The position numbers were made by a program, and so were the translations under genes. Of a stretch of DNA of 64,000 nt, positions 1-64,000 are shown piece by piece. A model generated the notes under the pieces. The model was given only the letters and a program-made list of their open reading frames with translations. It was not told the DNA's origin and did not search any database. Numbering within the stretch: position 1 is the first letter of the stretch; each line of letters begins with the position of its first letter. The stretch is from the NCBI RefSeq assembly GCF_044647545.1, contig NZ_CP172818.1, one strand, 5' to 3'. This DNA is from Escherichia coli (GTDB lineage: Bacteria; Pseudomonadota; Gammaproteobacteria; Enterobacterales; Enterobacteriaceae).

Positions 1-2589
<2,589 letters not shown>

Positions 2590-2608
2590 TTAACGGCTCC
2601 TGTTTAAG

Positions 2609-3802
2609 TTAAGACTTGGACTGTTCAGGCTGAGCACCGCTTGCGGCTTGCTGGTTATTATCAGCGGTAACTTCTTGTGCTTTTACCTGGACACCAGGAC
2701 GCACTTTCTGCAGCCCACTTATTACTACGCGATCGCCTGCTTTCAGACCTTCTGTCACCAGCCACTTATCGCCGATAGCCTGGCTTGCAACGATCGGACG
2801 GGTTTCCACTTTGTCATCCGCGCCAACCACCAGTACGGTGGCATCGCCACGCGGCGTACGGGTTACGCCCTGTTGCGGGACTAAAATAGCGTTTGGATTA
2901 AGCCCTTCTTCCAGACGTGCACGTACGAACATACCCGGCAGCAGAGTGTGATCCGGGTTCGGGAAGATAGCGCGTAGGGTGATAGACCCGGTGGTCTGAT
3001 CAACGGTAACGTCAGAGAATTCCAGCGTACCGTCCTGCGGGAACTTAATGCCGTCACTGGTGATCAGCGACACTTTGGCTTTGCCGTTCTCTTGTTTCAG
3101 CGTGCCATTTGCCAGTTCCTGTTTCAGGCGCAGGAAGTCGTTGCTGGACTGGGTCACATCAACGTAGATCGGATCAAGTTGCTGCACGGTTGCCAGCGCA
3201 GTCGCCTGACCGTTCTGTACCAATGCGCCTTCTGTCACGTTCGACTTACCAATGCGACCGCTAATCGGAGAGGTGACTTTGGTGTAAGCCAGATTGATCC
3301 GCGCAGTTTCAACGGCAGCTTTCGCCGCAGTGACCGCAGCATTCGCCTGTTGCGCATCAGCCAGAGCCTGATCGTACTCTTGTTTACTGATGTACTGAGT
3401 ACCGAGCAGTTTCTGATAACGATTCACCGTCAATTGCGCGATATTTGCTGCAGCCTGGGCTTTCGCCAGATCACCTTTCGCACTGTCGTATGCCGCCTGA
3501 TAGGTCGCAGGATCAATCTGATAGAGAGAGACACCTGCTTCGATGTCGCTACCTTCTTTGAAATTACGCTTCAGGATAATCCCGCTAACTTGAGGACGAA
3601 CTTCTGCGATCCGGTAGGCACTGGTGCGACCCGGAAGCTCGGTTGTGATCTGCAGAGGTTCAGTTTTGACTGTTACTACGCCAACGGCGGGCATCTGCTG
3701 GCCACCTTGTTGGGCCTGTTTGTCGTCACATCCTGTTAGGGCTAAGCTGCCTGAGAGCATCAGAACGACCGCCAGAGGCGTAAACCCTCTGTTTTTGTTC
3801 AT
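2609..3802 (-). CDS. acrA: RND efflux periplasmic adaptor (membrane fusion lipoprotein) AcrA
   Basis: Track ORF 2609..3838 trimmed to internal ATG at 3802; MNKNRGFTPLAVVLMLSGSLALTGC lipoprotein signal and full-length match to AcrA as recalled; directly upstream of acrB. Confidence 0.95.
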   Translation of the reverse strand: MNKNRGFTPLAVVLMLSGSLALTGCDDKQAQQGGQQMPAVGVVTVKTEPLQITTELPGRTSAYRIAEVRPQVSGIILKRNFKEGSDIEAGVSLYQIDPATYQAAYDSAKGDLAKAQAAANIAQLTVNRYQKLLGTQYISKQEYDQALADAQQANAAVTAAKAAVETARINLAYTKVTSPISGRIGKSNVTEGALVQNGQATALATVQQLDPIYVDVTQSSNDFLRLKQELANGTLKQENGKAKVSLITSDGIKFPQDGTLEFSDVTVDQTTGSITLRAIFPNPDHTLLPGMFVRARLEEGLNPNAILVPQQGVTRTPRGDATVLVVGADDKVETRPIVASQAIGDKWLVTEGLKAGDRVVISGLQKVRPGVQVKAQEVTADNNQQAASGAQPEQSKS

Positions 3803-3891
3803 ATGTAAACCTCGAGTGTCCGATTTCAAATTGGTCAATGGTCAAAAGTTAATAAACCCATTGCTGCGTTTATATTATCGTCGTGCTATGG

Positions 3892-3915
3892 TACATACAT
3901 TCACAAATGTATGTA
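3892..3915. promoter_or_regulatory. AcrR operator, 24-bp perfect palindrome in the divergent acrR/acrAB promoter region
   Basis: TACATACATTCACAAATGTATGTA read directly; lies between the acrA start (3802) and the acrR start (3944). Confidence 0.85.
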
Positions 3916-3943
3916 AATCTAACGCCTGTAAATTCACGAACAT

Positions 3944-4591
3944 ATGGCACGAAAAACCAAACAAGAAGCGCAAGAAACGCGCCAACACATCCTCGATGTG
4001 GCTCTACGTCTTTTCTCACAGCAGGGGGTATCATCCACCTCGCTGGGTGAGATTGCAAAAGCAGCTGGCGTTACGCGCGGTGCAATCTACTGGCATTTTA
4101 AAGACAAGTCGGATTTGTTCAGTGAGATCTGGGAACTGTCAGAATCCAATATTGGTGAACTAGAGCTTGAGTATCAGGCAAAATTCCCTGGCGATCCACT
4201 CTCAGTATTAAGAGAGATATTAATTCATGTTCTTGAATCCACGGTGACAGAAGAACGGCGTCGATTATTGATGGAGATTATATTCTACAAATGCGAATTT
4301 GTCGGAGAAATGGCTGTTGTGCAACAGGCACAACGTAATCTCTGTCTGGAAAGTTATGACCGTATAGAACAAACGTTAAAACATTGTATTGAAGCGAAAA
4401 TGTTGCCTGCGGATTTAATGACGCGTCGCGCAGCAATTATTATGCGCGGCTATATTTCCGGCCTGATGGAAAACTGGCTCTTTGCCCCGCAATCTTTTGA
4501 TCTTAAAAAAGAAGCCCGCGATTACGTCGCCATCTTACTGGAGATGTATCTCCTGTGCCCCACGCTTCGTAATCCTGCCACTAACGAATAA
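3944..4591 (+). CDS. acrR: TetR-family repressor of acrAB, AcrR
   Basis: 215-aa [27 protein letters not shown] with N-terminal TetR HTH; divergent from acrA. Confidence 0.95.
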
Positions 4592-4718
4592 CCCTGAATC
4601 TAACTCCAGGATTTTTCCTGGACATTTTCGTCGTTGCTATTCTGGTTCACTGCGTCGTGATATTCTTGCGGTTTGACTTTTTCAGGTCGTTCTTCAGGTT
4701 CAGAAACCTTCATTCATC

Positions 4719-7700
4719 ATGACTATGTTCCAGTATTACAAACGATCACGGCATTTTGTTTTTTCAGCATTTATTGCTTTTGTTTTTGTCTTGTTATGCC
4801 AGAACACGGCGTTTGCGCGGGCGTCATCGAATGGTGATCTGCCGACAAAAGCGGACCTGCAGGCACAACTTGACTCACTGAATAAACAAAAAGATCTTTC
4901 TGCTCAGGACAAACTGGTGCAGCAGGATCTGACAGATACATTAGCCACCCTCGATAAAATCGATCGCGTAAAAGAAGAGACAGTTCAGCTACGGCAAAAA
5001 GTCGCTGAAGCGCCGGAAAAAATGCGCCAGGCGACCGCGGCGTTAACAGCACTTAGCGATGTCGATAACGACGAAGAAACGCGCAAAATTCTGAGCACGC
5101 TTTCGTTGCGCCAGCTGGAAACTCGCGTTGCCCAGGCGCTGGACGATTTGCAAAACGCACAAAACGATCTGGCGTCTTATAACAGCCAGCTGGTTTCGTT
5201 ACAGACGCAGCCCGAACGCGTGCAAAATGCGATGTATAACGCTTCGCAGCAGCTGCAACAAATTCGCAGTCGTCTGGACGGGACTGATGTCGGCGAGACT
5301 GCCTTACGTCCCAGCCAGAAAGTGTTAATGCAGGCTCAGCAGGCTTTGCTGAATGCCGAGATTGACCAGCAGCGTAAAAGCCTGGAAGGGAACACCGTCT
5401 TGCAGGATACCTTGCAAAAGCAACGTGATTACGTGACGGCGAACAGCGCCCGTCTGGAGCACCAGTTGCAGCTGTTGCAAGAAGCAGTAAACAGCAAGCG
5501 TCTGACTTTAACCGAAAAAACGGCGCAGGAAGCCGTCTCCCCGGATGAAGCCGCGCGTATTCAGGCTAATCCGCTGGTGAAGCAGGAACTGGAAATTAAC
5601 CAGCAGTTAAGTCAGCGTCTGATTACCGCGACTGAAAACGGTAATCAGTTGATGCAGCAAAACATTAAAGTCAAAAACTGGCTGGAGCGGGCGCTGCAAT
5701 CGGAACGCAATATTAAAGAGCAGATTGCCGTCCTGAAGGGCAGCCTGCTGTTGTCTCGTATCCTTTACCAGCAACAACAAACGCTGCCCTCGGCGGATGA
5801 ACTGGAAAACATGACCAACCGCATCGCGGATTTGCGTCTCGAACAGTTTGAAGTTAACCAGCAGCGTGATGCACTCTTCCAGAGCGATGCGTTCGTCAAC
5901 AAACTGGAAGAAGGTCACACCAACGAAGTCAACAGCGAAGTTCACGATGCGTTATTGCAAGTAGTTGATATGCGTCGCGAATTGCTGGATCAGCTTAACA
6001 AACAGTTGGGTAACCAGCTGATGATGGCCATTAACCTGCAAATCAACCAGCAGCAGTTAATGAGTGTGTCGAAAAACCTGAAATCCATCCTGACTCAGCA
6101 AATCTTTTGGGTGAACAGTAACCGTCCAATGGACTGGGACTGGATCAAAGCGTTCCCGCAAAGCCTGAAAGATGAATTTAAGTCGATGAAAATCACGGTG
6201 AACTGGGAAAAAGCCTGGCCTGCCGTTTTTATCGCTTTCCTCGCCGGTTTGCCGCTGCTGTTGATTGCCGGGCTGATCCACTGGCGTCTGGGCTGGCTGA
6301 AAGCGTATCAACAAAAACTGGCTTCCGCTGTGGGTTCCCTGCGTAACGACAGCCAGCTCAACACACCAAAAGCGATCCTTATCGACCTGATCCGTGCGCT
6401 GCCGGTGTGCCTGATTATTCTCGCGGTTGGCCTGATTCTGTTGACCATGCAGCTCAACATCAGCGAACTGCTATGGTCGTTCAGTAAAAAACTGGCGATT
6501 TTCTGGCTGGTGTTTGGCCTGTGCTGGAAAGTGTTGGAGAAAAACGGCGTTGCCGTGCGTCACTTCGGCATGCCGGAACAGCAGACCAGCCACTGGCGTC
6601 GGCAAATTGTCCGCATCAGTCTCGCATTGCTGCCTATCCATTTCTGGTCTGTGGTGGCAGAACTTTCCCCGCTGCATCTGATGGATGATGTGCTGGGGCA
6701 GGCGATGATTTTCTTCAACTTGCTGCTGATTGCCTTCCTGGTGTGGCCGATGTGCCGCGAAAGCTGGCGTGATAAAGAGTCGCACACCATGCGACTGGTC
6801 ACCATTACCGTACTGTCGATTATCCCGATTGCGTTGATGGTGCTGACCGCCACGGGTTATTTCTACACCACGCTGCGCCTCTCCGGGCGTTGGATTGAAA
6901 CCGTTTATTTGGTGATCATCTGGAACCTGCTGTACCAGACGGTATTGCGCGGCTTAAGCGTAGCGGCGCGGCGTATCGCCTGGCGTCGTGCGCTGGCGCG
7001 TCGGCAGAATCTGGTGAAAGAGGGCGCAGAAGGTGCCGAACCGCCGGAAGAACCCACCATTGCACTGGAGCAAGTTAACCAGCAGACGCTGCGTATTACC
7101 ATGTTGCTGATGTTTGCGCTGTTCGGTGTCATGTTCTGGGCAATTTGGTCCGATTTGATCACCGTGTTCAGCTATCTCGACAGCATTACGCTCTGGCATT
7201 ACAACGGTACTGAAGCTGGTGCTGCGGTGGTGAAAAACGTCACCATGGGCAGTCTGTTGTTTGCGATTATCGCCTCAATGGTGGCCTGGGCGTTGATTCG
7301 CAACCTGCCTGGTTTGCTGGAAGTGCTGGTGCTCTCGCGACTGAATATGCGCCAGGGCGCGTCGTATGCCATTACTACCATCCTTAACTACATCATTATT
7401 GCCGTTGGTGCGATGACGGTGTTCGGATCGCTGGGCGTCTCTTGGGATAAACTCCAGTGGCTGGCAGCAGCATTATCCGTAGGTCTTGGTTTTGGTTTAC
7501 AAGAAATTTTCGGTAACTTCGTCTCCGGTTTGATCATTCTGTTCGAACGTCCGGTGCGCATTGGCGATACGGTAACCATTGGTAGCTTCTCGGGGACGGT
7601 AAGTAAGATCCGTATTCGTGCGACAACGATTACCGATTTCGATCGCAAAGAAGTGATCATCCCGAACAAAGCGTTTGTTACCGAGCGTCTGATCAACTGG

Positions 7701-8081
7701 TCGTTGACTGACACGACTACGCGTCTGGTGATCCGTCTCGGCGTGGCCTATGGCTCCGATCTGGAAAAAGTGCGTAAAGTGTTACTGAAGGCGGCGACTG
7801 AGCACCCAAGGGTGATGCACGAACCAATGCCGGAAGTCTTCTTTACGGCGTTTGGTGCCAGCACGTTGGATCATGAGCTGCGTCTGTATGTGCGTGAACT
7901 GCGTGACCGTAGCCGTACTGTCGATGAGCTGAACCGTACTATCGATCAGCTGTGCCGTGAAAACGACATCAACATTGCCTTTAACCAGCTTGAAGTGCAT
8001 CTGCACAACGAGAAGGGCGATGAGGTGACGGAAGTCAAACGCGACTACAAAGGCGACGATCCGACACCAGCGGTAGGGTAA
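4719..8081 (+). CDS. mscK: Potassium-dependent mechanosensitive channel MscK (KefA/AefA)
   Basis: 1120-aa ORF; signal peptide, long coiled-coil Q/L-rich periplasmic region, multiple TM helices and C-terminal MscS-like domain; recognised as MscK. Confidence 0.95.
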   Translation: MTMFQYYKRSRHFVFSAFIAFVFVLLCQNTAFARASSNGDLPTKADLQAQLDSLNKQKDLSAQDKLVQQDLTDTLATLDKIDRVKEETVQLRQKVAEAPEKMRQATAALTALSDVDNDEETRKILSTLSLRQLETRVAQALDDLQNAQNDLASYNSQLVSLQTQPERVQNAMYNASQQLQQIRSRLDGTDVGETALRPSQKVLMQAQQALLNAEIDQQRKSLEGNTVLQDTLQKQRDYVTANSARLEHQLQLLQEAVNSKRLTLTEKTAQEAVSPDEAARIQANPLVKQELEINQQLSQRLITATENGNQLMQQNIKVKNWLERALQSERNIKEQIAVLKGSLLLSRILYQQQQTLPSADELENMTNRIADLRLEQFEVNQQRDALFQSDAFVNKLEEGHTNEVNSEVHDALLQVVDMRRELLDQLNKQLGNQLMMAINLQINQQQLMSVSKNLKSILTQQIFWVNSNRPMDWDWIKAFPQSLKDEFKSMKITVNWEKAWPAVFIAFLAGLPLLLIAGLIHWRLGWLKAYQQKLASAVGSLRNDSQLNTPKAILIDLIRALPVCLIILAVGLILLTMQLNISELLWSFSKKLAIFWLVFGLCWKVLEKNGVAVRHFGMPEQQTSHWRRQIVRISLALLPIHFWSVVAELSPLHLMDDVLGQAMIFFNLLLIAFLVWPMCRESWRDKESHTMRLVTITVLSIIPIALMVLTATGYFYTTLRLSGRWIETVYLVIIWNLLYQTVLRGLSVAARRIAWRRALARRQNLVKEGAEGAEPPEEPTIALEQVNQQTLRITMLLMFALFGVMFWAIWSDLITVFSYLDSITLWHYNGTEAGAAVVKNVTMGSLLFAIIASMVAWALIRNLPGLLEVLVLSRLNMRQGASYAITTILNYIIIAVGAMTVFGSLGVSWDKLQWLAAALSVGLGFGLQEIFGNFVSGLIILFERPVRIGDTVTIGSFSGTVSKIRIRATTITDFDRKEVIIPNKAFVTERLINWSLTDTTTRLVIRLGVAYGSDLEKVRKVLLKAATEHPRVMHEPMPEVFFTAFGASTLDHELRLYVRELRDRSRTVDELNRTIDQLCRENDINIAFNQLEVHLHNEKGDEVTEVKRDYKGDDPTPAVG

Positions 8082-8089
8082 GGACAATA

Positions 8090-8119
8090 AAGGGCGACAT
8101 GATGCGCCCTTTATTTTTT
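8090..8119. terminator. Rho-independent terminator between convergent mscK and ybaM
   Basis: Stem AAGGGCG ... CGCCCTT followed by TTTATTTTTT immediately after the mscK stop. Confidence 0.7.
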
Positions 8120-8282
8120 ACTCGCTTTGTGAAGTCTCATCGCTCTGTAACTTCTTTTCATAATCGCGTTTTACAATATCCAGCGCGCGCAGCACGGTGC
8201 GGGCTGGGATCTGATTTTCTTCCAGCAGCACAATTAAATCGACGGCCAGTTTGACATCGTCGGGGGCATTTTCCAGTGACAT
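8118..8282 (-). CDS. ybaM: Small protein YbaM (DUF2496)
   Basis: Manual translation of minus strand from ATG at 8282: [54 protein letters not shown]; below the track's size cutoff. Confidence 0.8.
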
Positions 8283-8295
8283 ACTCTCTCCATTG

Positions 8296-8823
8296 CTAGC
8301 GGGTTAAACGCGCTAACCTGTTTTCGATTTTTTCCAGCGCATGGCGACACCGCGCCAGGCGCGCTTCATAGGCTTCCACTTCACGATGCAGCGTTTGCTG
8401 TTCCACGAGATCGGTCACCCGCGCCAGGCGGGCTCGACGTTCGGCTACCATCTCACGTAGCCGCCGCTCAAAATCCTGATGCTGAATACGTTTACGCTGC
8501 CAGCGGGCAATTTTCGGTGGTGCGCTATCCCACTCGCGTAGCGACCAGGCTGTGGCTTCACGCGCTATAGCCTCCAGTTGCGCCGCCAGATGTTCTGCCA
8601 GCCAGGCGGCTTGCGGCAGCTGTTGCTGCTCAACCGCATGACGAAGCGCAGCCAGGTTATCGCCTGCCTCATCGAGACAAGCCTGCAGTGTTGTCGCACG
8701 GGTCTGAAAAAGGTGCCTGTCAAAACGGGCACTTAGCGTGGCAAATTGCGCTACCGGGGCACAACGCTGACGCAGCGTGGCGAGCTGTCCTTCCAGTTTT
8801 TCCAGCAGCAGGGTGGTTTTCAC
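8296..8823 (-). CDS. priC: Primosomal replication protein N'' (PriC)
   Basis: 175-aa [33 protein letters not shown] recognised as PriC. Confidence 0.92.
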
Positions 8824-8892
8824 GATAAGACCTCAATGAAAATGATAATTGTTATGCTAAAGTAGCCACTCTGTAAGCTGACAACACTCAAT

Positions 8893-9270
8893 ATGCAACG
8901 AATCATTTTAATCATCATTGGCTGGCTGGCGGTAGTGCTGGGTACGCTGGGCGTGGTATTACCGGTATTACCGACGACGCCGTTTATCCTGCTGGCGGCC
9001 TGGTGCTTTGCCCGTTCTTCCCCGCGCTTTCACGCCTGGTTGCTGTACCGCTCATGGTTTGGCAGCTATCTACGTTTCTGGCAGAAACATCATGCGATGC
9101 CGCGCGGCGTCAAACCGCGGGCGATTATGCTTATTTTGCTCACGTTTGCCATTTCTCTGTGGTTCGTCCAGATGCCATGGGTGCGCATCATGTTGCTGGT
9201 AATTCTCGCCTGTTTGCTTTTTTATATGTGGCGAATTCCGGTGATTGATGAAAAGCAAGAAAAGCACTGA
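8893..9270 (+). CDS. ybaN: Inner membrane protein YbaN (DUF454)
   Basis: 125-aa hydrophobic [34 protein letters not shown]; divergent from priC. Confidence 0.9.
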
Positions 9271-9422
9271 AGCACAACAATCGCAGTTGCAATTATTGCG
9301 TACAGCCAGTACATTCTGGCGTTTTCGAGCACAGGCGCAGGCGGTCAAAGGTTAAACAACTGTTACTTTTGATACGTTTAAAACGCGCCGTGAGTACCAC
9401 CGTAACAAGCAGGCATACACTT

Positions 9423-9974
9423 ATGACCGCGACTGCACAGCAGCTTGAGTATCTCAAAAATAGCATCAAAAGCATTCAGGACTACCCAAAACCCGGCATT
9501 CTTTTCCGCGATGTCACCAGCTTACTGGAAGACCCGAAAGCTTACGCTCTCAGCATCGACTTGCTGGTTGAGCGTTACAAAAATGCGGGCATTACCAAAG
9601 TGGTCGGCACCGAAGCGCGTGGCTTCTTGTTTGGCGCTCCGGTAGCTCTGGGTCTGGGCGTTGGCTTTGTACCGGTCCGTAAACCGGGCAAACTGCCGCG
9701 TGAAACCATCAGTGAAACTTACGACCTGGAATACGGCACCGATCAGCTGGAAATCCACGTTGATGCCATCAAACCGGGCGACAAAGTTCTGGTGGTGGAC
9801 GACCTGCTGGCAACCGGCGGCACTATCGAAGCGACCGTTAAACTGATCCGTCGTCTGGGTGGTGAAGTGGCTGATGCTGCGTTCATTATCAACCTGTTCG
9901 ATCTCGGCGGCGAACAGCGTCTCGAAAAACAGGGCATTACCAGCTACAGCCTTGTTCCGTTCCCGGGCCATTAA
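9423..9974 (+). CDS. apt: Adenine phosphoribosyltransferase
   Basis: Track ORF 9369..9974 trimmed to ATG at 9423 ([32 protein letters not shown]); PRTase motif [13 protein letters not shown] present. Confidence 0.94.
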
Positions 9975-10102
9975 TTATCGCCAGTCTTGTGCTGCCCACG
10001 CTACGGACAGCACAAGATGTGCATTCAGCCTCGCCGTTCTGACGGGGCTGTGTTAGCATTACCCCTTCGTGAATCCACCTTCCAGCGTTTCAGAGCCTGC
10101 CA

Positions 10103-12034
10103 ATGAGTTATCAGGTCTTAGCCCGAAAATGGCGCCCACAAACCTTTGCTGACGTCGTCGGCCAGGAACATGTGCTGACCGCACTGGCGAACGGCTTGTC
10201 GTTAGGGCGTATTCATCATGCTTATCTTTTTTCCGGTACCCGTGGCGTCGGAAAAACCTCTATCGCCCGACTGCTGGCGAAGGGGCTAAACTGCGAAACC
10301 GGCATTACCGCGACGCCGTGCGGCGTGTGCGATAACTGTCGTGAAATCGAGCAGGGGCGCTTTGTCGATCTGATTGAAATCGACGCCGCCTCGCGTACCA
10401 AAGTCGAAGATACCCGCGACCTGCTGGATAACGTCCAGTACGCTCCGGCGCGTGGTCGTTTCAAAGTTTATCTCATCGACGAAGTGCATATGCTGTCGCG
10501 TCACAGCTTTAACGCACTGTTAAAAACCCTTGAAGAGCCGCCAGAGCACGTTAAGTTTTTGCTGGCGACGACCGATCCACAGAAATTGCCGGTGACGATT
10601 TTGTCACGCTGTTTGCAATTTCATCTCAAGGCGCTGGATGTCGAGCAAATTCGCCATCAGCTTGAGCACATCCTCAACGAAGAACATATCGCTCACGAGC
10701 CGCGGGCGTTGCAATTACTGGCGCGCGCCGCTGAAGGCAGCCTGCGAGATGCCTTAAGTCTGACCGACCAGGCGATTGCCAGCGGTGACGGCCAGGTTTC
10801 AACCCAGGCGGTCAGTGCGATGCTGGGTACGCTTGACGACGATCAGGCGCTGTCGCTGGTTGAAGCGATGGTCGAGGCCAACGGCGAGCGCGTAATGGCG
10901 CTGATTAATGAAGCCGCTGCCCGTGGTATCGAGTGGGAAGCGTTGCTGGTGGAAATGCTCGGCCTGTTGCATCGTATTGCGATGGTACAACTTTCGCCTG
11001 CTGCACTTGGCAACGACATGGCCGCCATCGAGCTGCGGATGCGTGAACTGGCGCGCACCATACCGCCGACGGATATTCAGCTTTACTATCAGACGCTGTT
11101 GATTGGTCGCAAAGAATTACCGTATGCGCCGGACCGCCGTATGGGCGTTGAGATGACGCTTCTGCGCGCGCTGGCGTTCCATCCACGTATGCCGCTGCCT
11201 GAGCCAGAAGTGCCACGCCAGTCCTTTGCGCCCGTCGCGCCAACGGCAGTAATGACGCCAACCCAGGTGCCGCCGCAACCGCAATCAGCGCCGCAGCAGG
11301 CACCGACTGTACCGCTCCCGGAAACCACCAGCCAGGTGCTGGCGGCGCGCAAGCAGTTGCAGCGCGTGCAGGGAGCAACCAAAGCAAAAAAGAGTGAACC
11401 GGCAGCCGCTACCCGCGCGCGGCCGGTGAATAACGCTGCGCTGGAAAGACTGGCTTCGGTCACCGATCGCGTTCAGGCGCGCCCGGTGCCATCGGCGCTG
11501 GAAAAAGCGCCAGCCAAAAAAGAAGCGTATCGCTGGAAGGCGACCACTCCAGTGATGCAGCAAAAAGAAGTGGTCGCCACGCCGAAGGCGCTGAAAAAAG
11601 CGCTGGAACATGAAAAAACGCCGGAACTGGCGGCGAAGCTGGCGGCAGAAGCCATTGAGCGCGACCCGTGGGCGGCTCAGGTGAGTCAACTTTCGCTACC
11701 AAAACTGGTCGAACAGGTGGCGTTAAATGCCTGGAAAGAGGAGAGCGACAACGCAGTATGTCTGCATTTGCGCTCCTCTCAGCGGCATTTGAACAACCGC
11801 GGCGCACAGCAAAAACTGGCTGAAGCGTTGAGCACGTTAAAAGGTTCAACGGTTGAACTGACTATCGTTGAAGATGATAATCCCGCGGTGCGTACGCCGC
11901 TGGAATGGCGTCAGGCGATATACGAAGAAAAACTTGCGCAGGCGCGCGAGTCCATTATTGCGGATAATAATATTCAGACCCTGCGTCGATTCTTCGATGC
12001 GGAGCTGGATGAAGAAAGTATCCGCCCCATTTGA
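10103..12034 (+). CDS. dnaX: DNA polymerase III subunits tau (full length) and gamma (via -1 frameshift)
   Basis: 643-aa ORF MSYQVLARKWRPQTFADVVGQEHVL with Walker A GTRGVGKTS; recognised as DnaX. Confidence 0.97.
   Translation: MSYQVLARKWRPQTFADVVGQEHVLTALANGLSLGRIHHAYLFSGTRGVGKTSIARLLAKGLNCETGITATPCGVCDNCREIEQGRFVDLIEIDAASRTKVEDTRDLLDNVQYAPARGRFKVYLIDEVHMLSRHSFNALLKTLEEPPEHVKFLLATTDPQKLPVTILSRCLQFHLKALDVEQIRHQLEHILNEEHIAHEPRALQLLARAAEGSLRDALSLTDQAIASGDGQVSTQAVSAMLGTLDDDQALSLVEAMVEANGERVMALINEAAARGIEWEALLVEMLGLLHRIAMVQLSPAALGNDMAAIELRMRELARTIPPTDIQLYYQTLLIGRKELPYAPDRRMGVEMTLLRALAFHPRMPLPEPEVPRQSFAPVAPTAVMTPTQVPPQPQSAPQQAPTVPLPETTSQVLAARKQLQRVQGATKAKKSEPAAATRARPVNNAALERLASVTDRVQARPVPSALEKAPAKKEAYRWKATTPVMQQKEVVATPKALKKALEHEKTPELAAKLAAEAIERDPWAAQVSQLSLPKLVEQVALNAWKEESDNAVCLHLRSSQRHLNNRGAQQKLAEALSTLKGSTVELTIVEDDNPAVRTPLEWRQAIYEEKLAQARESIIADNNIQTLRRFFDAELDEESIRPI
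11386..11397 (+). other. dnaX: dnaX programmed -1 ribosomal frameshift site (A AAA AAG heptamer, then -1 frame GAG TGA ending gamma)
   Basis: Heptamer AAAAAAG at 11386..11392 in the correct phase (codons AAA AAG at 11387..11392), -1 frame stop TGA at 11395..11397, and a GC-rich hairpin CCGGCAGCC...GCGCGCGGCCGG starting about 6 nt downstream. Confidence 0.9.
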
Positions 12035-12071
12035 TCGTAAGCACAGCTTACGTTCGTCATCCTTAACGTGA

Positions 12072-12415
<344 letters not shown>

Positions 12416-12416
<1 letters not shown>

Positions 12417-13021
12417 TGCAAACCAGCCCGCTGTTAACACAGCTTATGGAAGCACTGCGCTGTCTGCCGGGCGTTGGCCCGAAGTCGGCGCAGCGTATGG
12501 CGTTCACGCTGCTTCAGCGCGATCGTAGCGGCGGGATGCGTCTGGCGCAGGCGCTCACCCGGGCGATGTCGGAAATCGGCCACTGCGCCGATTGCCGCAC
12601 TTTCACCGAACAGGAAGTCTGTAACATCTGTTCGAATCCGCGTCGTCAGGAAAACGGTCAAATCTGCGTGGTGGAGAGTCCGGCGGACATTTACGCCATT
12701 GAGCAGACGGGGCAGTTTTCAGGTCGTTATTTTGTGTTGATGGGGCACCTGTCGCCGCTGGACGGCATCGGTCCGGATGACATCGGCCTTGATCGCCTGG
12801 AACAGCGTCTGGCAGAGGAAAAAATCACTGAAGTGATCCTCGCCACCAACCCCACGGTTGAAGGTGAAGCTACCGCTAACTACATTGCCGAGCTTTGTGC
12901 GCAATATGACGTGGAAGCCAGCCGAATCGCTCATGGCGTACCGGTTGGCGGCGAACTGGAAATGGTCGATGGCACCACGCTGTCACATTCCCTTGCCGGG
13001 CGTCATAAGATTCGTTTTTAA
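12416..13021 (+). CDS. recR: Recombination protein RecR
   Basis: 201-aa [33 protein letters not shown] with C4 zinc finger and Toprim region; start overlaps ybaB stop (TGATG). Confidence 0.96.
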
Positions 13022-13026
13022 GCAAA

Positions 13027-13048
13027 CGAGAGCAGGATCACCTGCTCT
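13027..13048 (+). terminator. Hairpin downstream of recR (possible terminator or attenuator; no T-run)
   Basis: GAGAGCAGG-ATCA-CCTGCTCTC perfect 9-bp stem 6 nt after the recR stop. Confidence 0.4.
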
Positions 13049-13050
13049 CG

Positions 13051-13079
13051 CTTGAAATTATTCTCCCTTGTCCCCATCT
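13051..13079 (+). promoter_or_regulatory. Sigma-32 (heat-shock) promoter of htpG
   Basis: CTTGAAA (13051..13057), 14-bp spacer, CCCCATCT (13072..13079); matches the sigma-32 consensus CTTGAAA-N13-15-CCCCATNT, about 50 bp upstream of the htpG ATG. Confidence 0.8.
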
Positions 13080-13130
13080 CTCCCTCATCCTGTTTTTAAC
13101 CTTAAAATGGCATTATTGAGGTAGACCTAC

Positions 13131-15005
13131 ATGAAAGGACAAGAAACTCGTGGTTTTCAGTCAGAAGTGAAGCAGCTTCTGCACCTGATGATCCATTCTC
13201 TCTATTCCAATAAAGAAATCTTCCTGCGTGAGCTTATCTCTAACGCCTCCGATGCGGCGGACAAGCTGCGTTTCCGCGCGCTTTCTAACCCGGACCTGTA
13301 CGAAGGTGATGGCGAACTGCGCGTTCGTGTCTCTTTCGATAAAGACAAGCGCACGCTGACCATCTCCGATAACGGCGTGGGGATGACCCGCGACGAAGTG
13401 ATTGACCATCTGGGGACTATCGCTAAATCCGGCACCAAATCATTCCTCGAATCCCTGGGTTCTGACCAGGCGAAAGACAGCCAGCTGATCGGTCAGTTTG
13501 GTGTTGGTTTCTACTCTGCGTTTATCGTGGCCGACAAAGTGACCGTGCGTACTCGCGCGGCAGGCGAAAAACCAGAAAACGGTGTTTTCTGGGAATCGGC
13601 TGGTGAAGGTGAATACACCGTTGCCGACATCACCAAAGAAGATCGTGGTACTGAAATCACCCTGCATCTGCGTGAAGGCGAAGACGAGTTCCTCGATGAC
13701 TGGCGCGTGCGTTCCATCATCAGCAAATACTCCGACCATATCGCGCTGCCGGTAGAGATCGAAAAACGCGAAGAGAAAGACGGCGAAACCGTTATCTCCT
13801 GGGAGAAAATCAACAAAGCGCAGGCGCTGTGGACTCGTAACAAGTCGGAAATCACCGATGAAGAGTACAAAGAGTTCTATAAACACATCGCCCACGACTT
13901 TAACGATCCGCTGACCTGGAGCCACAACCGCGTTGAAGGTAAGCAGGAGTACACCAGCCTGCTGTACATTCCGTCTCAGGCACCGTGGGATATGCGGAAC
14001 CGCGATCATAAACACGGTCTGAAACTGTATGTTCAGCGTGTGTTCATCATGGACGACGCAGAACAGTTCATGCCGAATTATCTGCGCTTCGTGCGTGGTC
14101 TGATTGACTCCAGCGATCTGCCGCTGAACGTTTCCCGTGAAATCCTCCAGGACAGCACGGTAACGCGTAACCTGCGCAATGCGCTGACCAAGCGTGTGCT
14201 GCAAATGCTGGAAAAACTGGCGAAAGACGACGCGGAAAAATACCAGACCTTCTGGCAACAGTTTGGCCTGGTACTGAAAGAAGGTCCGGCGGAAGATTTC
14301 GCTAACCAGGAAGCGATCGCCAAACTGCTGCGTTTTGCTTCTACCCATACCGATTCTTCTGCGCAGACCGTATCTCTGGAAGACTACGTTTCCCGCATGA
14401 AAGAAGGGCAGGAGAAAATCTACTACATCACCGCAGACAGCTATGCGGCAGCGAAGAGCAGCCCGCACCTGGAACTGCTGCGTAAGAAAGGCATCGAAGT
14501 TCTGCTGCTTTCCGACCGCATCGATGAGTGGATGATGAACTATCTGACTGAGTTCGACGGTAAACCGTTCCAGTCGGTGTCTAAAGTTGACGAGTCGCTG
14601 GAAAAACTGGCTGACGAAGTTGATGAGAGCGCGAAAGAAGCGGAGAAAGCACTGACTCCGTTCATCGACCGTGTGAAAGCCCTGCTCGGCGAGCGCGTGA
14701 AAGATGTCCGTCTGACTCACCGTCTGACCGATACGCCAGCGATTGTCTCTACCGACGCGGACGAAATGAGCACCCAGATGGCGAAACTGTTTGCCGCAGC
14801 GGGCCAGAAAGTGCCGGAAGTGAAATACATCTTCGAACTGAACCCGGATCACGTACTGGTGAAACGTGCGGCAGATACTGAAGATGAAGCCAAGTTCAGC
14901 GAGTGGGTAGAACTGCTGCTGGATCAGGCGCTGCTGGCAGAACGCGGCACGCTGGAAGATCCGAACCTGTTTATTCGTCGTATGAACCAGCTGCTGGTTT
15001 CCTGA
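13131..15005 (+). CDS. htpG: Hsp90-family chaperone HtpG
   Basis: 624-aa [45 protein letters not shown] (GHKL ATPase N-domain). Confidence 0.97.
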
Positions 15006-15010
15006 TGTCA

Positions 15011-15048
15011 TGCCGGATGACCTTTTTGTCATCCGGCATTTTTCTTTT
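15011..15048 (+). terminator. Rho-independent terminator of htpG
   Basis: TGCCGGATGAC-CTTTTT-GTCATCCGGCA followed by TTTTTCTTTT starting 6 nt after the htpG stop. Confidence 0.8.
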
Positions 15049-15113
15049 CATCATCTGCACTTTCCGCAAATTATCTCGCCATTAACCGTTTCAGCCCCAG
15101 GTGCCTTTCTTGA

Positions 15114-15830
<717 letters not shown>

Positions 15831-15958
15831 TCAAGCCGCAGCAGATCTCTCGGGCAGGTCTGCTCATCCTCCTCAGGCAATACCTCTTACAGCAATTAGT
15901 TCTTCTTCTTCACTTTTCCGCTACAATTATCAACAAGTTGAATCGATAAGAGGCGGTA

Positions 15959-16921
15959 ATGCGTCAAACAAAAACCGGTATCCTGCTGGCAAACCTGGGT
16001 ACGCCCGATGCCCCCACACCTGAAGCGGTAAAACGCTATCTGAAACAATTTTTAAGCGACAGACGTGTGGTTGATACCTCACGGTTGTTATGGTGGCCAT
16101 TGCTGCGCGGCGTGATTTTGCCGCTGCGTTCGCCGCGTGTGGCGAAGCTGTATGCTTCTGTCTGGATGGAAGGTGGCTCGCCACTGATGGTTTACAGCCG
16201 CCAGCAACAGCAGGCGCTGGCGCAACGTTTACCGGAGACGCCCGTGGCGCTGGGAATGAGCTACGGCTCGCCATCACTGGAAAGCGCCGTAGATGAACTT
16301 CTGGCAGAGCATGTAGATCATATTGTGGTGCTGCCGCTTTATCCGCAATACTCCTGTTCAACGGTCGGTGCGGTATGGGATGAACTGGCACGCATTCTGG
16401 CGCGCAAACGTAGCATTCCGGGGATATCGTTTATTCGTGATTACGCCGATAACCACGATTATATTAATGCACTGGCGAACAGCGTACGTGCTTCTTTTGC
16501 CAAACATGGCGAACCGGATCTGCTGTTGCTCTCTTATCATGGCATTCCCCAGCGTTATGCAGATGAAGGCGATGATTACCCGCAACGTTGTCGCACAACG
16601 ACTCGCGAACTGGCTTCCGCACTGGGGATGGCACCGGAAAAAGTGATGATGACCTTTCAGTCGCGCTTTGGGCGGGAACCCTGGCTGATGCCTTATACCG
16701 ACGAAACGCTGAAAATGCTCGGAGAAAAAGGTGTAGGTCATATTCAGGTGATGTGCCCGGGCTTTGCTGCGGATTGTCTGGAGACGCTGGAAGAGATTGC
16801 CGAGCAAAACCGTGAGGTCTTCCTCGGTGCGGGCGGGAAAAAATACGAATATATTCCGGCACTTAATGCCACGCCGGAACATATTGAAATGATGGCTAAT
16901 CTTGTTGCCGCGTATCGCTAA
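15959..16921 (+). CDS. hemH: Ferrochelatase
   Basis: 320-aa [41 protein letters not shown]. Confidence 0.96.
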
Positions 16922-17877
16922 AGCTGAGCGGTAAAGAACTGAGCGCCGTCGCGAAGAGCCTCGTCGGCGGTTTTCATCATCCGTGAATAATGCAAAAAGG
17001 CGTGCAGCGTGCCTGGGTAGAGTTTGAACTCACAGGGCTGCTGATGCGCCGCTAACGTCTGGTAAAGCAGACGGCTGTCATCCAGCAGCGGATCGAACTC
17101 CGCCCCGGCAATAAAACAGGGCGGAACTTCGCGAGTGAGATCATTATTAAACAGGCAGTAATACGGCGACTCGCGGTCCGCGTCGTTGCTTAAATACGCC
17201 TCTTCATACATCTGTAAATCCTGTTGCGTTAAGCCATCCCAGACACCGCCCAACAGACGACGAGTCACGGAATCCCGTAATCCGTAAAGCCCATACCACA
17301 GCAAAACGCCCGCAACTTTACCGCAATCGATCTGTTTATCACGCAACCACAACGCACTGGCGAGCGCCAACATGGCACCTGCGGAATCACCGGCAAAGCC
17401 AATGCGGGACATATTGATTTGATAATCTTCCGCCTGCTGGTGGAAATAACAACAGGCAGCCACAATTTCCTCTATCGCTTGCGGAAAACACGCTTCAGGT
17501 GAAAGGGTGTAATCAATGCCAATCACCGTACATTGGCTGTAGCTTGCCAGCAGGCGCATGATGCGATCGTGGGTATCAAGATTGCCGAGAATAAAACCGC
17601 CGCCATGCAAATAAAATAGCGTCGCCGGGCTATCTGGCTGCGGACAAAAGAGACGTGTTTCCACCTGCCCATATTTTGTTGGAACCATGTAAGCTCTGGT
17701 TGCCATTTCTGGAGCGCCCGCATTCCAGAATCGGCGCTCAAGCGTGTAATGCTGTCGTTGCTCAGCAATCGTTCCCGTTGCGGGCCAGGGCGGTAAATCC
17801 GGCTGAAGAGTATTCACAACGGTCTTCATTTCAGCAGAAATAAGGTCCAGAACGGGTAATTTGTTTTCCGGCTTCAT
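16918..17877 (-). CDS. aes: Acetyl esterase Aes (alpha/beta hydrolase, HSL family)
   Basis: 319-aa ORF with HGGGF oxyanion motif and GDSAG nucleophile motif; 3' end overlaps hemH by 4 nt (convergent). Confidence 0.95.
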
Positions 17878-18028
17878 GCAAAAACTCCTTTCAAATTACG
17901 TCATTGTAAGGAACCACTGCCATGAAAATGCGATCCCGCCTGCTGATATTGAAACTGGCTGCGTCTCGCGCGCTCCCGTCAGATTGTGTTAACATTCGCC
18001 GCTCAGTTAACCACCCGTAAAAACAACC

Positions 18029-19333
18029 ATGAAATTTCCCGGCAAACGTAAATCCAAACATTATTTTCCCGTAAACGCACGCGATCCGCTGCTTCAGCAA
18101 TTCCAGCCAGAAAACGAAACCAGCGCTGCCTGGGTAGTGGGTATCGATCAAACGCTGGTCGATATTGAAGCGAAAGTGGATGATGAATTTATTGAGCGTT
18201 ATGGATTAAGCGCCGGGCATTCACTGGTGATTGAGGATGACGTAGCCGAAGCGCTTTATCAGGAACTAAAACAGAAAAACCTGATTACCCATCAGTTTGC
18301 GGGTGGCACCATTGGTAACACCATGCACAACTACTCGGTGCTCGCGGACGACCGTTCGGTGCTGCTGGGCGTCATGTGCAGCAATATTGAAATTGGCAGC
18401 TATGCCTATCGTTACCTGTGTAACACTTCCAGCCGTACCGATCTTAACTATCTACAAGGCGTGGATGGCCCGATTGGTCGTTGCTTTACGCTGATTGGCG
18501 AGTCCGGGGAACGTACCTTTGCTATCAGCCCCGGCCACATGAACCAGCTGCGGGCTGAAAGTATTCCGGAAGATGTGATTGCCGGAGCCTCGGCTCTGGT
18601 TCTCACCTCTTATCTGGTGCGTTGCAAGCCGGGTGAACCCATGCCGGAAGCAACCATGAAAGCTATTGAGTACGCGAAGAAATATAACGTACCGGTGGTG
18701 CTGACGCTGGGCACCAAGTTTGTCATTGCCGAGAATCCGCAGTGGTGGCAGCAATTCCTCAAAGACCACGTCTCTATCCTTGCGATGAACGAAGATGAAG
18801 CCGAAGCGTTGACCGGAGAAAGCGATCCGTTGTTGGCATCTGACAAGGCGCTGGACTGGGTTGATCTGGTGCTGTGTACCGCAGGGCCAATCGGCTTGTA
18901 TATGGCGGGCTTTACCGAAGACGAAGCGAAACGTAAAACCCAGCATCCGCTGCTGCCGGGTGCTATAGCGGAATTTAACCAGTATGAGTTTAGCCGCGCC
19001 ATGCGCCACAAGGATTGCCAGAATCCGTTGCGTGTCTATTCGCACATTGCGCCGTACATGGGCGGGCCGGAAAAAATTATGAATACCAACGGAGCAGGGG
19101 ATGGCGCACTGGCAGCGTTGCTGCATGACATTACCGCCAACAGCTACCACCGTAGCAACGTACCAAACTCCAGCAAACATAAATTCACCTGGTTAACTTA
19201 TTCATCGTTAGCGCAGGTGTGTAAATATGCTAACCGTGTGAGCTATCAGGTACTGAACCAGCATTCACCTCGTTTAACGCGCGGCTTGCCGGAGCGTGAA
19301 GACAGCCTGGAAGAGTCTTACTGGGATCGTTAA
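18029..19333 (+). CDS. gsk: Inosine-guanosine kinase
   Basis: 434-aa ORF MKFPGKRKSKHYFPVNARDPLLQQFQPENETSAAWVVGIDQTLVD (PfkB/ribokinase fold). Confidence 0.95.
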   Translation: MKFPGKRKSKHYFPVNARDPLLQQFQPENETSAAWVVGIDQTLVDIEAKVDDEFIERYGLSAGHSLVIEDDVAEALYQELKQKNLITHQFAGGTIGNTMHNYSVLADDRSVLLGVMCSNIEIGSYAYRYLCNTSSRTDLNYLQGVDGPIGRCFTLIGESGERTFAISPGHMNQLRAESIPEDVIAGASALVLTSYLVRCKPGEPMPEATMKAIEYAKKYNVPVVLTLGTKFVIAENPQWWQQFLKDHVSILAMNEDEAEALTGESDPLLASDKALDWVDLVLCTAGPIGLYMAGFTEDEAKRKTQHPLLPGAIAEFNQYEFSRAMRHKDCQNPLRVYSHIAPYMGGPEKIMNTNGAGDGALAALLHDITANSYHRSNVPNSSKHKFTWLTYSSLAQVCKYANRVSYQVLNQHSPRLTRGLPEREDSLEESYWDR

Positions 19334-19351
19334 GTTATCGACAACCAGAAT

Positions 19352-19396
19352 GGCATCCGTAGGCCGGATAAGATGCGTCAGCATCGCATCCGGCAA
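19352..19396. repeat. REP (repetitive extragenic palindrome) element between gsk and ybaL
   Basis: GGCATCCGTAGGCCGGATAAGATGCGTCAGCATCGCATCCGGCAATG with the characteristic GCCGGATG...CATCCGGC dyad. Confidence 0.7.
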
Positions 19397-19409
19397 TGGA
19401 ATCAATGTT

Positions 19410-21086
19410 TTACCCCGTCACCACCTCACCCGCCGGTGGCGTTTCCAGCAGTTCCAGCATAGTACGGGCAATTTCACGCTCACCCATCACTACCTGATTC
19501 GCACCACGTTCGGTGATATACGCCACTTCATCGTCATAATGGGCGCGGGCAATAATCTCAATATCCGGATTTTTCGCGCGGGCAGATGCCACAATCTCGC
19601 CCGCTTCATAACCGTTGGGAATCGTCAGGATCAGCCATTTTGCACATTCCAGATGCGCCAGTTGCATAATTTCTTCGTTCGCCGCATTGCCCAATACTGC
19701 GCGGACCCCGCGCTCTCGCAGTTCATCAACACGGGTTCGTGACGTCTCAATCACCACCAGCGGAATATCAGAGGCGAGCAATTTCTCCCCCAGCAGGCTG
19801 CCTACACGACCGTAACCTACCAGTAGCGCATGGTTGCAAATATCCACTGGGATCTGCTTCTCTTCTTCGATAGCCTCTTCCAGCGTCTGCTCTTCCAGCG
19901 TTTCGGTCTTCGCCAGATATTTCTCCAGCAGCGCAAACAGGACCGGGTTGAGCATAATCGACAAAATCGCCCCTGCCAGTACCAGGTTCTGCCCGGCTTG
20001 CGGCAATAGATCCAGCGCCATGCCCAGTCCCGCCAGGATAAACGCGAACTCACCAATTTGCGCCAGGCTGGCGGCGATAGTTAATGCCGTACGTTGGGAG
20101 TGACCAAACAGTCGCACCAGGAAAAACGCGGCTAACGACTTACCAAACAGAATAATCGCCAGCGTCGCCAGCACTGCCAGCGGTTGCTGAATCAGAATTA
20201 ACGGATCAAACAACATCCCGACGGAGACAAAAAACAGCACCGCAAACGCGTCGCGCAATGGCAGCGTATCGTGGGCGGCACGGTGACTCAGTTCAGACTC
20301 GTTCAGTACCATCCCGGCAAAGAACGCACCGAGTGCAAAGGAGACATCAAACAGCTCCACCGCACCAAAGGCAATCCCTAACGCCAGCGCCAGCACCGAC
20401 AGGGTAAACAGCTCGCGGGAACCGGTTGCTGCGCTACGTGCCATAATCCACGGCACCAGACGGCGACCTACCAGCATCATAATGGCGATAAATGCGATCA
20501 CCTTGCCGATGGTGATCCCCATATCGACAGCAAGAGTGGCAAAGCCCACATCGCCTTGTTCCATCATTCCTGCCACTGCGGGCAGCAACACCAGCGTCAG
20601 AACCATGACCAGGTCTTCCACAATCAACCAACCGATGGCGATTTGCCCACGCTGACTGTCAATTAATTGCCGTTCTTCAAGTGCGCGCAGTAACACCACG
20701 GTACTGGCGGTGGAAAGGCATAAGCCGAACACGATACCGGTCATTAACGACCAGCCCAGCACGGCGGAGAGCGCCATACCCAGCAGCGTAGCCACGGCTA
20801 TCTGGGCGATCGCGCCGGGAATGGCGATGGCCTTTACCGCCATCAAATCCTTGAGCGAAAAGTGCAAACCGACGCCAAACATCAACAGAATGACGCCCAG
20901 TTCAGCCAGTTCCGGCGCAAGCTTGGTATCGGCAACAAAGCCCGGAGTGAATGGTCCTGCCAGCACACCCGCTAACAGATATCCCACCAGAGGAGAAATA
21001 CGTAGTTTATTGGCCAGCATGCCGAGGATAAAGGCGAGCACAAGGCCGCCAACAATGGTGGTGATAAGCGGGGTGGCGTGATGCAT
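19410..21086 (-). CDS. ybaL: CPA2-family cation/proton antiporter YbaL (KefB-like, C-terminal TrkA-N domain)
   Basis: 558-aa polytopic membrane ORF with C-terminal Rossmann GYGRVG motif. Confidence 0.94.
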   Translation of the reverse strand: MHHATPLITTIVGGLVLAFILGMLANKLRISPLVGYLLAGVLAGPFTPGFVADTKLAPELAELGVILLMFGVGLHFSLKDLMAVKAIAIPGAIAQIAVATLLGMALSAVLGWSLMTGIVFGLCLSTASTVVLLRALEERQLIDSQRGQIAIGWLIVEDLVMVLTLVLLPAVAGMMEQGDVGFATLAVDMGITIGKVIAFIAIMMLVGRRLVPWIMARSAATGSRELFTLSVLALALGIAFGAVELFDVSFALGAFFAGMVLNESELSHRAAHDTLPLRDAFAVLFFVSVGMLFDPLILIQQPLAVLATLAIILFGKSLAAFFLVRLFGHSQRTALTIAASLAQIGEFAFILAGLGMALDLLPQAGQNLVLAGAILSIMLNPVLFALLEKYLAKTETLEEQTLEEAIEEEKQIPVDICNHALLVGYGRVGSLLGEKLLASDIPLVVIETSRTRVDELRERGVRAVLGNAANEEIMQLAHLECAKWLILTIPNGYEAGEIVASARAKNPDIEIIARAHYDDEVAYITERGANQVVMGEREIARTMLELLETPPAGEVVTG

Positions 21087-21282
21087 TCCGTCTCCTTTTC
21101 CTGGTGGTTATTGTCCATTTTTGGCCGGGAAAACCAAAATTACAGGTAATAGTTTATGACAATTTCATTGATGATGTTTATGAATAATTGTTGAATTTTG
21201 CAGAAAAATGGAATTAGCTGCAAAAAAAGCACGGATCGGAAAACAGAAGGCGGTTTAACAGAGGAAAGGCTTATGGCGACTG

Positions 21283-21316
21283 TAAAACGATGCAGCCAAA
21301 GTTTGCCTTTGGCTGC
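21283..21316 (-). terminator. Rho-independent terminator of fsr
   Basis: Minus-strand hairpin GCAGCCAAAG-GCAAA-CTTTGGCTGC followed by a T-rich tract (reverse complement of AAAACGA), 8 nt after the fsr stop. Confidence 0.7.
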
Positions 21317-21323
21317 AATGAAA

Positions 21324-22544
21324 TCAGTCTTTATGCCGGTTATCAGGCAGGAATATGGTCAACATCCCCAATAGTGGCAGGAAAGCACAGATTTTATAGA
21401 CTAACTCGATGCTGGTGTGATCGGCGATAAGCCCCAGAACTGCCGCTCCCAGACCTCCCATGCCAAAAGCAAAACCGAAAAAGAATCCAGAAACCATACC
21501 GATACGTCCCGGAAGTAGCTCCTGAGCGTAGACCAGAATGGCAGAGAATGCCGAAGCGAGGATAAATCCAATAATCACCGTTAAAACCCCCGTCCAGTGC
21601 AGGCTGGCGTAGGGTAAAATCAGCGTAAACGGCGCAACGCCGAGGATAGAGCCCCAAATCACATATTTCCGTCCAATTTTATCCCCTACAGGCCCGCCGA
21701 TCACCGTACCTGCCGCAACGGCAAACAGGAAGGCAAACAGATGAAGCTGGGCATTCTGGATAGATAATCCGAATTTTTGCATCAGATAAAAGGTGTAATA
21801 GCTGCTGATGCTCGCCATATAGAAATATTTCGAGAAAATGAGGATTAACAGAATGCTGACCGCCAGTACCACTTTGTTGCGCGGCAGTGGATTGATAATC
21901 GTCGCTTTGGGTTTTCCTTTATTCATTCGGTGCTGTGCCGAGTACCAACGGCTGATTTGCGCCAGCACCACGATCGCCAGCAGTGCCGCAAGCACAAACC
22001 AGGCAACGTTGCCTTTGCCATAAGGCGCGATAATCACCGCCGCCAGCAAGGGTCCCAGGGAACTGCCAAAGTTGCCGCCGACCTGAAAGATAGATTGTGC
22101 CAGGCCATGCCGCCCGCCGGACGCCATACGGGCCACGCGAGAAGATTCCGGATGAAAGACCGATGAACCGGTACCGACCAGCGCCGCCGCCAGCAGAACT
22201 GCGCCAAAACTGCCCGCCAGCGCCAGCAGCACCAGACCACTTAAGGTAAAGCACATGCCAATTGGCAACGACCACGGCATCGGATATTTATCGGTCCAGT
22301 AGCCGACAACTGGTTGCAGTAGCGAAGAGGCGAGCTGGAAGGTGAGGGTTATCATGCCAATCTGCATAAATGTCAGAGAAAACTCTGACTGAAGCAGCGG
22401 ATAAATCGCCAGAATCAGCGATTGGATCATGTCGTTCAGCAGATGTGAGAGGCTGATAGCACCTAAAATACCAAACGATGTTCGGGCCTTGGTCGTTGAC
22501 GCAGCCGCGCCCGCCACAGGCTGGGTTTGTTCACTCATTGCCAT
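21324..22544 (-). CDS. fsr: MFS transporter Fsr (fosmidomycin resistance)
   Basis: 406-aa ORF, 12-TM MFS profile, MAMSEQTQPVAGAAASTTKARTSFGILGAISLSHLLNDMIQS. Confidence 0.94.
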   Translation of the reverse strand: MAMSEQTQPVAGAAASTTKARTSFGILGAISLSHLLNDMIQSLILAIYPLLQSEFSLTFMQIGMITLTFQLASSLLQPVVGYWTDKYPMPWSLPIGMCFTLSGLVLLALAGSFGAVLLAAALVGTGSSVFHPESSRVARMASGGRHGLAQSIFQVGGNFGSSLGPLLAAVIIAPYGKGNVAWFVLAALLAIVVLAQISRWYSAQHRMNKGKPKATIINPLPRNKVVLAVSILLILIFSKYFYMASISSYYTFYLMQKFGLSIQNAQLHLFAFLFAVAAGTVIGGPVGDKIGRKYVIWGSILGVAPFTLILPYASLHWTGVLTVIIGFILASAFSAILVYAQELLPGRIGMVSGFFFGFAFGMGGLGAAVLGLIADHTSIELVYKICAFLPLLGMLTIFLPDNRHKD

Positions 22545-22761
22545 AGGAAAGTCACTTTTTCAGGGTTGCGATGTAAAGAATGATCTTATTTGTGATTATT
22601 ACCCGACTAACATACCTGTATGCGCCGCCTGAAGGAAGTCTCAACGCTGAATACAGAATTTCTAATCTGGATGCAGATTTATCTTCACCGGACGCAGACT
22701 TGTCTATGATGTCGCGTCATACTATTTTTCAACACGTTGAAATCAGGTCAGGGAGAGAAGT

Positions 22762-24414
22762 ATGAAATTATTGCAGCGGGGCGTGGCGTTAGCACTGTTA
22801 ACCACATTTACACTGGCGAGTGAAACTGCTCTGGCGTACGAGCAGGATAAAACCTACAAAATTACAGTTCTGCACACCAATGATCATCATGGGCATTTTT
22901 GGCGCAATGAATATGGTGAATATGGTCTGGCGGCGCAAAAAACGCTGGTGGATGGTATCCGCAAAGAGGTTGCGGCTGAAGGCGGTAGCGTGCTGCTACT
23001 TTCCGGTGGCGACATTAACACTGGCGTGCCCGAGTCCGACTTACAGGATGCCGAACCTGATTTTCGCGGTATGAATCTGGTGGGCTATGACGCGATGGCG
23101 ATCGGTAATCATGAATTTGATAACCCGCTCACCGTATTACGCCAGCAGGAAAAGTGGGCTAAGTTCCCGTTGCTTTCCGCCAATATCTACCAGAAAAGTA
23201 CCGGCGAGCGCCTGTTTAAACCATGGGCGCTGTTTAAGCGTCAGGATCTGAAAATTGCCGTTATTGGCCTGACGACGGATGACACAGCCAAAATTGGTAA
23301 TCCGGAATATTTCACTGATATCGAATTTCGTAAGCCCGCTGATGAAGCGAAGCTGGTGATTCAGGAGCTGCAACAGACAGAAAAGCCAGACATTATTATC
23401 GCGGCGACCCATATGGGGCATTACGACAATGGTGAGCACGGCTCTAACGCACCGGGCGATGTGGAGATGGCACGCGCGCTGCCTGCCGGATCGCTGGCGA
23501 TGATCGTCGGTGGTCACTCGCAAGATCCGGTCTGTATGGCGGCAGAAAACAAAAAACAGGTCGATTACGTGCCGGGTACGCCATGCAAACCGGATCAACA
23601 AAACGGCATCTGGATTGTGCAGGCGCATGAGTGGGGCAAATACGTGGGACGGGCTGATTTTGAGTTTCGTAATGGCGAAATGAAAATGGTTAACTACCAG
23701 CTGATTCCGGTGAACCTGAAGAAGAAAGTGACCTGGGAAGACGGGAAAAGCGAGCGCGTGCTGTACACCCCTGAAATCGCTGAAAACCAGCAAATGATCT
23801 CGCTGTTATCACCGTTCCAGAACAAAGGCAAAGCGCAGCTGGAAGTGAAAATAGGCGAAACCAATGGTCGTCTGGAAGGCGATCGTGACAAAGTGCGTTT
23901 TGTACAGACCAATATGGGGCGGTTGATTCTGGCAGCACAAATGGATCGCACTGGTGCCGACTTTGCGGTGATGAGCGGAGGCGGAATTCGTGATTCTATC
24001 GAAGCAGGTGATATCAGCTATAAAAACGTACTGAAAGTGCAGCCATTCGGCAATGTGGTGGTGTATGCCGACATGACCGGTAAAGAGGTGATTGATTACT
24101 TGACCGCCGTCGCGCAGATGAAGCCAGATTCAGGTGCCTACCCGCAATTTGCCAACGTTAGCTTTGTGGCGAAAGACGGTAAACTGAACGACCTGAAAAT
24201 CAAAGGCGAACCGGTCGATCCGGCGAAAACTTACCGCATGGCGACATTAAACTTCAATGCCACCGGCGGGGATGGCTATCCGCGCCTTGATAACAAACCG
24301 GGCTATGTGAATACCGGCTTTATTGATGCCGAAGTGCTGAAAGCGTATATCCAGAAAAGCTCGCCGCTGGATGTGAGTGTTTATGAACCGAAAGGTGAGG
24401 TGAGCTGGCAGTAA
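22762..24414 (+). CDS. ushA: Periplasmic UDP-sugar hydrolase / 5'-nucleotidase UshA
   Basis: 550-aa ORF with signal peptide and metallophosphoesterase motifs (HTNDHHGH, GNHEFD). Confidence 0.96.
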   Translation: MKLLQRGVALALLTTFTLASETALAYEQDKTYKITVLHTNDHHGHFWRNEYGEYGLAAQKTLVDGIRKEVAAEGGSVLLLSGGDINTGVPESDLQDAEPDFRGMNLVGYDAMAIGNHEFDNPLTVLRQQEKWAKFPLLSANIYQKSTGERLFKPWALFKRQDLKIAVIGLTTDDTAKIGNPEYFTDIEFRKPADEAKLVIQELQQTEKPDIIIAATHMGHYDNGEHGSNAPGDVEMARALPAGSLAMIVGGHSQDPVCMAAENKKQVDYVPGTPCKPDQQNGIWIVQAHEWGKYVGRADFEFRNGEMKMVNYQLIPVNLKKKVTWEDGKSERVLYTPEIAENQQMISLLSPFQNKGKAQLEVKIGETNGRLEGDRDKVRFVQTNMGRLILAAQMDRTGADFAVMSGGGIRDSIEAGDISYKNVLKVQPFGNVVVYADMTGKEVIDYLTAVAQMKPDSGAYPQFANVSFVAKDGKLNDLKIKGEPVDPAKTYRMATLNFNATGGDGYPRLDNKPGYVNTGFIDAEVLKAYIQKSSPLDVSVYEPKGEVSWQ

Positions 24415-24421
24415 TCCGAAA

Positions 24422-24445
24422 GTGCCGGATGTTCGCATCCGGCAC
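24422..24445. terminator. Bidirectional hairpin between convergent ushA and ybaK
   Basis: GTGCCGGATG-TTCG-CATCCGGCAC, perfect 10-bp stem, 8 nt after the ushA stop. Confidence 0.65.
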
Positions 24446-24450
24446 AATGC

Positions 24451-24930
24451 TTAATCGCGACGGGCGATATCAGCAAATTTGGCATCGAGTATCTTTGCCA
24501 GGTCGCTTGCCGCCAGTTCGATATCCAGACCGCGCTTGCCGCCGGAAACATAAATAGTGGCAAATTCTTGTGCGGGGGTGTCGATAATCGTTGGCAGACG
24601 TTTTTTCTGCCCCAGTGGGCTAATCCCTCCAACCAGATATCCCGTCGAACGCTGCGCGACCATCGGATCGGCCATCTCAACTTTCTTGGCACCCAGCGCT
24701 TTTGCTACTTTTTTAAGATCCAGTTGACCTGCGACCGGCGTAACGGCCACGGCAAGGTGTTTCATATCACCGTTCACTGCGACCAGCAGCGTTTTGTAGA
24801 CCTGATCCGGATTCAAACCTAATTTTTTGACGACTTCATCGCCAAAATTGGTTTCAGCCGGATCGTGCTCGTAGGTGTGGATTTGAAACGAAATCTTGTT
24901 TTTTTCGAGTAATTTAACTGCGGGTGTCAT
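24451..24930 (-). CDS. ybaK: Cys-tRNA(Pro)/Cys-tRNA(Cys) deacylase YbaK
   Basis: 159-aa [42 protein letters not shown]. Confidence 0.95.
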
Positions 24931-25051
24931 GGTAATTTTCCTGCCTTAAACAAAAAAACGAAGCAAGCATACGCCTGATGGCGGTCCAAAAAAAAGAGTC
25001 ATCTTGCCTAAGAGTATTGGCAGGATGGTGAGATTGAGCGACAATCGAGTT

Positions 25052-25135
25052 ACACCGTCGCTTAAAGTGACGGCATAATAATAAAAAAATGAAATTCCTC
25101 TTTGACGGGCCAATAGCGATATTGGCCATTTTTTT
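25052..25135 (+). ncRNA. chiX: Hfq-dependent sRNA ChiX (MicM/SroB/RybC)
   Basis: ACACCGTCGCTTAAAGTGACGGCATAATAATAAAAAAATGAAATTCCTCTTTGACGGGCCAATAGCGATATTGGCCATTTTTTT recognised as ChiX; ends in hairpin GGCCAAT/ATTGGCC plus T-run; located between ybaK and ybaP as in K-12. Confidence 0.85.
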
Positions 25136-25928
25136 AGCGCAACATCTGCGGCAAATTCCCTTCTCCATACAGGTGTAGTGCACCAACCGCGACCACATAT
25201 CGCCCCGGCGGCATGGCGCGTAATTTGTCCCGCCAGGCGAGATTTCGCTGATGCATCAGCACATCGTACAGCGACTGACTGAACGTATTAGGCAGCGTTA
25301 TTTCATTATTTTGTGGCGGTGTATTCAGCCACCAGCTCATCATTTGTTGCAGCAACCGTGCGTTGGTGTGCCAGTGGGTCAGCGTATCGTCCAGCAGCGC
25401 CAGTCCGTTGTCAGGGAGCTGGAGCAACATGGCAATCTGGTTTTCTGCCCCTTCCAGTTCAATCACGGGTTTATGTTGTTGCTTCGCCGCCTGCAATAGC
25501 TGGTAATCGATACCGTATTCTGCCCGCAGCCCCAGTTTTTGTGCCTGCGTCGCCTGAAGAACCATCGCGATTTGCCACAGCGGTTGGGTAGAAAAGAGTG
25601 AGGTAGAAATGCCCATCTCCTGGCTAATGTGCTGCAGGTTTTGTAATTGCTCCTCGCTAATGCGCTCTTCCAGCGCCTCGCAGGCAGGCAAATTAGCAAA
25701 AGGCGTATCGCTGGTGGAAACATCCGCCTCGACGATCAGCGCATCGGCGTTTTTGAGCTTTTTGAGCAAACGGGTGGGCAGGGGAGCCATATCGTGGCTA
25801 CCCATATGAATACTGCCGAGCAGATGAAAATGGCGATTGCCGGGAAGAGAGATATCGATAGCAGGCCAGGTGTAATGATTACCGCGCAGCGCGGCCCAAA
25901 GCGTTTTTACCCGATACAACAGATCCAT
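25134..25928 (-). CDS. ybaP: TraB/GumN-family protein YbaP
   Basis: 264-aa ORF MDLLYRVKTLWAALRGNHYTWPAIDISLPGNRHFHLLGSIHMG. Confidence 0.92.
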   Translation of the reverse strand: MDLLYRVKTLWAALRGNHYTWPAIDISLPGNRHFHLLGSIHMGSHDMAPLPTRLLKKLKNADALIVEADVSTSDTPFANLPACEALEERISEEQLQNLQHISQEMGISTSLFSTQPLWQIAMVLQATQAQKLGLRAEYGIDYQLLQAAKQQHKPVIELEGAENQIAMLLQLPDNGLALLDDTLTHWHTNARLLQQMMSWWLNTPPQNNEITLPNTFSQSLYDVLMHQRNLAWRDKLRAMPPGRYVVAVGALHLYGEGNLPQMLR

Positions 25929-26089
25929 ACGACCTCCCTTTGTGAAATATCATGCTAGCGCGCGGGGAGGGATGGCGCAAATGGAGTTGTTGTCGCACTT
26001 GTGCACAGTGCTTGTGTGCATTACAATAATTAAACAATGGACAAGGAGATGAGAATGGAATGGCTCAAAAGAATAATATAAGGAGTTTT

Positions 26090-26347
26090 CGTGATCCTGC
26101 TGGCTGATTTTTTTTTCCATTCAACCCCACATCAAAAAATCCCTCTAAAATCCATACCACTTATCACAAAAGTGGACATCATTAATCCCCCCCCTTCTCT
26201 CCGTTTTCCCCCCCCCCCGAAACGAAAAAAAAAGTTTTGGAAAAAAAAAGAAATTTCCCCAAAAAAAAAAAAAAAAAAAAAAAAAAATAAAAAAGGGAAA
26301 AAAAAAAAGGAAAAAAAATTTTTTTAAAAAAAAAAAAAAAAAAAAAC
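26090..26347. other. Anomalous homopolymer-rich low-complexity tract (probable sequence/assembly artefact); not coding
   Basis: A runs longer than 25 nt, C runs of 8-10 nt and T runs; composition unlike any flanking E. coli sequence; the track ORFs here are poly-K and poly-F. Confidence 0.6.
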
Positions 26348-26379
26348 ATAGCTGTCGTATTGACGAGAAAGGTAAAACC

Positions 26380-26751
26380 ATGAAACAGGCAACAAGAAAA
26401 CCGACGACACCCGGAGATATTCTTCTCTATGAATATCTGGAACCGCTCGATTTGAAAATCAATGAGTTAGCAGAGTTACTGCATGTTCATCGTAATAGCG
26501 TCAGTGCACTGATCAATAATAATCGTAAACTCACCACTGAAATGGCATTCCGTCTGGCGAAAGTTTTTGATACCACAGTCGATTTTTGGCTAAACCTCCA
26601 GGCGGCAGTTGATCTTTGGGAAGTTGAAAACAACATGCGTACCCAGGAAGAATTGGGACGGATTGAAACAGTGGCTGAATATTTGGCACGCCGTGAAGAG
26701 CGTGCAAAAAAGGTCGCGTATATGCGCCACCCTAAAGCAGTGCATCCGTAA
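26380..26751 (+). CDS. ybaQ: XRE-family HTH protein YbaQ (HigA antitoxin-like)
   Basis: 123-aa ORF MKQATRKPTTPGDILLYEYLEPLDLKINELAELLHVHRNSVSALINNNRKLTTEMAFRLAKVFDTTVDFWLNLQAAVDLW; pattern typical of HigA-family HTH. Confidence 0.9.
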   Translation: MKQATRKPTTPGDILLYEYLEPLDLKINELAELLHVHRNSVSALINNNRKLTTEMAFRLAKVFDTTVDFWLNLQAAVDLWEVENNMRTQEELGRIETVAEYLARREERAKKVAYMRHPKAVHP

Positions 26752-26759
26752 TGATGTAC

Positions 26760-29264
26760 TTATTCCTTCGGTTTAAATCGCAGCAATCGGTTGGCGTTAC
26801 TCACTACGGTAATCGACGAGAGCGCCATTGCCGCTCCGGCAACCACCGGGTTAAGCAGCGTACCGGTGAACGGCCACAAAATACCGGCGGCGACCGGAAT
26901 ACCAATGCTGTTGTAGATAAACGCACCGAGCAGGTTCTGCTTCATATTGCGCAGCGTTGCGCGGGAAATCGCGAGCGCATCTGCAACACCCATCAGGCTA
27001 TGGCGCATCAGGGTAATCGCCGCGGTTTCAATGGCAACATCACTGCCGCCACCCATCGCAATACCGACATCCGCCTGAGCCAGCGCTGGCGCGTCGTTAA
27101 TGCCGTCGCCCACCATTGCCACCTGACGTCCTTCACTTTGCAGACGTTTGATCGCTTCGGCTTTACCGTCCGGTAGCACCCCGGCTATCACCTCATCAAT
27201 CCCTGCTTCTTTGGCGATCGCATTGGCGGTGGTTGGGTTATCCCCGGTTAGCATCACCAGACGATATCCCGCTTTATGCAGGCGTTGCAGCGCCGCCACG
27301 CTATCACTACGCAACGGATCGCGTACAGCCAGCAGGGCTACCGCTTTCCCGTCAACCGCCAGCAGCACAGGCGTTGCCCCTTGCGATGCCTGAGCTGAAA
27401 TATCTGCCTCAATCGCTTTAGTATCAACTTGCTGGTCATTTAACAGCGCCTGATTACCCAGCAATAACGCATGACCTTCAGCTTCACCGCTCACGCCCAG
27501 CCCGCGCAATGTGCGGAAACCGTTGACCTGCGGCAGCTGCATATCACCTGCTTTATCGAGGATCGCTCGTGCCAGCGGATGGCTGGAACCTTGCTCCAGT
27601 GCCGCCGCCAGACGCAATGCCTGCGCTTCATCAACATCAGCAAACGTTTTCACTGCGACAACCTGCGGCTTCCCTTCGGTCAGCGTCCCGGTTTTATCGA
27701 ACACGACGGTGTCGAGCGTACTGGCGCGTTGCAGCGCGTCAGCGTCCCGCACCAGCACGCCAAACTCAGCCGCCCGCCCGACGCCCGAAATAATCGACAT
27801 CGGCGTCGCCAGTCCCAGCGCACACGGACAGGCAATAATCAGCACCGTGGTGGCAATCACCAGGGTATAGACAATTTGCGGTGCCGGACCAAAGAAATAC
27901 CAGATTGCCGCACTGACAAGCGCAATAACCACTACTACCGGCACAAATACGGCTGAGATTTTATCCGCCAGTTGACCGATTTCTGGCTTGCTGCTCTGGG
28001 CCTGTCGCACCATGCGAATGATCCGTGACAGCGTAGTATGGCTGCCGACCGCACTGGCGCGAAACAGCACACTGCCGTCCTGTACCACTGTCCCGGCATG
28101 GACGCTATCGCCTTCGCCTTTTTGCTGCGGGATTGGTTCGCCCGTCAGCATCGCTTCATCCAGCCACGCTTCGCCCTGGGTAATTTCACCATCTACCGGC
28201 ACCCGATCACCCGTCGTCAGGCGCAGCAACATACCTGGCTGAACATCTGCCAGCGGCACGTTTTTTTCACCTTCGTTGGTGACCAGGCGCGCCGTCGGTG
28301 GGGTTAAATCGAGTAATTTCTCCAGCGCCTTAGAAGAACGCTGACGTGCGCGCGCTTCCAGCATATGACCGAGATTAATCAGACCGATAATCATCGCACT
28401 GGCTTCATAGTAAAGATGTCGCGCTTCCATCGGGAACCACTGCGGCCACAGGTTGACGCTCATTGAATAGAGCCACGCCACGCCCGTACCCAGCGCCACC
28501 AGCGTATCCATCGTCGCTGCACCGTTCAGCAGGCTTTTCCATGCGCTGCGGTAAAAATGGCCGCCGGCGAAAACCATTACCGCCAGGGTTATCAGGCCGA
28601 TAACCAACCACAGGCTGCGGTTGTCGGCGGTGACCATCATGTTATCGCCGATCATCCCCCAGACCATCACCGGGATACCCACCGCCAGTGCGACAATCGC
28701 CTGCCAGCGGAAGCGCTTCATCGTAGCGACGGCGGTTTCTTGCTGGCGCTCGCGGCGTTTAGCGTCATCTTCAATCGCTTCCGCGCCGTAGCCCGCTTTT
28801 TCCACCGCCTGCACTAAATCTTGTGGGGAGGCACTGCCCATCACCAGCGCAGTACGCTCCGCCAGGTTTACCCGTGCCTGAGTGACGCCCGGTACGCTTT
28901 GCAACGCATTTTGTACGCGGGTGACACAGCTGGCGCAGCTCATGCCGCTCAGCAGCAACTGCTGGCTGTCATCGTCATCGGCGGTCGCTGCCGGAAGCGC
29001 CTCAGAAACCGCTGTCAGTGCTTCCGACGGGATTGATGACTCCGCCAGCGGTTTAGCCTTTGGGTGGCTTACAGATGCGTCATAACCCGCTTGTTTGATG
29101 GTTTCGATCAGCTGTTCTGCACTGGCAGTCCCGGTAACGTGCGCTTCAGTGACAGACACATCCGCCTGCTCAACATCCGGGCGCTGTTCGAGACTTTCTT
29201 TCACGCGTTTAACGCAGTGACCGCAGGACAGGCCGTCCAGGGTCAGGTCGATAGTTTGTGACAT
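26760..29264 (-). CDS. copA: Cu(I)-exporting P1B-type ATPase CopA
   Basis: 834-aa ORF with two N-terminal GxxCxxC metal-binding domains (GLSCGHC, GMSCASC), CPC transmembrane motif and DKTGTLT phosphorylation site. Confidence 0.97.
29053..29064 (-). other. copA: copA programmed -1 frameshift site giving the CopA(Z) metallochaperone (slippery C CCA AAG, -1 frame GGC TAA)
   Basis: mRNA-sense CACCCAAAGGCTAAACCG at codons 67-72 of copA (plus-strand CTTTGGG at 29058..29064); -1 frame stop TAA lies immediately after the slip site. Confidence 0.75.
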
Positions 29265-29312
29265 AAAACACTCCTTTTAAGACAGTTTTGACTGGCTGTG
29301 ATAAAGGTTAAA

Positions 29313-29331
29313 CCTTCCAGCAAGGGGAAGG
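29313..29331 (-). promoter_or_regulatory. CueR (MerR-family) operator dyad within the copA promoter
   Basis: CCTTCC-N7-GGAAGG inverted repeat; on the copA strand it sits inside a 19-bp spacer following -35 TTGACC (reverse complement of 29331..29336), typical of MerR-type promoters. Confidence 0.85.
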
Positions 29332-29526
29332 TCAAGAAATTAATAAACCAGGCGGGTAAAAGTACGTAAAGATTAAAAAATCGGCTCGATTTGCATCAGG
29401 ATTAGACATTTATCTCTTTGTTTTCCTGTAGTTAAGTTGCGGGTGCTAAGTTAAATCAGGATGCCTGAAAATTGGCACCGGGGTGAGGAATTACCTCCCG
29501 CATCTATAAAAAGGAGTTAACAAAAG

Positions 29527-30459
29527 ATGTTAGATGCAAACAAATTACAGCAGGCAGTGGATCAGGCTTACACCCAATTTCACTCACTTAACGGCGGACA
29601 AAATGCCGACTACATTCCCTTTCTGGCGAATGTACCTGGTCAACTGGCAGCAGTGGCTATTGTGACCTGCGATGGCAACATCTATCGCGCGGGTGATAGT
29701 GATTACCGCTTTGCGCTGGAATCCATCTCGAAAGTCTGTACGTTAGCCCTTGCGTTAGAAGATGTCGGCCCGCAGGCGGTACAGGACAAAATTGGCGCTG
29801 ACCCGACCGGATTGCCCTTTAACTCAGTTATCGCCTTAGAGTTGCATGGCGGCAAACCGCTGTCGCCACTGGTAAATGCTGGCGCTATTGCCACCACCAG
29901 CCTGATTAACGCTGAAAATACTGAACAACGCTGGCAGCGAATTTTACATATCCAACAACAACTGGCTGGTGAGCAGGTAGCGCTCTCTGACGAAGTCAAC
30001 CAGTCGGAACAAACAACCAACTTCCATAACCGGGCCATTGCCTGGCTGCTGTACTCCGCCGGATATCTCTATTGTGATGCAATGGAAGCCTGTGACGTGT
30101 ACACCCGTCAGTGCTCCACGCTCATCAATACTGTTGAACTGGCAACGCTTGGCGCGACGCTGGCGGCGGGTGGTGTGAATCCGCTGACGCATAAACGCGT
30201 TCTTCAGGCCGACAACGTGCCGTACATTCTGGCTGAAATGATGATGGAAGGGCTGTATGGTCGCTCCGGTGACTGGGCGTATCGCGTTGGTTTACCGGGC
30301 AAAAGCGGTGTAGGTGGCGGTATTCTGGCGGTCGTCCCTGGCGTGATGGGAATTGCCGCGTTCTCACCACCGCTGGACGAAGAAGGCAACAGTGTTCGCG
30401 GTCAAAAAATGGTGGCATCGGTCGCTAATCAACTCGGCTATAACGTGTTTAAGGGCTGA
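29527..30459 (+). CDS. glsA: Glutaminase 1 (acid-resistance glutaminase YbaS)
   Basis: 310-aa ORF MLDANKLQQAVDQAYTQFHSLNGGQNADYIPFLANV. Confidence 0.95.
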   Translation: MLDANKLQQAVDQAYTQFHSLNGGQNADYIPFLANVPGQLAAVAIVTCDGNIYRAGDSDYRFALESISKVCTLALALEDVGPQAVQDKIGADPTGLPFNSVIALELHGGKPLSPLVNAGAIATTSLINAENTEQRWQRILHIQQQLAGEQVALSDEVNQSEQTTNFHNRAIAWLLYSAGYLYCDAMEACDVYTRQCSTLINTVELATLGATLAAGGVNPLTHKRVLQADNVPYILAEMMMEGLYGRSGDWAYRVGLPGKSGVGGGILAVVPGVMGIAAFSPPLDEEGNSVRGQKMVASVANQLGYNVFKG

Positions 30460-30461
30460 TC

Positions 30462-31754
30462 ATGATGAACACGGAAGGTAATAACGATAACAAACCCCTC
30501 GGTCTATGGAACGTCGTTTCCATCGGTATTGGGGCAATGGTGGGGGCGGGGATCTTCGCGCTGCTGGGGCAGGCTGCGTTGCTAATGGAAGCCTCGACCT
30601 GGGTCGCCTTTGCTTTTGGCGGTATTGTGGCGATGTTTTCCGGTTATGCCTATGCGCGCCTGGGGGCGAGCTATCCCAGCAATGGCGGTATTATCGACTT
30701 CTTTCGTCGCGGATTAGGCAACGGCGTCTTTTCGCTGGCACTCTCGTTATTGTACCTGTTGACGCTGGCGGTGAGCATCGCCATGGTCGCCCGTGCTTTT
30801 GGCGCTTATGCCGTGCAGTTTTTGCATGAAGGCAGTCAGGAGGAGCACCTTATATTGCTCTACGCGTTGGGGATCATTGCGGTGATGACGCTTTTCAACT
30901 CCTTAAGCAACCATGCGGTAGGGCGGCTGGAAGTGATCCTCGTCGGCATTAAAATGATGATCCTGTTATTGCTGATCATTGCCGGTGTCTGGTCGCTGCA
31001 ACCGGCGCATATTTCCGTCTCTGCGCCCCCCAGCTCCGGTGCGTTCTTCTCCTGTATCGGGATAACCTTCCTTGCCTATGCGGGCTTTGGCATGATGGCG
31101 AACGCGGCGGATAAAGTGAAAGATCCGCAGGTCATTATGCCACGGGCGTTTCTGGTGGCGATTGGCGTTACCACGTTGCTTTATATCTCGCTGGCGCTGG
31201 TTTTGCTTAGCGATGTATCGGCATTAGAGTTAGAAAAATATGCCGATACCGCCGTAGCGCAGGCAGCTTCTCCGCTGCTCGGGCATGTGGGTTATGTGAT
31301 CGTCGTCATCGGCGCTTTACTGGCGACGGCTTCAGCCATCAACGCGAACCTGTTCGCCGTGTTTAACATCATGGACAACATGGGCAGCGAACGCGAACTG
31401 CCGAAGCTAATGAATAAATCCCTGTGGCGGCAGAGTACCTGGGGCAACATCATTGTCGTGGTGCTGATTATGCTGATGACGGCGGCGCTGAATTTAGGCT
31501 CACTCGCCAGCGTTGCCAGCACCACCTTTTTGATCTGCTATCTGGCGGTGTTTGTGGTGGCGATCCGCCTACGTCATGATATTCACGCCTCGTTGCCGAT
31601 TCTTATCGTTGGTACGTTGGTGATGTTGTTGGTGATCGTTGGCTTTATCTACAGCCTGTGGTCCCAGGGCAGCCGTGCGTTGATATGGATTATTGGTGCA
31701 ATCTTACTCAGCCTTATTGTGGCAATGGTCATGAAGCGCAATAAAACCGTATAA
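30462..31754 (+). CDS. ybaT: APC-family amino acid transporter YbaT
   Basis: 430-aa polytopic ORF starting 2 nt after the glsA stop (operon). Confidence 0.93.
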   Translation: MMNTEGNNDNKPLGLWNVVSIGIGAMVGAGIFALLGQAALLMEASTWVAFAFGGIVAMFSGYAYARLGASYPSNGGIIDFFRRGLGNGVFSLALSLLYLLTLAVSIAMVARAFGAYAVQFLHEGSQEEHLILLYALGIIAVMTLFNSLSNHAVGRLEVILVGIKMMILLLLIIAGVWSLQPAHISVSAPPSSGAFFSCIGITFLAYAGFGMMANAADKVKDPQVIMPRAFLVAIGVTTLLYISLALVLLSDVSALELEKYADTAVAQAASPLLGHVGYVIVVIGALLATASAINANLFAVFNIMDNMGSERELPKLMNKSLWRQSTWGNIIVVVLIMLMTAALNLGSLASVASTTFLICYLAVFVVAIRLRHDIHASLPILIVGTLVMLLVIVGFIYSLWSQGSRALIWIIGAILLSLIVAMVMKRNKTV

Positions 31755-31878
31755 CATCTCTCTGTGCGCAGTACTTCCTGTATTATTGTGGTGGCGGTCG
31801 ATATTCGCACTGGCAAAAAAACGTGCTTGAATATTTGTTGAAACCCTTTAACAAAGCACAGGAGGCGTTGCGCGAACG

Positions 31879-32286
31879 ATGAACATTAGCGATGTAGCAA
31901 AAATTACCGGCCTGACCAGCAAAGCCATTCGCTTCTATGAAGAGAAGGGGCTGGTGACGCCGCCGATGCGCAGCGAAAACGGTTATCGCACCTACACGCA
32001 GCAGCATCTCAACGAACTGACCTTACTGCGCCAGGCACGCCAGGTGGGCTTTAACCTGGAGGAGAGCGGCGAACTGGTGAATCTGTTTAACGATCCGCAG
32101 CGTCATAGTGCCGACGTCAAACGTCGTACGCTGGAGAAGGTGGCGGAGATCGAACGGCATATCGAAGAACTGCAATCCATGCGCAACCAGCTACTGGCGC
32201 TGGCGAATGCCTGCCCTGGCGATGACAGCGCCGACTGCCCGATTATCGAAAATCTCTCCGGCTGCTGTCATCATCGGGCGGGGTGA
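31879..32286 (+). CDS. cueR: Cu-responsive MerR-family activator CueR
   Basis: 135-aa [42 protein letters not shown] with C-terminal [10 protein letters not shown] metal site. Confidence 0.96.
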
Positions 32287-32756
32287 TTAAAAGAAAAAAA
32301 GGCGATGACCGCACGGATAATCAGCGTTATCCCTTCTATCGCAATCACCTCAACATGCGTACCTGCACTGAGATCCTCGCTGGCGCTGACAGGCCATGAA
32401 CTGTCACCGACGCGCATATGACCACGCCCGTTGACCAGCGGAGATTCCAGAACAAAACGTCGGCCAATCAACTGCTGCCCGCGCTGGTTTAAATGACTGT
32501 CGCTGTGCTTTTGTTCGCGCACCCGCCGCGACAACCATTTCCACCACAGCCAGGCGGCGAGCAGCGTCAGGACGGCAAACATTACCCCTTGCCACTCCCA
32601 ACCCAGCGGCAGCAACCAGACCACCAGACCGGTAATCACCGCTGCCACGCCGCTCCACAACAGATAACCATTGCCGCCCAACATCTCGGCTGCCAGCAGC
32701 AAACCGCCGAGACTTAGCCAGAAAATATGTGGATGAACGACCATTAACTCCATCAT
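32271..32756 (-). CDS. ybbJ: NfeD-like inner membrane protein YbbJ (partner of QmcA)
   Basis: 161-aa ORF; start ATG overlaps the qmcA stop (ATGA); 3' end overlaps the cueR 3' end by 16 nt. Exact start not verified. Confidence 0.85.
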
Positions 32757-33670
32757 GGCTGAGTCCGTTTGTTGGCGCTGTCTTTCACCAGCTCGGCAAT
32801 CCCGGCAATCGACCCCATCAGGCTGCTGGCCTCTAATGGCATCATCACTACTTTGCTGTTACTGGACGAACCGATCTGCTGTAACGCTTCGGTGTATTTC
32901 TGTGCGACGAAGTAGTTCACCGCCTGAATATCACCGGAGGCAATGGCTTCAGATACCATTTTGGTGGCGCGGGCTTCTGCTTCGGCAGAACGTTCACGCG
33001 CTTCGGCCTGTAAGAATGCCGATTGACGTTCACCTTCCGCTTTCAGGATTTGCGACTGTTTTTCACCTTCAGCTTTGAGGATTTCCGCCTGACGGATCCC
33101 TTCCGCTTCAAGGATGTAAGCGCGTTTGGTACGTTCCGCTTTCATCTGCGCGTTCATTGAAGAGATAAGCTCTGCCGGTGGGCGCACGTCGCGAATTTCA
33201 ATACGGGTGACTTTAATCCCCCACGGGTTGGTGGCTTCATCGACAATACGCAGCAGGCGTGAGTTGATGCTGTCGCGCTGAGAGAGCATTTCGTCAAGTT
33301 CCATTGAACCCAGCACGGTACGGATGTTAGTCATGGTCAGGTTGATGATCGCCAGCTCCAGATTGCTGACTTCATAAGCCGCGCGCGGCGCGTCAATCAC
33401 CTGAATAAAGCACACGGCGTCGATGGTAACGTTGGCGTTATCTTTCGAGATAACTTCCTGGGAAGGGATATCGAGCACTTGCTCCATCATATTGATCTTG
33501 CGACCAATGCGATCCATAAACGGCACCACCAGACTGAGCCCCGGCTGTAACGTTTTGGTATAGCGACCAAAACGTTCTACTGTCCACTGATAGCCCTGCG
33601 GCACGATTTTGACGCCCGCGCCGACAATGACCAGCGCGACAAAAATGAGAATCGGGATAAAGATAAGCAT
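32753..33670 (-). CDS. qmcA: SPFH/stomatin-family membrane protein QmcA (YbbK)
   Basis: 305-aa [40 protein letters not shown]. Confidence 0.95.
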
Positions 33671-33815
33671 CGGAAAAACCTCCTGTTGTACCGTCCATAA
33701 TCAGCAAAATTGCTGCTTGATTAAACAAATTATACCTGATTACTGAAAGAGAGTTCCCCCTTATTCCTGCGAAGGATAAACTGTTTTTAGTAAAAATCAG
33801 AAAAAGGGAACAGTG

Positions 33816-34493
33816 ATGCAGGAAAATAGTCCTTTGCTTCAGCTACAAAACGTAGGATATCTGGCGGGTGATGCGAAGATTCTTAATAACATCAATTTTT
33901 CGCTGCGTGCTGGCGAATTTAAGTTAATTACCGGTCCTTCTGGTTGTGGCAAAAGTACGCTGCTAAAAATAGTTGCTTCATTGATCAGCCCAACCAGCGG
34001 AACGTTACTGTTTGAAGGTGAGGATGTCAGCACACTAAAGCCAGAAATCTACCGCCAGCAAGTCTCTTATTGCGCCCAGACGCCGACGCTGTTTGGCGAC
34101 ACGGTATACGATAATCTGATCTTTCCTTGGCAGATCCGTAACCAGCAGCCTGACCCAGCCATTTTTCTCGATTTTCTCGAACGCTTCGCCTTACCGGACA
34201 CCATTTTGACGAAGAATATCGCCGAGCTATCTGGTGGGGAAAAACAACGCATCTCATTGATTCGTAACCTGCAATTTATGCCGAAGGTTTTATTGCTGGA
34301 TGAAATAACCAGTGCGCTGGACGAAAGTAATAAACATAACGTTAATGAGATGATCCACCGTTATGTGCGCGAGCAAAATATTGCCGTGCTGTGGGTGACA
34401 CACGATAAAGACGAAATTAATCATGCGGATAAAGTGATTACACTGCAACCGCATGCCGGAGAAATGCAGGAAGCACGCTATGAACTCGCATAA
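33816..34493 (+). CDS. fetA: ABC transporter ATP-binding protein FetA (YbbL), iron export
   Basis: Track ORF 33813 (GTG) trimmed to ATG at 33816; Walker A GPSGCGKST and signature LSGGEKQR. Confidence 0.93.
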   Translation: MQENSPLLQLQNVGYLAGDAKILNNINFSLRAGEFKLITGPSGCGKSTLLKIVASLISPTSGTLLFEGEDVSTLKPEIYRQQVSYCAQTPTLFGDTVYDNLIFPWQIRNQQPDPAIFLDFLERFALPDTILTKNIAELSGGEKQRISLIRNLQFMPKVLLLDEITSALDESNKHNVNEMIHRYVREQNIAVLWVTHDKDEINHADKVITLQPHAGEMQEARYELA

Positions 34494-35259
34494 TATTACT
34501 AACGAATCATTAGCACTGGCATTGATGCTGGTGGTGGTGGCAATCTTAATTAGCCATAAAGAAAAACTGGCGCTGGAGAAAGATATTCTCTGGAGCGTCG
34601 GGCGCGCGATAATCCAGCTGATTATTGTCGGCTATGTGCTGAAGTATATTTTCAGCGTGGATGATGCCAGCCTGACATTATTGATGGTGTTATTTATCTG
34701 CTTTAATGCGGCGTGGAATGCGCAAAAACGCAGTAAATATATTGCTAAAGCTTTTATCTCATCGTTTATTGCCATTACGGTCGGGGCGGGAATTACCCTG
34801 GCGGTGCTGATTCTCTCAGGGTCGATTGAATTTATCCCGATGCAGGTGATCCCTATCGCCGGGATGATAGCCGGTAACGCCATGGTAGCGGTGGGGTTGT
34901 GTTACAACAATTTAGGGCAACGGGTGATTAGCGAACAGCAACAGATTCAGGAGAAACTGAGTCTTGGCGCGACGCCGAAACAGGCTTCAGCGATATTGAT
35001 TCGCGACAGTATTCGCGCTGCTTTAATTCCGACGGTCGATTCAGCAAAAACGGTAGGCTTAGTGAGTTTACCAGGAATGATGTCCGGGCTGATATTTGCC
35101 GGGATTGATCCGGTGAAGGCGATTAAATATCAGATTATGGTGACCTTTATGCTGCTCTCAACCGCCAGCCTGTCGACCATTATTGCCTGCTATTTAACCT
35201 ATCGTAAGTTTTACAATTCGCGCCACCAGTTGGTGGTGACGCAATTGAAGAAGAAATGA
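34480..35259 (+). CDS. fetB: ABC transporter permease FetB (YbbM)
   Basis: Track ORF 34453..35259 trimmed to ATG at 34480 (MNSHNITNESLALALMLVVVAIL); overlaps fetA 3' end by 14 nt. Confidence 0.9.
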   Translation: MNSHNITNESLALALMLVVVAILISHKEKLALEKDILWSVGRAIIQLIIVGYVLKYIFSVDDASLTLLMVLFICFNAAWNAQKRSKYIAKAFISSFIAITVGAGITLAVLILSGSIEFIPMQVIPIAGMIAGNAMVAVGLCYNNLGQRVISEQQQIQEKLSLGATPKQASAILIRDSIRAALIPTVDSAKTVGLVSLPGMMSGLIFAGIDPVKAIKYQIMVTFMLLSTASLSTIIACYLTYRKFYNSRHQLVVTQLKKK

Positions 35260-35265
35260 TGCAAT

Positions 35266-35291
35266 GCCGGATGCGCAGCATCGCATCCGGC
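35266..35291. repeat. REP-like palindromic hairpin between fetB and cnoX
   Basis: GCCGGATGCG-CAGCAT-CGCATCCGGC, perfect 10-bp stem. Confidence 0.7.
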
Positions 35292-35321
35292 GTTGTGGTT
35301 CATGTGCCGATCAACGGAAAC

Positions 35322-36218
<897 letters not shown>

Positions 36219-36236
36219 TTAAGCGCGCGCTTCAAC

Positions 36237-37046
36237 TCACCCCTGCAATATTTTGTCCATCACGCGCCCCGGCAGCAGGCGCTTAAGCACCATTACTGCC
36301 CAGGTCACCAGCGTTACCGGATAGCGCATCTTCGGCTTCTCGCTAATAAAAGCATGGCGCACTTTGTCGACCACCGCTTCCGGTCCTAACGTAAAGCGGG
36401 CGGCGATGCCGGGATTTTCGACTGGTTTATCACTTTGCGTCTGGTTGACGTTGTCGGTGAAGCGAGTACGAATGGGACCAGGTTCGATCAGGCTGACTTT
36501 AATTCCGCTGTGGCGCAGCTCCATGCGCAGTGCGTCTGACCACGCCTCCAGCGCATATTTACTGGCCGCGTAAGCGCCACGACCCGGTGTGGAGATTAAT
36601 CCCATCACCGATGAGGTCATCACAATACGCCCTTCACCGTGCGGCAACATCGCGGGTAACAGGCGCATGGTGAGCTGGTGTGCGCCGAAAAAGTTGGCGG
36701 AAAACTGCTGTTCCATCTGCGCACGGCTGATGGTGGAAAGGGGGCCATACATGCCGAATCCGGCATTGTTAAAGATCCCATACAGACAATTATCGGTCAG
36801 GGCGATCACTTCGTCGGCTGCGCGATCAACACATTCTGGCGAATCCAGATCGATCAACACGCCGGTAAATCCCATGCTGTTCATGCGCTCAACATCATCC
36901 GCTTTCCGGCAACCTGCCAGCACATGAAAACCCTGGCGTTTTAATTCGAGCGCGCTTTCCAGGCCAATTCCACTGGAACATCCGGTAATTAAGACCGATT
37001 TTTGCATAACTTTACCTGTCAGGATCTCCGTTGCTTTATGAGTCAT
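36237..37046 (-). CDS. ybbO: Short-chain dehydrogenase/reductase YbbO
   Basis: 269-aa ORF with TGCSSGIG Rossmann motif and YAASK catalytic motif. Confidence 0.93.
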   Translation of the reverse strand: MTHKATEILTGKVMQKSVLITGCSSGIGLESALELKRQGFHVLAGCRKADDVERMNSMGFTGVLIDLDSPECVDRAADEVIALTDNCLYGIFNNAGFGMYGPLSTISRAQMEQQFSANFFGAHQLTMRLLPAMLPHGEGRIVMTSSVMGLISTPGRGAYAASKYALEAWSDALRMELRHSGIKVSLIEPGPIRTRFTDNVNQTQSDKPVENPGIAARFTLGPEAVVDKVRHAFISEKPKMRYPVTLVTWAVMVLKRLLPGRVMDKILQG

Positions 37047-37662
37047 GATTTACTAAAGGCTGCAACTGCTTCGCCATCCAGTCGGCAATAAACGGCTGGG
37101 CGTCGCGGTTGGGATGAATACCGTCATCCTGCATCCATTGTGGTTTGAGGTAGACCTCTTCCATAAAAAAGGGCAGCAGCGGAACATCAAACTCTTTGGC
37201 GAGTTTGGGGTAAATGGCGCTAAAGGCTTCATTATAACGGCGACCATAGTTTGCAGGCAGACGTATTTGCATTAACAATGGTTCAGCGTTGGTGGCTTTG
37301 ACCTCCTGCAAAATCTGGCGCAGCGTTTGCTCGGTTTGTTGTGGCTGAAAACCACGCAAACCGTCATTGCCGCCCAGTTCAACCAGCACCCAACGCGGCT
37401 GATGCTGTTTCAGCAGAGCCGGAAGGCGCGCCAGCCCTTGTTGCGAGGTGTCGCCGCTGATGCTGGCATTGACTACCGACGTTTTACTCTGCCACTTATC
37501 ATTCAACAAGGCAGGCCAGGCCGCGCTGGCAGACATTCGATACCCGGCGCTCAGGCTATCACCCAGAATCAATAACGTGTCCGCTGCAGCGGCACGGAAG
37601 GTTAACAGGACCAGGAACAGGAAGGGCAAATGCCAGCGGAAAACATTGTTGAAGTTCATCAT
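37036..37662 (-). CDS. tesA: Periplasmic acyl-CoA thioesterase I / lysophospholipase L1 (SGNH hydrolase) TesA
   Basis: Track ORF 37036..37692 trimmed to ATG at 37662 (MMNFNNVFRWHLPFLFLVLLTFRAAAADTLLILGDSLSAGY, GDSL motif). Confidence 0.94.
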   Translation of the reverse strand: MMNFNNVFRWHLPFLFLVLLTFRAAAADTLLILGDSLSAGYRMSASAAWPALLNDKWQSKTSVVNASISGDTSQQGLARLPALLKQHQPRWVLVELGGNDGLRGFQPQQTEQTLRQILQEVKATNAEPLLMQIRLPANYGRRYNEAFSAIYPKLAKEFDVPLLPFFMEEVYLKPQWMQDDGIHPNRDAQPFIADWMAKQLQPLVNHDS

Positions 37663-38312
37663 CTTAAGAAGTCCGTCGGTCAGGGGGAGCATGAACTCTC
37701 CATCCTCACCGGAGTTGAGCTGGTTGTCAAACGTGGCGAGACCATCGCGCTGGTGGGCGAGTCGGGATCGGGTAAGTCAACCTTGCTGGCGATCCTCGCC
37801 GGGCTGGATGACGGCAGCAGTGGCGAAGTAAATCTGGTGGGACAACCGCTACATAATATGGACGAAGAAGCGCGGGCAAAGTTACGCGCGAAGCACGTAG
37901 GTTTTGTTTTTCAGTCATTTATGTTAATTCCTACCCTTAACGCGCTGGAAAACGTCGAGCTTCCGGCGCTGCTGCGCGGTGAAAGTAGCGTGGAAAGTCG
38001 TAACGGGGCAAAAGCGTTGCTCGAACAGTTAGGACTGGGTAAACGTCTGGATCATCTTCCGGCACAGCTTTCCGGCGGCGAACAGCAACGAGTGGCGCTG
38101 GCGCGAGCTTTTAATGGTCGGCCTGATGTGCTGTTTGCCGACGAACCCACCGGCAATCTTGACCGCCAGACGGGCGATAAAATTGCCGACCTGCTGTTTT
38201 CCCTCAACCGTGAACATGGCACCACGTTGATTATGGTGACCCACGACCTGCAACTGGCGGCACGCTGCGACCGCTGCTTACGGCTGGTGAACGGGCAGTT
38301 GCAGGAGGAAGC

Positions 38313-38316
<4 letters not shown>
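37630..38316 (+). CDS. ybbA: ABC transporter ATP-binding protein YbbA
   Basis: 228-aa ORF with Walker A GESGSGKST and signature LSGGEQQR; 5' end overlaps the divergent tesA 5' end by 33 nt. Confidence 0.94.
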
Positions 38317-42182
<3,866 letters not shown>

Positions 42183-42235
42183 TCAAATCAGCTTGCGCGC
42201 TATTTTACGCGCCAACGCGCAAGGAAACTTGATTT

Positions 42236-43162
42236 TTAACTGCGTGGGTTGCCGAAAATTTCTAAAAATCCGCTGATTTCCGGCCTGCGCTGGGTAAACA
42301 AGGTCACAATATCTTCTATCGCTTTGCCGCTGCCAAATTTGCGCCATGCCAGACTCAATGGTGAAGGAGGGCGCATCGTTGGGATTACCCGGCTGACCAG
42401 TTGTTGATTATCGATCATTGACTGGCAAAGTGATTTTGGCAAAAAACCAATGCCAACGCCCGCCAGATGGGCGGCGATTTTCGTTTCCATATCGGGAACA
42501 ATAATCTCTTTTTGCCCCGGCAATCGCCAGGCGACGCGTTTGGTTAGTGTGCGGGCGCTGTCTTCAATATTAACCGCCGGAAAGCGCCGCAACTGTGCTT
42601 CTGTTAGCGGCTCTTCAACGTTCGCCAGCGGATGATCCGCCGCCATGACAAAGCGCCATTGCACCGATCCTAAGGGATCAAGACTAAAGGTATTTGCCAG
42701 CGCCTCGGTTCCCGTGACGCCGATAGCCAGTGAAAAACCTTCGTATAATAGCGAATCCCAGACGCCCATATAGATTTGTCGGGAGATGTGAAACTGGGTA
42801 AAGGGGTAACGCTCATTCAGCCACGCCAGCAACTGGGCGACGGCCTGGGGGTTATAGAGCAGGTTGTTGATGACAATATTCACCTGGCGTTCCACGCCAT
42901 CATTCACCTGTTGCAGCTCGCTTGGCATACTTTCCAGCCAGCTCAGCCAGTCTCTGGCCTGGGAAAGTAGATGCTCGCCAGCCGCTGTCAACGTCACGCT
43001 GCGAGTCGTGCGGAAAAACAGCGCCACTCCGGTGTTCTCTTCCAGAAGTTTAATGCGATAACTGATCGTCGCCGTGGTTTTACATAATCGTTCTGCCGCT
43101 TTTGAAAAACTTCCTGTTTCAGCAACCGCAATGAAAGTCCGTAAGGTTTCTGGATCGAACAT
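42236..43162 (-). CDS. allS: LysR-family activator of allantoin utilisation, AllS
   Basis: 308-aa [45 protein letters not shown] (LysR HTH). Confidence 0.94.
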
Positions 43163-43269
43163 CTTCAGGTATCCCCTTTTAAATCCGCAAGTTGCGTGAT
43201 TTTCTTATCCTCTGATTTATCAGTATTTTTACATGATAACCCTGTTCAATTTGTGGACTAAATCTAGTT

Positions 43270-43286
43270 TTGGAAAAATATTCCAA
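43270..43286. promoter_or_regulatory. AllR operator palindrome in the allS/allA divergent promoter region
   Basis: TTGGAAAAATATTCCAA (TTGGAA-N5-TTCCAA) read directly. Confidence 0.75.
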
Positions 43287-43391
43287 CTTTTGTATTGATG
43301 TTGTTCTCTTAAGGTTTTAGATTGCCTGTTATTGAAACCAAGCTGACCGGTCGGCGGTGGTTGAACGGAATTATGTTACAAGGACAAAAAG

Positions 43392-43874
43392 ATGAAACTT
43401 CAGGTATTACCGTTAAGTCAGGAAGCCTTTAGTGCTTATGGCGACGTAATCGAAACGCAGCAACGGGATTTTTTCCATATTAACAATGGCCTGGTGGAGC
43501 GTTACCACGATTTGGCGCTGGTTGAGATTCTTGAGCAAGACCGTACGCTTATCAGCATTAACCGAGCGCAACCGGCGAATCTGCCGCTGACCATTCACGA
43601 ACTCGAACGTCATCCGCTGGGTACTCAGGCCTTTATCCCGATGAAAGGTGAAGTGTTTGTGGTAGTCGTGGCGTTAGGTGACGACAAACCAGACCTGTCA
43701 ACGCTGCGGGCGTTTATTACCAACGGTGAACAGGGGGTGAATTACCATCGTAACGTCTGGCATCACCCACTTTTCGCCTGGCAGCGCGTCACCGATTTTC
43801 TGACCATCGATCGCGGCGGCAGTGACAACTGTGATGTTGAAAGTATTCCTGAACAGGAACTCTGTTTTGCGTGA
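43392..43874 (+). CDS. allA: Ureidoglycolate lyase AllA
   Basis: 160-aa [44 protein letters not shown]. Confidence 0.95.
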
Positions 43875-43951
43875 CGCCTGCAACCGACTTGCATAAGATA
43901 AACGAATTGTTCATTGTTTATGCTCACTTGTAGGTCGGAGTTAACGTAGGT

Positions 43952-44767
43952 ATGACGGAAGTTAGACGGCGCGGCAGGCCAGGACAGGCGGAGCCTGTGG
44001 CACAGAAGGGCGCACAGGCGTTAGAGCGGGGAATTGCGATTCTGCAATATCTGGAAAAAAGTGGGGGAAGTTCGTCGGTTAGCGATATTTCTCTCAATCT
44101 GGATTTGCCGCTCTCCACGACCTTTCGCTTGCTGAAGGTTTTACAGGCAGCGGATTTTGTCTATCAGGACAGTCAGTTAGGCTGGTGGCATATAGGATTA
44201 GGTGTCTTTAACGTCGGTGCAGCGTACATCCATAACCGCGATGTCCTCTCCGTCGCCGGGCCGTTTATGCGCCGCCTGATGTTACTTTCCGGCGAAACGG
44301 TCAATGTCGCGATCCGTAACGGCAATGAAGCAGTATTAATTGGTCAGTTAGAGTGTAAATCGATGGTCAGGATGTGTGCGCCACTGGGCAGTCGTCTGCC
44401 GCTGCATGCTTCCGGTGCGGGCAAGGCGTTGCTTTATCCGCTGGCGGAAGAGGAGTTGATGAGCATCATTCTGCAAACCGGTTTGCAGCAGTTTACGCCA
44501 ACGACGCTTGTGGATATGCCCACCTTGCTGAAGGACCTGGAACAAGCGCGTGAACTGGGCTATACCGTAGATAAAGAAGAGCATGTTGTAGGTCTGAATT
44601 GCATAGCTTCAGCAATTTACGATGATGTCGGTAGCGTTGTTGCCGCTATCTCCATCTCCGGGCCTTCATCAAGACTGACAGAAGATCGTTTTGTCAGTCA
44701 GGGTGAGCTGGTCAGAGACACCGCCCGCGATATCAGCACGGCGTTGGGACTGAAAGCACATCCATAG
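43952..44767 (+). CDS. allR: IclR-family repressor of the allantoin regulon, AllR
   Basis: 271-aa [37 protein letters not shown]. Confidence 0.95.
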
Positions 44768-44779
44768 TGTCTGTCGCAT

Positions 44780-44804
44780 CCCGCTCTGCGGAGCGGGTTT
44801 TTTT
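44780..44804 (+). terminator. Rho-independent terminator of allR
   Basis: CCCGCTC-TGCG-GAGCGGG followed by TTTTTTT, 13 nt after the allR stop. Confidence 0.8.
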
Positions 44805-44819
44805 GACAAAATTTGAAAG

Positions 44820-44836
44820 TTGGAAAATTTTTCCAA
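44820..44836. promoter_or_regulatory. AllR operator palindrome in the gcl promoter
   Basis: TTGGAAAA-T-TTTTCCAA perfect dyad about 20 bp upstream of the gcl ATG. Confidence 0.8.
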
Positions 44837-44856
44837 TTAATAGAGGTAGGAATAAA

Positions 44857-46638
44857 ATGGCAAAAATGAGAGCCGTTGACGCGGCAATGTATGTGCTGGA
44901 GAAAGAAGGTATCACCACCGCCTTCGGCGTTCCGGGAGCTGCAATCAATCCGTTCTACTCAGCGATGCGTAAGCACGGCGGTATTCGTCACATTCTGGCG
45001 CGTCATGTGGAAGGTGCTTCGCACATGGCGGAAGGTTATACCCGCGCAACGGCAGGGAATATCGGCGTATGTCTGGGGACTTCCGGTCCTGCGGGCACGG
45101 ACATGATCACCGCGCTCTATTCCGCTTCTGCTGATTCCATTCCTATTCTGTGCATTACCGGCCAGGCTCCGCGCGCCCGTCTGCATAAAGAAGATTTCCA
45201 GGCCGTTGATATTGAAGCAATTGCTAAACCGGTCAGCAAAATGGCGGTTACAGTTCGTGAAGCGGCGCTGGTGCCTCGTGTGCTGCAACAGGCATTTCAC
45301 CTGATGCGTTCTGGTCGTCCGGGTCCGGTACTGGTGGATTTACCGTTCGACGTTCAGGTTGCGGAAATCGAGTTTGATCCTGACATGTACGAACCGCTGC
45401 CGGTCTACAAACCTGCTGCCAGCCGTATGCAGATCGAAAAAGCTGTAGAAATGTTAATCCAGGCCGAACGTCCGGTGATTGTTGCCGGGGGCGGGGTAAT
45501 TAATGCTGACGCAGCTGCACTGTTACAACAGTTTGCTGAACTGACCAGCGTTCCGGTGATCCCAACGCTGATGGGCTGGGGCTGTATCCCGGACGATCAT
45601 GAACTGATGGCCGGGATGGTGGGTCTGCAAACCGCGCATCGTTACGGTAATGCAACGCTGCTGGCGTCCGACATGGTGTTTGGTATCGGTAACCGTTTTG
45701 CTAACCGTCATACCGGTTCGGTAGAGAAATACACCGAAGGGCGCAAAATCGTTCATATCGATATTGAGCCGACGCAAATTGGCCGCGTGCTGTGTCCGGA
45801 TCTCGGCATTGTCTCTGATGCTAAAGCGGCGCTGACGCTGCTGGTTGAAGTGGCGCAGGAGATGCAAAAAGCGGGTCGTCTGCCGTGTCGTAAAGAATGG
45901 GTCGCCGACTGCCAGCAGCGCAAACGCACTTTGCTGCGCAAAACCCATTTCGACAATGTGCCGGTGAAACCGCAGCGCGTGTATGAAGAGATGAACAAAG
46001 CCTTTGGTCGCGATGTTTGTTATGTCACCACCATTGGTCTGTCACAAATCGCTGCGGCACAAATGCTGCATGTCTTTAAAGACCGCCACTGGATCAACTG
46101 TGGGCAGGCAGGCCCGTTGGGCTGGACCATTCCGGCGGCGCTGGGCGTGTGTGCCGCTGATCCAGAGCGCAATGTGGTGGCGATTTCCGGTGACTTCGAC
46201 TTCCAGTTCCTGATTGAAGAATTAGCCGTTGGCGCACAGTTCAACATTCCGTACATCCATGTACTGGTCAATAACGCCTATCTCGGTCTGATTCGCCAGT
46301 CGCAGCGCGCGTTTGATATGGATTACTGCGTACAGCTCGCGTTCGAAAATATTAACTCCAGCGAAGTGAACGGTTACGGCGTCGACCACGTAAAAGTAGC
46401 GGAAGGTTTAGGTTGTAAAGCGATTCGCGTTTTCAAACCGGAAGATATTGCACCGGCCTTTGAACAGGCGAAAGCCTTAATGGCGCAATATCGGGTACCG
46501 GTAGTCGTGGAAGTTATTCTCGAGCGTGTGACCAATATTTCGATGGGCAGCGAACTGGATAACGTCATGGAATTTGAAGATATCGCCTATAACGCAGTGG
46601 ACGCACCGACTGAAACCTGCTTCATGCACTATGAATAA
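44857..46638 (+). CDS. gcl: Glyoxylate carboligase (tartronate-semialdehyde synthase)
   Basis: Track ORF 44767..46638 trimmed to ATG at 44857 ([34 protein letters not shown], ThDP enzyme) preceded by AGAGGTAGGAATAAA. Confidence 0.95.
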
Positions 46639-46650
46639 GGGAGATAAATA

Positions 46651-47427
46651 ATGTTACGTTTCTCTGCTAATTTATCGATGTTATTTGGTGAATATGATTT
46701 TCTCGCCCGTTTTGAGAAAGCTGCGCAGTGTGGTTTTCGCGGCGTTGAATTTATGTTCCCTTATGACTACGACATTGAAGAATTAAAACAGGTGCTGGCG
46801 AGTAATAAACTCGAACATACGCTGCACAATTTACCGGCAGGTGACTGGGCGGCGGGCGAGCGGGGTATTGCTTGTATTCCTGGCCGTGAAGAAGAGTTTC
46901 GGGATGGCGTAGCAGCAGCGATTCGTTATGCTCGTGCGCTGGGTAATAAAAAAATTAACTGTCTGGTCGGTAAAACGCCGACTGGTTTCAGCAGTGAACA
47001 GATTCACGCAACGCTTGTAGAAAACCTGCGTTATGCCGCGAATATGCTGATGAAAGAAGATATCTTATTACTGATTGAACCTATCAACCATTTTGATATT
47101 CCTGGTTTCCATCTCACCGGAACCCGGCAGGCACTGAAACTGATTGATGATGTTGGTTGCTGCAATTTGAAAATTCAGTATGACATTTATCATATGCAGC
47201 GGATGGAAGGTGAATTAACCAACACTATGACTCAATGGGCCGATAAAATTGGTCACCTGCAAATTGCCGATAATCCGCATCGCGGCGAACCGGGAACCGG
47301 AGAAATTAATTACGAGTATCTCTTTACGGTAATTGAAAATTCTGACTACAACGGTTGGGTTGGGTGTGAATATAAACCCCAAACCACCACGGAAGCCGGT
47401 TTACGCTGGATGGATCCGTATCGTTAA
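46651..47427 (+). CDS. hyi: Hydroxypyruvate isomerase
   Basis: 258-aa ORF MLRFSANLSMLFGEYDFLARFEKAAQCGFRGVEF. Confidence 0.95.
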   Translation: MLRFSANLSMLFGEYDFLARFEKAAQCGFRGVEFMFPYDYDIEELKQVLASNKLEHTLHNLPAGDWAAGERGIACIPGREEEFRDGVAAAIRYARALGNKKINCLVGKTPTGFSSEQIHATLVENLRYAANMLMKEDILLLIEPINHFDIPGFHLTGTRQALKLIDDVGCCNLKIQYDIYHMQRMEGELTNTMTQWADKIGHLQIADNPHRGEPGTGEINYEYLFTVIENSDYNGWVGCEYKPQTTTEAGLRWMDPYR

Positions 47428-47526
47428 AACGTAACGCTATTCAGACAATGCTTTTTTAGGTCGCTAAGTCGGCAGGGGATCGTGTTGTCTGAATTCAGGA
47501 AAAGCGAAATTTAAAAGAGGTTAATT

Positions 47527-48405
47527 ATGAAACTGGGATTTATTGGCTTAGGCATTATGGGTACACCGATGGCCATTAATCTGGCGCGTGCCGGTCATCA
47601 ACTGCATGTCACAACCATTGGTCCGGTTGCTGATGAATTACTGTCACTGGGTGCCGTCAGCGTTGAAACTGCGCGCCAGGTAACGGAAGCATCGGACATC
47701 ATTTTTATTATGGTGCCGGATACGCCACAGGTTGAAGAAGTTCTGTTTGGTGAAAATGGTTGTACCAAAGCCTCGTTGAAGGGCAAAACCATTGTTGATA
47801 TGAGCTCCATTTCCCCGATCGAAACTAAACGTTTCGCTCGTCAGGTGAATGAACTGGGCGGTGATTATCTCGATGCGCCCGTCTCCGGCGGTGAAATCGG
47901 CGCGCGTGAAGGGACGTTGTCGATTATGGTTGGCGGTGACGAAGCGGTATTTGAACGTGTTAAACCGCTGTTTGAACTGCTCGGTAAAAATATCACCCTC
48001 GTGGGCGGTAACGGCGACGGTCAAACCTGCAAAGTAGCAAATCAGATTATCGTAGCGCTCAATATTGAAGCGGTTTCTGAAGCCCTGCTATTTGCTTCAA
48101 AAGCCGGAGCGGATCTGGTACGTGTGCGCCAGGCGCTGATGGGCGGCTTTGCTTCCTCACGTATTCTGGAAGTTCACGGTGAGCGCATGATTAAACGCAC
48201 CTTTAATCCAGGTTTTAAAATTGCGCTGCACCAGAAAGATCTCAACCTGGCACTGCAAAGTGCGAAAGCACTGGCGCTGAACCTGCCAAACACCGCGACC
48301 TGCCAGGAATTGTTTAATACCTGTGCGGCAAACGGTGGCAGCCAGTTGGATCACTCTGCGTTAGTGCAGGCGCTGGAATTAATGGCTAACCATAAACTGG
48401 CCTGA
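47527..48405 (+). CDS. glxR: Tartronate semialdehyde reductase 2
   Basis: 292-aa ORF MKLGFIGLGIMGTPMAINLARAGHQLHV (NAD-binding GxGxxG). Confidence 0.95.
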   Translation: MKLGFIGLGIMGTPMAINLARAGHQLHVTTIGPVADELLSLGAVSVETARQVTEASDIIFIMVPDTPQVEEVLFGENGCTKASLKGKTIVDMSSISPIETKRFARQVNELGGDYLDAPVSGGEIGAREGTLSIMVGGDEAVFERVKPLFELLGKNITLVGGNGDGQTCKVANQIIVALNIEAVSEALLFASKAGADLVRVRQALMGGFASSRILEVHGERMIKRTFNPGFKIALHQKDLNLALQSAKALALNLPNTATCQELFNTCAANGGSQLDHSALVQALELMANHKLA

Positions 48406-48574
48406 TACCCGCAATAAAAATGGCCGATATCAGAAAATGAATCGGCCAGCAATATTAAAAAAAGAAAGCAGCCAAAGATGTTGCTTCAGTATTAAAAATA
48501 ATATTTTTATTTTATTTGTTCCTCATAGCTAGATTAAAAAGACGTTATTCGATACGTGAAATTAAGAGGGATTT

Positions 48575-50029
48575 ATGGAACATCAGAGAAAACTATTCCA
48601 GCAACGCGGCTATAGCGAAGATCTATTGCCGAAAACGCAAAGCCAGCGGACCTGGAAAACATTTAACTATTTTACCTTATGGATGGGTTCGGTTCATAAC
48701 GTTCCCAATTATGTGATGGTCGGTGGCTTTTTTATTCTCGGCTTGTCTACCTTTAGTATTATGCTGGCAATTATCCTCAGCGCCTTTTTCATTGCCGCGG
48801 TAATGGTATTAAACGGTGCTGCGGGCAGTAAATACGGCGTACCGTTTGCCATGATCCTGCGTGCTTCTTATGGCGTACGTGGCGCACTGTTTCCCGGATT
48901 ATTAAGAGGCGGGATTGCTGCCATTATGTGGTTTGGCCTGCAATGTTACGCCGGATCGCTGGCCTGCTTGATCCTGATTGGCAAAATCTGGCCGGGATTT
49001 TTAACTCTCGGTGGTGATTTCACTCTGTTAGGCCTTTCTCTACCGGGCTTAATTACTTTCTTACTCTTCTGGCTGGTCAACGTTGGTATAGGTTTTGGCG
49101 GTGGCAAAGTTTTAAATAAATTCACTGCCATTCTTAACCCGTGCATCTATATCGTTTTCGGCGGTATGGCGATTTGGGCGATTTCGCTGGTCGGGCTCGG
49201 TCCAATCTTTGACTACATTCCGAGCGGTATTCAGAAAGCAGAAAACAGTGGATTCTTGTTCCTGGTGGTGATTAACGCGGTAGTTGCGGTCTGGGCGGCA
49301 CCGGCGGTGAGCGCATCCGACTTTACGCAAAACGCCCACTCGTTTCGTGAGCAAGCGCTGGGGCAAACGCTGGGTTTAGTTGTGGCCTATATTCTGTTTG
49401 CGGTCGCCGGGGTATGTATTATTGCCGGAGCCAGTATTCACTACGGCGCTGACACCTGGAACGTGCTGGATATTGTTCAGCGTTGGGACAGCCTGTTTGC
49501 CTCGTTCTTTGCGGTACTGGTTATTCTGATGACGACCATTTCCACTAACGCCACCGGTAATATTATTCCGGCCGGTTATCAGATTGCCGCTATTGCACCG
49601 ACGAAACTGACCTATAAAAACGGCGTACTGATTGCCAGTATTATCAGCCTGGTGATCTGCCCGTGGAAATTAATGGAAAATCAGGACAGTATTTATCTGT
49701 TCCTCGATATTATCGGCGGAATGCTGGGTCCGGTAATTGGTGTCATGATGGCGCATTATTTTATGGTGATGCGCGGACAAATTAATCTTGATGAACTGTA
49801 TACCGCAGCAGGTGATTTCAAATATTACGATAACGGCTTTAACCTTACCGCGTTCTCAGTAACTTTGGTCGCCGTTATTTTATCTCTCGGTGGTAAATTT
49901 ATTCCGTTCATGGAGCCTTTATCACGCGTTTCATGGTTTGTCGGCGTTATTGTCGCATTCGCTGCCTACGCGTTATTAAAAAAACGTACAGCAGCAGAAA
50001 AAACAGGAGAACAAAAAGTCACAGGTTAA
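48575..50029 (+). CDS. ybbW: NCS1-family allantoin permease YbbW
   Basis: 484-aa polytopic ORF MEHQRKLFQQRGYSEDLLPKTQSQRTWKTFNYFTLWMGSVHN. Confidence 0.94.
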   Translation: MEHQRKLFQQRGYSEDLLPKTQSQRTWKTFNYFTLWMGSVHNVPNYVMVGGFFILGLSTFSIMLAIILSAFFIAAVMVLNGAAGSKYGVPFAMILRASYGVRGALFPGLLRGGIAAIMWFGLQCYAGSLACLILIGKIWPGFLTLGGDFTLLGLSLPGLITFLLFWLVNVGIGFGGGKVLNKFTAILNPCIYIVFGGMAIWAISLVGLGPIFDYIPSGIQKAENSGFLFLVVINAVVAVWAAPAVSASDFTQNAHSFREQALGQTLGLVVAYILFAVAGVCIIAGASIHYGADTWNVLDIVQRWDSLFASFFAVLVILMTTISTNATGNIIPAGYQIAAIAPTKLTYKNGVLIASIISLVICPWKLMENQDSIYLFLDIIGGMLGPVIGVMMAHYFMVMRGQINLDELYTAAGDFKYYDNGFNLTAFSVTLVAVILSLGGKFIPFMEPLSRVSWFVGVIVAFAAYALLKKRTAAEKTGEQKVTG

Positions 50030-50089
50030 TTAATCCCGATATTGAACATTGAGTTAAAAAACCAATCTGTATTTTACAAGGAGTTTGTT

Positions 50090-51451
50090 ATGTCTTTTGA
50101 TTTAATCATTAAAAACGGCACCGTTATTTTAGAAAACGAAGCTCGCGTTGTAGATATCGCCGTTAAAGGCGGAAAAATTGCTGCTATCGGTCAGGATCTG
50201 GGCGATGCAAAAGAAGTGATGGATGCGTCTGGTCTGGTGGTTTCTCCAGGCATGGTTGATGCGCACACCCATATTTCTGAGCCGGGTCGTAGCCACTGGG
50301 AAGGTTATGAAACTGGTACTCGCGCAGCGGCAAAAGGTGGTATCACCACCATGATCGAAATGCCGCTCAACCAGCTGCCAGCAACGGTTGACCGCGCTTC
50401 AATTGAACTGAAGTTCGATGCCGCTAAAGGCAAGCTGACTATCGATGCGGCACAACTCGGTGGCCTGGTGTCTTACAACATCGACCGTCTGCATGAGCTG
50501 GATGAAGTGGGCGTTGTCGGCTTCAAATGCTTCGTTGCGACCTGTGGCGATCGCGGTATCGACAACGACTTCCGTGATGTAAACGACTGGCAGTTCTTCA
50601 AAGGTGCGCAGAAGCTGGGCGAACTGGGGCAGCCGGTGCTGGTGCACTGCGAAAACGCGCTGATCTGTGACGAACTGGGCGAAGAAGCGAAGCGTGAAGG
50701 TCGCGTAACTGCTCATGACTATGTGGCTTCGCGTCCGGTATTTACCGAAGTGGAAGCGATTCGCCGCGTGCTGTATCTGGCGAAAGTTGCCGGTTGCCGT
50801 CTGCACGTTTGCCATATCAGCAGCCCGGAAGGCGTTGAAGAAGTGACTCGTGCACGTCAGGAAGGTCAGGACGTTACTTGTGAATCCTGCCCGCATTACT
50901 TTGTACTTGATACCGATCAGTTCGAAGAAATCGGTACTCTGGCGAAGTGTTCACCGCCGATCCGCGATCTGGAAAACCAGAAAGGCATGTGGGAAAAACT
51001 GTTTAACGGTGAAATCGACTGCCTGGTTTCCGACCACTCTCCATGTCCGCCGGAAATGAAAGCCGGCAATATCATGAAAGCATGGGGTGGTATCGCCGGT
51101 CTGCAAAGCTGCATGGACGTGATGTTCGATGAAGCGGTACAGAAACGCGGTATGTCTCTGCCGATGTTCGGCAAATTAATGGCGACTAACGCAGCAGATA
51201 TTTTCGGTCTGCAGCAAAAAGGCCGTATCGCCCCAGGAAAAGATGCCGACTTCGTCTTCATTCAGCCGAATAGCAGCTATGTTCTTACCAATGACGATCT
51301 GGAATATCGCCACAAAGTCAGCCCGTATGTTGGCCGTACCATTGGCGCGCGTATCACGAAAACCATCTTACGTGGTGATGTGATTTACGACATCGAACAG
51401 GGCTTCCCTGTTGCGCCGAAAGGTCAATTTATCCTTAAACATCAGCAGTAA
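50090..51451 (+). CDS. allB: Allantoinase
   Basis: Track ORF 50042..51451 trimmed to ATG at 50090 ([34 protein letters not shown]) preceded by CAAGGAG; amidohydrolase motif DAHTH. Confidence 0.95.
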
Positions 51452-51507
51452 TCTGGCCCCTGCAATGCCCGTCCTTGCGGCGGGCATTCTCCGGTTAAGG
51501 TGTTTTT

Positions 51508-52809
51508 ATGTTCAATTTTGCAGTCAGCCGCGAAAGCCTGTTATCAGGATTTCAGTGGTTTTTCTTTATTTTTTGCAACACGGTTGTGGTTCCTCCTACG
51601 CTACTTTCTGCTTTTCAGTTGCCGCAAAGTAGCCTGCTTACGCTCACGCAATATGCTTTTCTTGCTACCGCACTGGCCTGCTTCGCTCAGGCGTTCTGCG
51701 GTCATCGTCGCGCTATTATGGAGGGGCCGGGCGGCCTGTGGTGGGGAACCATCCTGACTATCACCCTTGGCGAAGCATCGCGCGGGACACCGATCAACGA
51801 TATCGCTACCAGTCTGGCGGTGGGAATTGCGCTCTCCGGCGTGCTGACGATGTTGATTGGTTTTAGCGGATTAGGCCATCGCCTGGCACGGTTATTTACG
51901 CCGTCGGTGATGGTCTTGTTTATGTTGATGCTGGGCGCGCAGCTGACCACTATCTTTTTCAAAGGTATGCTCGGGCTGCCGTTTGGCATAGCCGACCCGA
52001 ATTTTAAAATTCAGTTACCGCCGTTCGCGCTTTCGGTCGCGGTGATGTGCCTGGTACTGGCGATGATTATCTTTCTGCCGCAACGTTTTGCCCGTTATGG
52101 CCTGCTGGTCGGTACCATAACCGGCTGGTTGTTGTGGTACTTTTGCTTTCCTTCTTCGCATTCGCTCTCCGGTGAGTTGCACTGGCAGTGGTTCCCGCTC
52201 GGCAGTGGCGGTGCTTTGTCGCCGGGGATTATTCTGACGGCGGTGATTACAGGTCTGGTAAATATCAGCAATACCTACGGTGCGATTCGTGGCACGGATG
52301 TTTTTTATCCGCAGCAGGGCGCGGGGAATACACGTTATCGTCGCAGCTTTGTGGCGACCGGATTTATGACACTGATAACCGTGCCGCTGGCGGTAATTCC
52401 ATTTTCACCGTTTGTTTCATCCATTGGTTTATTAACCCAGACTGGCGATTACACGCGGCGTTCGTTTATTTATGGCAGCGTTATTTGCCTGCTGGTGGCA
52501 CTGGTTCCGGCACTCACGCGACTGTTTTGCAGTATCCCCTTACCGATGAGTAGCGCGGTCATGCTGGTTTCTTATCTGCCTTTACTCTTTTCCGCGCTGG
52601 TGTTTAGCCAGCAAATCACGTTTACCGCTCGCAATATTTATCGACTCGCATTGCCGTTATTTGTCGGCATATTTTTAATGGCATTACCGCCTGTGTATCT
52701 GCAAGACCTTCCATTAACGCTTCGTCCTCTGCTCAGTAACGGCTTACTGGTCGGAATTTTACTGGCTGTTCTTATGGATAATCTTATTCCGTGGGAACGC
52801 ATCGAATAA
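51508..52809 (+). CDS. ybbY: NCS2-family putative purine/uracil permease YbbY
   Basis: 433-aa polytopic membrane ORF. Confidence 0.92.
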   Translation: MFNFAVSRESLLSGFQWFFFIFCNTVVVPPTLLSAFQLPQSSLLTLTQYAFLATALACFAQAFCGHRRAIMEGPGGLWWGTILTITLGEASRGTPINDIATSLAVGIALSGVLTMLIGFSGLGHRLARLFTPSVMVLFMLMLGAQLTTIFFKGMLGLPFGIADPNFKIQLPPFALSVAVMCLVLAMIIFLPQRFARYGLLVGTITGWLLWYFCFPSSHSLSGELHWQWFPLGSGGALSPGIILTAVITGLVNISNTYGAIRGTDVFYPQQGAGNTRYRRSFVATGFMTLITVPLAVIPFSPFVSSIGLLTQTGDYTRRSFIYGSVICLLVALVPALTRLFCSIPLPMSSAVMLVSYLPLLFSALVFSQQITFTARNIYRLALPLFVGIFLMALPPVYLQDLPLTLRPLLSNGLLVGILLAVLMDNLIPWERIE

Positions 52810-52830
52810 TTTGTTGAAAAAGGATTGATA

Positions 52831-53976
52831 ATGAAGATTGTCATTGCGCCAGACTCGTTTAAAGAGAGCTTAAGTGCAGAAAAATGTTGTCAGGCAATTA
52901 AAGCCGGGTTTTCGACCCTCTTTCCCGATGCGCACTATATCTGTTTACCGATAGCGGATGGCGGCGAAGGGACAGTGGATGCGATGGTCGCCGCGACGGG
53001 CGGCAACATCGTGACGCTTGAAGTCTGCGGGCCGATGGGCGAAAAAGTGAATGCTTTTTATGGCATTACCGGCGACGGGAAAACGGCGGTGATTGAGATG
53101 GCTGCGGCAAGCGGCCTGATGCTGGTCGCGCCTGAAAAGCGTAATCCGTTGCTGGCCTCCAGTTTTGGTACGGGGGAGTTAATTCGCCATGCGCTGGATA
53201 ACGGCATTCGCCATATTATTCTCGGCATTGGTGGTAGCGCGACGGTTGACGGCGGTATGGGCATGGCGCAGGCGCTCGGTGTGCGTTTCCTTGATGCCTA
53301 CGGTCAGGTGCTGGCGGCTAACGGCGGCAATTTAGCACGCGTGGCAAGTATTGAGATGGATGAATGCGATCCGCGTCTGGCGAACTGCCATATTGAAGTC
53401 GCATGTGATGTTAATAATCCGCTGGTAGGGGCACGCGGCGCGGCGGCGGTGTTCGGCCCGCAAAAAGGGGCAACGCCGGAAATGGTCGAAGAGCTGGAGC
53501 AGGGGCTGCAAAATTACGCCCGTGTTTTACAACAGCAAACTGAAATCAACGTCTGCCAGATGGCGGGTGGTGGCGCGGCGGGCGGTATGGGCATTGCGGC
53601 GGCGGTATTCCTCAATGCGGATATTAAACCGGGTATTGAGATTGTGTTGAATGCGGTCAATCTTGCGCAGGCAGTGCAGGGTGCAGCACTGGTGATCACC
53701 GGGGAAGGGCGCATCGACTCGCAAACGGCAGGCGGTAAAGCGCCGCTGGGCGTGGCGTCGGTGGCGAAGCAGTTTAATGTCCCGGTGATTGGGATTGCTG
53801 GCGTATTGGGTGATGGCGTGGAAGTGGTGCACCAGTACGGCATTGATGCGGTATTCAGCATTTTGCCACGTCTGGCTCCTTTAGCCGAAGTGCTCGCCAG
53901 CGGTGAAACCAATCTCTTCAACAGTGCGCGAAATATTGCCTGCGCCATTAAAATAGGTCAGGGAATTAAAAACTGA
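52831..53976 (+). CDS. glxK: Glycerate 2-kinase GlxK
   Basis: Track ORF 52825 (TTG) trimmed to ATG at 52831 ([27 protein letters not shown]). Confidence 0.94.
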
Positions 53977-54021
53977 CTATTACCTTTAAAGCGGATGCGA
54001 TTTATATCGCATATTGACTAC

Positions 54022-54048
54022 AAAAAAAGCCACGGAATAAACCGTGGC
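54022..54048 (-). terminator. Rho-independent terminator of allE (minus strand)
   Basis: Minus-strand GCCACGG-TTTATT-CCGTGGC followed by TTTTTTT, about 40 nt after the allE stop. Confidence 0.75.
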
Positions 54049-54090
54049 AAAATCCAACATAGCTAAAAATAATCAGGCGAGTGGTATGAC

Positions 54091-54876
54091 TTAAATCTCT
54101 ACGTCGCGGTTGCAATCTTTCGAGTAAATATAGCTGAACGCTTCACCACGCCCTACGCCATAACCAGCCTGTAAAGAATAAGCGCCCATAAAGATGTAAT
54201 CGCCTTTTTTCACCGGGATCCAGTTATTGTCGAGGTTATAAACCCCCTGACCGGAAAGAATATAGGCACCGTGTTCCTGAACGTGGGTTTCGATATAACC
54301 GTGGCTGGCACCTGGTGCAAAAGAGAGGATATGCATGTTCATATCAAAACCTAACTCTTTGGGCAGAAAATCCAGCAGAATAACATCGTCCATGCCTTCA
54401 TAATGAATGCGTTCCAGTTCGCTGGCATTGCCAGAAACCAGCCACGGCGCATGACCTTCGACCGGAATATAGCGACGCTTATATAAAAAGATTTGGCTGT
54501 CTTCGGCCTGGGCGTTAACAAACGTCATTAAGGAGCCTGGCGGGCAATAAAGATAGCCACCTTCACTTAAGGTAAATGTTTTCCCTTCGGCTTTGGCAGT
54601 GATATTTCCAGAGATCACATACAGGAACGTTTCAATTCCTTCACCACCGAAGCCCTGTTGGTTGCCGCCGTTTTGATGTAGTGTGACCAGATAATCAACA
54701 AAAGAGGCCCCCAGCTTTGGCGTGGAGAGGATTGTCGCGTCACAATTTTCAAAGCCCGGAATAATATTTTTTACCAGACCGTCCGGGGTTAGCAGCGCGA
54801 AATTACCGTGTTTCACAATCGCACGGTTAGCCAGTAAATCATCGCGGTAACCGGTGACGTTATTTAAATATCCCAT
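54091..54876 (-). CDS. allE: (S)-ureidoglycine aminohydrolase AllE (YlbA, bicupin)
   Basis: 261-aa ORF MGYLNNVTGYRDDLLANRAIVKHGNFALLTPDGLVKN. Confidence 0.94.
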   Translation of the reverse strand: MGYLNNVTGYRDDLLANRAIVKHGNFALLTPDGLVKNIIPGFENCDATILSTPKLGASFVDYLVTLHQNGGNQQGFGGEGIETFLYVISGNITAKAEGKTFTLSEGGYLYCPPGSLMTFVNAQAEDSQIFLYKRRYIPVEGHAPWLVSGNASELERIHYEGMDDVILLDFLPKELGFDMNMHILSFAPGASHGYIETHVQEHGAYILSGQGVYNLDNNWIPVKKGDYIFMGAYSLQAGYGVGRGEAFSYIYSKDCNRDVEI

Positions 54877-54886
54877 TTATAACTCC

Positions 54887-56122
54887 TTATTTCTGCCAGG
54901 CAAGTTGATAAAGCATGAGTGCCAACGTTTTGACCCCTTCGGCAAGGTCGGTAATATTGGTGCGTTCCGCCGGGTTATGGCTGATCCCGTTGATGCTGGG
55001 AATGAAAATCATGCAGGTCGGCACGCGAGGCGCGAAAATTTGTGCGTCGTGCCCGGCACCACTGTGCATTACCCGGTAATTCAGTTTTTCGCTTTCACAC
55101 AATTCTGTCAGGGTGGCGACAAGCTCCTTGTTCATCGGCACGGGTTCTTCGTCCATCCATAAATCGATATCAATACCAATGTCCATTTCATCGCAAATCG
55201 CCCGCATGTCGTTTTCTAACTGTTGGGTAAAATCGCGCAACACGGCAGTGTCGGTATGACGACAATCAATAGTGAACGTGGTTTTACCCGGCACTACATT
55301 CACCGTATTCGGGCGCGGCTCCACCTTGCCAAAGGTCAGCACCAGCGGATCGCCCATCTTTTTCGCTTTCTCAACTGACTGATGGCAAATGCGACTGAAA
55401 GCGTAAACCGTATCACGACGATAACCCATCGGCGTGGTGCCTGCATGGTTTGATTCGCCGTTCAGCGTCACCGTATAGCGACGTTGTCCGACAATTGCAT
55501 TCACCACGCCAATTGACTGACCATTACTTTCCAGCACACAACCCTGTTCGATATGCAGTTCGACAAAGGCTTTAATATCCTGACGCGGAGTTAGTGGGGC
55601 GTTCGGCAGAGTAAATCCGCAAGCCTTCATTGCATCGACAAAACTATTTCCTTTGGCATCACAGATATTCCGCACGTCGTCAGGATTCGCCAGCCCAAAG
55701 ATATTTTTACTGCCCCAGAAGACATACGGGAAGCGGCTGCCTTCTTCTTCCGCCATTGCCACCACTTCGACCGTTCGCAGCGGCGCGCCGTATTGCGTTT
55801 TCAGCCAGTCAATCGCCAGCCACGCCGCCAGTGCGCCGAATTGTCCGTCGAGGTTACCGCCGTTAACCACGGTATCAATATGCGAACCGCTCAGAATCAC
55901 TTCCTGAGGGTATTCGCTGCCGTTCAGGCGGCCGTATAAATTCCCCACTTCATCGAAACGTGTTTCCAGCCCACTTGCTGCCATTCTTTTTTTAAATTGC
56001 TGCTGGGTTTCCAGCCACTCCGGCGAATAAAGTAAACGGGTCATTCCACCCGTTGGGTCAGCACCAAAAGAGGAAAGCCAGGGCAGCGTTTCTTCTATGG
56101 CTTGACGGAAATGTGTAATCAT
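54887..56122 (-). CDS. allC: Allantoate amidohydrolase AllC (M20 peptidase family)
   Basis: Track ORF 54887..56143 trimmed to ATG at 56122 (MITHFRQAIEETLPWLSSFGADPTGGMTRLLYSPEW). Confidence 0.93.
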   Translation of the reverse strand: MITHFRQAIEETLPWLSSFGADPTGGMTRLLYSPEWLETQQQFKKRMAASGLETRFDEVGNLYGRLNGSEYPQEVILSGSHIDTVVNGGNLDGQFGALAAWLAIDWLKTQYGAPLRTVEVVAMAEEEGSRFPYVFWGSKNIFGLANPDDVRNICDAKGNSFVDAMKACGFTLPNAPLTPRQDIKAFVELHIEQGCVLESNGQSIGVVNAIVGQRRYTVTLNGESNHAGTTPMGYRRDTVYAFSRICHQSVEKAKKMGDPLVLTFGKVEPRPNTVNVVPGKTTFTIDCRHTDTAVLRDFTQQLENDMRAICDEMDIGIDIDLWMDEEPVPMNKELVATLTELCESEKLNYRVMHSGAGHDAQIFAPRVPTCMIFIPSINGISHNPAERTNITDLAEGVKTLALMLYQLAWQK

Positions 56123-56143
56123 AAGAAAGTCCTGTCTCAACAA

Positions 56144-57193
56144 TTATTGCGCAAAGGGATTTTTCGTTTCGTATGACGTGTTATAAAGCGCGTCGGAAAT
56201 TAAATACTGGTAAATATCATCAACAATTTCGATGCCTTCGACGGCGGTTTTGCGTTGTTTAATATCCTGATCCTGTCCGGGATAATAAACCTGGTTAAAA
56301 CCGGGCGCGGGGGTAATGGCATTTAATTCGCGCATGGTCTGGCTAAGATGTTGACGGAATAATTCGCTGGAGGAGAAAAAGTTCGGATTAATAACTACAT
56401 GTAATTGCCCCAAATTACGTCCGGCGTGTAAATCGTCATACATCGAACTGACCTGACGCCCGAACGGTAAGCCGAGTAAGACGCCTGAGAGGACGTCGAT
56501 CATCATCATCAGGCCATAACCTTTCGGTCCGGCAGCCGGGAGCAGGGCGTTAACCGCGAAGGGATCGGTTGTTGGTGCACCGTTTTTATCGACCGCCCAG
56601 GTATCCGGGATAGACATATTACGCGAGCGGGCGTCGAGCACTTTTCCCCATGCCTGTACGGTAGTCGCCATATCAAAGGTAAGAATCTCGTCGCCTTTTC
56701 CCGGCGCGGCAAAGGCCAGTGGGTTAGTGCCGTAGTAAATTTCCGCGCCGCCAAACGGCACCACCATTGGATCGGACTGGCACATCGAAATGCCAATCAA
56801 TCCGGCGCGGGCTGCCTGCTGCACAAAATAAGAGATTGCGCCGCTGTGACCCATCCGGCTGATACCGACCACTGCAACGCCATTTTGCTGGGCAGTTTTG
56901 ATGGCATGTTCCATGCCCATTTTCGCCGCGACCTGTCCGGCGGCATTGTCGGCATGCAAAATTGCTGAACATGGCCCGGTTTCTTCAAGACGAAACTCCG
57001 GTTCGCGGTTGGTGCCGCCTTTTGAAATGCGTTCTGCGTAGTATTCAACGCGCACCGCGCCATGAGAGTGGATCCCTCTGGCATCGGCGTAAACCAATAC
57101 TTCAGCCACGGTTGCAGCGTGCTCACGTTTTAACCCAGCCTGGCAGAGTTTATTCTCGATTAGCTGGTGGAGTGTTTCCCGACTGATTTTCAT
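56144..57193 (-). CDS. allD: Ureidoglycolate dehydrogenase AllD
   Basis: 349-aa ORF MKISRETLHQLIENKLCQAGLKREHAATVAEVLVYADARGIHSHG. Confidence 0.95.
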   Translation of the reverse strand: MKISRETLHQLIENKLCQAGLKREHAATVAEVLVYADARGIHSHGAVRVEYYAERISKGGTNREPEFRLEETGPCSAILHADNAAGQVAAKMGMEHAIKTAQQNGVAVVGISRMGHSGAISYFVQQAARAGLIGISMCQSDPMVVPFGGAEIYYGTNPLAFAAPGKGDEILTFDMATTVQAWGKVLDARSRNMSIPDTWAVDKNGAPTTDPFAVNALLPAAGPKGYGLMMMIDVLSGVLLGLPFGRQVSSMYDDLHAGRNLGQLHVVINPNFFSSSELFRQHLSQTMRELNAITPAPGFNQVYYPGQDQDIKQRKTAVEGIEIVDDIYQYLISDALYNTSYETKNPFAQ

Positions 57194-57509
57194 CTGTCTT
57201 CCTTTTTAACGACGGTGTGAAGCATGACTGCAATTAACATACAGGGAAAATATCTGGATTATGTGATCCAGACAGGCAAAAAAATATAGTTAGAATTTAT
57301 TTGATAATCCGCTCGCTTTTAACCTGGTTTTTAAAACAACTATGCTTATTAAAAAATAACGCGTAATAGTCTGGCGGTTATTTGAATTCTTTTGTTAATA
57401 ATCCCTGTGTGATATTCATCACCTTATTTACTCGTTGTCATCGATACCGTAATCGCCACATTAACACTGCTCGTGCAATTGCCATGGGTGCAATTTTTAA
57501 GGAGTTGTT

Positions 57510-59177
57510 ATGATCCACGCCTTTATTCAAAAAGGGTGTTTTCAGGATTCGGTCAGTTTAATGATTATTTCACGAAAACTCAGCGAATCAGAAAATGTTG
57601 ATGATGTTTCCGTAATGATGGGTACGCCCGCCAATAAAGCGTTATTAGATACCACAGGTTTCTGGCATGACGATTTTAATAACGCCACGCCGAACGATAT
57701 TTGCGTGGCAATTCGTAGCGAAGCGGCGGATGCGGGGATCGCGCAGGCGATTATGCAGCAGCTTGAAGAGGCGCTAAAACAACTGGCGCAGGGGTCAGGC
57801 AGCAGCCAGGCGTTGACGCAGGTGCGTCGCTGGGACAGTGCCTGTCAGAAATTACCCGACGCCAGTCTGGCGCTGATTTCAGTGGCTGGCGAGTATGCGG
57901 CGGAGGTTGCGAACCAGGCGCTGGATCGCAACCTCAACGTGATGATGTTCTCCGATAACGTCACGCTGGAAGATGAAATCCAGCTCAAAACCCGCGCACG
58001 CGATAAAGGCTTGCTGGTGATGGGGCCAGACTGCGGTACGTCGATGATTGCCGCCACGCCGCTGGCTTTTGCTAACGTGATGCCGGAAGGCAACATTGGC
58101 GTCATTGGCGCTTCCGGTACCGGGATTCAGGAACTGTGCTCGCAGATTGCGCTTGCAGGGGAGGGAATTACCCACGCGATTGGTCTTGGCGGGCGCGACC
58201 TCAGCCGTGAAGTGGGCGGCATCAGTGCGCTAACGGCGCTGGAAATGTTATGCACCGATGCGAAAAGCGAAGTGCTGGCATTTGTTTCAAAACCACCTGC
58301 CGAAGTTGTGCGTCTGAAAATTGTTAATGCCATGAAAGCAACCGGCAAACCGACGGTGGCGCTGTTTTTAGGTTATACCCCGGCGGTGGCCCGCGACGAG
58401 AATGTCTGGTTTGCCTCCTCGCTTGATGAGGCCGCACGCCTGGCTTGCCTGCTTTCACGCGTCACGGCGCGACGTAACGCAATAGCACCTGTCAGCAGCG
58501 GATTTATTTGCGGTTTGTATACCGGCGGTACGCTGGCTGCTGAAGCGGCGGGATTACTTGCCGGACACCTTGGCGTGGAAGCCGACGATACCCATCAACA
58601 TGGCATGATGCTCGACGCCGACGGACATCAGATCCTCGACCTGGGCGATGATTTTTACACCGTCGGGCGTCCCCATCCGATGATCGACCCGACCTTACGC
58701 AACCTGTTAATTGCCGATCTCGGCGCTAAACCGCAAGTGCGCGTGTTGCTGCTTGATGTCGTGATTGGCTTCGGTGCGACTGCCGATCCTGCCGCCTCGC
58801 TGGTGAGCGCCTGGCAAAAAGCCTGTGCCGCGCGTCCAGACAATCAACCACTGTATGCCATTGCCACGGTGACAGGCACCGAACGTGACCCGCAATGCCG
58901 CTCGCAACAAATCGCCACGCTGGAAGATGCGGGGATCGCGGTCGTGAGTTCGCTGCCGGAAGCCACCTTGCTGGCGGCAGCGTTAATTCATCCGCTCTCG
59001 CCTGCCACACAGCAACACACACCGTCATTACTGGAAAACGTCGCCGTGATTAACATCGGATTACGCAGCTTTGCGCTGGCGCTACAAAGCGCCAGCAAAC
59101 CGGTTGTGCATTACCAATGGTCGCCAGTCGCCGGCGGCAATAAAAAACTGGCTCGTTTATTAGAACGTTTGCAATAA
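57510..59177 (+). CDS. fdrA: FdrA (succinyl-CoA synthetase alpha-like; proposed oxamate carbamoyltransferase component)
   Basis: 555-aa ORF MIHAFIQKGCFQDSVSLMIISRKLSESENVDDVSVMMGTPANK. Confidence 0.93.
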   Translation: MIHAFIQKGCFQDSVSLMIISRKLSESENVDDVSVMMGTPANKALLDTTGFWHDDFNNATPNDICVAIRSEAADAGIAQAIMQQLEEALKQLAQGSGSSQALTQVRRWDSACQKLPDASLALISVAGEYAAEVANQALDRNLNVMMFSDNVTLEDEIQLKTRARDKGLLVMGPDCGTSMIAATPLAFANVMPEGNIGVIGASGTGIQELCSQIALAGEGITHAIGLGGRDLSREVGGISALTALEMLCTDAKSEVLAFVSKPPAEVVRLKIVNAMKATGKPTVALFLGYTPAVARDENVWFASSLDEAARLACLLSRVTARRNAIAPVSSGFICGLYTGGTLAAEAAGLLAGHLGVEADDTHQHGMMLDADGHQILDLGDDFYTVGRPHPMIDPTLRNLLIADLGAKPQVRVLLLDVVIGFGATADPAASLVSAWQKACAARPDNQPLYAIATVTGTERDPQCRSQQIATLEDAGIAVVSSLPEATLLAAALIHPLSPATQQHTPSLLENVAVINIGLRSFALALQSASKPVVHYQWSPVAGGNKKLARLLERLQ

Positions 59178-59186
59178 GGGGTTCCC

Positions 59187-60446
59187 ATGTTTACATCAGT
59201 GGCGCAAGCCAATGCTGCGGTTATCGAACAAATTCGTCGTGCTCGTCCACACTGGCTGGATGTGCAACCGGCTTCTTCACTTATCAGCGAACTAAACGAG
59301 GGCAAAACACTGCTTCACGCCGGGCCGCCAATGCGCTGGCAGGAGATGACCGGACCCATGAAAGGGGCATGTGTGGGCGCATGTCTGTTTGAAGGCTGGG
59401 CGAAAGATGAAGCGCAGGCGCTGGCAATGCTGGATCAGGGGGAAGTGAACTTCATTCCTTGTCACCATGTGAATGCCGTCGGGCCAATGGGCGGCATTAC
59501 TTCTGCCAGTATGCCGATGCTGGTGGTCGAGAACGTGACCGACGGCAACCGGGCGTACTGCAACCTCAACGAAGGTATCGGCAAAGTGATGCGTTTTGGC
59601 GCTTACGGCGAAGATGTTCTGACTCGCCATCGCTGGATGCGCGATGTGTTAATGCCAGTATTAAGCGCGGCGCTGGGGCGCATGGAGCGCGGTATCGATC
59701 TCACCGCGATGATGGCGCAGGGCATTACCATGGGCGATGAGTTCCATCAACGCAATATTGCTTCCTCAGCACTGTTAATGCGTGCGCTGGCCCCACACAT
59801 TGCTCGCCTCGATCATGATAAACAGCACATCGCGGAAGTGATGGATTTCCTCAGCGTGACCGATCAGTTCTTCCTTAACCTCGCGATGGCTTACTGCAAG
59901 GCGGCGATGGATGCTGGTGCGATGATCCGCGCAGGCAGCATCGTCACGGCTATGACCCGCAACGGCAATATGTTCGGGATTCGGGTAAGCGGGCTGGGCG
60001 AACGCTGGTTTACTGCGCCTGTAAACACTCCCCAAGGGCTGTTTTTCACCGGCTTCTCGCAGGAGCAGGCGAACCCGGATATGGGCGATAGCGCAATTAC
60101 CGAAACCTTTGGTATTGGCGGTGCGGCGATGATCGCAGCGCCTGGCGTAACGCGCTTTGTCGGTGCGGGTGGCATGGAAGCGGCCAGAGCGGTATCTGAA
60201 GAGATGGCGGAAATCTTCCTTGAACGCAATATGCAGTTGCAGATCCCCGGCTGGGATTTCCAGGGCGCGTGCCTGGGGCTGGATATTCGTCGCGTGGTAG
60301 AAACCGGCATTACGCCGCTCATCAATACCGGAATCGCCCATAAAGAGGCGGGGATCGGGCAGATTGGCGCAGGCACTGTGCGGGCACCGTTGGCCTGCTT
60401 TGAACAAGCGCTGGAAGCACTGGCTGAAAGCATGGGGATAGGTTGA
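59187..60446 (+). CDS. ylbE: DUF1116 protein YlbE, intact 419-aa reading frame
   Basis: 419-aa uninterrupted [51 protein letters not shown]; 9 nt after the fdrA stop. Confidence 0.9.
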
Positions 60447-60456
60447 GGAACGCGCA

Positions 60457-61272
60457 ATGACGATCATCCATCCTCTGCTTGCCAGCCGTAGCGCACCGAA
60501 TTATCGCCAGTCCTGGCGGTTAGCGGGCGTGTGGCGGCGGGCGATTAACCTGATGACGGAAAGCGGCGAACTGTTAACGCTGCATCGTCAGGGTAGTGGT
60601 TTCGGCCCCGGAGGATGGGTGCTTCGCCGCGCGCAATTCGATGCGTTATGCGGTGGATTATGCGGCAATGAACGACCACAGGTTGTGGTTCAAGGGATTC
60701 GCCTCGGGCGTTTCACGGTTAAACAGCCACAGCGTTATTGTTTGCTGCGTATTACGCCGCCTGCGCATCCTCAACCGCTTGCAGCGGCATGGATGCAACG
60801 CGCGGAGGAAACCGGGCTTTTCGGGCCGCTGGCGTTGGCGGCAAGCGATCCGCTGCCTGCTGAATTACGCCAGTTTCGTCACTGTTTTCAGGCCGCGCTC
60901 AATGGCGTTAAGACCGACTGGCGGCACTGGCTGGGTAAAGGCCCCGGATTAACGCCAAGTCATGATGACACGCTGAGCGGAATGCTGCTGGCGGCCTGGT
61001 ATTATGGCGCTTTAGATGCGCGCTCCGGTCGCCCGTTTTTTGCCTGTTCCGACAATCTTCAACTCGTTACCACAGCGGTGAGCGTTAATTATTTACGTTA
61101 TGCCGCGCAAGGATATTTCGCCTCGCCACTCCTGCACTTTGTTCATGCTCTGAGTTGCCCGAAACGTACCGCAGCGGCGATCGATTCGCTGCTGGCGCTG
61201 GGGCATACGTCAGGGGCCGATACGCTGCTGGGGTTCTGGCTTGGCCAACAATTATTACAAGGAAAACCATGA
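60457..61272 (+). CDS. ylbF: DUF2877 protein YlbF
   Basis: 271-aa [51 protein letters not shown]; stop overlaps the ybcF start (ATGA). Confidence 0.9.
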
Positions 61273-62162
61273 AAACACTGGTTGTGGCTCTTGGGGGCAA
61301 CGCCTTACTCCAGCGCGGTGAGGCGCTGACGGCAAAAAATCAATATCGCAATATTGCCAGTGCTGTGCCCGCGCTGGCGCGCCTGGCCCGTTCTTATCGT
61401 CTGGCGATTGTTCACGGCAACGGGCCGCAGGTGGGGCTGCTGGCGTTACAGAATCTGGCGTGGAAAGAGGTAGAACCGTATCCGCTGGATGTACTGGTGG
61501 CGGAAAGCCAGGGGATGATTGGCTATATGCTGGCGCAGAGCTTGAGCGCACAGCCGCAGATGCCGCCTGTCACGACGGTGCTGACGCGCATTGAGGTTTC
61601 GCCTGATGATCCGGCGTTTTTGCAGCCAGAGAAGTTTATTGGTCCGGTTTATCAGCCAGAAGAACAAGAGGCACTGGAAGCGGCTTACGGCTGGCAGATG
61701 AAACGTGATGGTAAATATTTACGCCGGGTGGTGGCGTCTCCGCAACCGCGTAAAATTCTCGACAGCGAAGCCATCGAGTTGTTGCTCAAAGAGGGGCATG
61801 TGGTGATTTGCAGTGGCGGCGGCGGTGTGCCTGTGACGAAAGACGGGGTAGGGAGTGAAGCAGTGATTGATAAAGATCTCGCCGCTGCGTTGCTCGCCGA
61901 GCAGATTAATGCCGATGGACTGGTGATCCTCACCGATGCTGATGCGGTATATGAAAACTGGGGAACGCCGCAGCAACGTGCCATTCGCCATGCCACACCG
62001 GATGAGTTAGCGCCATTTGCCAAAGCCGATGGTTCGATGGGGCCGAAGGTAACGGCGGTGAGTGGCTATGTCAGAAGCCGTGGTAAACCTGCGTGGATTG
62101 GGGCGTTATCGCGGATTGAAGAGACGCTGGCGGGCGAAGCGGGGACCTGTATTTCGCTGTAG
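61269..62162 (+). CDS. ybcF: Carbamate kinase-like protein YbcF (ArcC family)
   Basis: Track ORF 61155..62162 trimmed to ATG at 61269 ([39 protein letters not shown]). Confidence 0.93.
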
Positions 62163-62191
62163 TGATGGGCACCAGGCAATTGGCACATCTA

Positions 62192-62378
62192 GCCTGATGC
62201 GATGCTGGCGCGTCTTATCAGGTCTACAGGCGGTGTCGGAACGGTAGGCCGGATAAGGCGTTCACGCCGCATCCGGCAATCGGCACACCATGCCTGATGC
62301 GATGCTGGCGCATCTTATCAGGCCTACAGTCGGTGTTGGAACGGTAGGCCGGATAAGGCGTTCACGCCGCATGCGGCA
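62192..62378. repeat. BIME: two tandem copies of a REP-pair unit (about 87 bp each, period about 100 bp)
   Basis: Unit 1 at 62192..62278 and unit 2 at 62292..62378, each GCCTGATGCGATGCTGGCGC.TCTTATCAGG.CTACAG.CGGTGT.GGAACGGTAGGCCGGATAAGGCGTTCACGCCGCAT.CGGCA, differing at only a few positions. Confidence 0.85.
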
Positions 62379-62394
62379 AGAAAATGAGCATCAA

Positions 62395-63462
62395 TTAACT
62401 GAACTTGCTCTGCGCCCAAATCACGCCGCTAGCATATTCTGGCGGCAGCAGCGGGATTAAGGCTTCCAGCGTCGCGGTCAGACGCGATGTGTCGCTGTCG
62501 GTCAAATTTAAATGCCCCACTTTACGCCCCGGACGGACTTCTTTGTCGTACCAGTGCAGATGCACCAGCGGCAGTTTCAGCCAGTCATAATTCACATCGC
62601 TACCAATCAGGTTGATCATCACCGACGGACTATTCACCACCGGTTGTGGTAACGGCAGATCGGTAATCGCCCGCAGATGCAGCTCAAACTGGCTGATGCT
62701 GGCACCGTTTTGCGTCCAGTGCCCACTGTTATGCACACGCGGAGCCAGTTCGTTGATCAGCAGACCTTGTGGGGTGACAAAACACTCCATCGCCATCACG
62801 CCCACATAGCCCAGCTCCTGCATAATCGCCGACAGCATCTCTTCGGCCTGCGCCTGCTGCTGCGCGTTGGCCTGCGGGAAAGCGACGCTGGTGCGCAAAA
62901 TACCGTCCTGATGCAGGTTATGCGTCAGCGGATAAAACACGGTACTACCATCAAAGCCGCGCGCGCCAACCAGCGACACTTCACCAGAGAAGTTTATGCC
63001 CTGCTCGACAATACATTCGCCGTAGCATTCAGTCGGTAACTGTTCGGTTTCATCGGCGCGTAAACGCCATTGACCGCGTCCGTCATAGCCACCAGTGCGA
63101 CGCTTAACAATCGCCAGCTCACCTAAACGCTTAAACACCGCAGGCCACTCGCTGCGATCGGCAAGTAACTGCCACGGTGCGGTCGGCAGGTGGAGCTTAT
63201 CGAAAAGCTGCTTCTGAGTCAGACGGTCAGCAATAATCGGGAACACATCGCGGTTCACAAAGGCCGGATGGCGCGCCAGCTCGCGGGTTAATGCGGTTTC
63301 CGGCCAGCGTTCGATCTCAGCGGTAATCACACTTTGTTGAAAAGGCACCGCCGCCGGTTCAGCGTCCAGCCCGACTGGCCAGACAGCAATGCCTAACGGT
63401 TCGCCTGCCTGACGCAGCATACGGCCTAACTGCCCGTTCCCGAGGACGCAAACCTGTTTCAT
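62395..63462 (-). CDS. purK: N5-carboxyaminoimidazole ribonucleotide synthase
   Basis: 355-aa [39 protein letters not shown] (ATP-grasp); start overlaps the purE stop (ATGA). Confidence 0.96.
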
Positions 63463-63968
63463 GCCGCACCTCGCGGGTCCGGGTTTTCCAGCACTTCGTC
63501 AGTCTGGGCTTTGCGCCAGTCATTCAGACGCTGGTGCAGTTCTTTATCATGAGTCGCAAGAATTTGTGCTGCCAGTAACGCCGCGTTTGCCGCGCCAGCT
63601 TTACCAATCGCCAGCGTACCCACCGGAATGCCGCGCGGCATTTGTACGATGGAGTAGAGACTATCGACACCGCTCAGTGCGGCGCTCTGTACTGGCACGC
63701 CCAGCACTGGCACCAGCGTTTTGGTGGCAATCATGCCAGGCAGGTGCGCTGCGCCGCCTGCGCCCGCAATAATCACCTGATAACCGTTCTCTTCGGCGCT
63801 TTCGGCGAAGCTGAACAGTTTATCGGGGGTGCGGTGAGCAGAAACCACTTCAACGTGGTGCGGGACATTCAGGATTTCGAAGATTTCGGCGGCGAACTGC
63901 ATGGTAGCCCAGTCGCTTTTGGACCCCATCACGATGGCGACACGCGCCGGATTATTGCGGGAAGACAT
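63459..63968 (-). CDS. purE: N5-carboxyaminoimidazole ribonucleotide mutase
   Basis: Track ORF 63459..63995 trimmed to ATG at 63968 ([52 protein letters not shown]). Confidence 0.95.
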
Positions 63969-64000
63969 GCGTCTTAAAACTCCTGTGGTACACAACTCTC

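Follow-up and report, generated by a model that had tools for sequence, protein, structure and literature searches.

The four co-directional genes at positions 57,510 to 62,162 of the window, by which we mean the entire 64,000-nucleotide stretch of Escherichia coli DNA analysed here, almost certainly constitute the allFGHK operon, which specifies the oxamate branch of anaerobic allantoin catabolism. The first three, fdrA, ylbE and ylbF, are respectively allF, allG and allH, and encode the three subunits of the oxamic transcarbamylase (oxamate carbamoyltransferase). This gene-function assignment is already known from studies published between 2021 and 2025, and there is nothing new at the locus itself. 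Our additions are modest and concern the loss of motifs in AllF, the conservation of AllG, the lack of functionally characterised structural relatives of AllG and AllH, and the recurrence of the gene cassette in distant genomes. A preliminary description of this DNA had noted that these genes were once proposed as oxamate carbamoyltransferase candidates. Such a proposal does exist, in a 2012 study with the context-based CanOE method which named exactly these three genes (PMC3364942); the description in fact understated the case, as activity and deletion data for AllFGH (PMC11326118) have since taken the assignment beyond a mere proposal.

Organization of the operon

The features of the locus are the following:

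56144..57193, minus strand: allD, ureidoglycolate dehydrogenase, divergent, given as context and lying outside the operon (ORF and annotation)
57194..57509, plus strand: intergenic region between the divergent allD and allF, 316 nt, 35% G+C, with the promoter of the allF operon and its regulator sites
57510..59177, plus strand: allF (fdrA), 555 aa, ATG start (ORF list)
59187..60446, plus strand: allG (ylbE), 419 aa, ATG start, intact (ORF list)
60457..61272, plus strand: allH (ylbF), 271 aa, ATG start (ORF list)
61269..62162, plus strand: allK (ybcF), 297 aa, annotated ATG at 61269 (sequence)
62169..62368, no strand assigned: REP/BIME element, two tandem 100-nt units with two REP-type hairpins each (direct repeat and fold)

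Direct reading of the junctions bore out the co-directional layout and tight spacing noted in the preliminary description, with 9 nt between fdrA and ylbE, 10 nt between ylbE and ylbF, and an ATGA at 61269-61272 that creates a 4-nt overlap between the allH stop and the allK start. The mechanical ORF list opens the ybcF frame at an upstream TTG (61155), the annotated ATG being at 61269. Shine-Dalgarno-like purine runs (AAGGAG, AAGGGG, GAGGAA and AAGGAAA) precede the four starts, and none of the four genes from fdrA to ybcF contains an internal stop. The 6-kb query was recovered at a coverage of at least 80% in 5401 of the 5426 complete E. coli genomes, where the four genes carry the same annotation. 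As this stretch and its four genes are present in nearly all complete genomes, the arrangement is real and conserved rather than a chance pattern of ORFs.

The locus is the same as that of E. coli K-12 (b0518, b4572/b0519, b0520, b0521; Kim & Kim 2022, 2024, 2025) in another strain. The genes agree fully in order, spacing and length, their products show 97-99% identity (residue differences versus MG1655: allF 15/555, allG 5/419, allH 4/271, allK 4/297) and the allD-allF intergenic region is 97% identical to that of MG1655. The differences are restricted to strain-level polymorphism, comprising promoter-region substitutions and, downstream, a REP/BIME spacer that is longer here (232 nt) than in MG1655 (194 nt).

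That the four genes form one operon, as had been suggested earlier, is upheld by RT-PCR in K-12, which detected co-transcription over every junction of two, three or four genes (PMC9843812, 2022), and by our scan, in which promoter-like or terminator-like sites were found at none of the three junctions. Such sites are no more frequent in the region than expected by chance (promoter-like, 2 versus 3.5 expected; terminator-like, 3 versus 6.1 expected), and this includes a weak terminator-like hairpin inside allK at 61373-61387. Our single-operon reading thus combines co-directional genes and junctions free of internal promoters or terminators, both seen here, with co-transcription taken from PMC9843812. 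A reading in which allK or allGH have promoters of their own and the tight spacing is incidental could appeal to the short, slightly AT-rich stretch before ybcF (PMC9843812) and to the compatibility of RT-PCR co-transcription with additional internal starts. We nevertheless regard it as very unlikely, given the empty junctions, gaps of 9-10 nt and an ATGA overlap that could accommodate a promoter only within coding sequence, the detection of a four-gene RT-PCR product, and the conservation of the allF-allG-allH-carbamate kinase order in distant taxa.

The single transcript starts in the allD-allF intergenic region and is activated by AllS and ArcA under anaerobiosis with allantoin. Expression of an allF'-'lacZ fusion needs both AllS and ArcA, each of which binds a fragment of this region (PMC12535856, 2025). 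Mapped here from the coordinates of that study, the AllS-binding EMSA fragment (-203/-144 from the ATG) corresponds to 57307-57366 and the ArcA-P fragment (-142/-83) to 57368-57427; the 9 substitutions relative to MG1655 cluster in this AllS/ArcA-binding part. Oxamate is not an inducer of the fdrA promoter (PMC8550087).

At the other extremity, the BIME repeat mentioned in the preliminary description proved to be two tandem 100-nt units, 90% identical to each other, lying where allK and purK converge. REP-type hairpins appear in both the MFE and centroid folds of 62169-62368 (z = -3.5). The number of matching places, with a median of 35 in each E. coli genome, and the presence of dispersed copies in all genomes are in keeping with a REP/BIME element. 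It probably serves as the 3' end or stabiliser of the allFGHK transcript.

Oxamic transcarbamylase activity and the pathway

FdrA was shown to be required for oxamate formation, its deletion abolishing oxamate production (PMC8550087, 2021). In vivo, oxamate production is likewise lost when allF, allG or allH is deleted singly or all three are deleted together, and the wild-type level is regained only with allFGH together (PMC11326118). Partial complementation was obtained with allFG (7%) and allGH (16%) (PMC11326118); both combinations contain allG, which supports the central role suggested for AllG below. Complementation with single genes was inconsistent, allG failing to complement the allG deletion (PMC11326118). 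Purified K-12 AllFGH converts oxamate and carbamoyl phosphate to oxalurate, observed by LC-MS at m/z 131.008, with a KM of 1.3 mM for carbamoyl phosphate and a very high one of 36.9 mM for oxamate; the reaction is Mg2+-dependent, and oxamate, carbamoyl phosphate and Mg2+ suffice, with no CoA or ATP (PMC11326118). This assay ran in the reverse direction only, since oxalurate was unavailable, and NMR left the product incompletely assigned. The oxalurate-forming activity is absent from a lysate of the allF deletion strain (PMC11326118). When AllH alone was His-tagged, AllF and AllG were washed away during purification (PMC11326118), and a stable ternary AllF-AllG-AllH complex is at present a candidate rather than a proven entity.

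In the window the three families are co-encoded, orthologous to their K-12 counterparts and linked to carbamate kinase and allantoin/ureide genes, with allDCE divergent upstream of allF. Catalysis in this strain would follow, via orthology, that of the K-12 enzyme (PMC11326118). The steps of the E. coli pathway are reported in the literature: AllD converts ureidoglycolate to oxalurate, the substrate of AllFGH (EC 2.1.3.5), which in turn converts oxalurate and phosphate, in a Mg2+-dependent manner, to carbamoyl phosphate and oxamate, the latter being excreted. AllK then transfers the phosphoryl group of carbamoyl phosphate to ADP, yielding ATP and carbamate that decays to NH3 and CO2. The identification of ybcF as a carbamate kinase gene holds firmly: AllK scores 617 bits against the NCBIfam carbamate kinase equivalog NF006926 (cutoff 416) and 425 bits against TIGR00746 (cutoff 358), matches Pfam AA_kinase, and has been purified and kinetically characterised as a catabolic carbamate kinase (PMC9843812, 2022).

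Resemblance of AllF to the succinyl-CoA synthetase alpha subunit

The resemblance of FdrA to the alpha subunit of succinyl-CoA synthetase (SCS), proposed earlier, is recovered with Pfam, NCBIfam and SucD structure matches. AllF comprises an HMA-like N-domain, an SCS alpha-like part and a Ligase_CoA domain (residues 336-491). It matches PF02629 and PF00549 (E 2e-35/8e-13) and NCBIfam NF004760 (FdrA) at 1029 bits (cutoff 433), while PF27530 (HMA_AllF_N) is found on AllF homologues. PDB 3DMY spans AllF residues 82-555 in a sequence search against the PDB, and residues ~86-290 align to SucD, with SucD structure matches ranging from E 4e-11 (an archaeal SucD) to 1e-3.

AllF shares with SCS and other NDP-forming acyl-CoA synthetases (SucD and the C-terminal domain of SucC) the alpha-subunit fold and the phosphate-binding motifs GPxC (GPDC in AllF) and SGT; C175 corresponds to SucD C123, and S202-G-T204, conserved, to SucD S153-G-T155. 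The chemistry of SCS site I is also formally analogous, namely acyl-X + Pi -> acyl phosphate + X. However, unlike SCS, AllF lacks a conserved phosphohistidine, an ATP-grasp subunit and any need for CoA or nucleotide, has the HMA-like domain in place of the N-terminal glycine-rich CoA-binding strand and loop of SucD, and is partnered by two unrelated proteins. In a MAFFT alignment of five AllF sequences no conserved histidine was found at or near the SucD phosphohistidine position. The SucD histidine (GHAGA loop) falls on F332 of AllF, a site occupied by F/K/Y/T/K across the five, in a locally uncertain alignment; the phmmer alignments of AllF with SucD stop before this loop, and its MAFFT placement is not secure. 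The sole invariant histidine of the five-sequence alignment is H389, within a GRPHPMIDP insertion. Pfam searches detected no ATP-grasp domain in AllF, AllG or AllH. AllF would probably supply a phosphate/carbamoyl-phosphate pocket derived from SCS site I and, as it keeps GPDC and SGT and lacks the phosphohistidine, the reaction would involve neither a phosphoenzyme nor CoA.

These features bear on the view that FdrA is an acyl-CoA synthetase, for instance an oxamate:CoA or oxalate:CoA ligase that removes oxamate, with YlbE and/or YlbF alone being the transcarbamylase. This was the reading of FdrA in the 2012 CanOE paper (PMC3364942), it survives in the RefSeq product name 'acyl-CoA synthetase FdrA', and the Pfam CoA_binding and Ligase_CoA domains speak for it. 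It has, however, already been largely refuted and we hold it to be highly unlikely: the fdrA deletion loses oxamate production, not consumption, SCS activity was not found for FdrA and oxamate is no inducer (PMC8550087), the three-subunit AllFGH is active without CoA or ATP (PMC11326118), the SucD phosphohistidine has no conserved counterpart and the CoA-binding strand is replaced, and the operon encodes no ATP-grasp partner for FdrA.

AllG and AllH

YlbE and YlbF, previously noted as DUF proteins, are indeed the former DUF1116 and DUF2877, which Pfam now names AllG (PF06545, E 8e-98) and AllH (PF11392, E 2e-29). The AllH family includes 3356 representative clusters and displays three invariant motifs, GxGxGLTPxGDD (160-171), TT..S (205-209) and GHTSGxD...G (249-259). 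The AF2 model of AllH has a pLDDT of 96; for AllG the model reaches only moderate confidence (pLDDT 73.5) and is poor over residues 297-358. Searches with these model structures found no functionally characterised relatives of either protein and no ATP-grasp match, the AllH sequence gave only a chance match against the PDB (E 0.96), and the libraries searched held no ligand-bound structure. Nor did the literature searched contain a paper of 2023 to 2026 on the structure or mechanism of AllFGH.

Among the three subunits AllG is by far the most conserved and AllH the least. In four distant loci the identities are 74/49/72/62% for AllG, 62/39/55/47% for AllF, 61/-/46/47% for AllK and 30/29/26/31% for AllH. 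AllG is also more conserved than the neighbouring carbamate kinase. Being the most constrained subunit and having a fold of its own, AllG is probably the catalytic core, and AllH may be a fast-evolving accessory or substrate-binding subunit; these roles are suggested by five-sequence alignments and the moderate-confidence AllG model.

Comparison with classical transcarbamylases and recurrence of the cassette

The classical transcarbamylases (PyrB, ArgI/ArgF, putrescine transcarbamylase and YgeW) share with AllFGH the reaction type, a reversible carbamoyl transfer between phosphate and a nitrogen acceptor, and catabolic OTCase and putrescine transcarbamylase likewise supply a carbamate kinase with the carbamoyl phosphate from which ATP is made. 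The arginine and agmatine deiminase pathways (OTCase or PTCase with ArcC) have the same energetics, phosphorolysis of a ureido compound to carbamoyl phosphate followed by formation of ATP and NH3 by a co-operonic carbamate kinase. In AllFGHK, however, oxalurate acts as the ureido donor, phosphorolysis is catalysed by an unrelated enzyme, and oxamate is an excreted dead end. Pfam searches found neither OTCace_N nor OTCace in AllFGH, which shows no similarity to the classical enzymes and would be unrelated to the ATCase/OTCase fold. This dissimilarity, and a former prediction of YgeW as the oxamate transcarbamylase, at least as cited in PMC11326118, could suggest an enzyme encoded elsewhere and an indirect effect of allFGH, but this is extremely unlikely and already refuted, unless the in-vitro activity stems from a co-purifying contaminant, as the oxalurate-forming activity is missing from allF deletion lysate and present in purified AllFGH (PMC11326118), and unrelated lineages also carry allFGH in synteny with carbamate kinase and allantoin/urate genes. 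Of the two outcomes that the preliminary description named as telling against its proposal, an enzyme encoded elsewhere and separate promoters and terminators between the genes, neither was found.

Distant loci whose AllH is just 26-31% identical show the allF-allG-allH-carbamate kinase order again. Two of these loci have an MFS transporter gene directly upstream of the four genes, and another keeps MFS-allF-allG-allH with the carbamate kinase gene upstream on the opposite strand. In a puc-type cluster, allF-allG-carbamate kinase lie amid allC, allE, allD, allantoinase, uricase, HIU hydrolase and OHCU decarboxylase genes, and allH is 10 kb away. A distant AllH homologue seemingly alone in this uricase/PucR cluster was considered as a case of an AllF/AllG-independent role, an idea rejected once the cluster proved to contain allF-allG-carbamate kinase as well, 10 kb upstream. 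The family is found in Enterobacteria and as far afield as Firmicutes, Anaerolineae, comammox Nitrospira and ammonia-oxidising archaea; one Anaerolineae locus is set among genes for xanthine-dehydrogenase-like, amidase, cyclase and amidohydrolase proteins. We tentatively raise the possibility, which as a whole we consider rather doubtful, that AllG is the true carbamoyl-transfer catalyst, that AllF is an SCS alpha/beta-derived module which, having lost CoA binding and the phosphohistidine, now only presents phosphate or carbamoyl phosphate, and that some members, such as that of the Anaerolineae locus, act on other N-carbamoyl compounds.

General considerations

RefSeq genomes with identical genes still carry the names 'acyl-CoA synthetase FdrA', 'DUF1116' and 'DUF2877', and models for AllG and AllH are absent from NCBIfam; as a consequence the pathway is under-reported in thousands of genomes. 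The locus supplies the last missing enzymatic step of the anaerobic catabolism of allantoin, and hence of purine nitrogen, in E. coli, and allFGHK explains the third NH3 and the one ATP recovered per allantoin, as already published. The conserved residues of AllF and AllH offer direct targets for mechanistic work on a non-canonical three-subunit transcarbamylase. If the tentative three-part reading given above were true, phosphorylases that form carbamoyl phosphate would have a second class, evolved independently, in this family.

Operon structure and genomic context

Four genes on the plus strand end the allantoin cluster, whose RefSeq gene order is allS-allA-allR-gcl-hyi-glxR-allW-allB-ybbY-glxK / allE-allC-allD. 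The coordinates of the four are as follows.

Genes of the allFGHK module, from the ORF list
57510-59177, plus strand, allF (fdrA), ATG start, 555 aa
59187-60446, plus strand, allG (ylbE), ATG start, 419 aa
60457-61272, plus strand, allH (ylbF), ATG start, 271 aa
61269-62162, plus strand, allK (ybcF), frame end at 62162, annotated ATG at 61269, 297 aa

All four genes are intact and carry the labels fdrA, ylbE, ylbF and ybcF on identical sequence in RefSeq. Direct reading of the junctions gives a gap of 9 nt, a gap of 10 nt and then an ATGA stop/start overlap, exactly the co-directional array of the preliminary description, with a Shine-Dalgarno-like purine run ahead of every start. Promoters or terminators between the genes had been named there as evidence against a single operon; a consensus scan detected neither promoter-like nor terminator-like sites at the three internal junctions, and the four genes are co-transcribed by RT-PCR (Kim & Kim 2022, PMC9843812). 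The operon reading is thus upheld, and the alternative of separate transcription units is contradicted by spacing, scans and RT-PCR alike. A 6-kb query round the four genes is 100% identical to several complete E. coli genomes and is found at a coverage of at least 80% in 5401 of 5426 such genomes. Relative to the characterised K-12 MG1655 proteins, residue differences number 15/555 in AllF, 5/419 in AllG, 4/271 in AllH and 4/297 in AllK. The locus belongs fully to the AllFGH family as recently defined and is, indeed, the same locus as the characterised one.

Assignment of the oxamic transcarbamylase

In 2012 the CanOE context method singled out exactly fdrA, ylbE and ylbF as possible genes of an orphan enzyme, oxamate carbamoyltransferase (PMC3364942); the proposal mentioned in the preliminary description is real, and it has since been proven. 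Deletion of fdrA abolishes oxamate formation, and the promoter is induced anaerobically by allantoin (Kim et al. 2021, PMC8550087). Oxamate production needs each of allF, allG and allH and is restored only by all three, and purified AllF-AllG-AllH converts oxamate and carbamoyl phosphate to oxalurate in a Mg2+-dependent reaction that is optimal at pH 9, the KM being 1.3 mM for carbamoyl phosphate and 36.9 mM for oxamate (Kim & Kim 2024, PMC11326118). In the pathway described in the literature, AllD oxidizes ureidoglycolate to oxalurate, and AllK uses carbamoyl phosphate and ADP to form ATP and carbamate, the latter decomposing to NH3 and CO2. The allFGHK names have also entered environmental genomics, including that of ammonia-oxidising archaea and comammox Nitrospira (PMC12625717). 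The possibility that the enzyme is encoded elsewhere, for example by YgeW, which the preliminary description had named as refuting in its general form, conflicts with the activity data from lysate and purified protein (PMC11326118). The gene-function finding is accordingly already known, with the original observation confirmed and its interpretation supported.

In reaction and pathway logic this system is like the arginine and agmatine deiminase pathways, in which a catabolic transcarbamylase feeds a carbamate kinase. Unlike the ATCase/OTCase family, however, AllFGH has no OTCace domains in Pfam searches. In the literature searched we found no report on the catalytic mechanism or complex architecture of this three-subunit, non-canonical transcarbamylase.

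Domain assignments and the nature of AllF

Pfam assigns AllG to PF06545 ('Oxamate carbamoyltransferase subunit AllG') and AllH to PF11392 ('Oxamate carbamoyltransferase subunit AllH'), whereas in identical genomes RefSeq/PGAP still names them 'DUF1116 domain-containing protein' and 'DUF2877 domain-containing protein'; NCBIfam release 20 has neither an AllG nor an AllH model. AllK matches AA_kinase and the NCBIfam carbamate kinase equivalog (617 bits, cutoff 416), and purified YbcF is a catabolic carbamate kinase (PMC9843812), in keeping with the homology first noted. AllF matches the FdrA model of NCBIfam (1029 bits) and Pfam CoA_binding and Ligase_CoA, and its residues ~86-290 align with the succinyl-CoA synthetase (SCS) alpha subunit (best E 4e-11), bearing out the likeness to that subunit. 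It is called 'acyl-CoA synthetase FdrA' by RefSeq/PGAP and 'putative oxamate carbamoyltransferase FdrA' in the MG1655 record. In practical terms, the literature is ahead of the RefSeq product names for allF, allG and allH.

Residues 82-555 of AllF correspond to PDB 3DMY. Outside this crystal structure lies an N-terminal HMA-like domain (residues 1-81, window 57510-57752), which distant homologues conserve well; it forms a separate Pfam family (PF27530, matched on homologues) and takes the place of the first glycine-rich CoA-binding strand of E. coli SucD, the SCS alpha subunit. In an alignment of five AllF sequences (39-62% identity) with SucD, the GPDC motif is kept, C175 corresponding to SucD C123, as is the motif S202-G-T204, which in SucD corresponds to the N-terminal end of the phosphoryl-holding alpha 'power helix'. 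In the column aligned to the SucD phosphohistidine the five AllF sequences have F, K, Y, T and K, with no histidine; their sole invariant histidine is H389, where GRPHPMIDP is inserted into the Ligase_CoA domain. A Pfam search of the operon proteins found no encoded ATP-grasp partner, so that AllF lacks two defining attributes of the SCS family, the phosphohistidine and this partner. Because GPDC and SGT are kept while the phosphohistidine, the CoA-binding strand and the ATP-grasp partner are missing, AllF looks, from its sequence, like a remnant of SCS 'site I' able to bind phosphate or acyl phosphate; it is not a CoA ligase. Genetic and biochemical results (PMC8550087, PMC11326118) contradict the reading of FdrA as an acyl-CoA synthetase, as does the missing catalytic histidine. 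D296 (window 58395-58397), changed in the published gain-of-function variant D296Y (PMC8550087), belongs to the short stretch ARDENV. Similarity to SucD stops here, just short of where SucD has its phosphohistidine loop.

Conservation and possible roles of the subunits

Identity to the E. coli protein at four distant loci (%)
AllG: 74, 49, 72, 62
AllF: 62, 39, 55, 47
AllK: 61, -, 46, 47
AllH: 30, 29, 26, 31

Conservation of AllG is unusually high, exceeding that of the neighbouring carbamate kinase, and AllG is still 49-74% identical where AllH falls to 26-31%. It is 93% identical to its Salmonella counterpart and 71-88% across Enterobacterales and Orbales, and an alignment of 24 sequences has a mean column identity of 81% with ~200 invariant columns. 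Examples of invariant AllG residues are C92-H93-H94, K133, R136, D184-E185-H187, R258 and D298/D301. It is also common to both partial complementations that yield some oxamate, allFG (7%) and allGH (16%) (PMC11326118). We tentatively infer, at rather less than even confidence, that AllG could be the catalytic core, AllF the phosphate or carbamoyl-phosphate site and AllH an accessory or substrate-side subunit.

Flanking regions

57194-57509, allD-allF intergenic region, divergent allD upstream, 316 nt, 35% G+C
62169-62368, REP/BIME element between convergent ybcF and purK, two tandem 100-nt units

The promoter is activated by AllS and ArcA, with bound fragments at -203/-144 and -142/-83 (Kim & Kim 2025, PMC12535856), which map to 57307-57366 (AllS) and 57368-57427 (ArcA). 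All nine intergenic substitutions relative to MG1655 are confined to 89 nt (57315-57403) coinciding with these EMSA fragments, the remaining 227 nt being identical. The segment 57300-57430 is polymorphic across E. coli: among 4590 matching genomes, 85 are at least 99% identical and 1448 fall at 90-95%. At 57468-57490 (plus strand), ~20 nt ahead of the Shine-Dalgarno sequence of allF, the presumed 5' leader contains a terminator-like hairpin with a T-run behind it; this may mean nothing, since such matches in the region total below chance expectation.

The BIME noted earlier downstream of ybcF is present, its units folding into REP-type hairpins. The allK-purK spacer (62163-62394) is 232 nt here versus 194 nt in MG1655 and holds two tandem REP-pair units; BIME copy number or composition therefore varies between strains.

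Distant loci and variant cassettes

Comparative loci were reached via distant representatives of AllH, a family of 3356 clusters at 50% identity. The order allF-allG-allH-carbamate kinase recurs in L007 and also in L005/L006, where an MFS transporter gene lies upstream and a LysR regulator gene is close by; L003 has MFS-allF-allG-allH followed by a LysR gene, with the carbamate kinase gene upstream on the opposite strand. In a PucR-regulated cluster (L015 65-17286; L013/L014) the genes for aerobic urate breakdown (uricase, HIU hydrolase, OHCU decarboxylase) are joined directly to allantoinase, allC, allE, allD, allF, allG and carbamate kinase, the gene order of the complete urate-to-oxamate cluster being allC, allF, allG, carbamate kinase, allE, allD, allantoinase, OHCU decarboxylase, uricase, HIU hydrolase, permease, deaminase, pucR and allH. 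Here allH is a separate gene that adjoins pucR, 10 kb from allF-allG, so the three subunit genes need not be contiguous. In a further variant (L010 1283-4922; L011) allH (349 aa) precedes a shorter allF (500 aa) without a Pfam CoA_binding match; a third gene follows, whose 365-aa product runs to the contig end and has no Pfam match on record, and stops and starts overlap.

K. pneumoniae is said to lack allF, allG and allH (PMC11326118). This claim is strain-dependent at best, because AllG and AllH homologues occur in Klebsiella (K. quasipneumoniae, K. spallanzanii, K. pasteurii) and Raoultella, and papers on hypervirulent K. pneumoniae place fdrA/ylbE/ylbF within an allantoin island.

In an Anaerolineae MAG (L004 1-11448, GCA_004297445.1) an amidase gene and a cyclase gene flank allF and allG; next come genes for a xanthine-dehydrogenase-like molybdopterin large subunit and an amidohydrolase, and then allH. 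FAD and 2Fe-2S subunits are encoded upstream and a xanthine/uracil permease downstream, with no carbamate kinase within the examined part of the contig. This may be another N-heterocycle pathway with an AllFGH-type enzyme. The comparative loci are independent genomic support for the assigned AllFGH role, and they hint that some members of the family may serve other N-heterocycle pathways.

Follow-up and report, generated by a model that had tools for sequence, protein, structure and literature searches.

Intact ylbE (allG) reading frame in Escherichia coli DNA of apparently non-K-12 origin and the frameshifted allele of legacy K-12 reference records

Gene content of the ylbE locus

The window (the whole stretch of Escherichia coli DNA that was analysed, 64,000 nucleotides of contig NZ_CP172818.1) carries at positions 59187..60446 of the plus strand a single open reading frame with an ATG start, 419 amino acid codons, a TGA stop, and no internal stop codon in the ORF listing. 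The initial annotation had described this stretch as ylbE in one uninterrupted frame of 419 codons; the ORF list and the raw sequence both confirmed the frame, and the name is correct, as the ORF matches genes annotated as ylbE with 100% identity in at least 40 complete genomes. By chance, a 419-codon frame would be open with a probability of roughly (61/64)^419, i.e., ~2e-9 per start. The start and the end of the ORF agree with the annotated ylbE CDS of MG1655 as well as with that of the closest relative, ST648. A Shine-Dalgarno-like motif AAGGGG, presumed to function as such, was seen in the raw sequence at 59176..59181 on the plus strand, 5 nt upstream of the ylbE ATG, and overlaps the stop codon TAA (59175–59177) of the preceding gene fdrA.

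The product of ylbE (allG), the AllG subunit of oxamic transcarbamylase, was assigned to its family by a Pfam scan. The match to PF06545 AllG reached 326.6 bits against a cut-off of 27 (E 8e-98), and residues 87–302 spanned profile positions 1–215 of 215, which makes the protein a member of the family. Pfam describes PF06545 as 'Oxamate carbamoyltransferase subunit AllG', formerly DUF1116. A search of NCBIfam returned no model naming a YlbE/AllG protein. The sole match of AllG in a PDB sequence search (E <= 10) was 3clq, and no AllFGH complex was found there; this only structural relative is an uncharacterised protein of Enterococcus faecalis V583 from structural genomics (2008).

The neighbouring genes are those of the allFGHK operon. 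The first of them, fdrA (allF; 57510..59177, plus strand; 555 aa), encodes a succinyl-CoA-synthetase-alpha-like subunit that matched NCBIfam NF004760 FdrA with 1029 bits and the Pfam domains CoA_binding and Ligase_CoA. The ORF of ylbF (allH; 60457..61272, plus strand; 271 aa), which begins 10 nt after the ylbE stop, encodes the third subunit (Pfam PF11392 AllH, E 2e-29). Its stop codon overlaps the start of ybcF in the sequence ATGA. The latter gene (allK; 61269..62162, plus strand) encodes a catabolic carbamate kinase of 297 aa from the ATG at 61269 and, with 894 bp, is equal in length to MG1655 ybcF; the match to NCBIfam NF006926 (617 bits) corresponds to residues 39–334 of a longer TTG-started ORF containing ybcF. 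On the minus strand, allD (56144..57193; NCBIfam NF011599/TIGR03175, 713 bits) encodes ureidoglycolate dehydrogenase and is transcribed divergently from allFGHK. Ureidoglycolate dehydrogenase yields oxalurate, the substrate of AllFGH. Downstream of the operon lies purK. With fdrA, ylbE, ylbF, and ybcF following each other on one strand, separated by small gaps or overlapping, and with allD in divergent orientation, the region has the layout of the allFGHK operon, and its annotation in the ST648 relative is identical. The entire operon is intact in the window, with gene lengths as in K-12.

The divergent intergenic region between allD and allF (57194..57509, unstranded) presumably holds the allFGHK promoter. 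The promoter scan gave two weak sigma-70-like matches there, at 57234–57262 and 57269–57296, not exceeding those in shuffled sequences. The scan for promoters and terminators produced fewer matches than in shuffles and no terminator match after ybcF.

Two predicted proteins among the homologues of AllG carry both AllG and AllH domains according to Pfam, namely P0002 (548 aa) and P0025 (485 aa). They represent AllG-AllH fusions present in a subset of assemblies, possibly read-through or frameshift artefacts over the 10-nt gap between ylbE and ylbF.

Function of AllFGH and AllK

The function of the gene has already been published as part of the oxamic transcarbamylase AllFGH (Kim & Kim 2024, PMC11326118). 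In K-12 MG1655, fdrA, ylbE, ylbF, and ybcF were found by RT-PCR to be co-transcribed under anaerobic allantoin conditions, a sigma-70 motif was predicted 271 bp upstream of fdrA (Kim et al.), and YbcF was identified as a catabolic carbamate kinase (PMC9843812). The formation of oxamate needs each of allF, allG, and allH, and deletion of allG in MG1655 abolishes it; the purified AllF-AllG-AllH has OXTCase activity and interconverts oxamate and carbamoyl phosphate with oxalurate and Pi (PMC11326118).

In the strain from which the window comes, AllG would be, with AllF and AllH, one of the three subunits that oxamic transcarbamylase requires. The enzyme is expected to convert oxalurate by phosphorolysis to oxamate and carbamoyl phosphate at the end of the anaerobic breakdown of allantoin, and AllK, the fourth product of the operon, would then use carbamoyl phosphate to form ATP and ammonia. 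AllG of the window probably does the same job as AllG of K-12, and its own part in the complex may be catalytic or structural.

The type of reaction, carbamoyl transfer with carbamoyl phosphate, is shared with the classical transcarbamylases (ATCase PyrB, OTCase ArgI/ArgF, and YgeW), and the pair of catabolic OTCase and carbamate kinase is a functional analogue of AllFGH together with AllK (PMC11326118). In contrast to the classical transcarbamylases, however, oxamic transcarbamylase needs three different subunits, and AllFGH does not resemble ATCase or OTCase in sequence (PMC11326118). In agreement with the latter, no OTCase or ATCase domains were detected in AllG, AllF, and AllH by the Pfam scan (E <= 0.001), which returned only AllG, CoA_binding with Ligase_CoA, and AllH.

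The gene ylbE gained a function only in 2024, as AllG of oxamic transcarbamylase; annotations reading 'DUF1116' are out of date.

Comparison with MG1655 and other homologues

In the MG1655 record NC_000913.3, ylbE is annotated as intact at 548357..549616 (1260 bp; YP_009029994.1). This gene (b4572) occupies the same chromosomal position and belongs to the same operon as the gene of the window, with 1260 vs. 1260 nt and 0 indels. The two alleles are separated by 39 substitutions (96.9% nucleotide identity), 34 of them synonymous and 5 non-synonymous, which leaves 414/419 residues (98.8%) of the protein identical. The alignment with MG1655 ylbE had been proposed in the initial annotation as a check of whether the gene there is intact and identical, and gave a divided answer: the MG1655 gene is intact but, with these 39 substitutions, not identical to that of the window.

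The five amino acid changes relative to MG1655 (M81I, D83E, H204Q, F344Y, and G355S) are conservative, and the alignment of 24 Enterobacterales homologues places none of the five residues in an invariant column or in one with conservation of at least 90%. The dN/dS ratio between the window and MG1655 was 0.04, and ylbE is under strong purifying selection. An open frame might also belong to a gene that is decaying or already non-functional in this lineage, and the five differences from K-12 could be read in this way; we give this next to no credence in view of the low dN/dS, the position of the conservative changes outside conserved columns, the operon that is intact throughout with K-12 gene lengths, and the occurrence of this allele, with 100% identity, in at least 40 genomes of human, dog, bird, and wastewater origin. 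Full length is also the norm of the family, homologues from Enterobacterales being mostly 418–423 aa long.

At least 80% of ylbE is present in 5,417 of the 5,426 complete E. coli genomes. The gene in the window is an ordinary, already known gene of the core genome. Taken together, positions 59187–60446 almost certainly represent an ordinary, functional ylbE (allG) from an ST648-type E. coli outside the K-12 lineage, and orthology, synteny, and purifying selection suggest that this allele is active. The biological weight of the finding is very small: the strain would have the complete anaerobic pathway from allantoin to oxamate, like almost every E. coli.

A rare exception was seen in NZ_CP029741.1 (strain AR_0085), where ylbE is reduced to its last 35% (3803131–3803569), which adjoins fdrA; the operon has apparently suffered an internal deletion. 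Two plasmid-borne copies of ylbE were found among the complete E. coli genomes searched.

The frameshifted allele of legacy K-12 records

According to the initial annotation, the MG1655 reference carries ylbE in the form of a frameshifted pseudogene. This is true of the older reference, to judge from resequencing papers and the W3110 record, but not of the current NC_000913.3 with its intact gene of 1260 bp. Relative to NC_000913.2, 547,694 A>G and 547,831 +G are entered in a breseq table, both under 'ylbE (pseudogene)' (PMC5460176), and the two differences together turn the ylbE pseudogene into a coding region (PMC5460176, PMC4759930, PMC3045373). The 'ylbE+' allele occurs also in ATCC 47076 (PMC4759930). 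The state of NC_000913.2 was deduced from these papers and from the record of W3110, where the coordinates are the same. In W3110 NC_007779.1 (Y75_RS02660) and in CIT, ylbE is flagged as 'frameshifted', a pseudogene of 1259 bp at the old coordinates 547581..548839. The start of ylbE at 547,581 in the W3110 numbering and at 548,357 in NC_000913.3 gives an offset of 776 nt between the old and the current coordinates.

By this offset, 547,831 +G maps to a run of five G residues (G5) at gene nt 252–256, within codons Q84-G85-E86, and the published 547,694 A>G corresponds to gene nt 114. The run lies in the window at 59438..59442 on the plus strand and is in frame there; in the legacy records it consists of four residues (G4), and the loss of one G leads to a stop at codon 87. 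Gene nt 114 (59300..59300, plus strand) is G in the window and in the current MG1655 record (codon E38, GAG) and A in legacy K-12 (GAA, synonymous). The same locus is thus represented by G4 and A114 in legacy W3110/NC_000913.2 and by G5 and G114 in the window and in NC_000913.3. The W3110 allele differs from that of NC_000913.3 at two points only, nt 114 G>A and a run shortened by one G. These are the same two differences that were published against NC_000913.2. The ylbE of the window is not the frameshifted pseudogene: the run at 59438–59442 is G5, and the frame is open to codon 419.

The distribution of both forms of the run was followed in complete E. coli genomes by exact-match queries. 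With K-12 flanks (63-nt query), G4 was found in 4 of the 5,416 genomes, namely W3110 NC_007779.1, CIT, LIM, and CAR, and with window-type flanks it occurred in no complete E. coli genome; these queries covered two flank haplotypes, K-12 and window, and G4 on other flanks is indistinguishable by them. All four G4 records are legacy or derived K-12 records, and all of them place the gene at the old coordinate numbering. The exact G5 site with K-12 flanks (64 nt) was present in 3,878 genomes. The best 60 matches to the ylbE allele of NC_000913.3 were all 100% identical over 1260 nt, and they include resequenced MG1655 stocks, C600, DH5alpha, DH1, J53, NCM3722, and AG100.

These data bear on the reading according to which K-12 MG1655 truly has a ylbE pseudogene and an intact ylbE is a diagnostic marker of an ancestral-type, non-K-12 strain. 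The old records do carry the frameshift, the W3110 record NC_007779.1 is flagged accordingly, and papers call ylbE a pseudogene in NC_000913.2. Nevertheless, we regard this reading as very improbable: ylbE is intact in NC_000913.3 as well as in the best 60 matches, K-12 laboratory assemblies included, which are identical to it, and G4 is confined to the four legacy or derived records among 5,416 genomes. Moreover, MG1655 stops producing oxamate when allG is deleted, and its wild-type gene is therefore functional (PMC11326118). As a diagnostic, the intactness of ylbE is refuted, the non-K-12 origin being indicated by a divergence of 3% instead. The frameshift is confined to legacy K-12 reference records and was removed in NC_000913.3; it is not a trait of the K-12 lineage. 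A literature search for ylbE in connection with the U00096.3 version change found no papers; the change is documented by the records themselves and by the resequencing papers.

The G4/A114 allele reflects either a mistake in the early sequencing or a variant private to the clones that were sequenced. That it was a real variant carried by the clones behind the 1997/2006 K-12 references, with the G5 run as a natural slippage site, seems to us very unlikely; if true, slippage would occasionally switch off oxamic transcarbamylase in laboratory lineages. A stronger form of this idea takes the G5 run as a slippage-prone contingency site at which ylbE is naturally turned on and off, so that the legacy G4 would be real and the window would show the 'on' phase. 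The lesion does sit in a homopolymer, and it comes with a second, synonymous change at nt 114, which one would not quite expect from a base-calling slip alone. However, a run of 5 nt is short for phase variation, and the K-12-flank query recovered G4 only from the four legacy K-12 records, against 3,878 genomes with G5 on the same flanks and none with G4 on window-type flanks. Phase variation at the G run was rejected after these population queries for G4 and G5, and we consider a contingency site here extremely improbable.

The 'ylbE pseudogene' of K-12 is accordingly a matter of superseded references (NC_000913.2, and still the W3110 record) and is unfit as a strain marker. 'Mutations' reported at 547,694 and 547,831 against the old reference are reference artefacts, not evolved changes.

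Strain identity

Apart from a missing island and short spacer differences, the window runs collinear with MG1655 490,126–553,132 at 96.4–98.1% identity. The island comprises MG1655 522,805–530,047 (rhsD-ybbC-ylbH-ybbD-ylbI-ylbG), and the corresponding point of the window is 40701/40990. The absence of an Rhs element, mentioned in the initial annotation, was thereby upheld in the alignment with MG1655: the rhsD island is lacking in the window and in ST648 alike. Over the 24.5 kb from 39,500 to 64,000, the window is 99.9% identical to ST648-type genomes. In complete genomes of this type, ybbP is followed directly by mnmH/selU, without the Rhs element. As these closest relatives also have no rhsD island, its absence is typical of the lineage. 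A collapsed assembly was considered as the cause of the missing rhsD and rejected, the direct transition from ybbP to mnmH being found in the complete ST648-type genomes too.

The earlier conclusion that the sequence is not MG1655 stands, supported by the 39 substitutions in ylbE, a divergence of ~2–3.5% over the window, and the identity to ST648; one part of its original basis, the intactness of ylbE, does not, since the gene is intact in the current MG1655 record. The accompanying suggestion of an ancestral allele holds only trivially, an intact gene being the universal state. With at least 80% of ylbE in nearly all complete genomes and the G4 allele in 4 only, intactness is uninformative on strain identity, and the non-K-12 origin that we assign to the window on the evidence of its sequence rests on divergence, not on the intactness of ylbE.

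Sequence irregularities elsewhere in the window

In two patches the window breaks down into homopolymers and deviates there from relatives that are otherwise identical. The first, at 26096–26346, lies in a gene for a RelE/ParE (HigB-type) toxin upstream of ybaQ/higA, the CDS of which starts at 26060 and then degenerates into runs of A27, A21, C11, and several of A8–A11, roughly in register with real sequence. In relatives, the toxin gene is a clean CDS of 303 nt (WP_000057541.1 in NZ_CP033850). The divergence extends from near codon 13 to exactly the toxin stop codon, and the flanks are 100% identical. The patch looks like sequence corruption or low-quality consensus rather than biology. The second, at 40702–41031, covers the spacer from the 3' end of ybbP to mnmH/selU, i.e., the site of the K-12 rhsD island. 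It is G/A-rich with runs of G7, G8, and A12, is matched by none of the complete E. coli genomes, and shares with the 593-nt spacer of the ST648 relatives only one short resemblance of 33 nt. Corruption as in the first patch may account for it. Both patches leave ylbE unaffected.

The spacer between ybcF and purK (62169–62368) is made up of two tandem direct repeats of 100 nt that are 90% identical. Each repeat ends in a REP/BIME-like palindrome of the GCCGGATAAGGCGTTCACGCCGCATCCGGC type, and a related copy is located in the ybaQ-copA spacer of MG1655. About 30 nt of the ybcF-purK spacer in the window are absent at the corresponding point of MG1655. In the glxK-allE spacer, a deletion of 14 nt (CTTTTTTTACCTGA) relative to ST648 was observed at 54013, where ~118 nt of MG1655 correspond to 5 nt of the window.

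Follow-up and report, generated by a model that had tools for sequence, protein, structure and literature searches.

A two-unit BIME-2 tandem array between the convergent genes ybcF and purK of Escherichia coli

The ybcF-purK spacer and its repeats

The window analysed here, a 64-kb stretch (64,000 nucleotides) of Escherichia coli DNA, contains near its right-hand end the two convergent genes ybcF and purK and a repeat array that fills their common 3' region. The first of these, ybcF, ends the fdrA-ylbE-ylbF-ybcF run of genes in the allantoin region. A 361-bp segment that contains the array is 100% identical to DNA of E. coli FDAARGOS_497, in which PGAP annotates allS, allA, allR, gcl, hyi, glxR, allW, allB, ybbY, glxK, allE, allC, allD, fdrA, ylbE, ylbF and ybcF upstream of the array, and purK and purE, convergent with ybcF, downstream of it. 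The spacer measures 232 bp from stop codon to stop codon (62163-62394), and the genes and repeat elements, in window coordinates, are as follows:

61269-62162, + strand: ybcF (carbamate kinase), with stop codon TAG at 62160-62162, from the open reading frame list and from PGAP at the corresponding position of NZ_CP033850.1 (100% DNA match)
62169-62191, + strand: left edge of the array, where GCACCAGGCAAT, a degenerate version of the Y REP 3' arm GCATCCGGCAAT, precedes the first head-to-head linker; the repeat register begins at 62169
62192-62227, + strand ('iREP' orientation): Z2-type REP no. 1, with a CTAC tail at 62224-62227 and 0 mismatches to the Z2 pattern
62228-62243, no strand: tail-to-tail linker of unit 1 (short, S-position), 16 nt, read from the sequence
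62244-62278, + strand: Y-type REP no. 1, with GTAG at 62244-62247, an AA/GC stem mismatch and 0 mismatches to the Y pattern (- strand)
62278-62291, no strand: head-to-head linker from unit 1 to unit 2, 14 nt, alignable with that of the naRNA4/REP325 model
62292-62327, + strand: Z2-type REP no. 2, with CTAC at 62324-62327 and 0 mismatches to the Z2 pattern
62328-62343, no strand: tail-to-tail linker of unit 2, 16 nt, with 2 differences from the unit 1 linker
62344-62378, + strand: Y-type REP no. 2, slightly degenerate, with GTAG at 62344-62347 and 1 mismatch to the Y pattern (- strand)
62395-63462, - strand: purK, with stop codon TAA as the complement of 62395-62397, from the open reading frame list and the annotation of identical DNA

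The first Z2 REP begins 29 nt past the ybcF stop codon, and the stem of the last Y REP lies 17 nt from the stop codon of purK.

Tandem Repeats Finder reported a single array at 62175-62379 with a period of 100, 2.0 copies, 91% matches, 0% indels and a score of 347, and a gap-free repeat finder aligned 62169-62268 with 62269-62368 at 90% identity. When the two 100-bp units are compared in register, 91 of 100 positions are identical, the remainder being nine substitutions without any indel, and the 2.0 copies lie head to tail within 62169-62378. Each unit is composed of a Z2-type REP, a 16-nt tail-to-tail linker, an inverted Y-type REP and a 14-nt head-to-head linker. A sequence-only reading of this DNA had proposed a tandem REP-pair BIME between ybcF and purK, built from near-identical head-to-tail units with two oppositely oriented palindromes in each, and the repeat finders, the REP patterns and the gene annotation bear this out: the units align to each other, and each of them holds a Z2 REP on the + strand and a Y REP on the - strand. 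The unit length of about 87 bp given there is that of the REP pair at 62192-62278, but the period is 100, the 14-nt head-to-head linker having been omitted. Similarly, the proposed start at 62192 is that of the first full REP, but the repeated region begins about 23 bp further left. Other alleles of the locus carry a better-preserved GCATCCGGCAAT at this left-edge position.

The window was scanned with a Z2 pattern (GCCTGATGCGAYGCTNNCGCRTCTTATCAGGYCTAC) and a Y pattern (GCCGGATGCGGCGTRAACGCCTTATCCGGCCTAC), which we take to be the respective consensus sequences, and the chance level was set by 100 dinucleotide-preserving shuffles of the window, in which the two patterns gave 0 matches. Both patterns were cross-checked independently against REP325 of E. 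coli K-12, to whose REPs those of the array are near-identical. The expected agreement with the REP consensus was obtained, with 0 mismatches for each of the two Z2 REPs and with 0 and 1 mismatch for the two Y REPs, matched at 62244-62277 and 62344-62377; Y REP no. 1 also matched at 100% over 35 nt in blastn-short.

Folded singly, all four REPs form bulged hairpins on either strand, with energies between -14.4 and -21.3 kcal/mol. The values are -18.6 (+ strand) and -14.6 (- strand) kcal/mol for Z2 REP no. 1, -20.0 and -20.5 kcal/mol for Z2 REP no. 2, and -20.9 and -21.3 kcal/mol, with an internal bulge, for Y REP no. 1. The hairpin of Y REP no. 2, in which C>G at 62373 breaks one stem pair, is weaker (-16.6 and -14.4 kcal/mol). 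The inverted REPs are also able to pair with each other through 17-nt arms that are 88% complementary. Folding of the whole region as RNA was significant but mixed on both strands (z = -3.8 and -5.5), local REP hairpins standing against REP-REP pairing, and the single-REP folds were therefore used instead.

Membership in the BIME-2 family and other identities

REP and BIME elements have been described since the 1980s, and the array is an already known kind of element, the ybcF-purK locus behaving like a textbook case. We regard its identity as a two-unit tandem array of the BIME-2 family as virtually certain. All four elements are imperfect palindromes of 30-40 nt that form a hairpin with an internal mismatch, and all four carry GTAG at the palindrome foot (CTAC on the opposite strand), a tetranucleotide that is included in the definition of a REP (PMC3333891). 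They are also extragenic and highly repeated, as a 361-bp query with the array matched 5425 of 5426 genomes, at a median of at least 35 places in each. In the Gilson/Bachellier nomenclature, as summarised in Ton-Hoang et al. (2012, PMC3333891), BIME-2 elements combine z2 and y REPs with a short linker in multiple tandem copies, the number of which varies among strains, and their linkers vary in length and sequence, whereas BIME-1 elements combine z1 and y REPs in a single copy with a long L linker that often holds an IHF site. In the array, z2 and y REPs with 0-1 mismatch to the patterns are inversely oriented, the linkers are 16 nt and 14 nt long without a long L linker, and the units are tandem copies (2.0 here) whose number differs among strains at this same locus. 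Alternating Z2 and Y REPs, short linkers, tandem arrangement, extragenic position, strain-variable unit number, the GTAG tetranucleotide and the two-base stem mismatch are all shared with the family, and no substantive difference was found; the allele of the window has two units, and its last Y REP bears the stem-breaking substitution.

There is further likeness to the REPIN-RAYT systems (Bertels and Rainey, PMC3116915; RayT/TnpA-REP in E. coli), which also have two inverted, mutually pairing REPs. In Pseudomonas, however, REPINs are doublets dispersed as singlets, in contrast to the tandem amplification of BIME-2 elements at a locus in E. coli.

REP325, the BIME-2 of the yjdM-yjdN intergenic region in K-12, has been described as twelve alternating Z2 and Y units (bioRxiv 10.64898/2026.03.23.713779). 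It shares with the ybcF-purK array the 100-bp period and the order and orientation of the Y and Z2 REPs; the REPs themselves are near-identical but the linkers differ, so that 78-80 positions per unit are identical, and the tail-to-tail linker, of 16 nt here and 17 nt in REP325, is unrelated in sequence. REP325 comprises 6 units inside an operon, whereas the array described here has 2 units between convergent genes.

The junction of Y REP, head-to-head linker and Z2 REP at 62247-62324 matches the Rfam family RF02564 ('naRNA4') on the + strand with 83.1 bits against a gathering score of 59.5, extending over all model positions (1-77) without any flagged non-canonical pair, and on the - strand with 59.5 bits, exactly at the gathering score. 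Taken at face value, this would be the gene of a naRNA4-like nucleoid-associated sRNA, the transcript of 62247-62324 binding HU, bridging cruciform DNA and condensing the chromosome. In the in vitro work of Qian et al. (2015, PMC4550694), DNA was reported to be condensed by HU together with naRNA4 or even with the complement of this RNA, and what mattered was the shape with two hairpins rather than the sequence. naRNA4 itself is one Y-linker-Z2 segment of REP325 (PMC4550694), and RF02564 also matches six REP325 junctions (95-111 bits, compared with 83 in the ybcF-purK array), 4 junctions in the five-unit allele of the ybcF-purK locus and 1 in the BIME near phnD. Because the Y-linker-Z2 junctions of every BIME-2 tested are matched, the match marks the repeat family and not a dedicated sRNA gene. 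In addition, RF02564 has no match in the one-unit or the K-12 alleles of the locus, no promoter-like site lies in or beside the array (the sole one in 61900-62700, at 62591-62619, is weak and lies inside purK), and the + strand would be read from the weakly expressed ybcF. Finally, REP325/naRNA4 gave no measurable nucleoid compaction in a study co-authored by the senior author of the original one (bioRxiv 10.64898/2026.03.23.713779). We consider such an sRNA gene very unlikely, and Rfam-based annotation will yield many 'naRNA4 genes' that are simply BIME-2 repeats.

The element had also been called IHF-binding, as would suit a BIME-1-type (RIP/RIB) element that recruits IHF, and some BIMEs in general do bind IHF (PMC3333891; PMC2267715). 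A BIME-1 (Z1-L-Y with an IHF site) is alike in pairing a Y REP with an inverted second REP, but it has a Z1 partner, a long L linker and a single copy, whereas the ybcF-purK array has Z2 and Y REPs, linkers of 14 and 16 nt and tandem units. The IHF consensus WATCAANNNNTTR has four matches in the window, none of them in the array, and does not occur in 62163-62394. Because the features of a BIME-1 are lacking and the spacer holds no IHF consensus, the IHF-binding claim does not apply here, the IHF site belonging to the long L linker of BIME-1, and we give this identity hardly any credence. Searching for Z1 returned only partial matches of 10-14 nt, which fall inside the full-length Z2 and Y matches.

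A degenerate CRISPR, a small open reading frame (e.g., 62290-62460 on the + strand, 56 aa) or a classical intrinsic terminator can practically be dismissed, for although the palindromic repeats are regularly spaced and mechanical open reading frames span the array, there are, as the sequence-only reading had argued in rejecting a CRISPR, just two units, the 'spacers' recur and consist of REPs, the family has tens of copies per genome, PGAP places no gene at the array in the identical DNA, and a search of both strands of 61900-62700 for a G+C-rich hairpin followed by a U-run found 0 sites.

Apart from those of the array, the only full REP in the 64-kb window is a solitary one on the - strand at 19359-19394, which lies 24 nt past the stop codon of gsk and departs from the Z2 pattern at 2 positions, and an exact match to the IHF consensus, AATCAATGTTTTA, lies immediately beside it at 19400-19412. 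The other Rfam matches of the window that exceed the gathering score are to the DnaX frameshift element (11367-11431, 96.8 bits), the sRNA sroB (25052-25135, 82.1 bits) and STnc480 (54018-54084, 84.1 bits).

Allelic variation and change in unit number

The array does lie at the 3' boundary of the allantoin cluster, as had been stated, but other strains are without it or have it shorter or longer, and it is therefore not a fixed boundary feature. A flank-only query, consisting of the 3'-terminal 150 bp of each of ybcF and purK, found a match in 5425 of 5426 complete genomes, and spacer lengths were sampled from 59 full-length rows spread evenly over the ranked list of these 5425 genomes. The architectures given refer to representative alleles only and were read from the order and positions of the REPs:

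194 bp, 21 of 59 genomes, the commonest in the sample: Z2, Y fragment, Z2, Y (K-12 MG1655)
136-138 bp, 17 of 59 genomes (about 29%): one Z2+Y unit (e.g., O157:H7)
533 bp, 6 of 59 genomes: five units (ST131 EC958)
152 bp, 4 of 59 genomes: no REP, a different GC-rich repeat
204 bp, 3 of 59 genomes: Z2, Y fragment, Z2, Y
232 bp, 2 of 59 genomes: two units, the allele of the window
132 bp, 2 of 59 genomes
332 bp, 1 of 59 genomes: three units
119, 126 and 198 bp, 1 of 59 genomes each

A two-unit query returned about 137 records at an identity of at least 99%, which places the two-unit allele in about 2-3% of complete genomes. Unit 1 of the window has exactly the sequence of the first unit in the five-unit allele of EC958, and a difference of 1 base separates unit 2 from the final unit of the three-unit allele. 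It follows that the edge units are conserved and that internal units are gained or lost in 100-bp steps, which is known behaviour of BIME-2 elements (PMC3333891).

Several other alleles depart from this simple series. That of K-12 MG1655 (194 bp) consists of a Z2 REP, a 13-nt Y REP remnant, a second Z2 REP and a Y REP, and from its sequence it looks like a two-unit array in which the first Y REP has been mostly deleted. The 152-bp allele without REPs is complete in 238 of 5426 genomes (about 4%), namely E. coli N63 and 237 others, and holds a GC-rich repeat (…CCCCTCGCCCCTGTGGGGAGAGGGTTAGGGTGAGGGG…) that is dispersed over a median of 16 places per genome. This repeat looks like a member of the BoxC family, a provisional name that draws on its sequence and on the copy number and length given in PMC2267715. 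In E. coli 19KM1776, with a spacer of 119 bp, the 5' half of a Z2 REP is fused to an unrelated 40-nt palindrome, TTATCCGACCTGGAAATATCACTGTTTCCACAGGTCGGATAA, which is followed by a normal Y REP.

In E. coli SK0189 (NZ_AP046539.1), IS1397 lies directly between gsk and purK, corresponding to the interval from about 19.4 kb to about 62.36 kb of the window. Its left junction is the loop of the Z2 REP downstream of gsk and its right junction the loop of the purK-side Y REP, and the strain is without the approximately 43 kb between the two genes, including the whole allantoin cluster. Such a deletion fits a scenario in which two separate BIMEs had each received an IS1397 and the two copies recombined.

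Judging from what is known of the family, the number of units would change by slippage or by unequal recombination between the 100-bp direct repeats, possibly aided by the REP-associated transposase RayT. RayT binds the GTAG-bearing, bulged REP and cuts at a neighbouring inverted REP or in the linker (PMC3333891), and binding of RayT (TnpA-REP) was found to need GTAG at the foot as well as the AA/GC mismatch within the stem (Ton-Hoang et al., PMC3333891). These two features are present in the Y REPs of the array, which is likely to serve as a RayT substrate. The rayT gene was found in 3575 of 5426 E. coli genomes (two thirds), among them the five-unit strain EC958, and there is no rayT within the 64-kb window.

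Possible function at the locus

When transcribed from either side, the REP hairpins may form a barrier to 3'-5' exonucleases, and they may also act as a partial, Rho-assisted terminator, as other members of the family lead one to expect. Either activity would determine where the purEK and ybcF transcripts end and would restrain read-through from one converging gene into the other. Since no intrinsic terminator occurs on either strand, neither transcript has any strong structure at its 3' end other than the REP hairpins. Harris et al. (bioRxiv 10.64898/2026.03.23.713779) reported that REP325 terminates transcription partially and in a Rho-dependent manner and that it protects the mRNA upstream of it. 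The same work placed about 60% of REPs in the spacers of convergent genes, reported that such gene pairs are more highly expressed, and saw no genome-wide difference in mRNA half-life for genes with terminal REPs. In RNA-seq data of K-12, whose allele differs from that of the window, the baseMean is 73 for ybcF and 1170 for purK, and with ybcF about 16-fold below purK, any role at the RNA level would mostly concern purK there. A role in translation termination is not expected, as the REPs are spaced 29 and 17 nt from the stop codons, in comparison with the 16-nt criterion for REPs that act on this process (Liang, Rudd and Deutscher 2015, as cited in PMC12306157).

As DNA, the Y REPs would be preferred cleavage sites of gyrase, again by extension from the family. 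Gyrase binding and mRNA stabilisation, both of which the sequence-only reading named, are reported as family properties (PMC6379681; bioRxiv 10.64898/2026.03.23.713779). BIME-2 elements are enriched in sites cleaved by gyrase, which prefers Y REPs but cuts only a subset of these elements (PMC6379681), and a part of the supplementary text of that study makes no mention of ybcF or purK.

We hold the BIME-2 identity, together with this account of copy-number change, RNA barrier and gyrase sites as a whole, to be highly probable. Whether the combined local RNA-barrier and gyrase function matters at the ybcF-purK locus is, on our analysis, an evenly balanced matter. Alleles with zero, one and five units exist, as does a strain without the region, which argues that any function of the array is dispensable or only modulatory.

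Against this stands the reading of the array as a purely selfish or neutral repeat, which would be kept and resized by RayT and recombination with no selectable effect on ybcF, purK or topology. The extreme allelic diversity of the locus speaks in its favour, including the REP-free alleles that carry another small dispersed repeat, as do the presence of IS1397 at the locus and the lack of a genome-wide half-life effect of terminal REPs (bioRxiv 10.64898/2026.03.23.713779). On the other hand, REPs are strongly biased to the 3' ends of genes and REP325 measurably affects its neighbours (bioRxiv 10.64898/2026.03.23.713779), although the bias is not decisive, because convergent intergenic space is the most permissive for insertions. 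We regard neutrality as a real possibility, albeit not the one that we favour, and its difference from the functional BIME-2 account is one of degree and not of kind.

It can further be speculated that the number of units (0, 1, 2, 3 or 5) acts as a heritable and quickly mutable dial on mRNA survival and read-through or on gyrase recruitment between the converging transcription units. We think this improbable; if it were true, purEK and allantoin-operon mRNA would be affected, and the alleles would be functionally different rather than neutral.

As a well-known kind of element that is common at such a locus, the array is of small value as a discovery. What is gained is a clean annotation of the ybcF-purK spacer as a BIME-2, and not a BIME-1, without an IHF site. 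The spacer is also a hot spot of repeat turnover, and its alleles, from 0 to 5 units, form a natural series for testing REPs between convergent genes.
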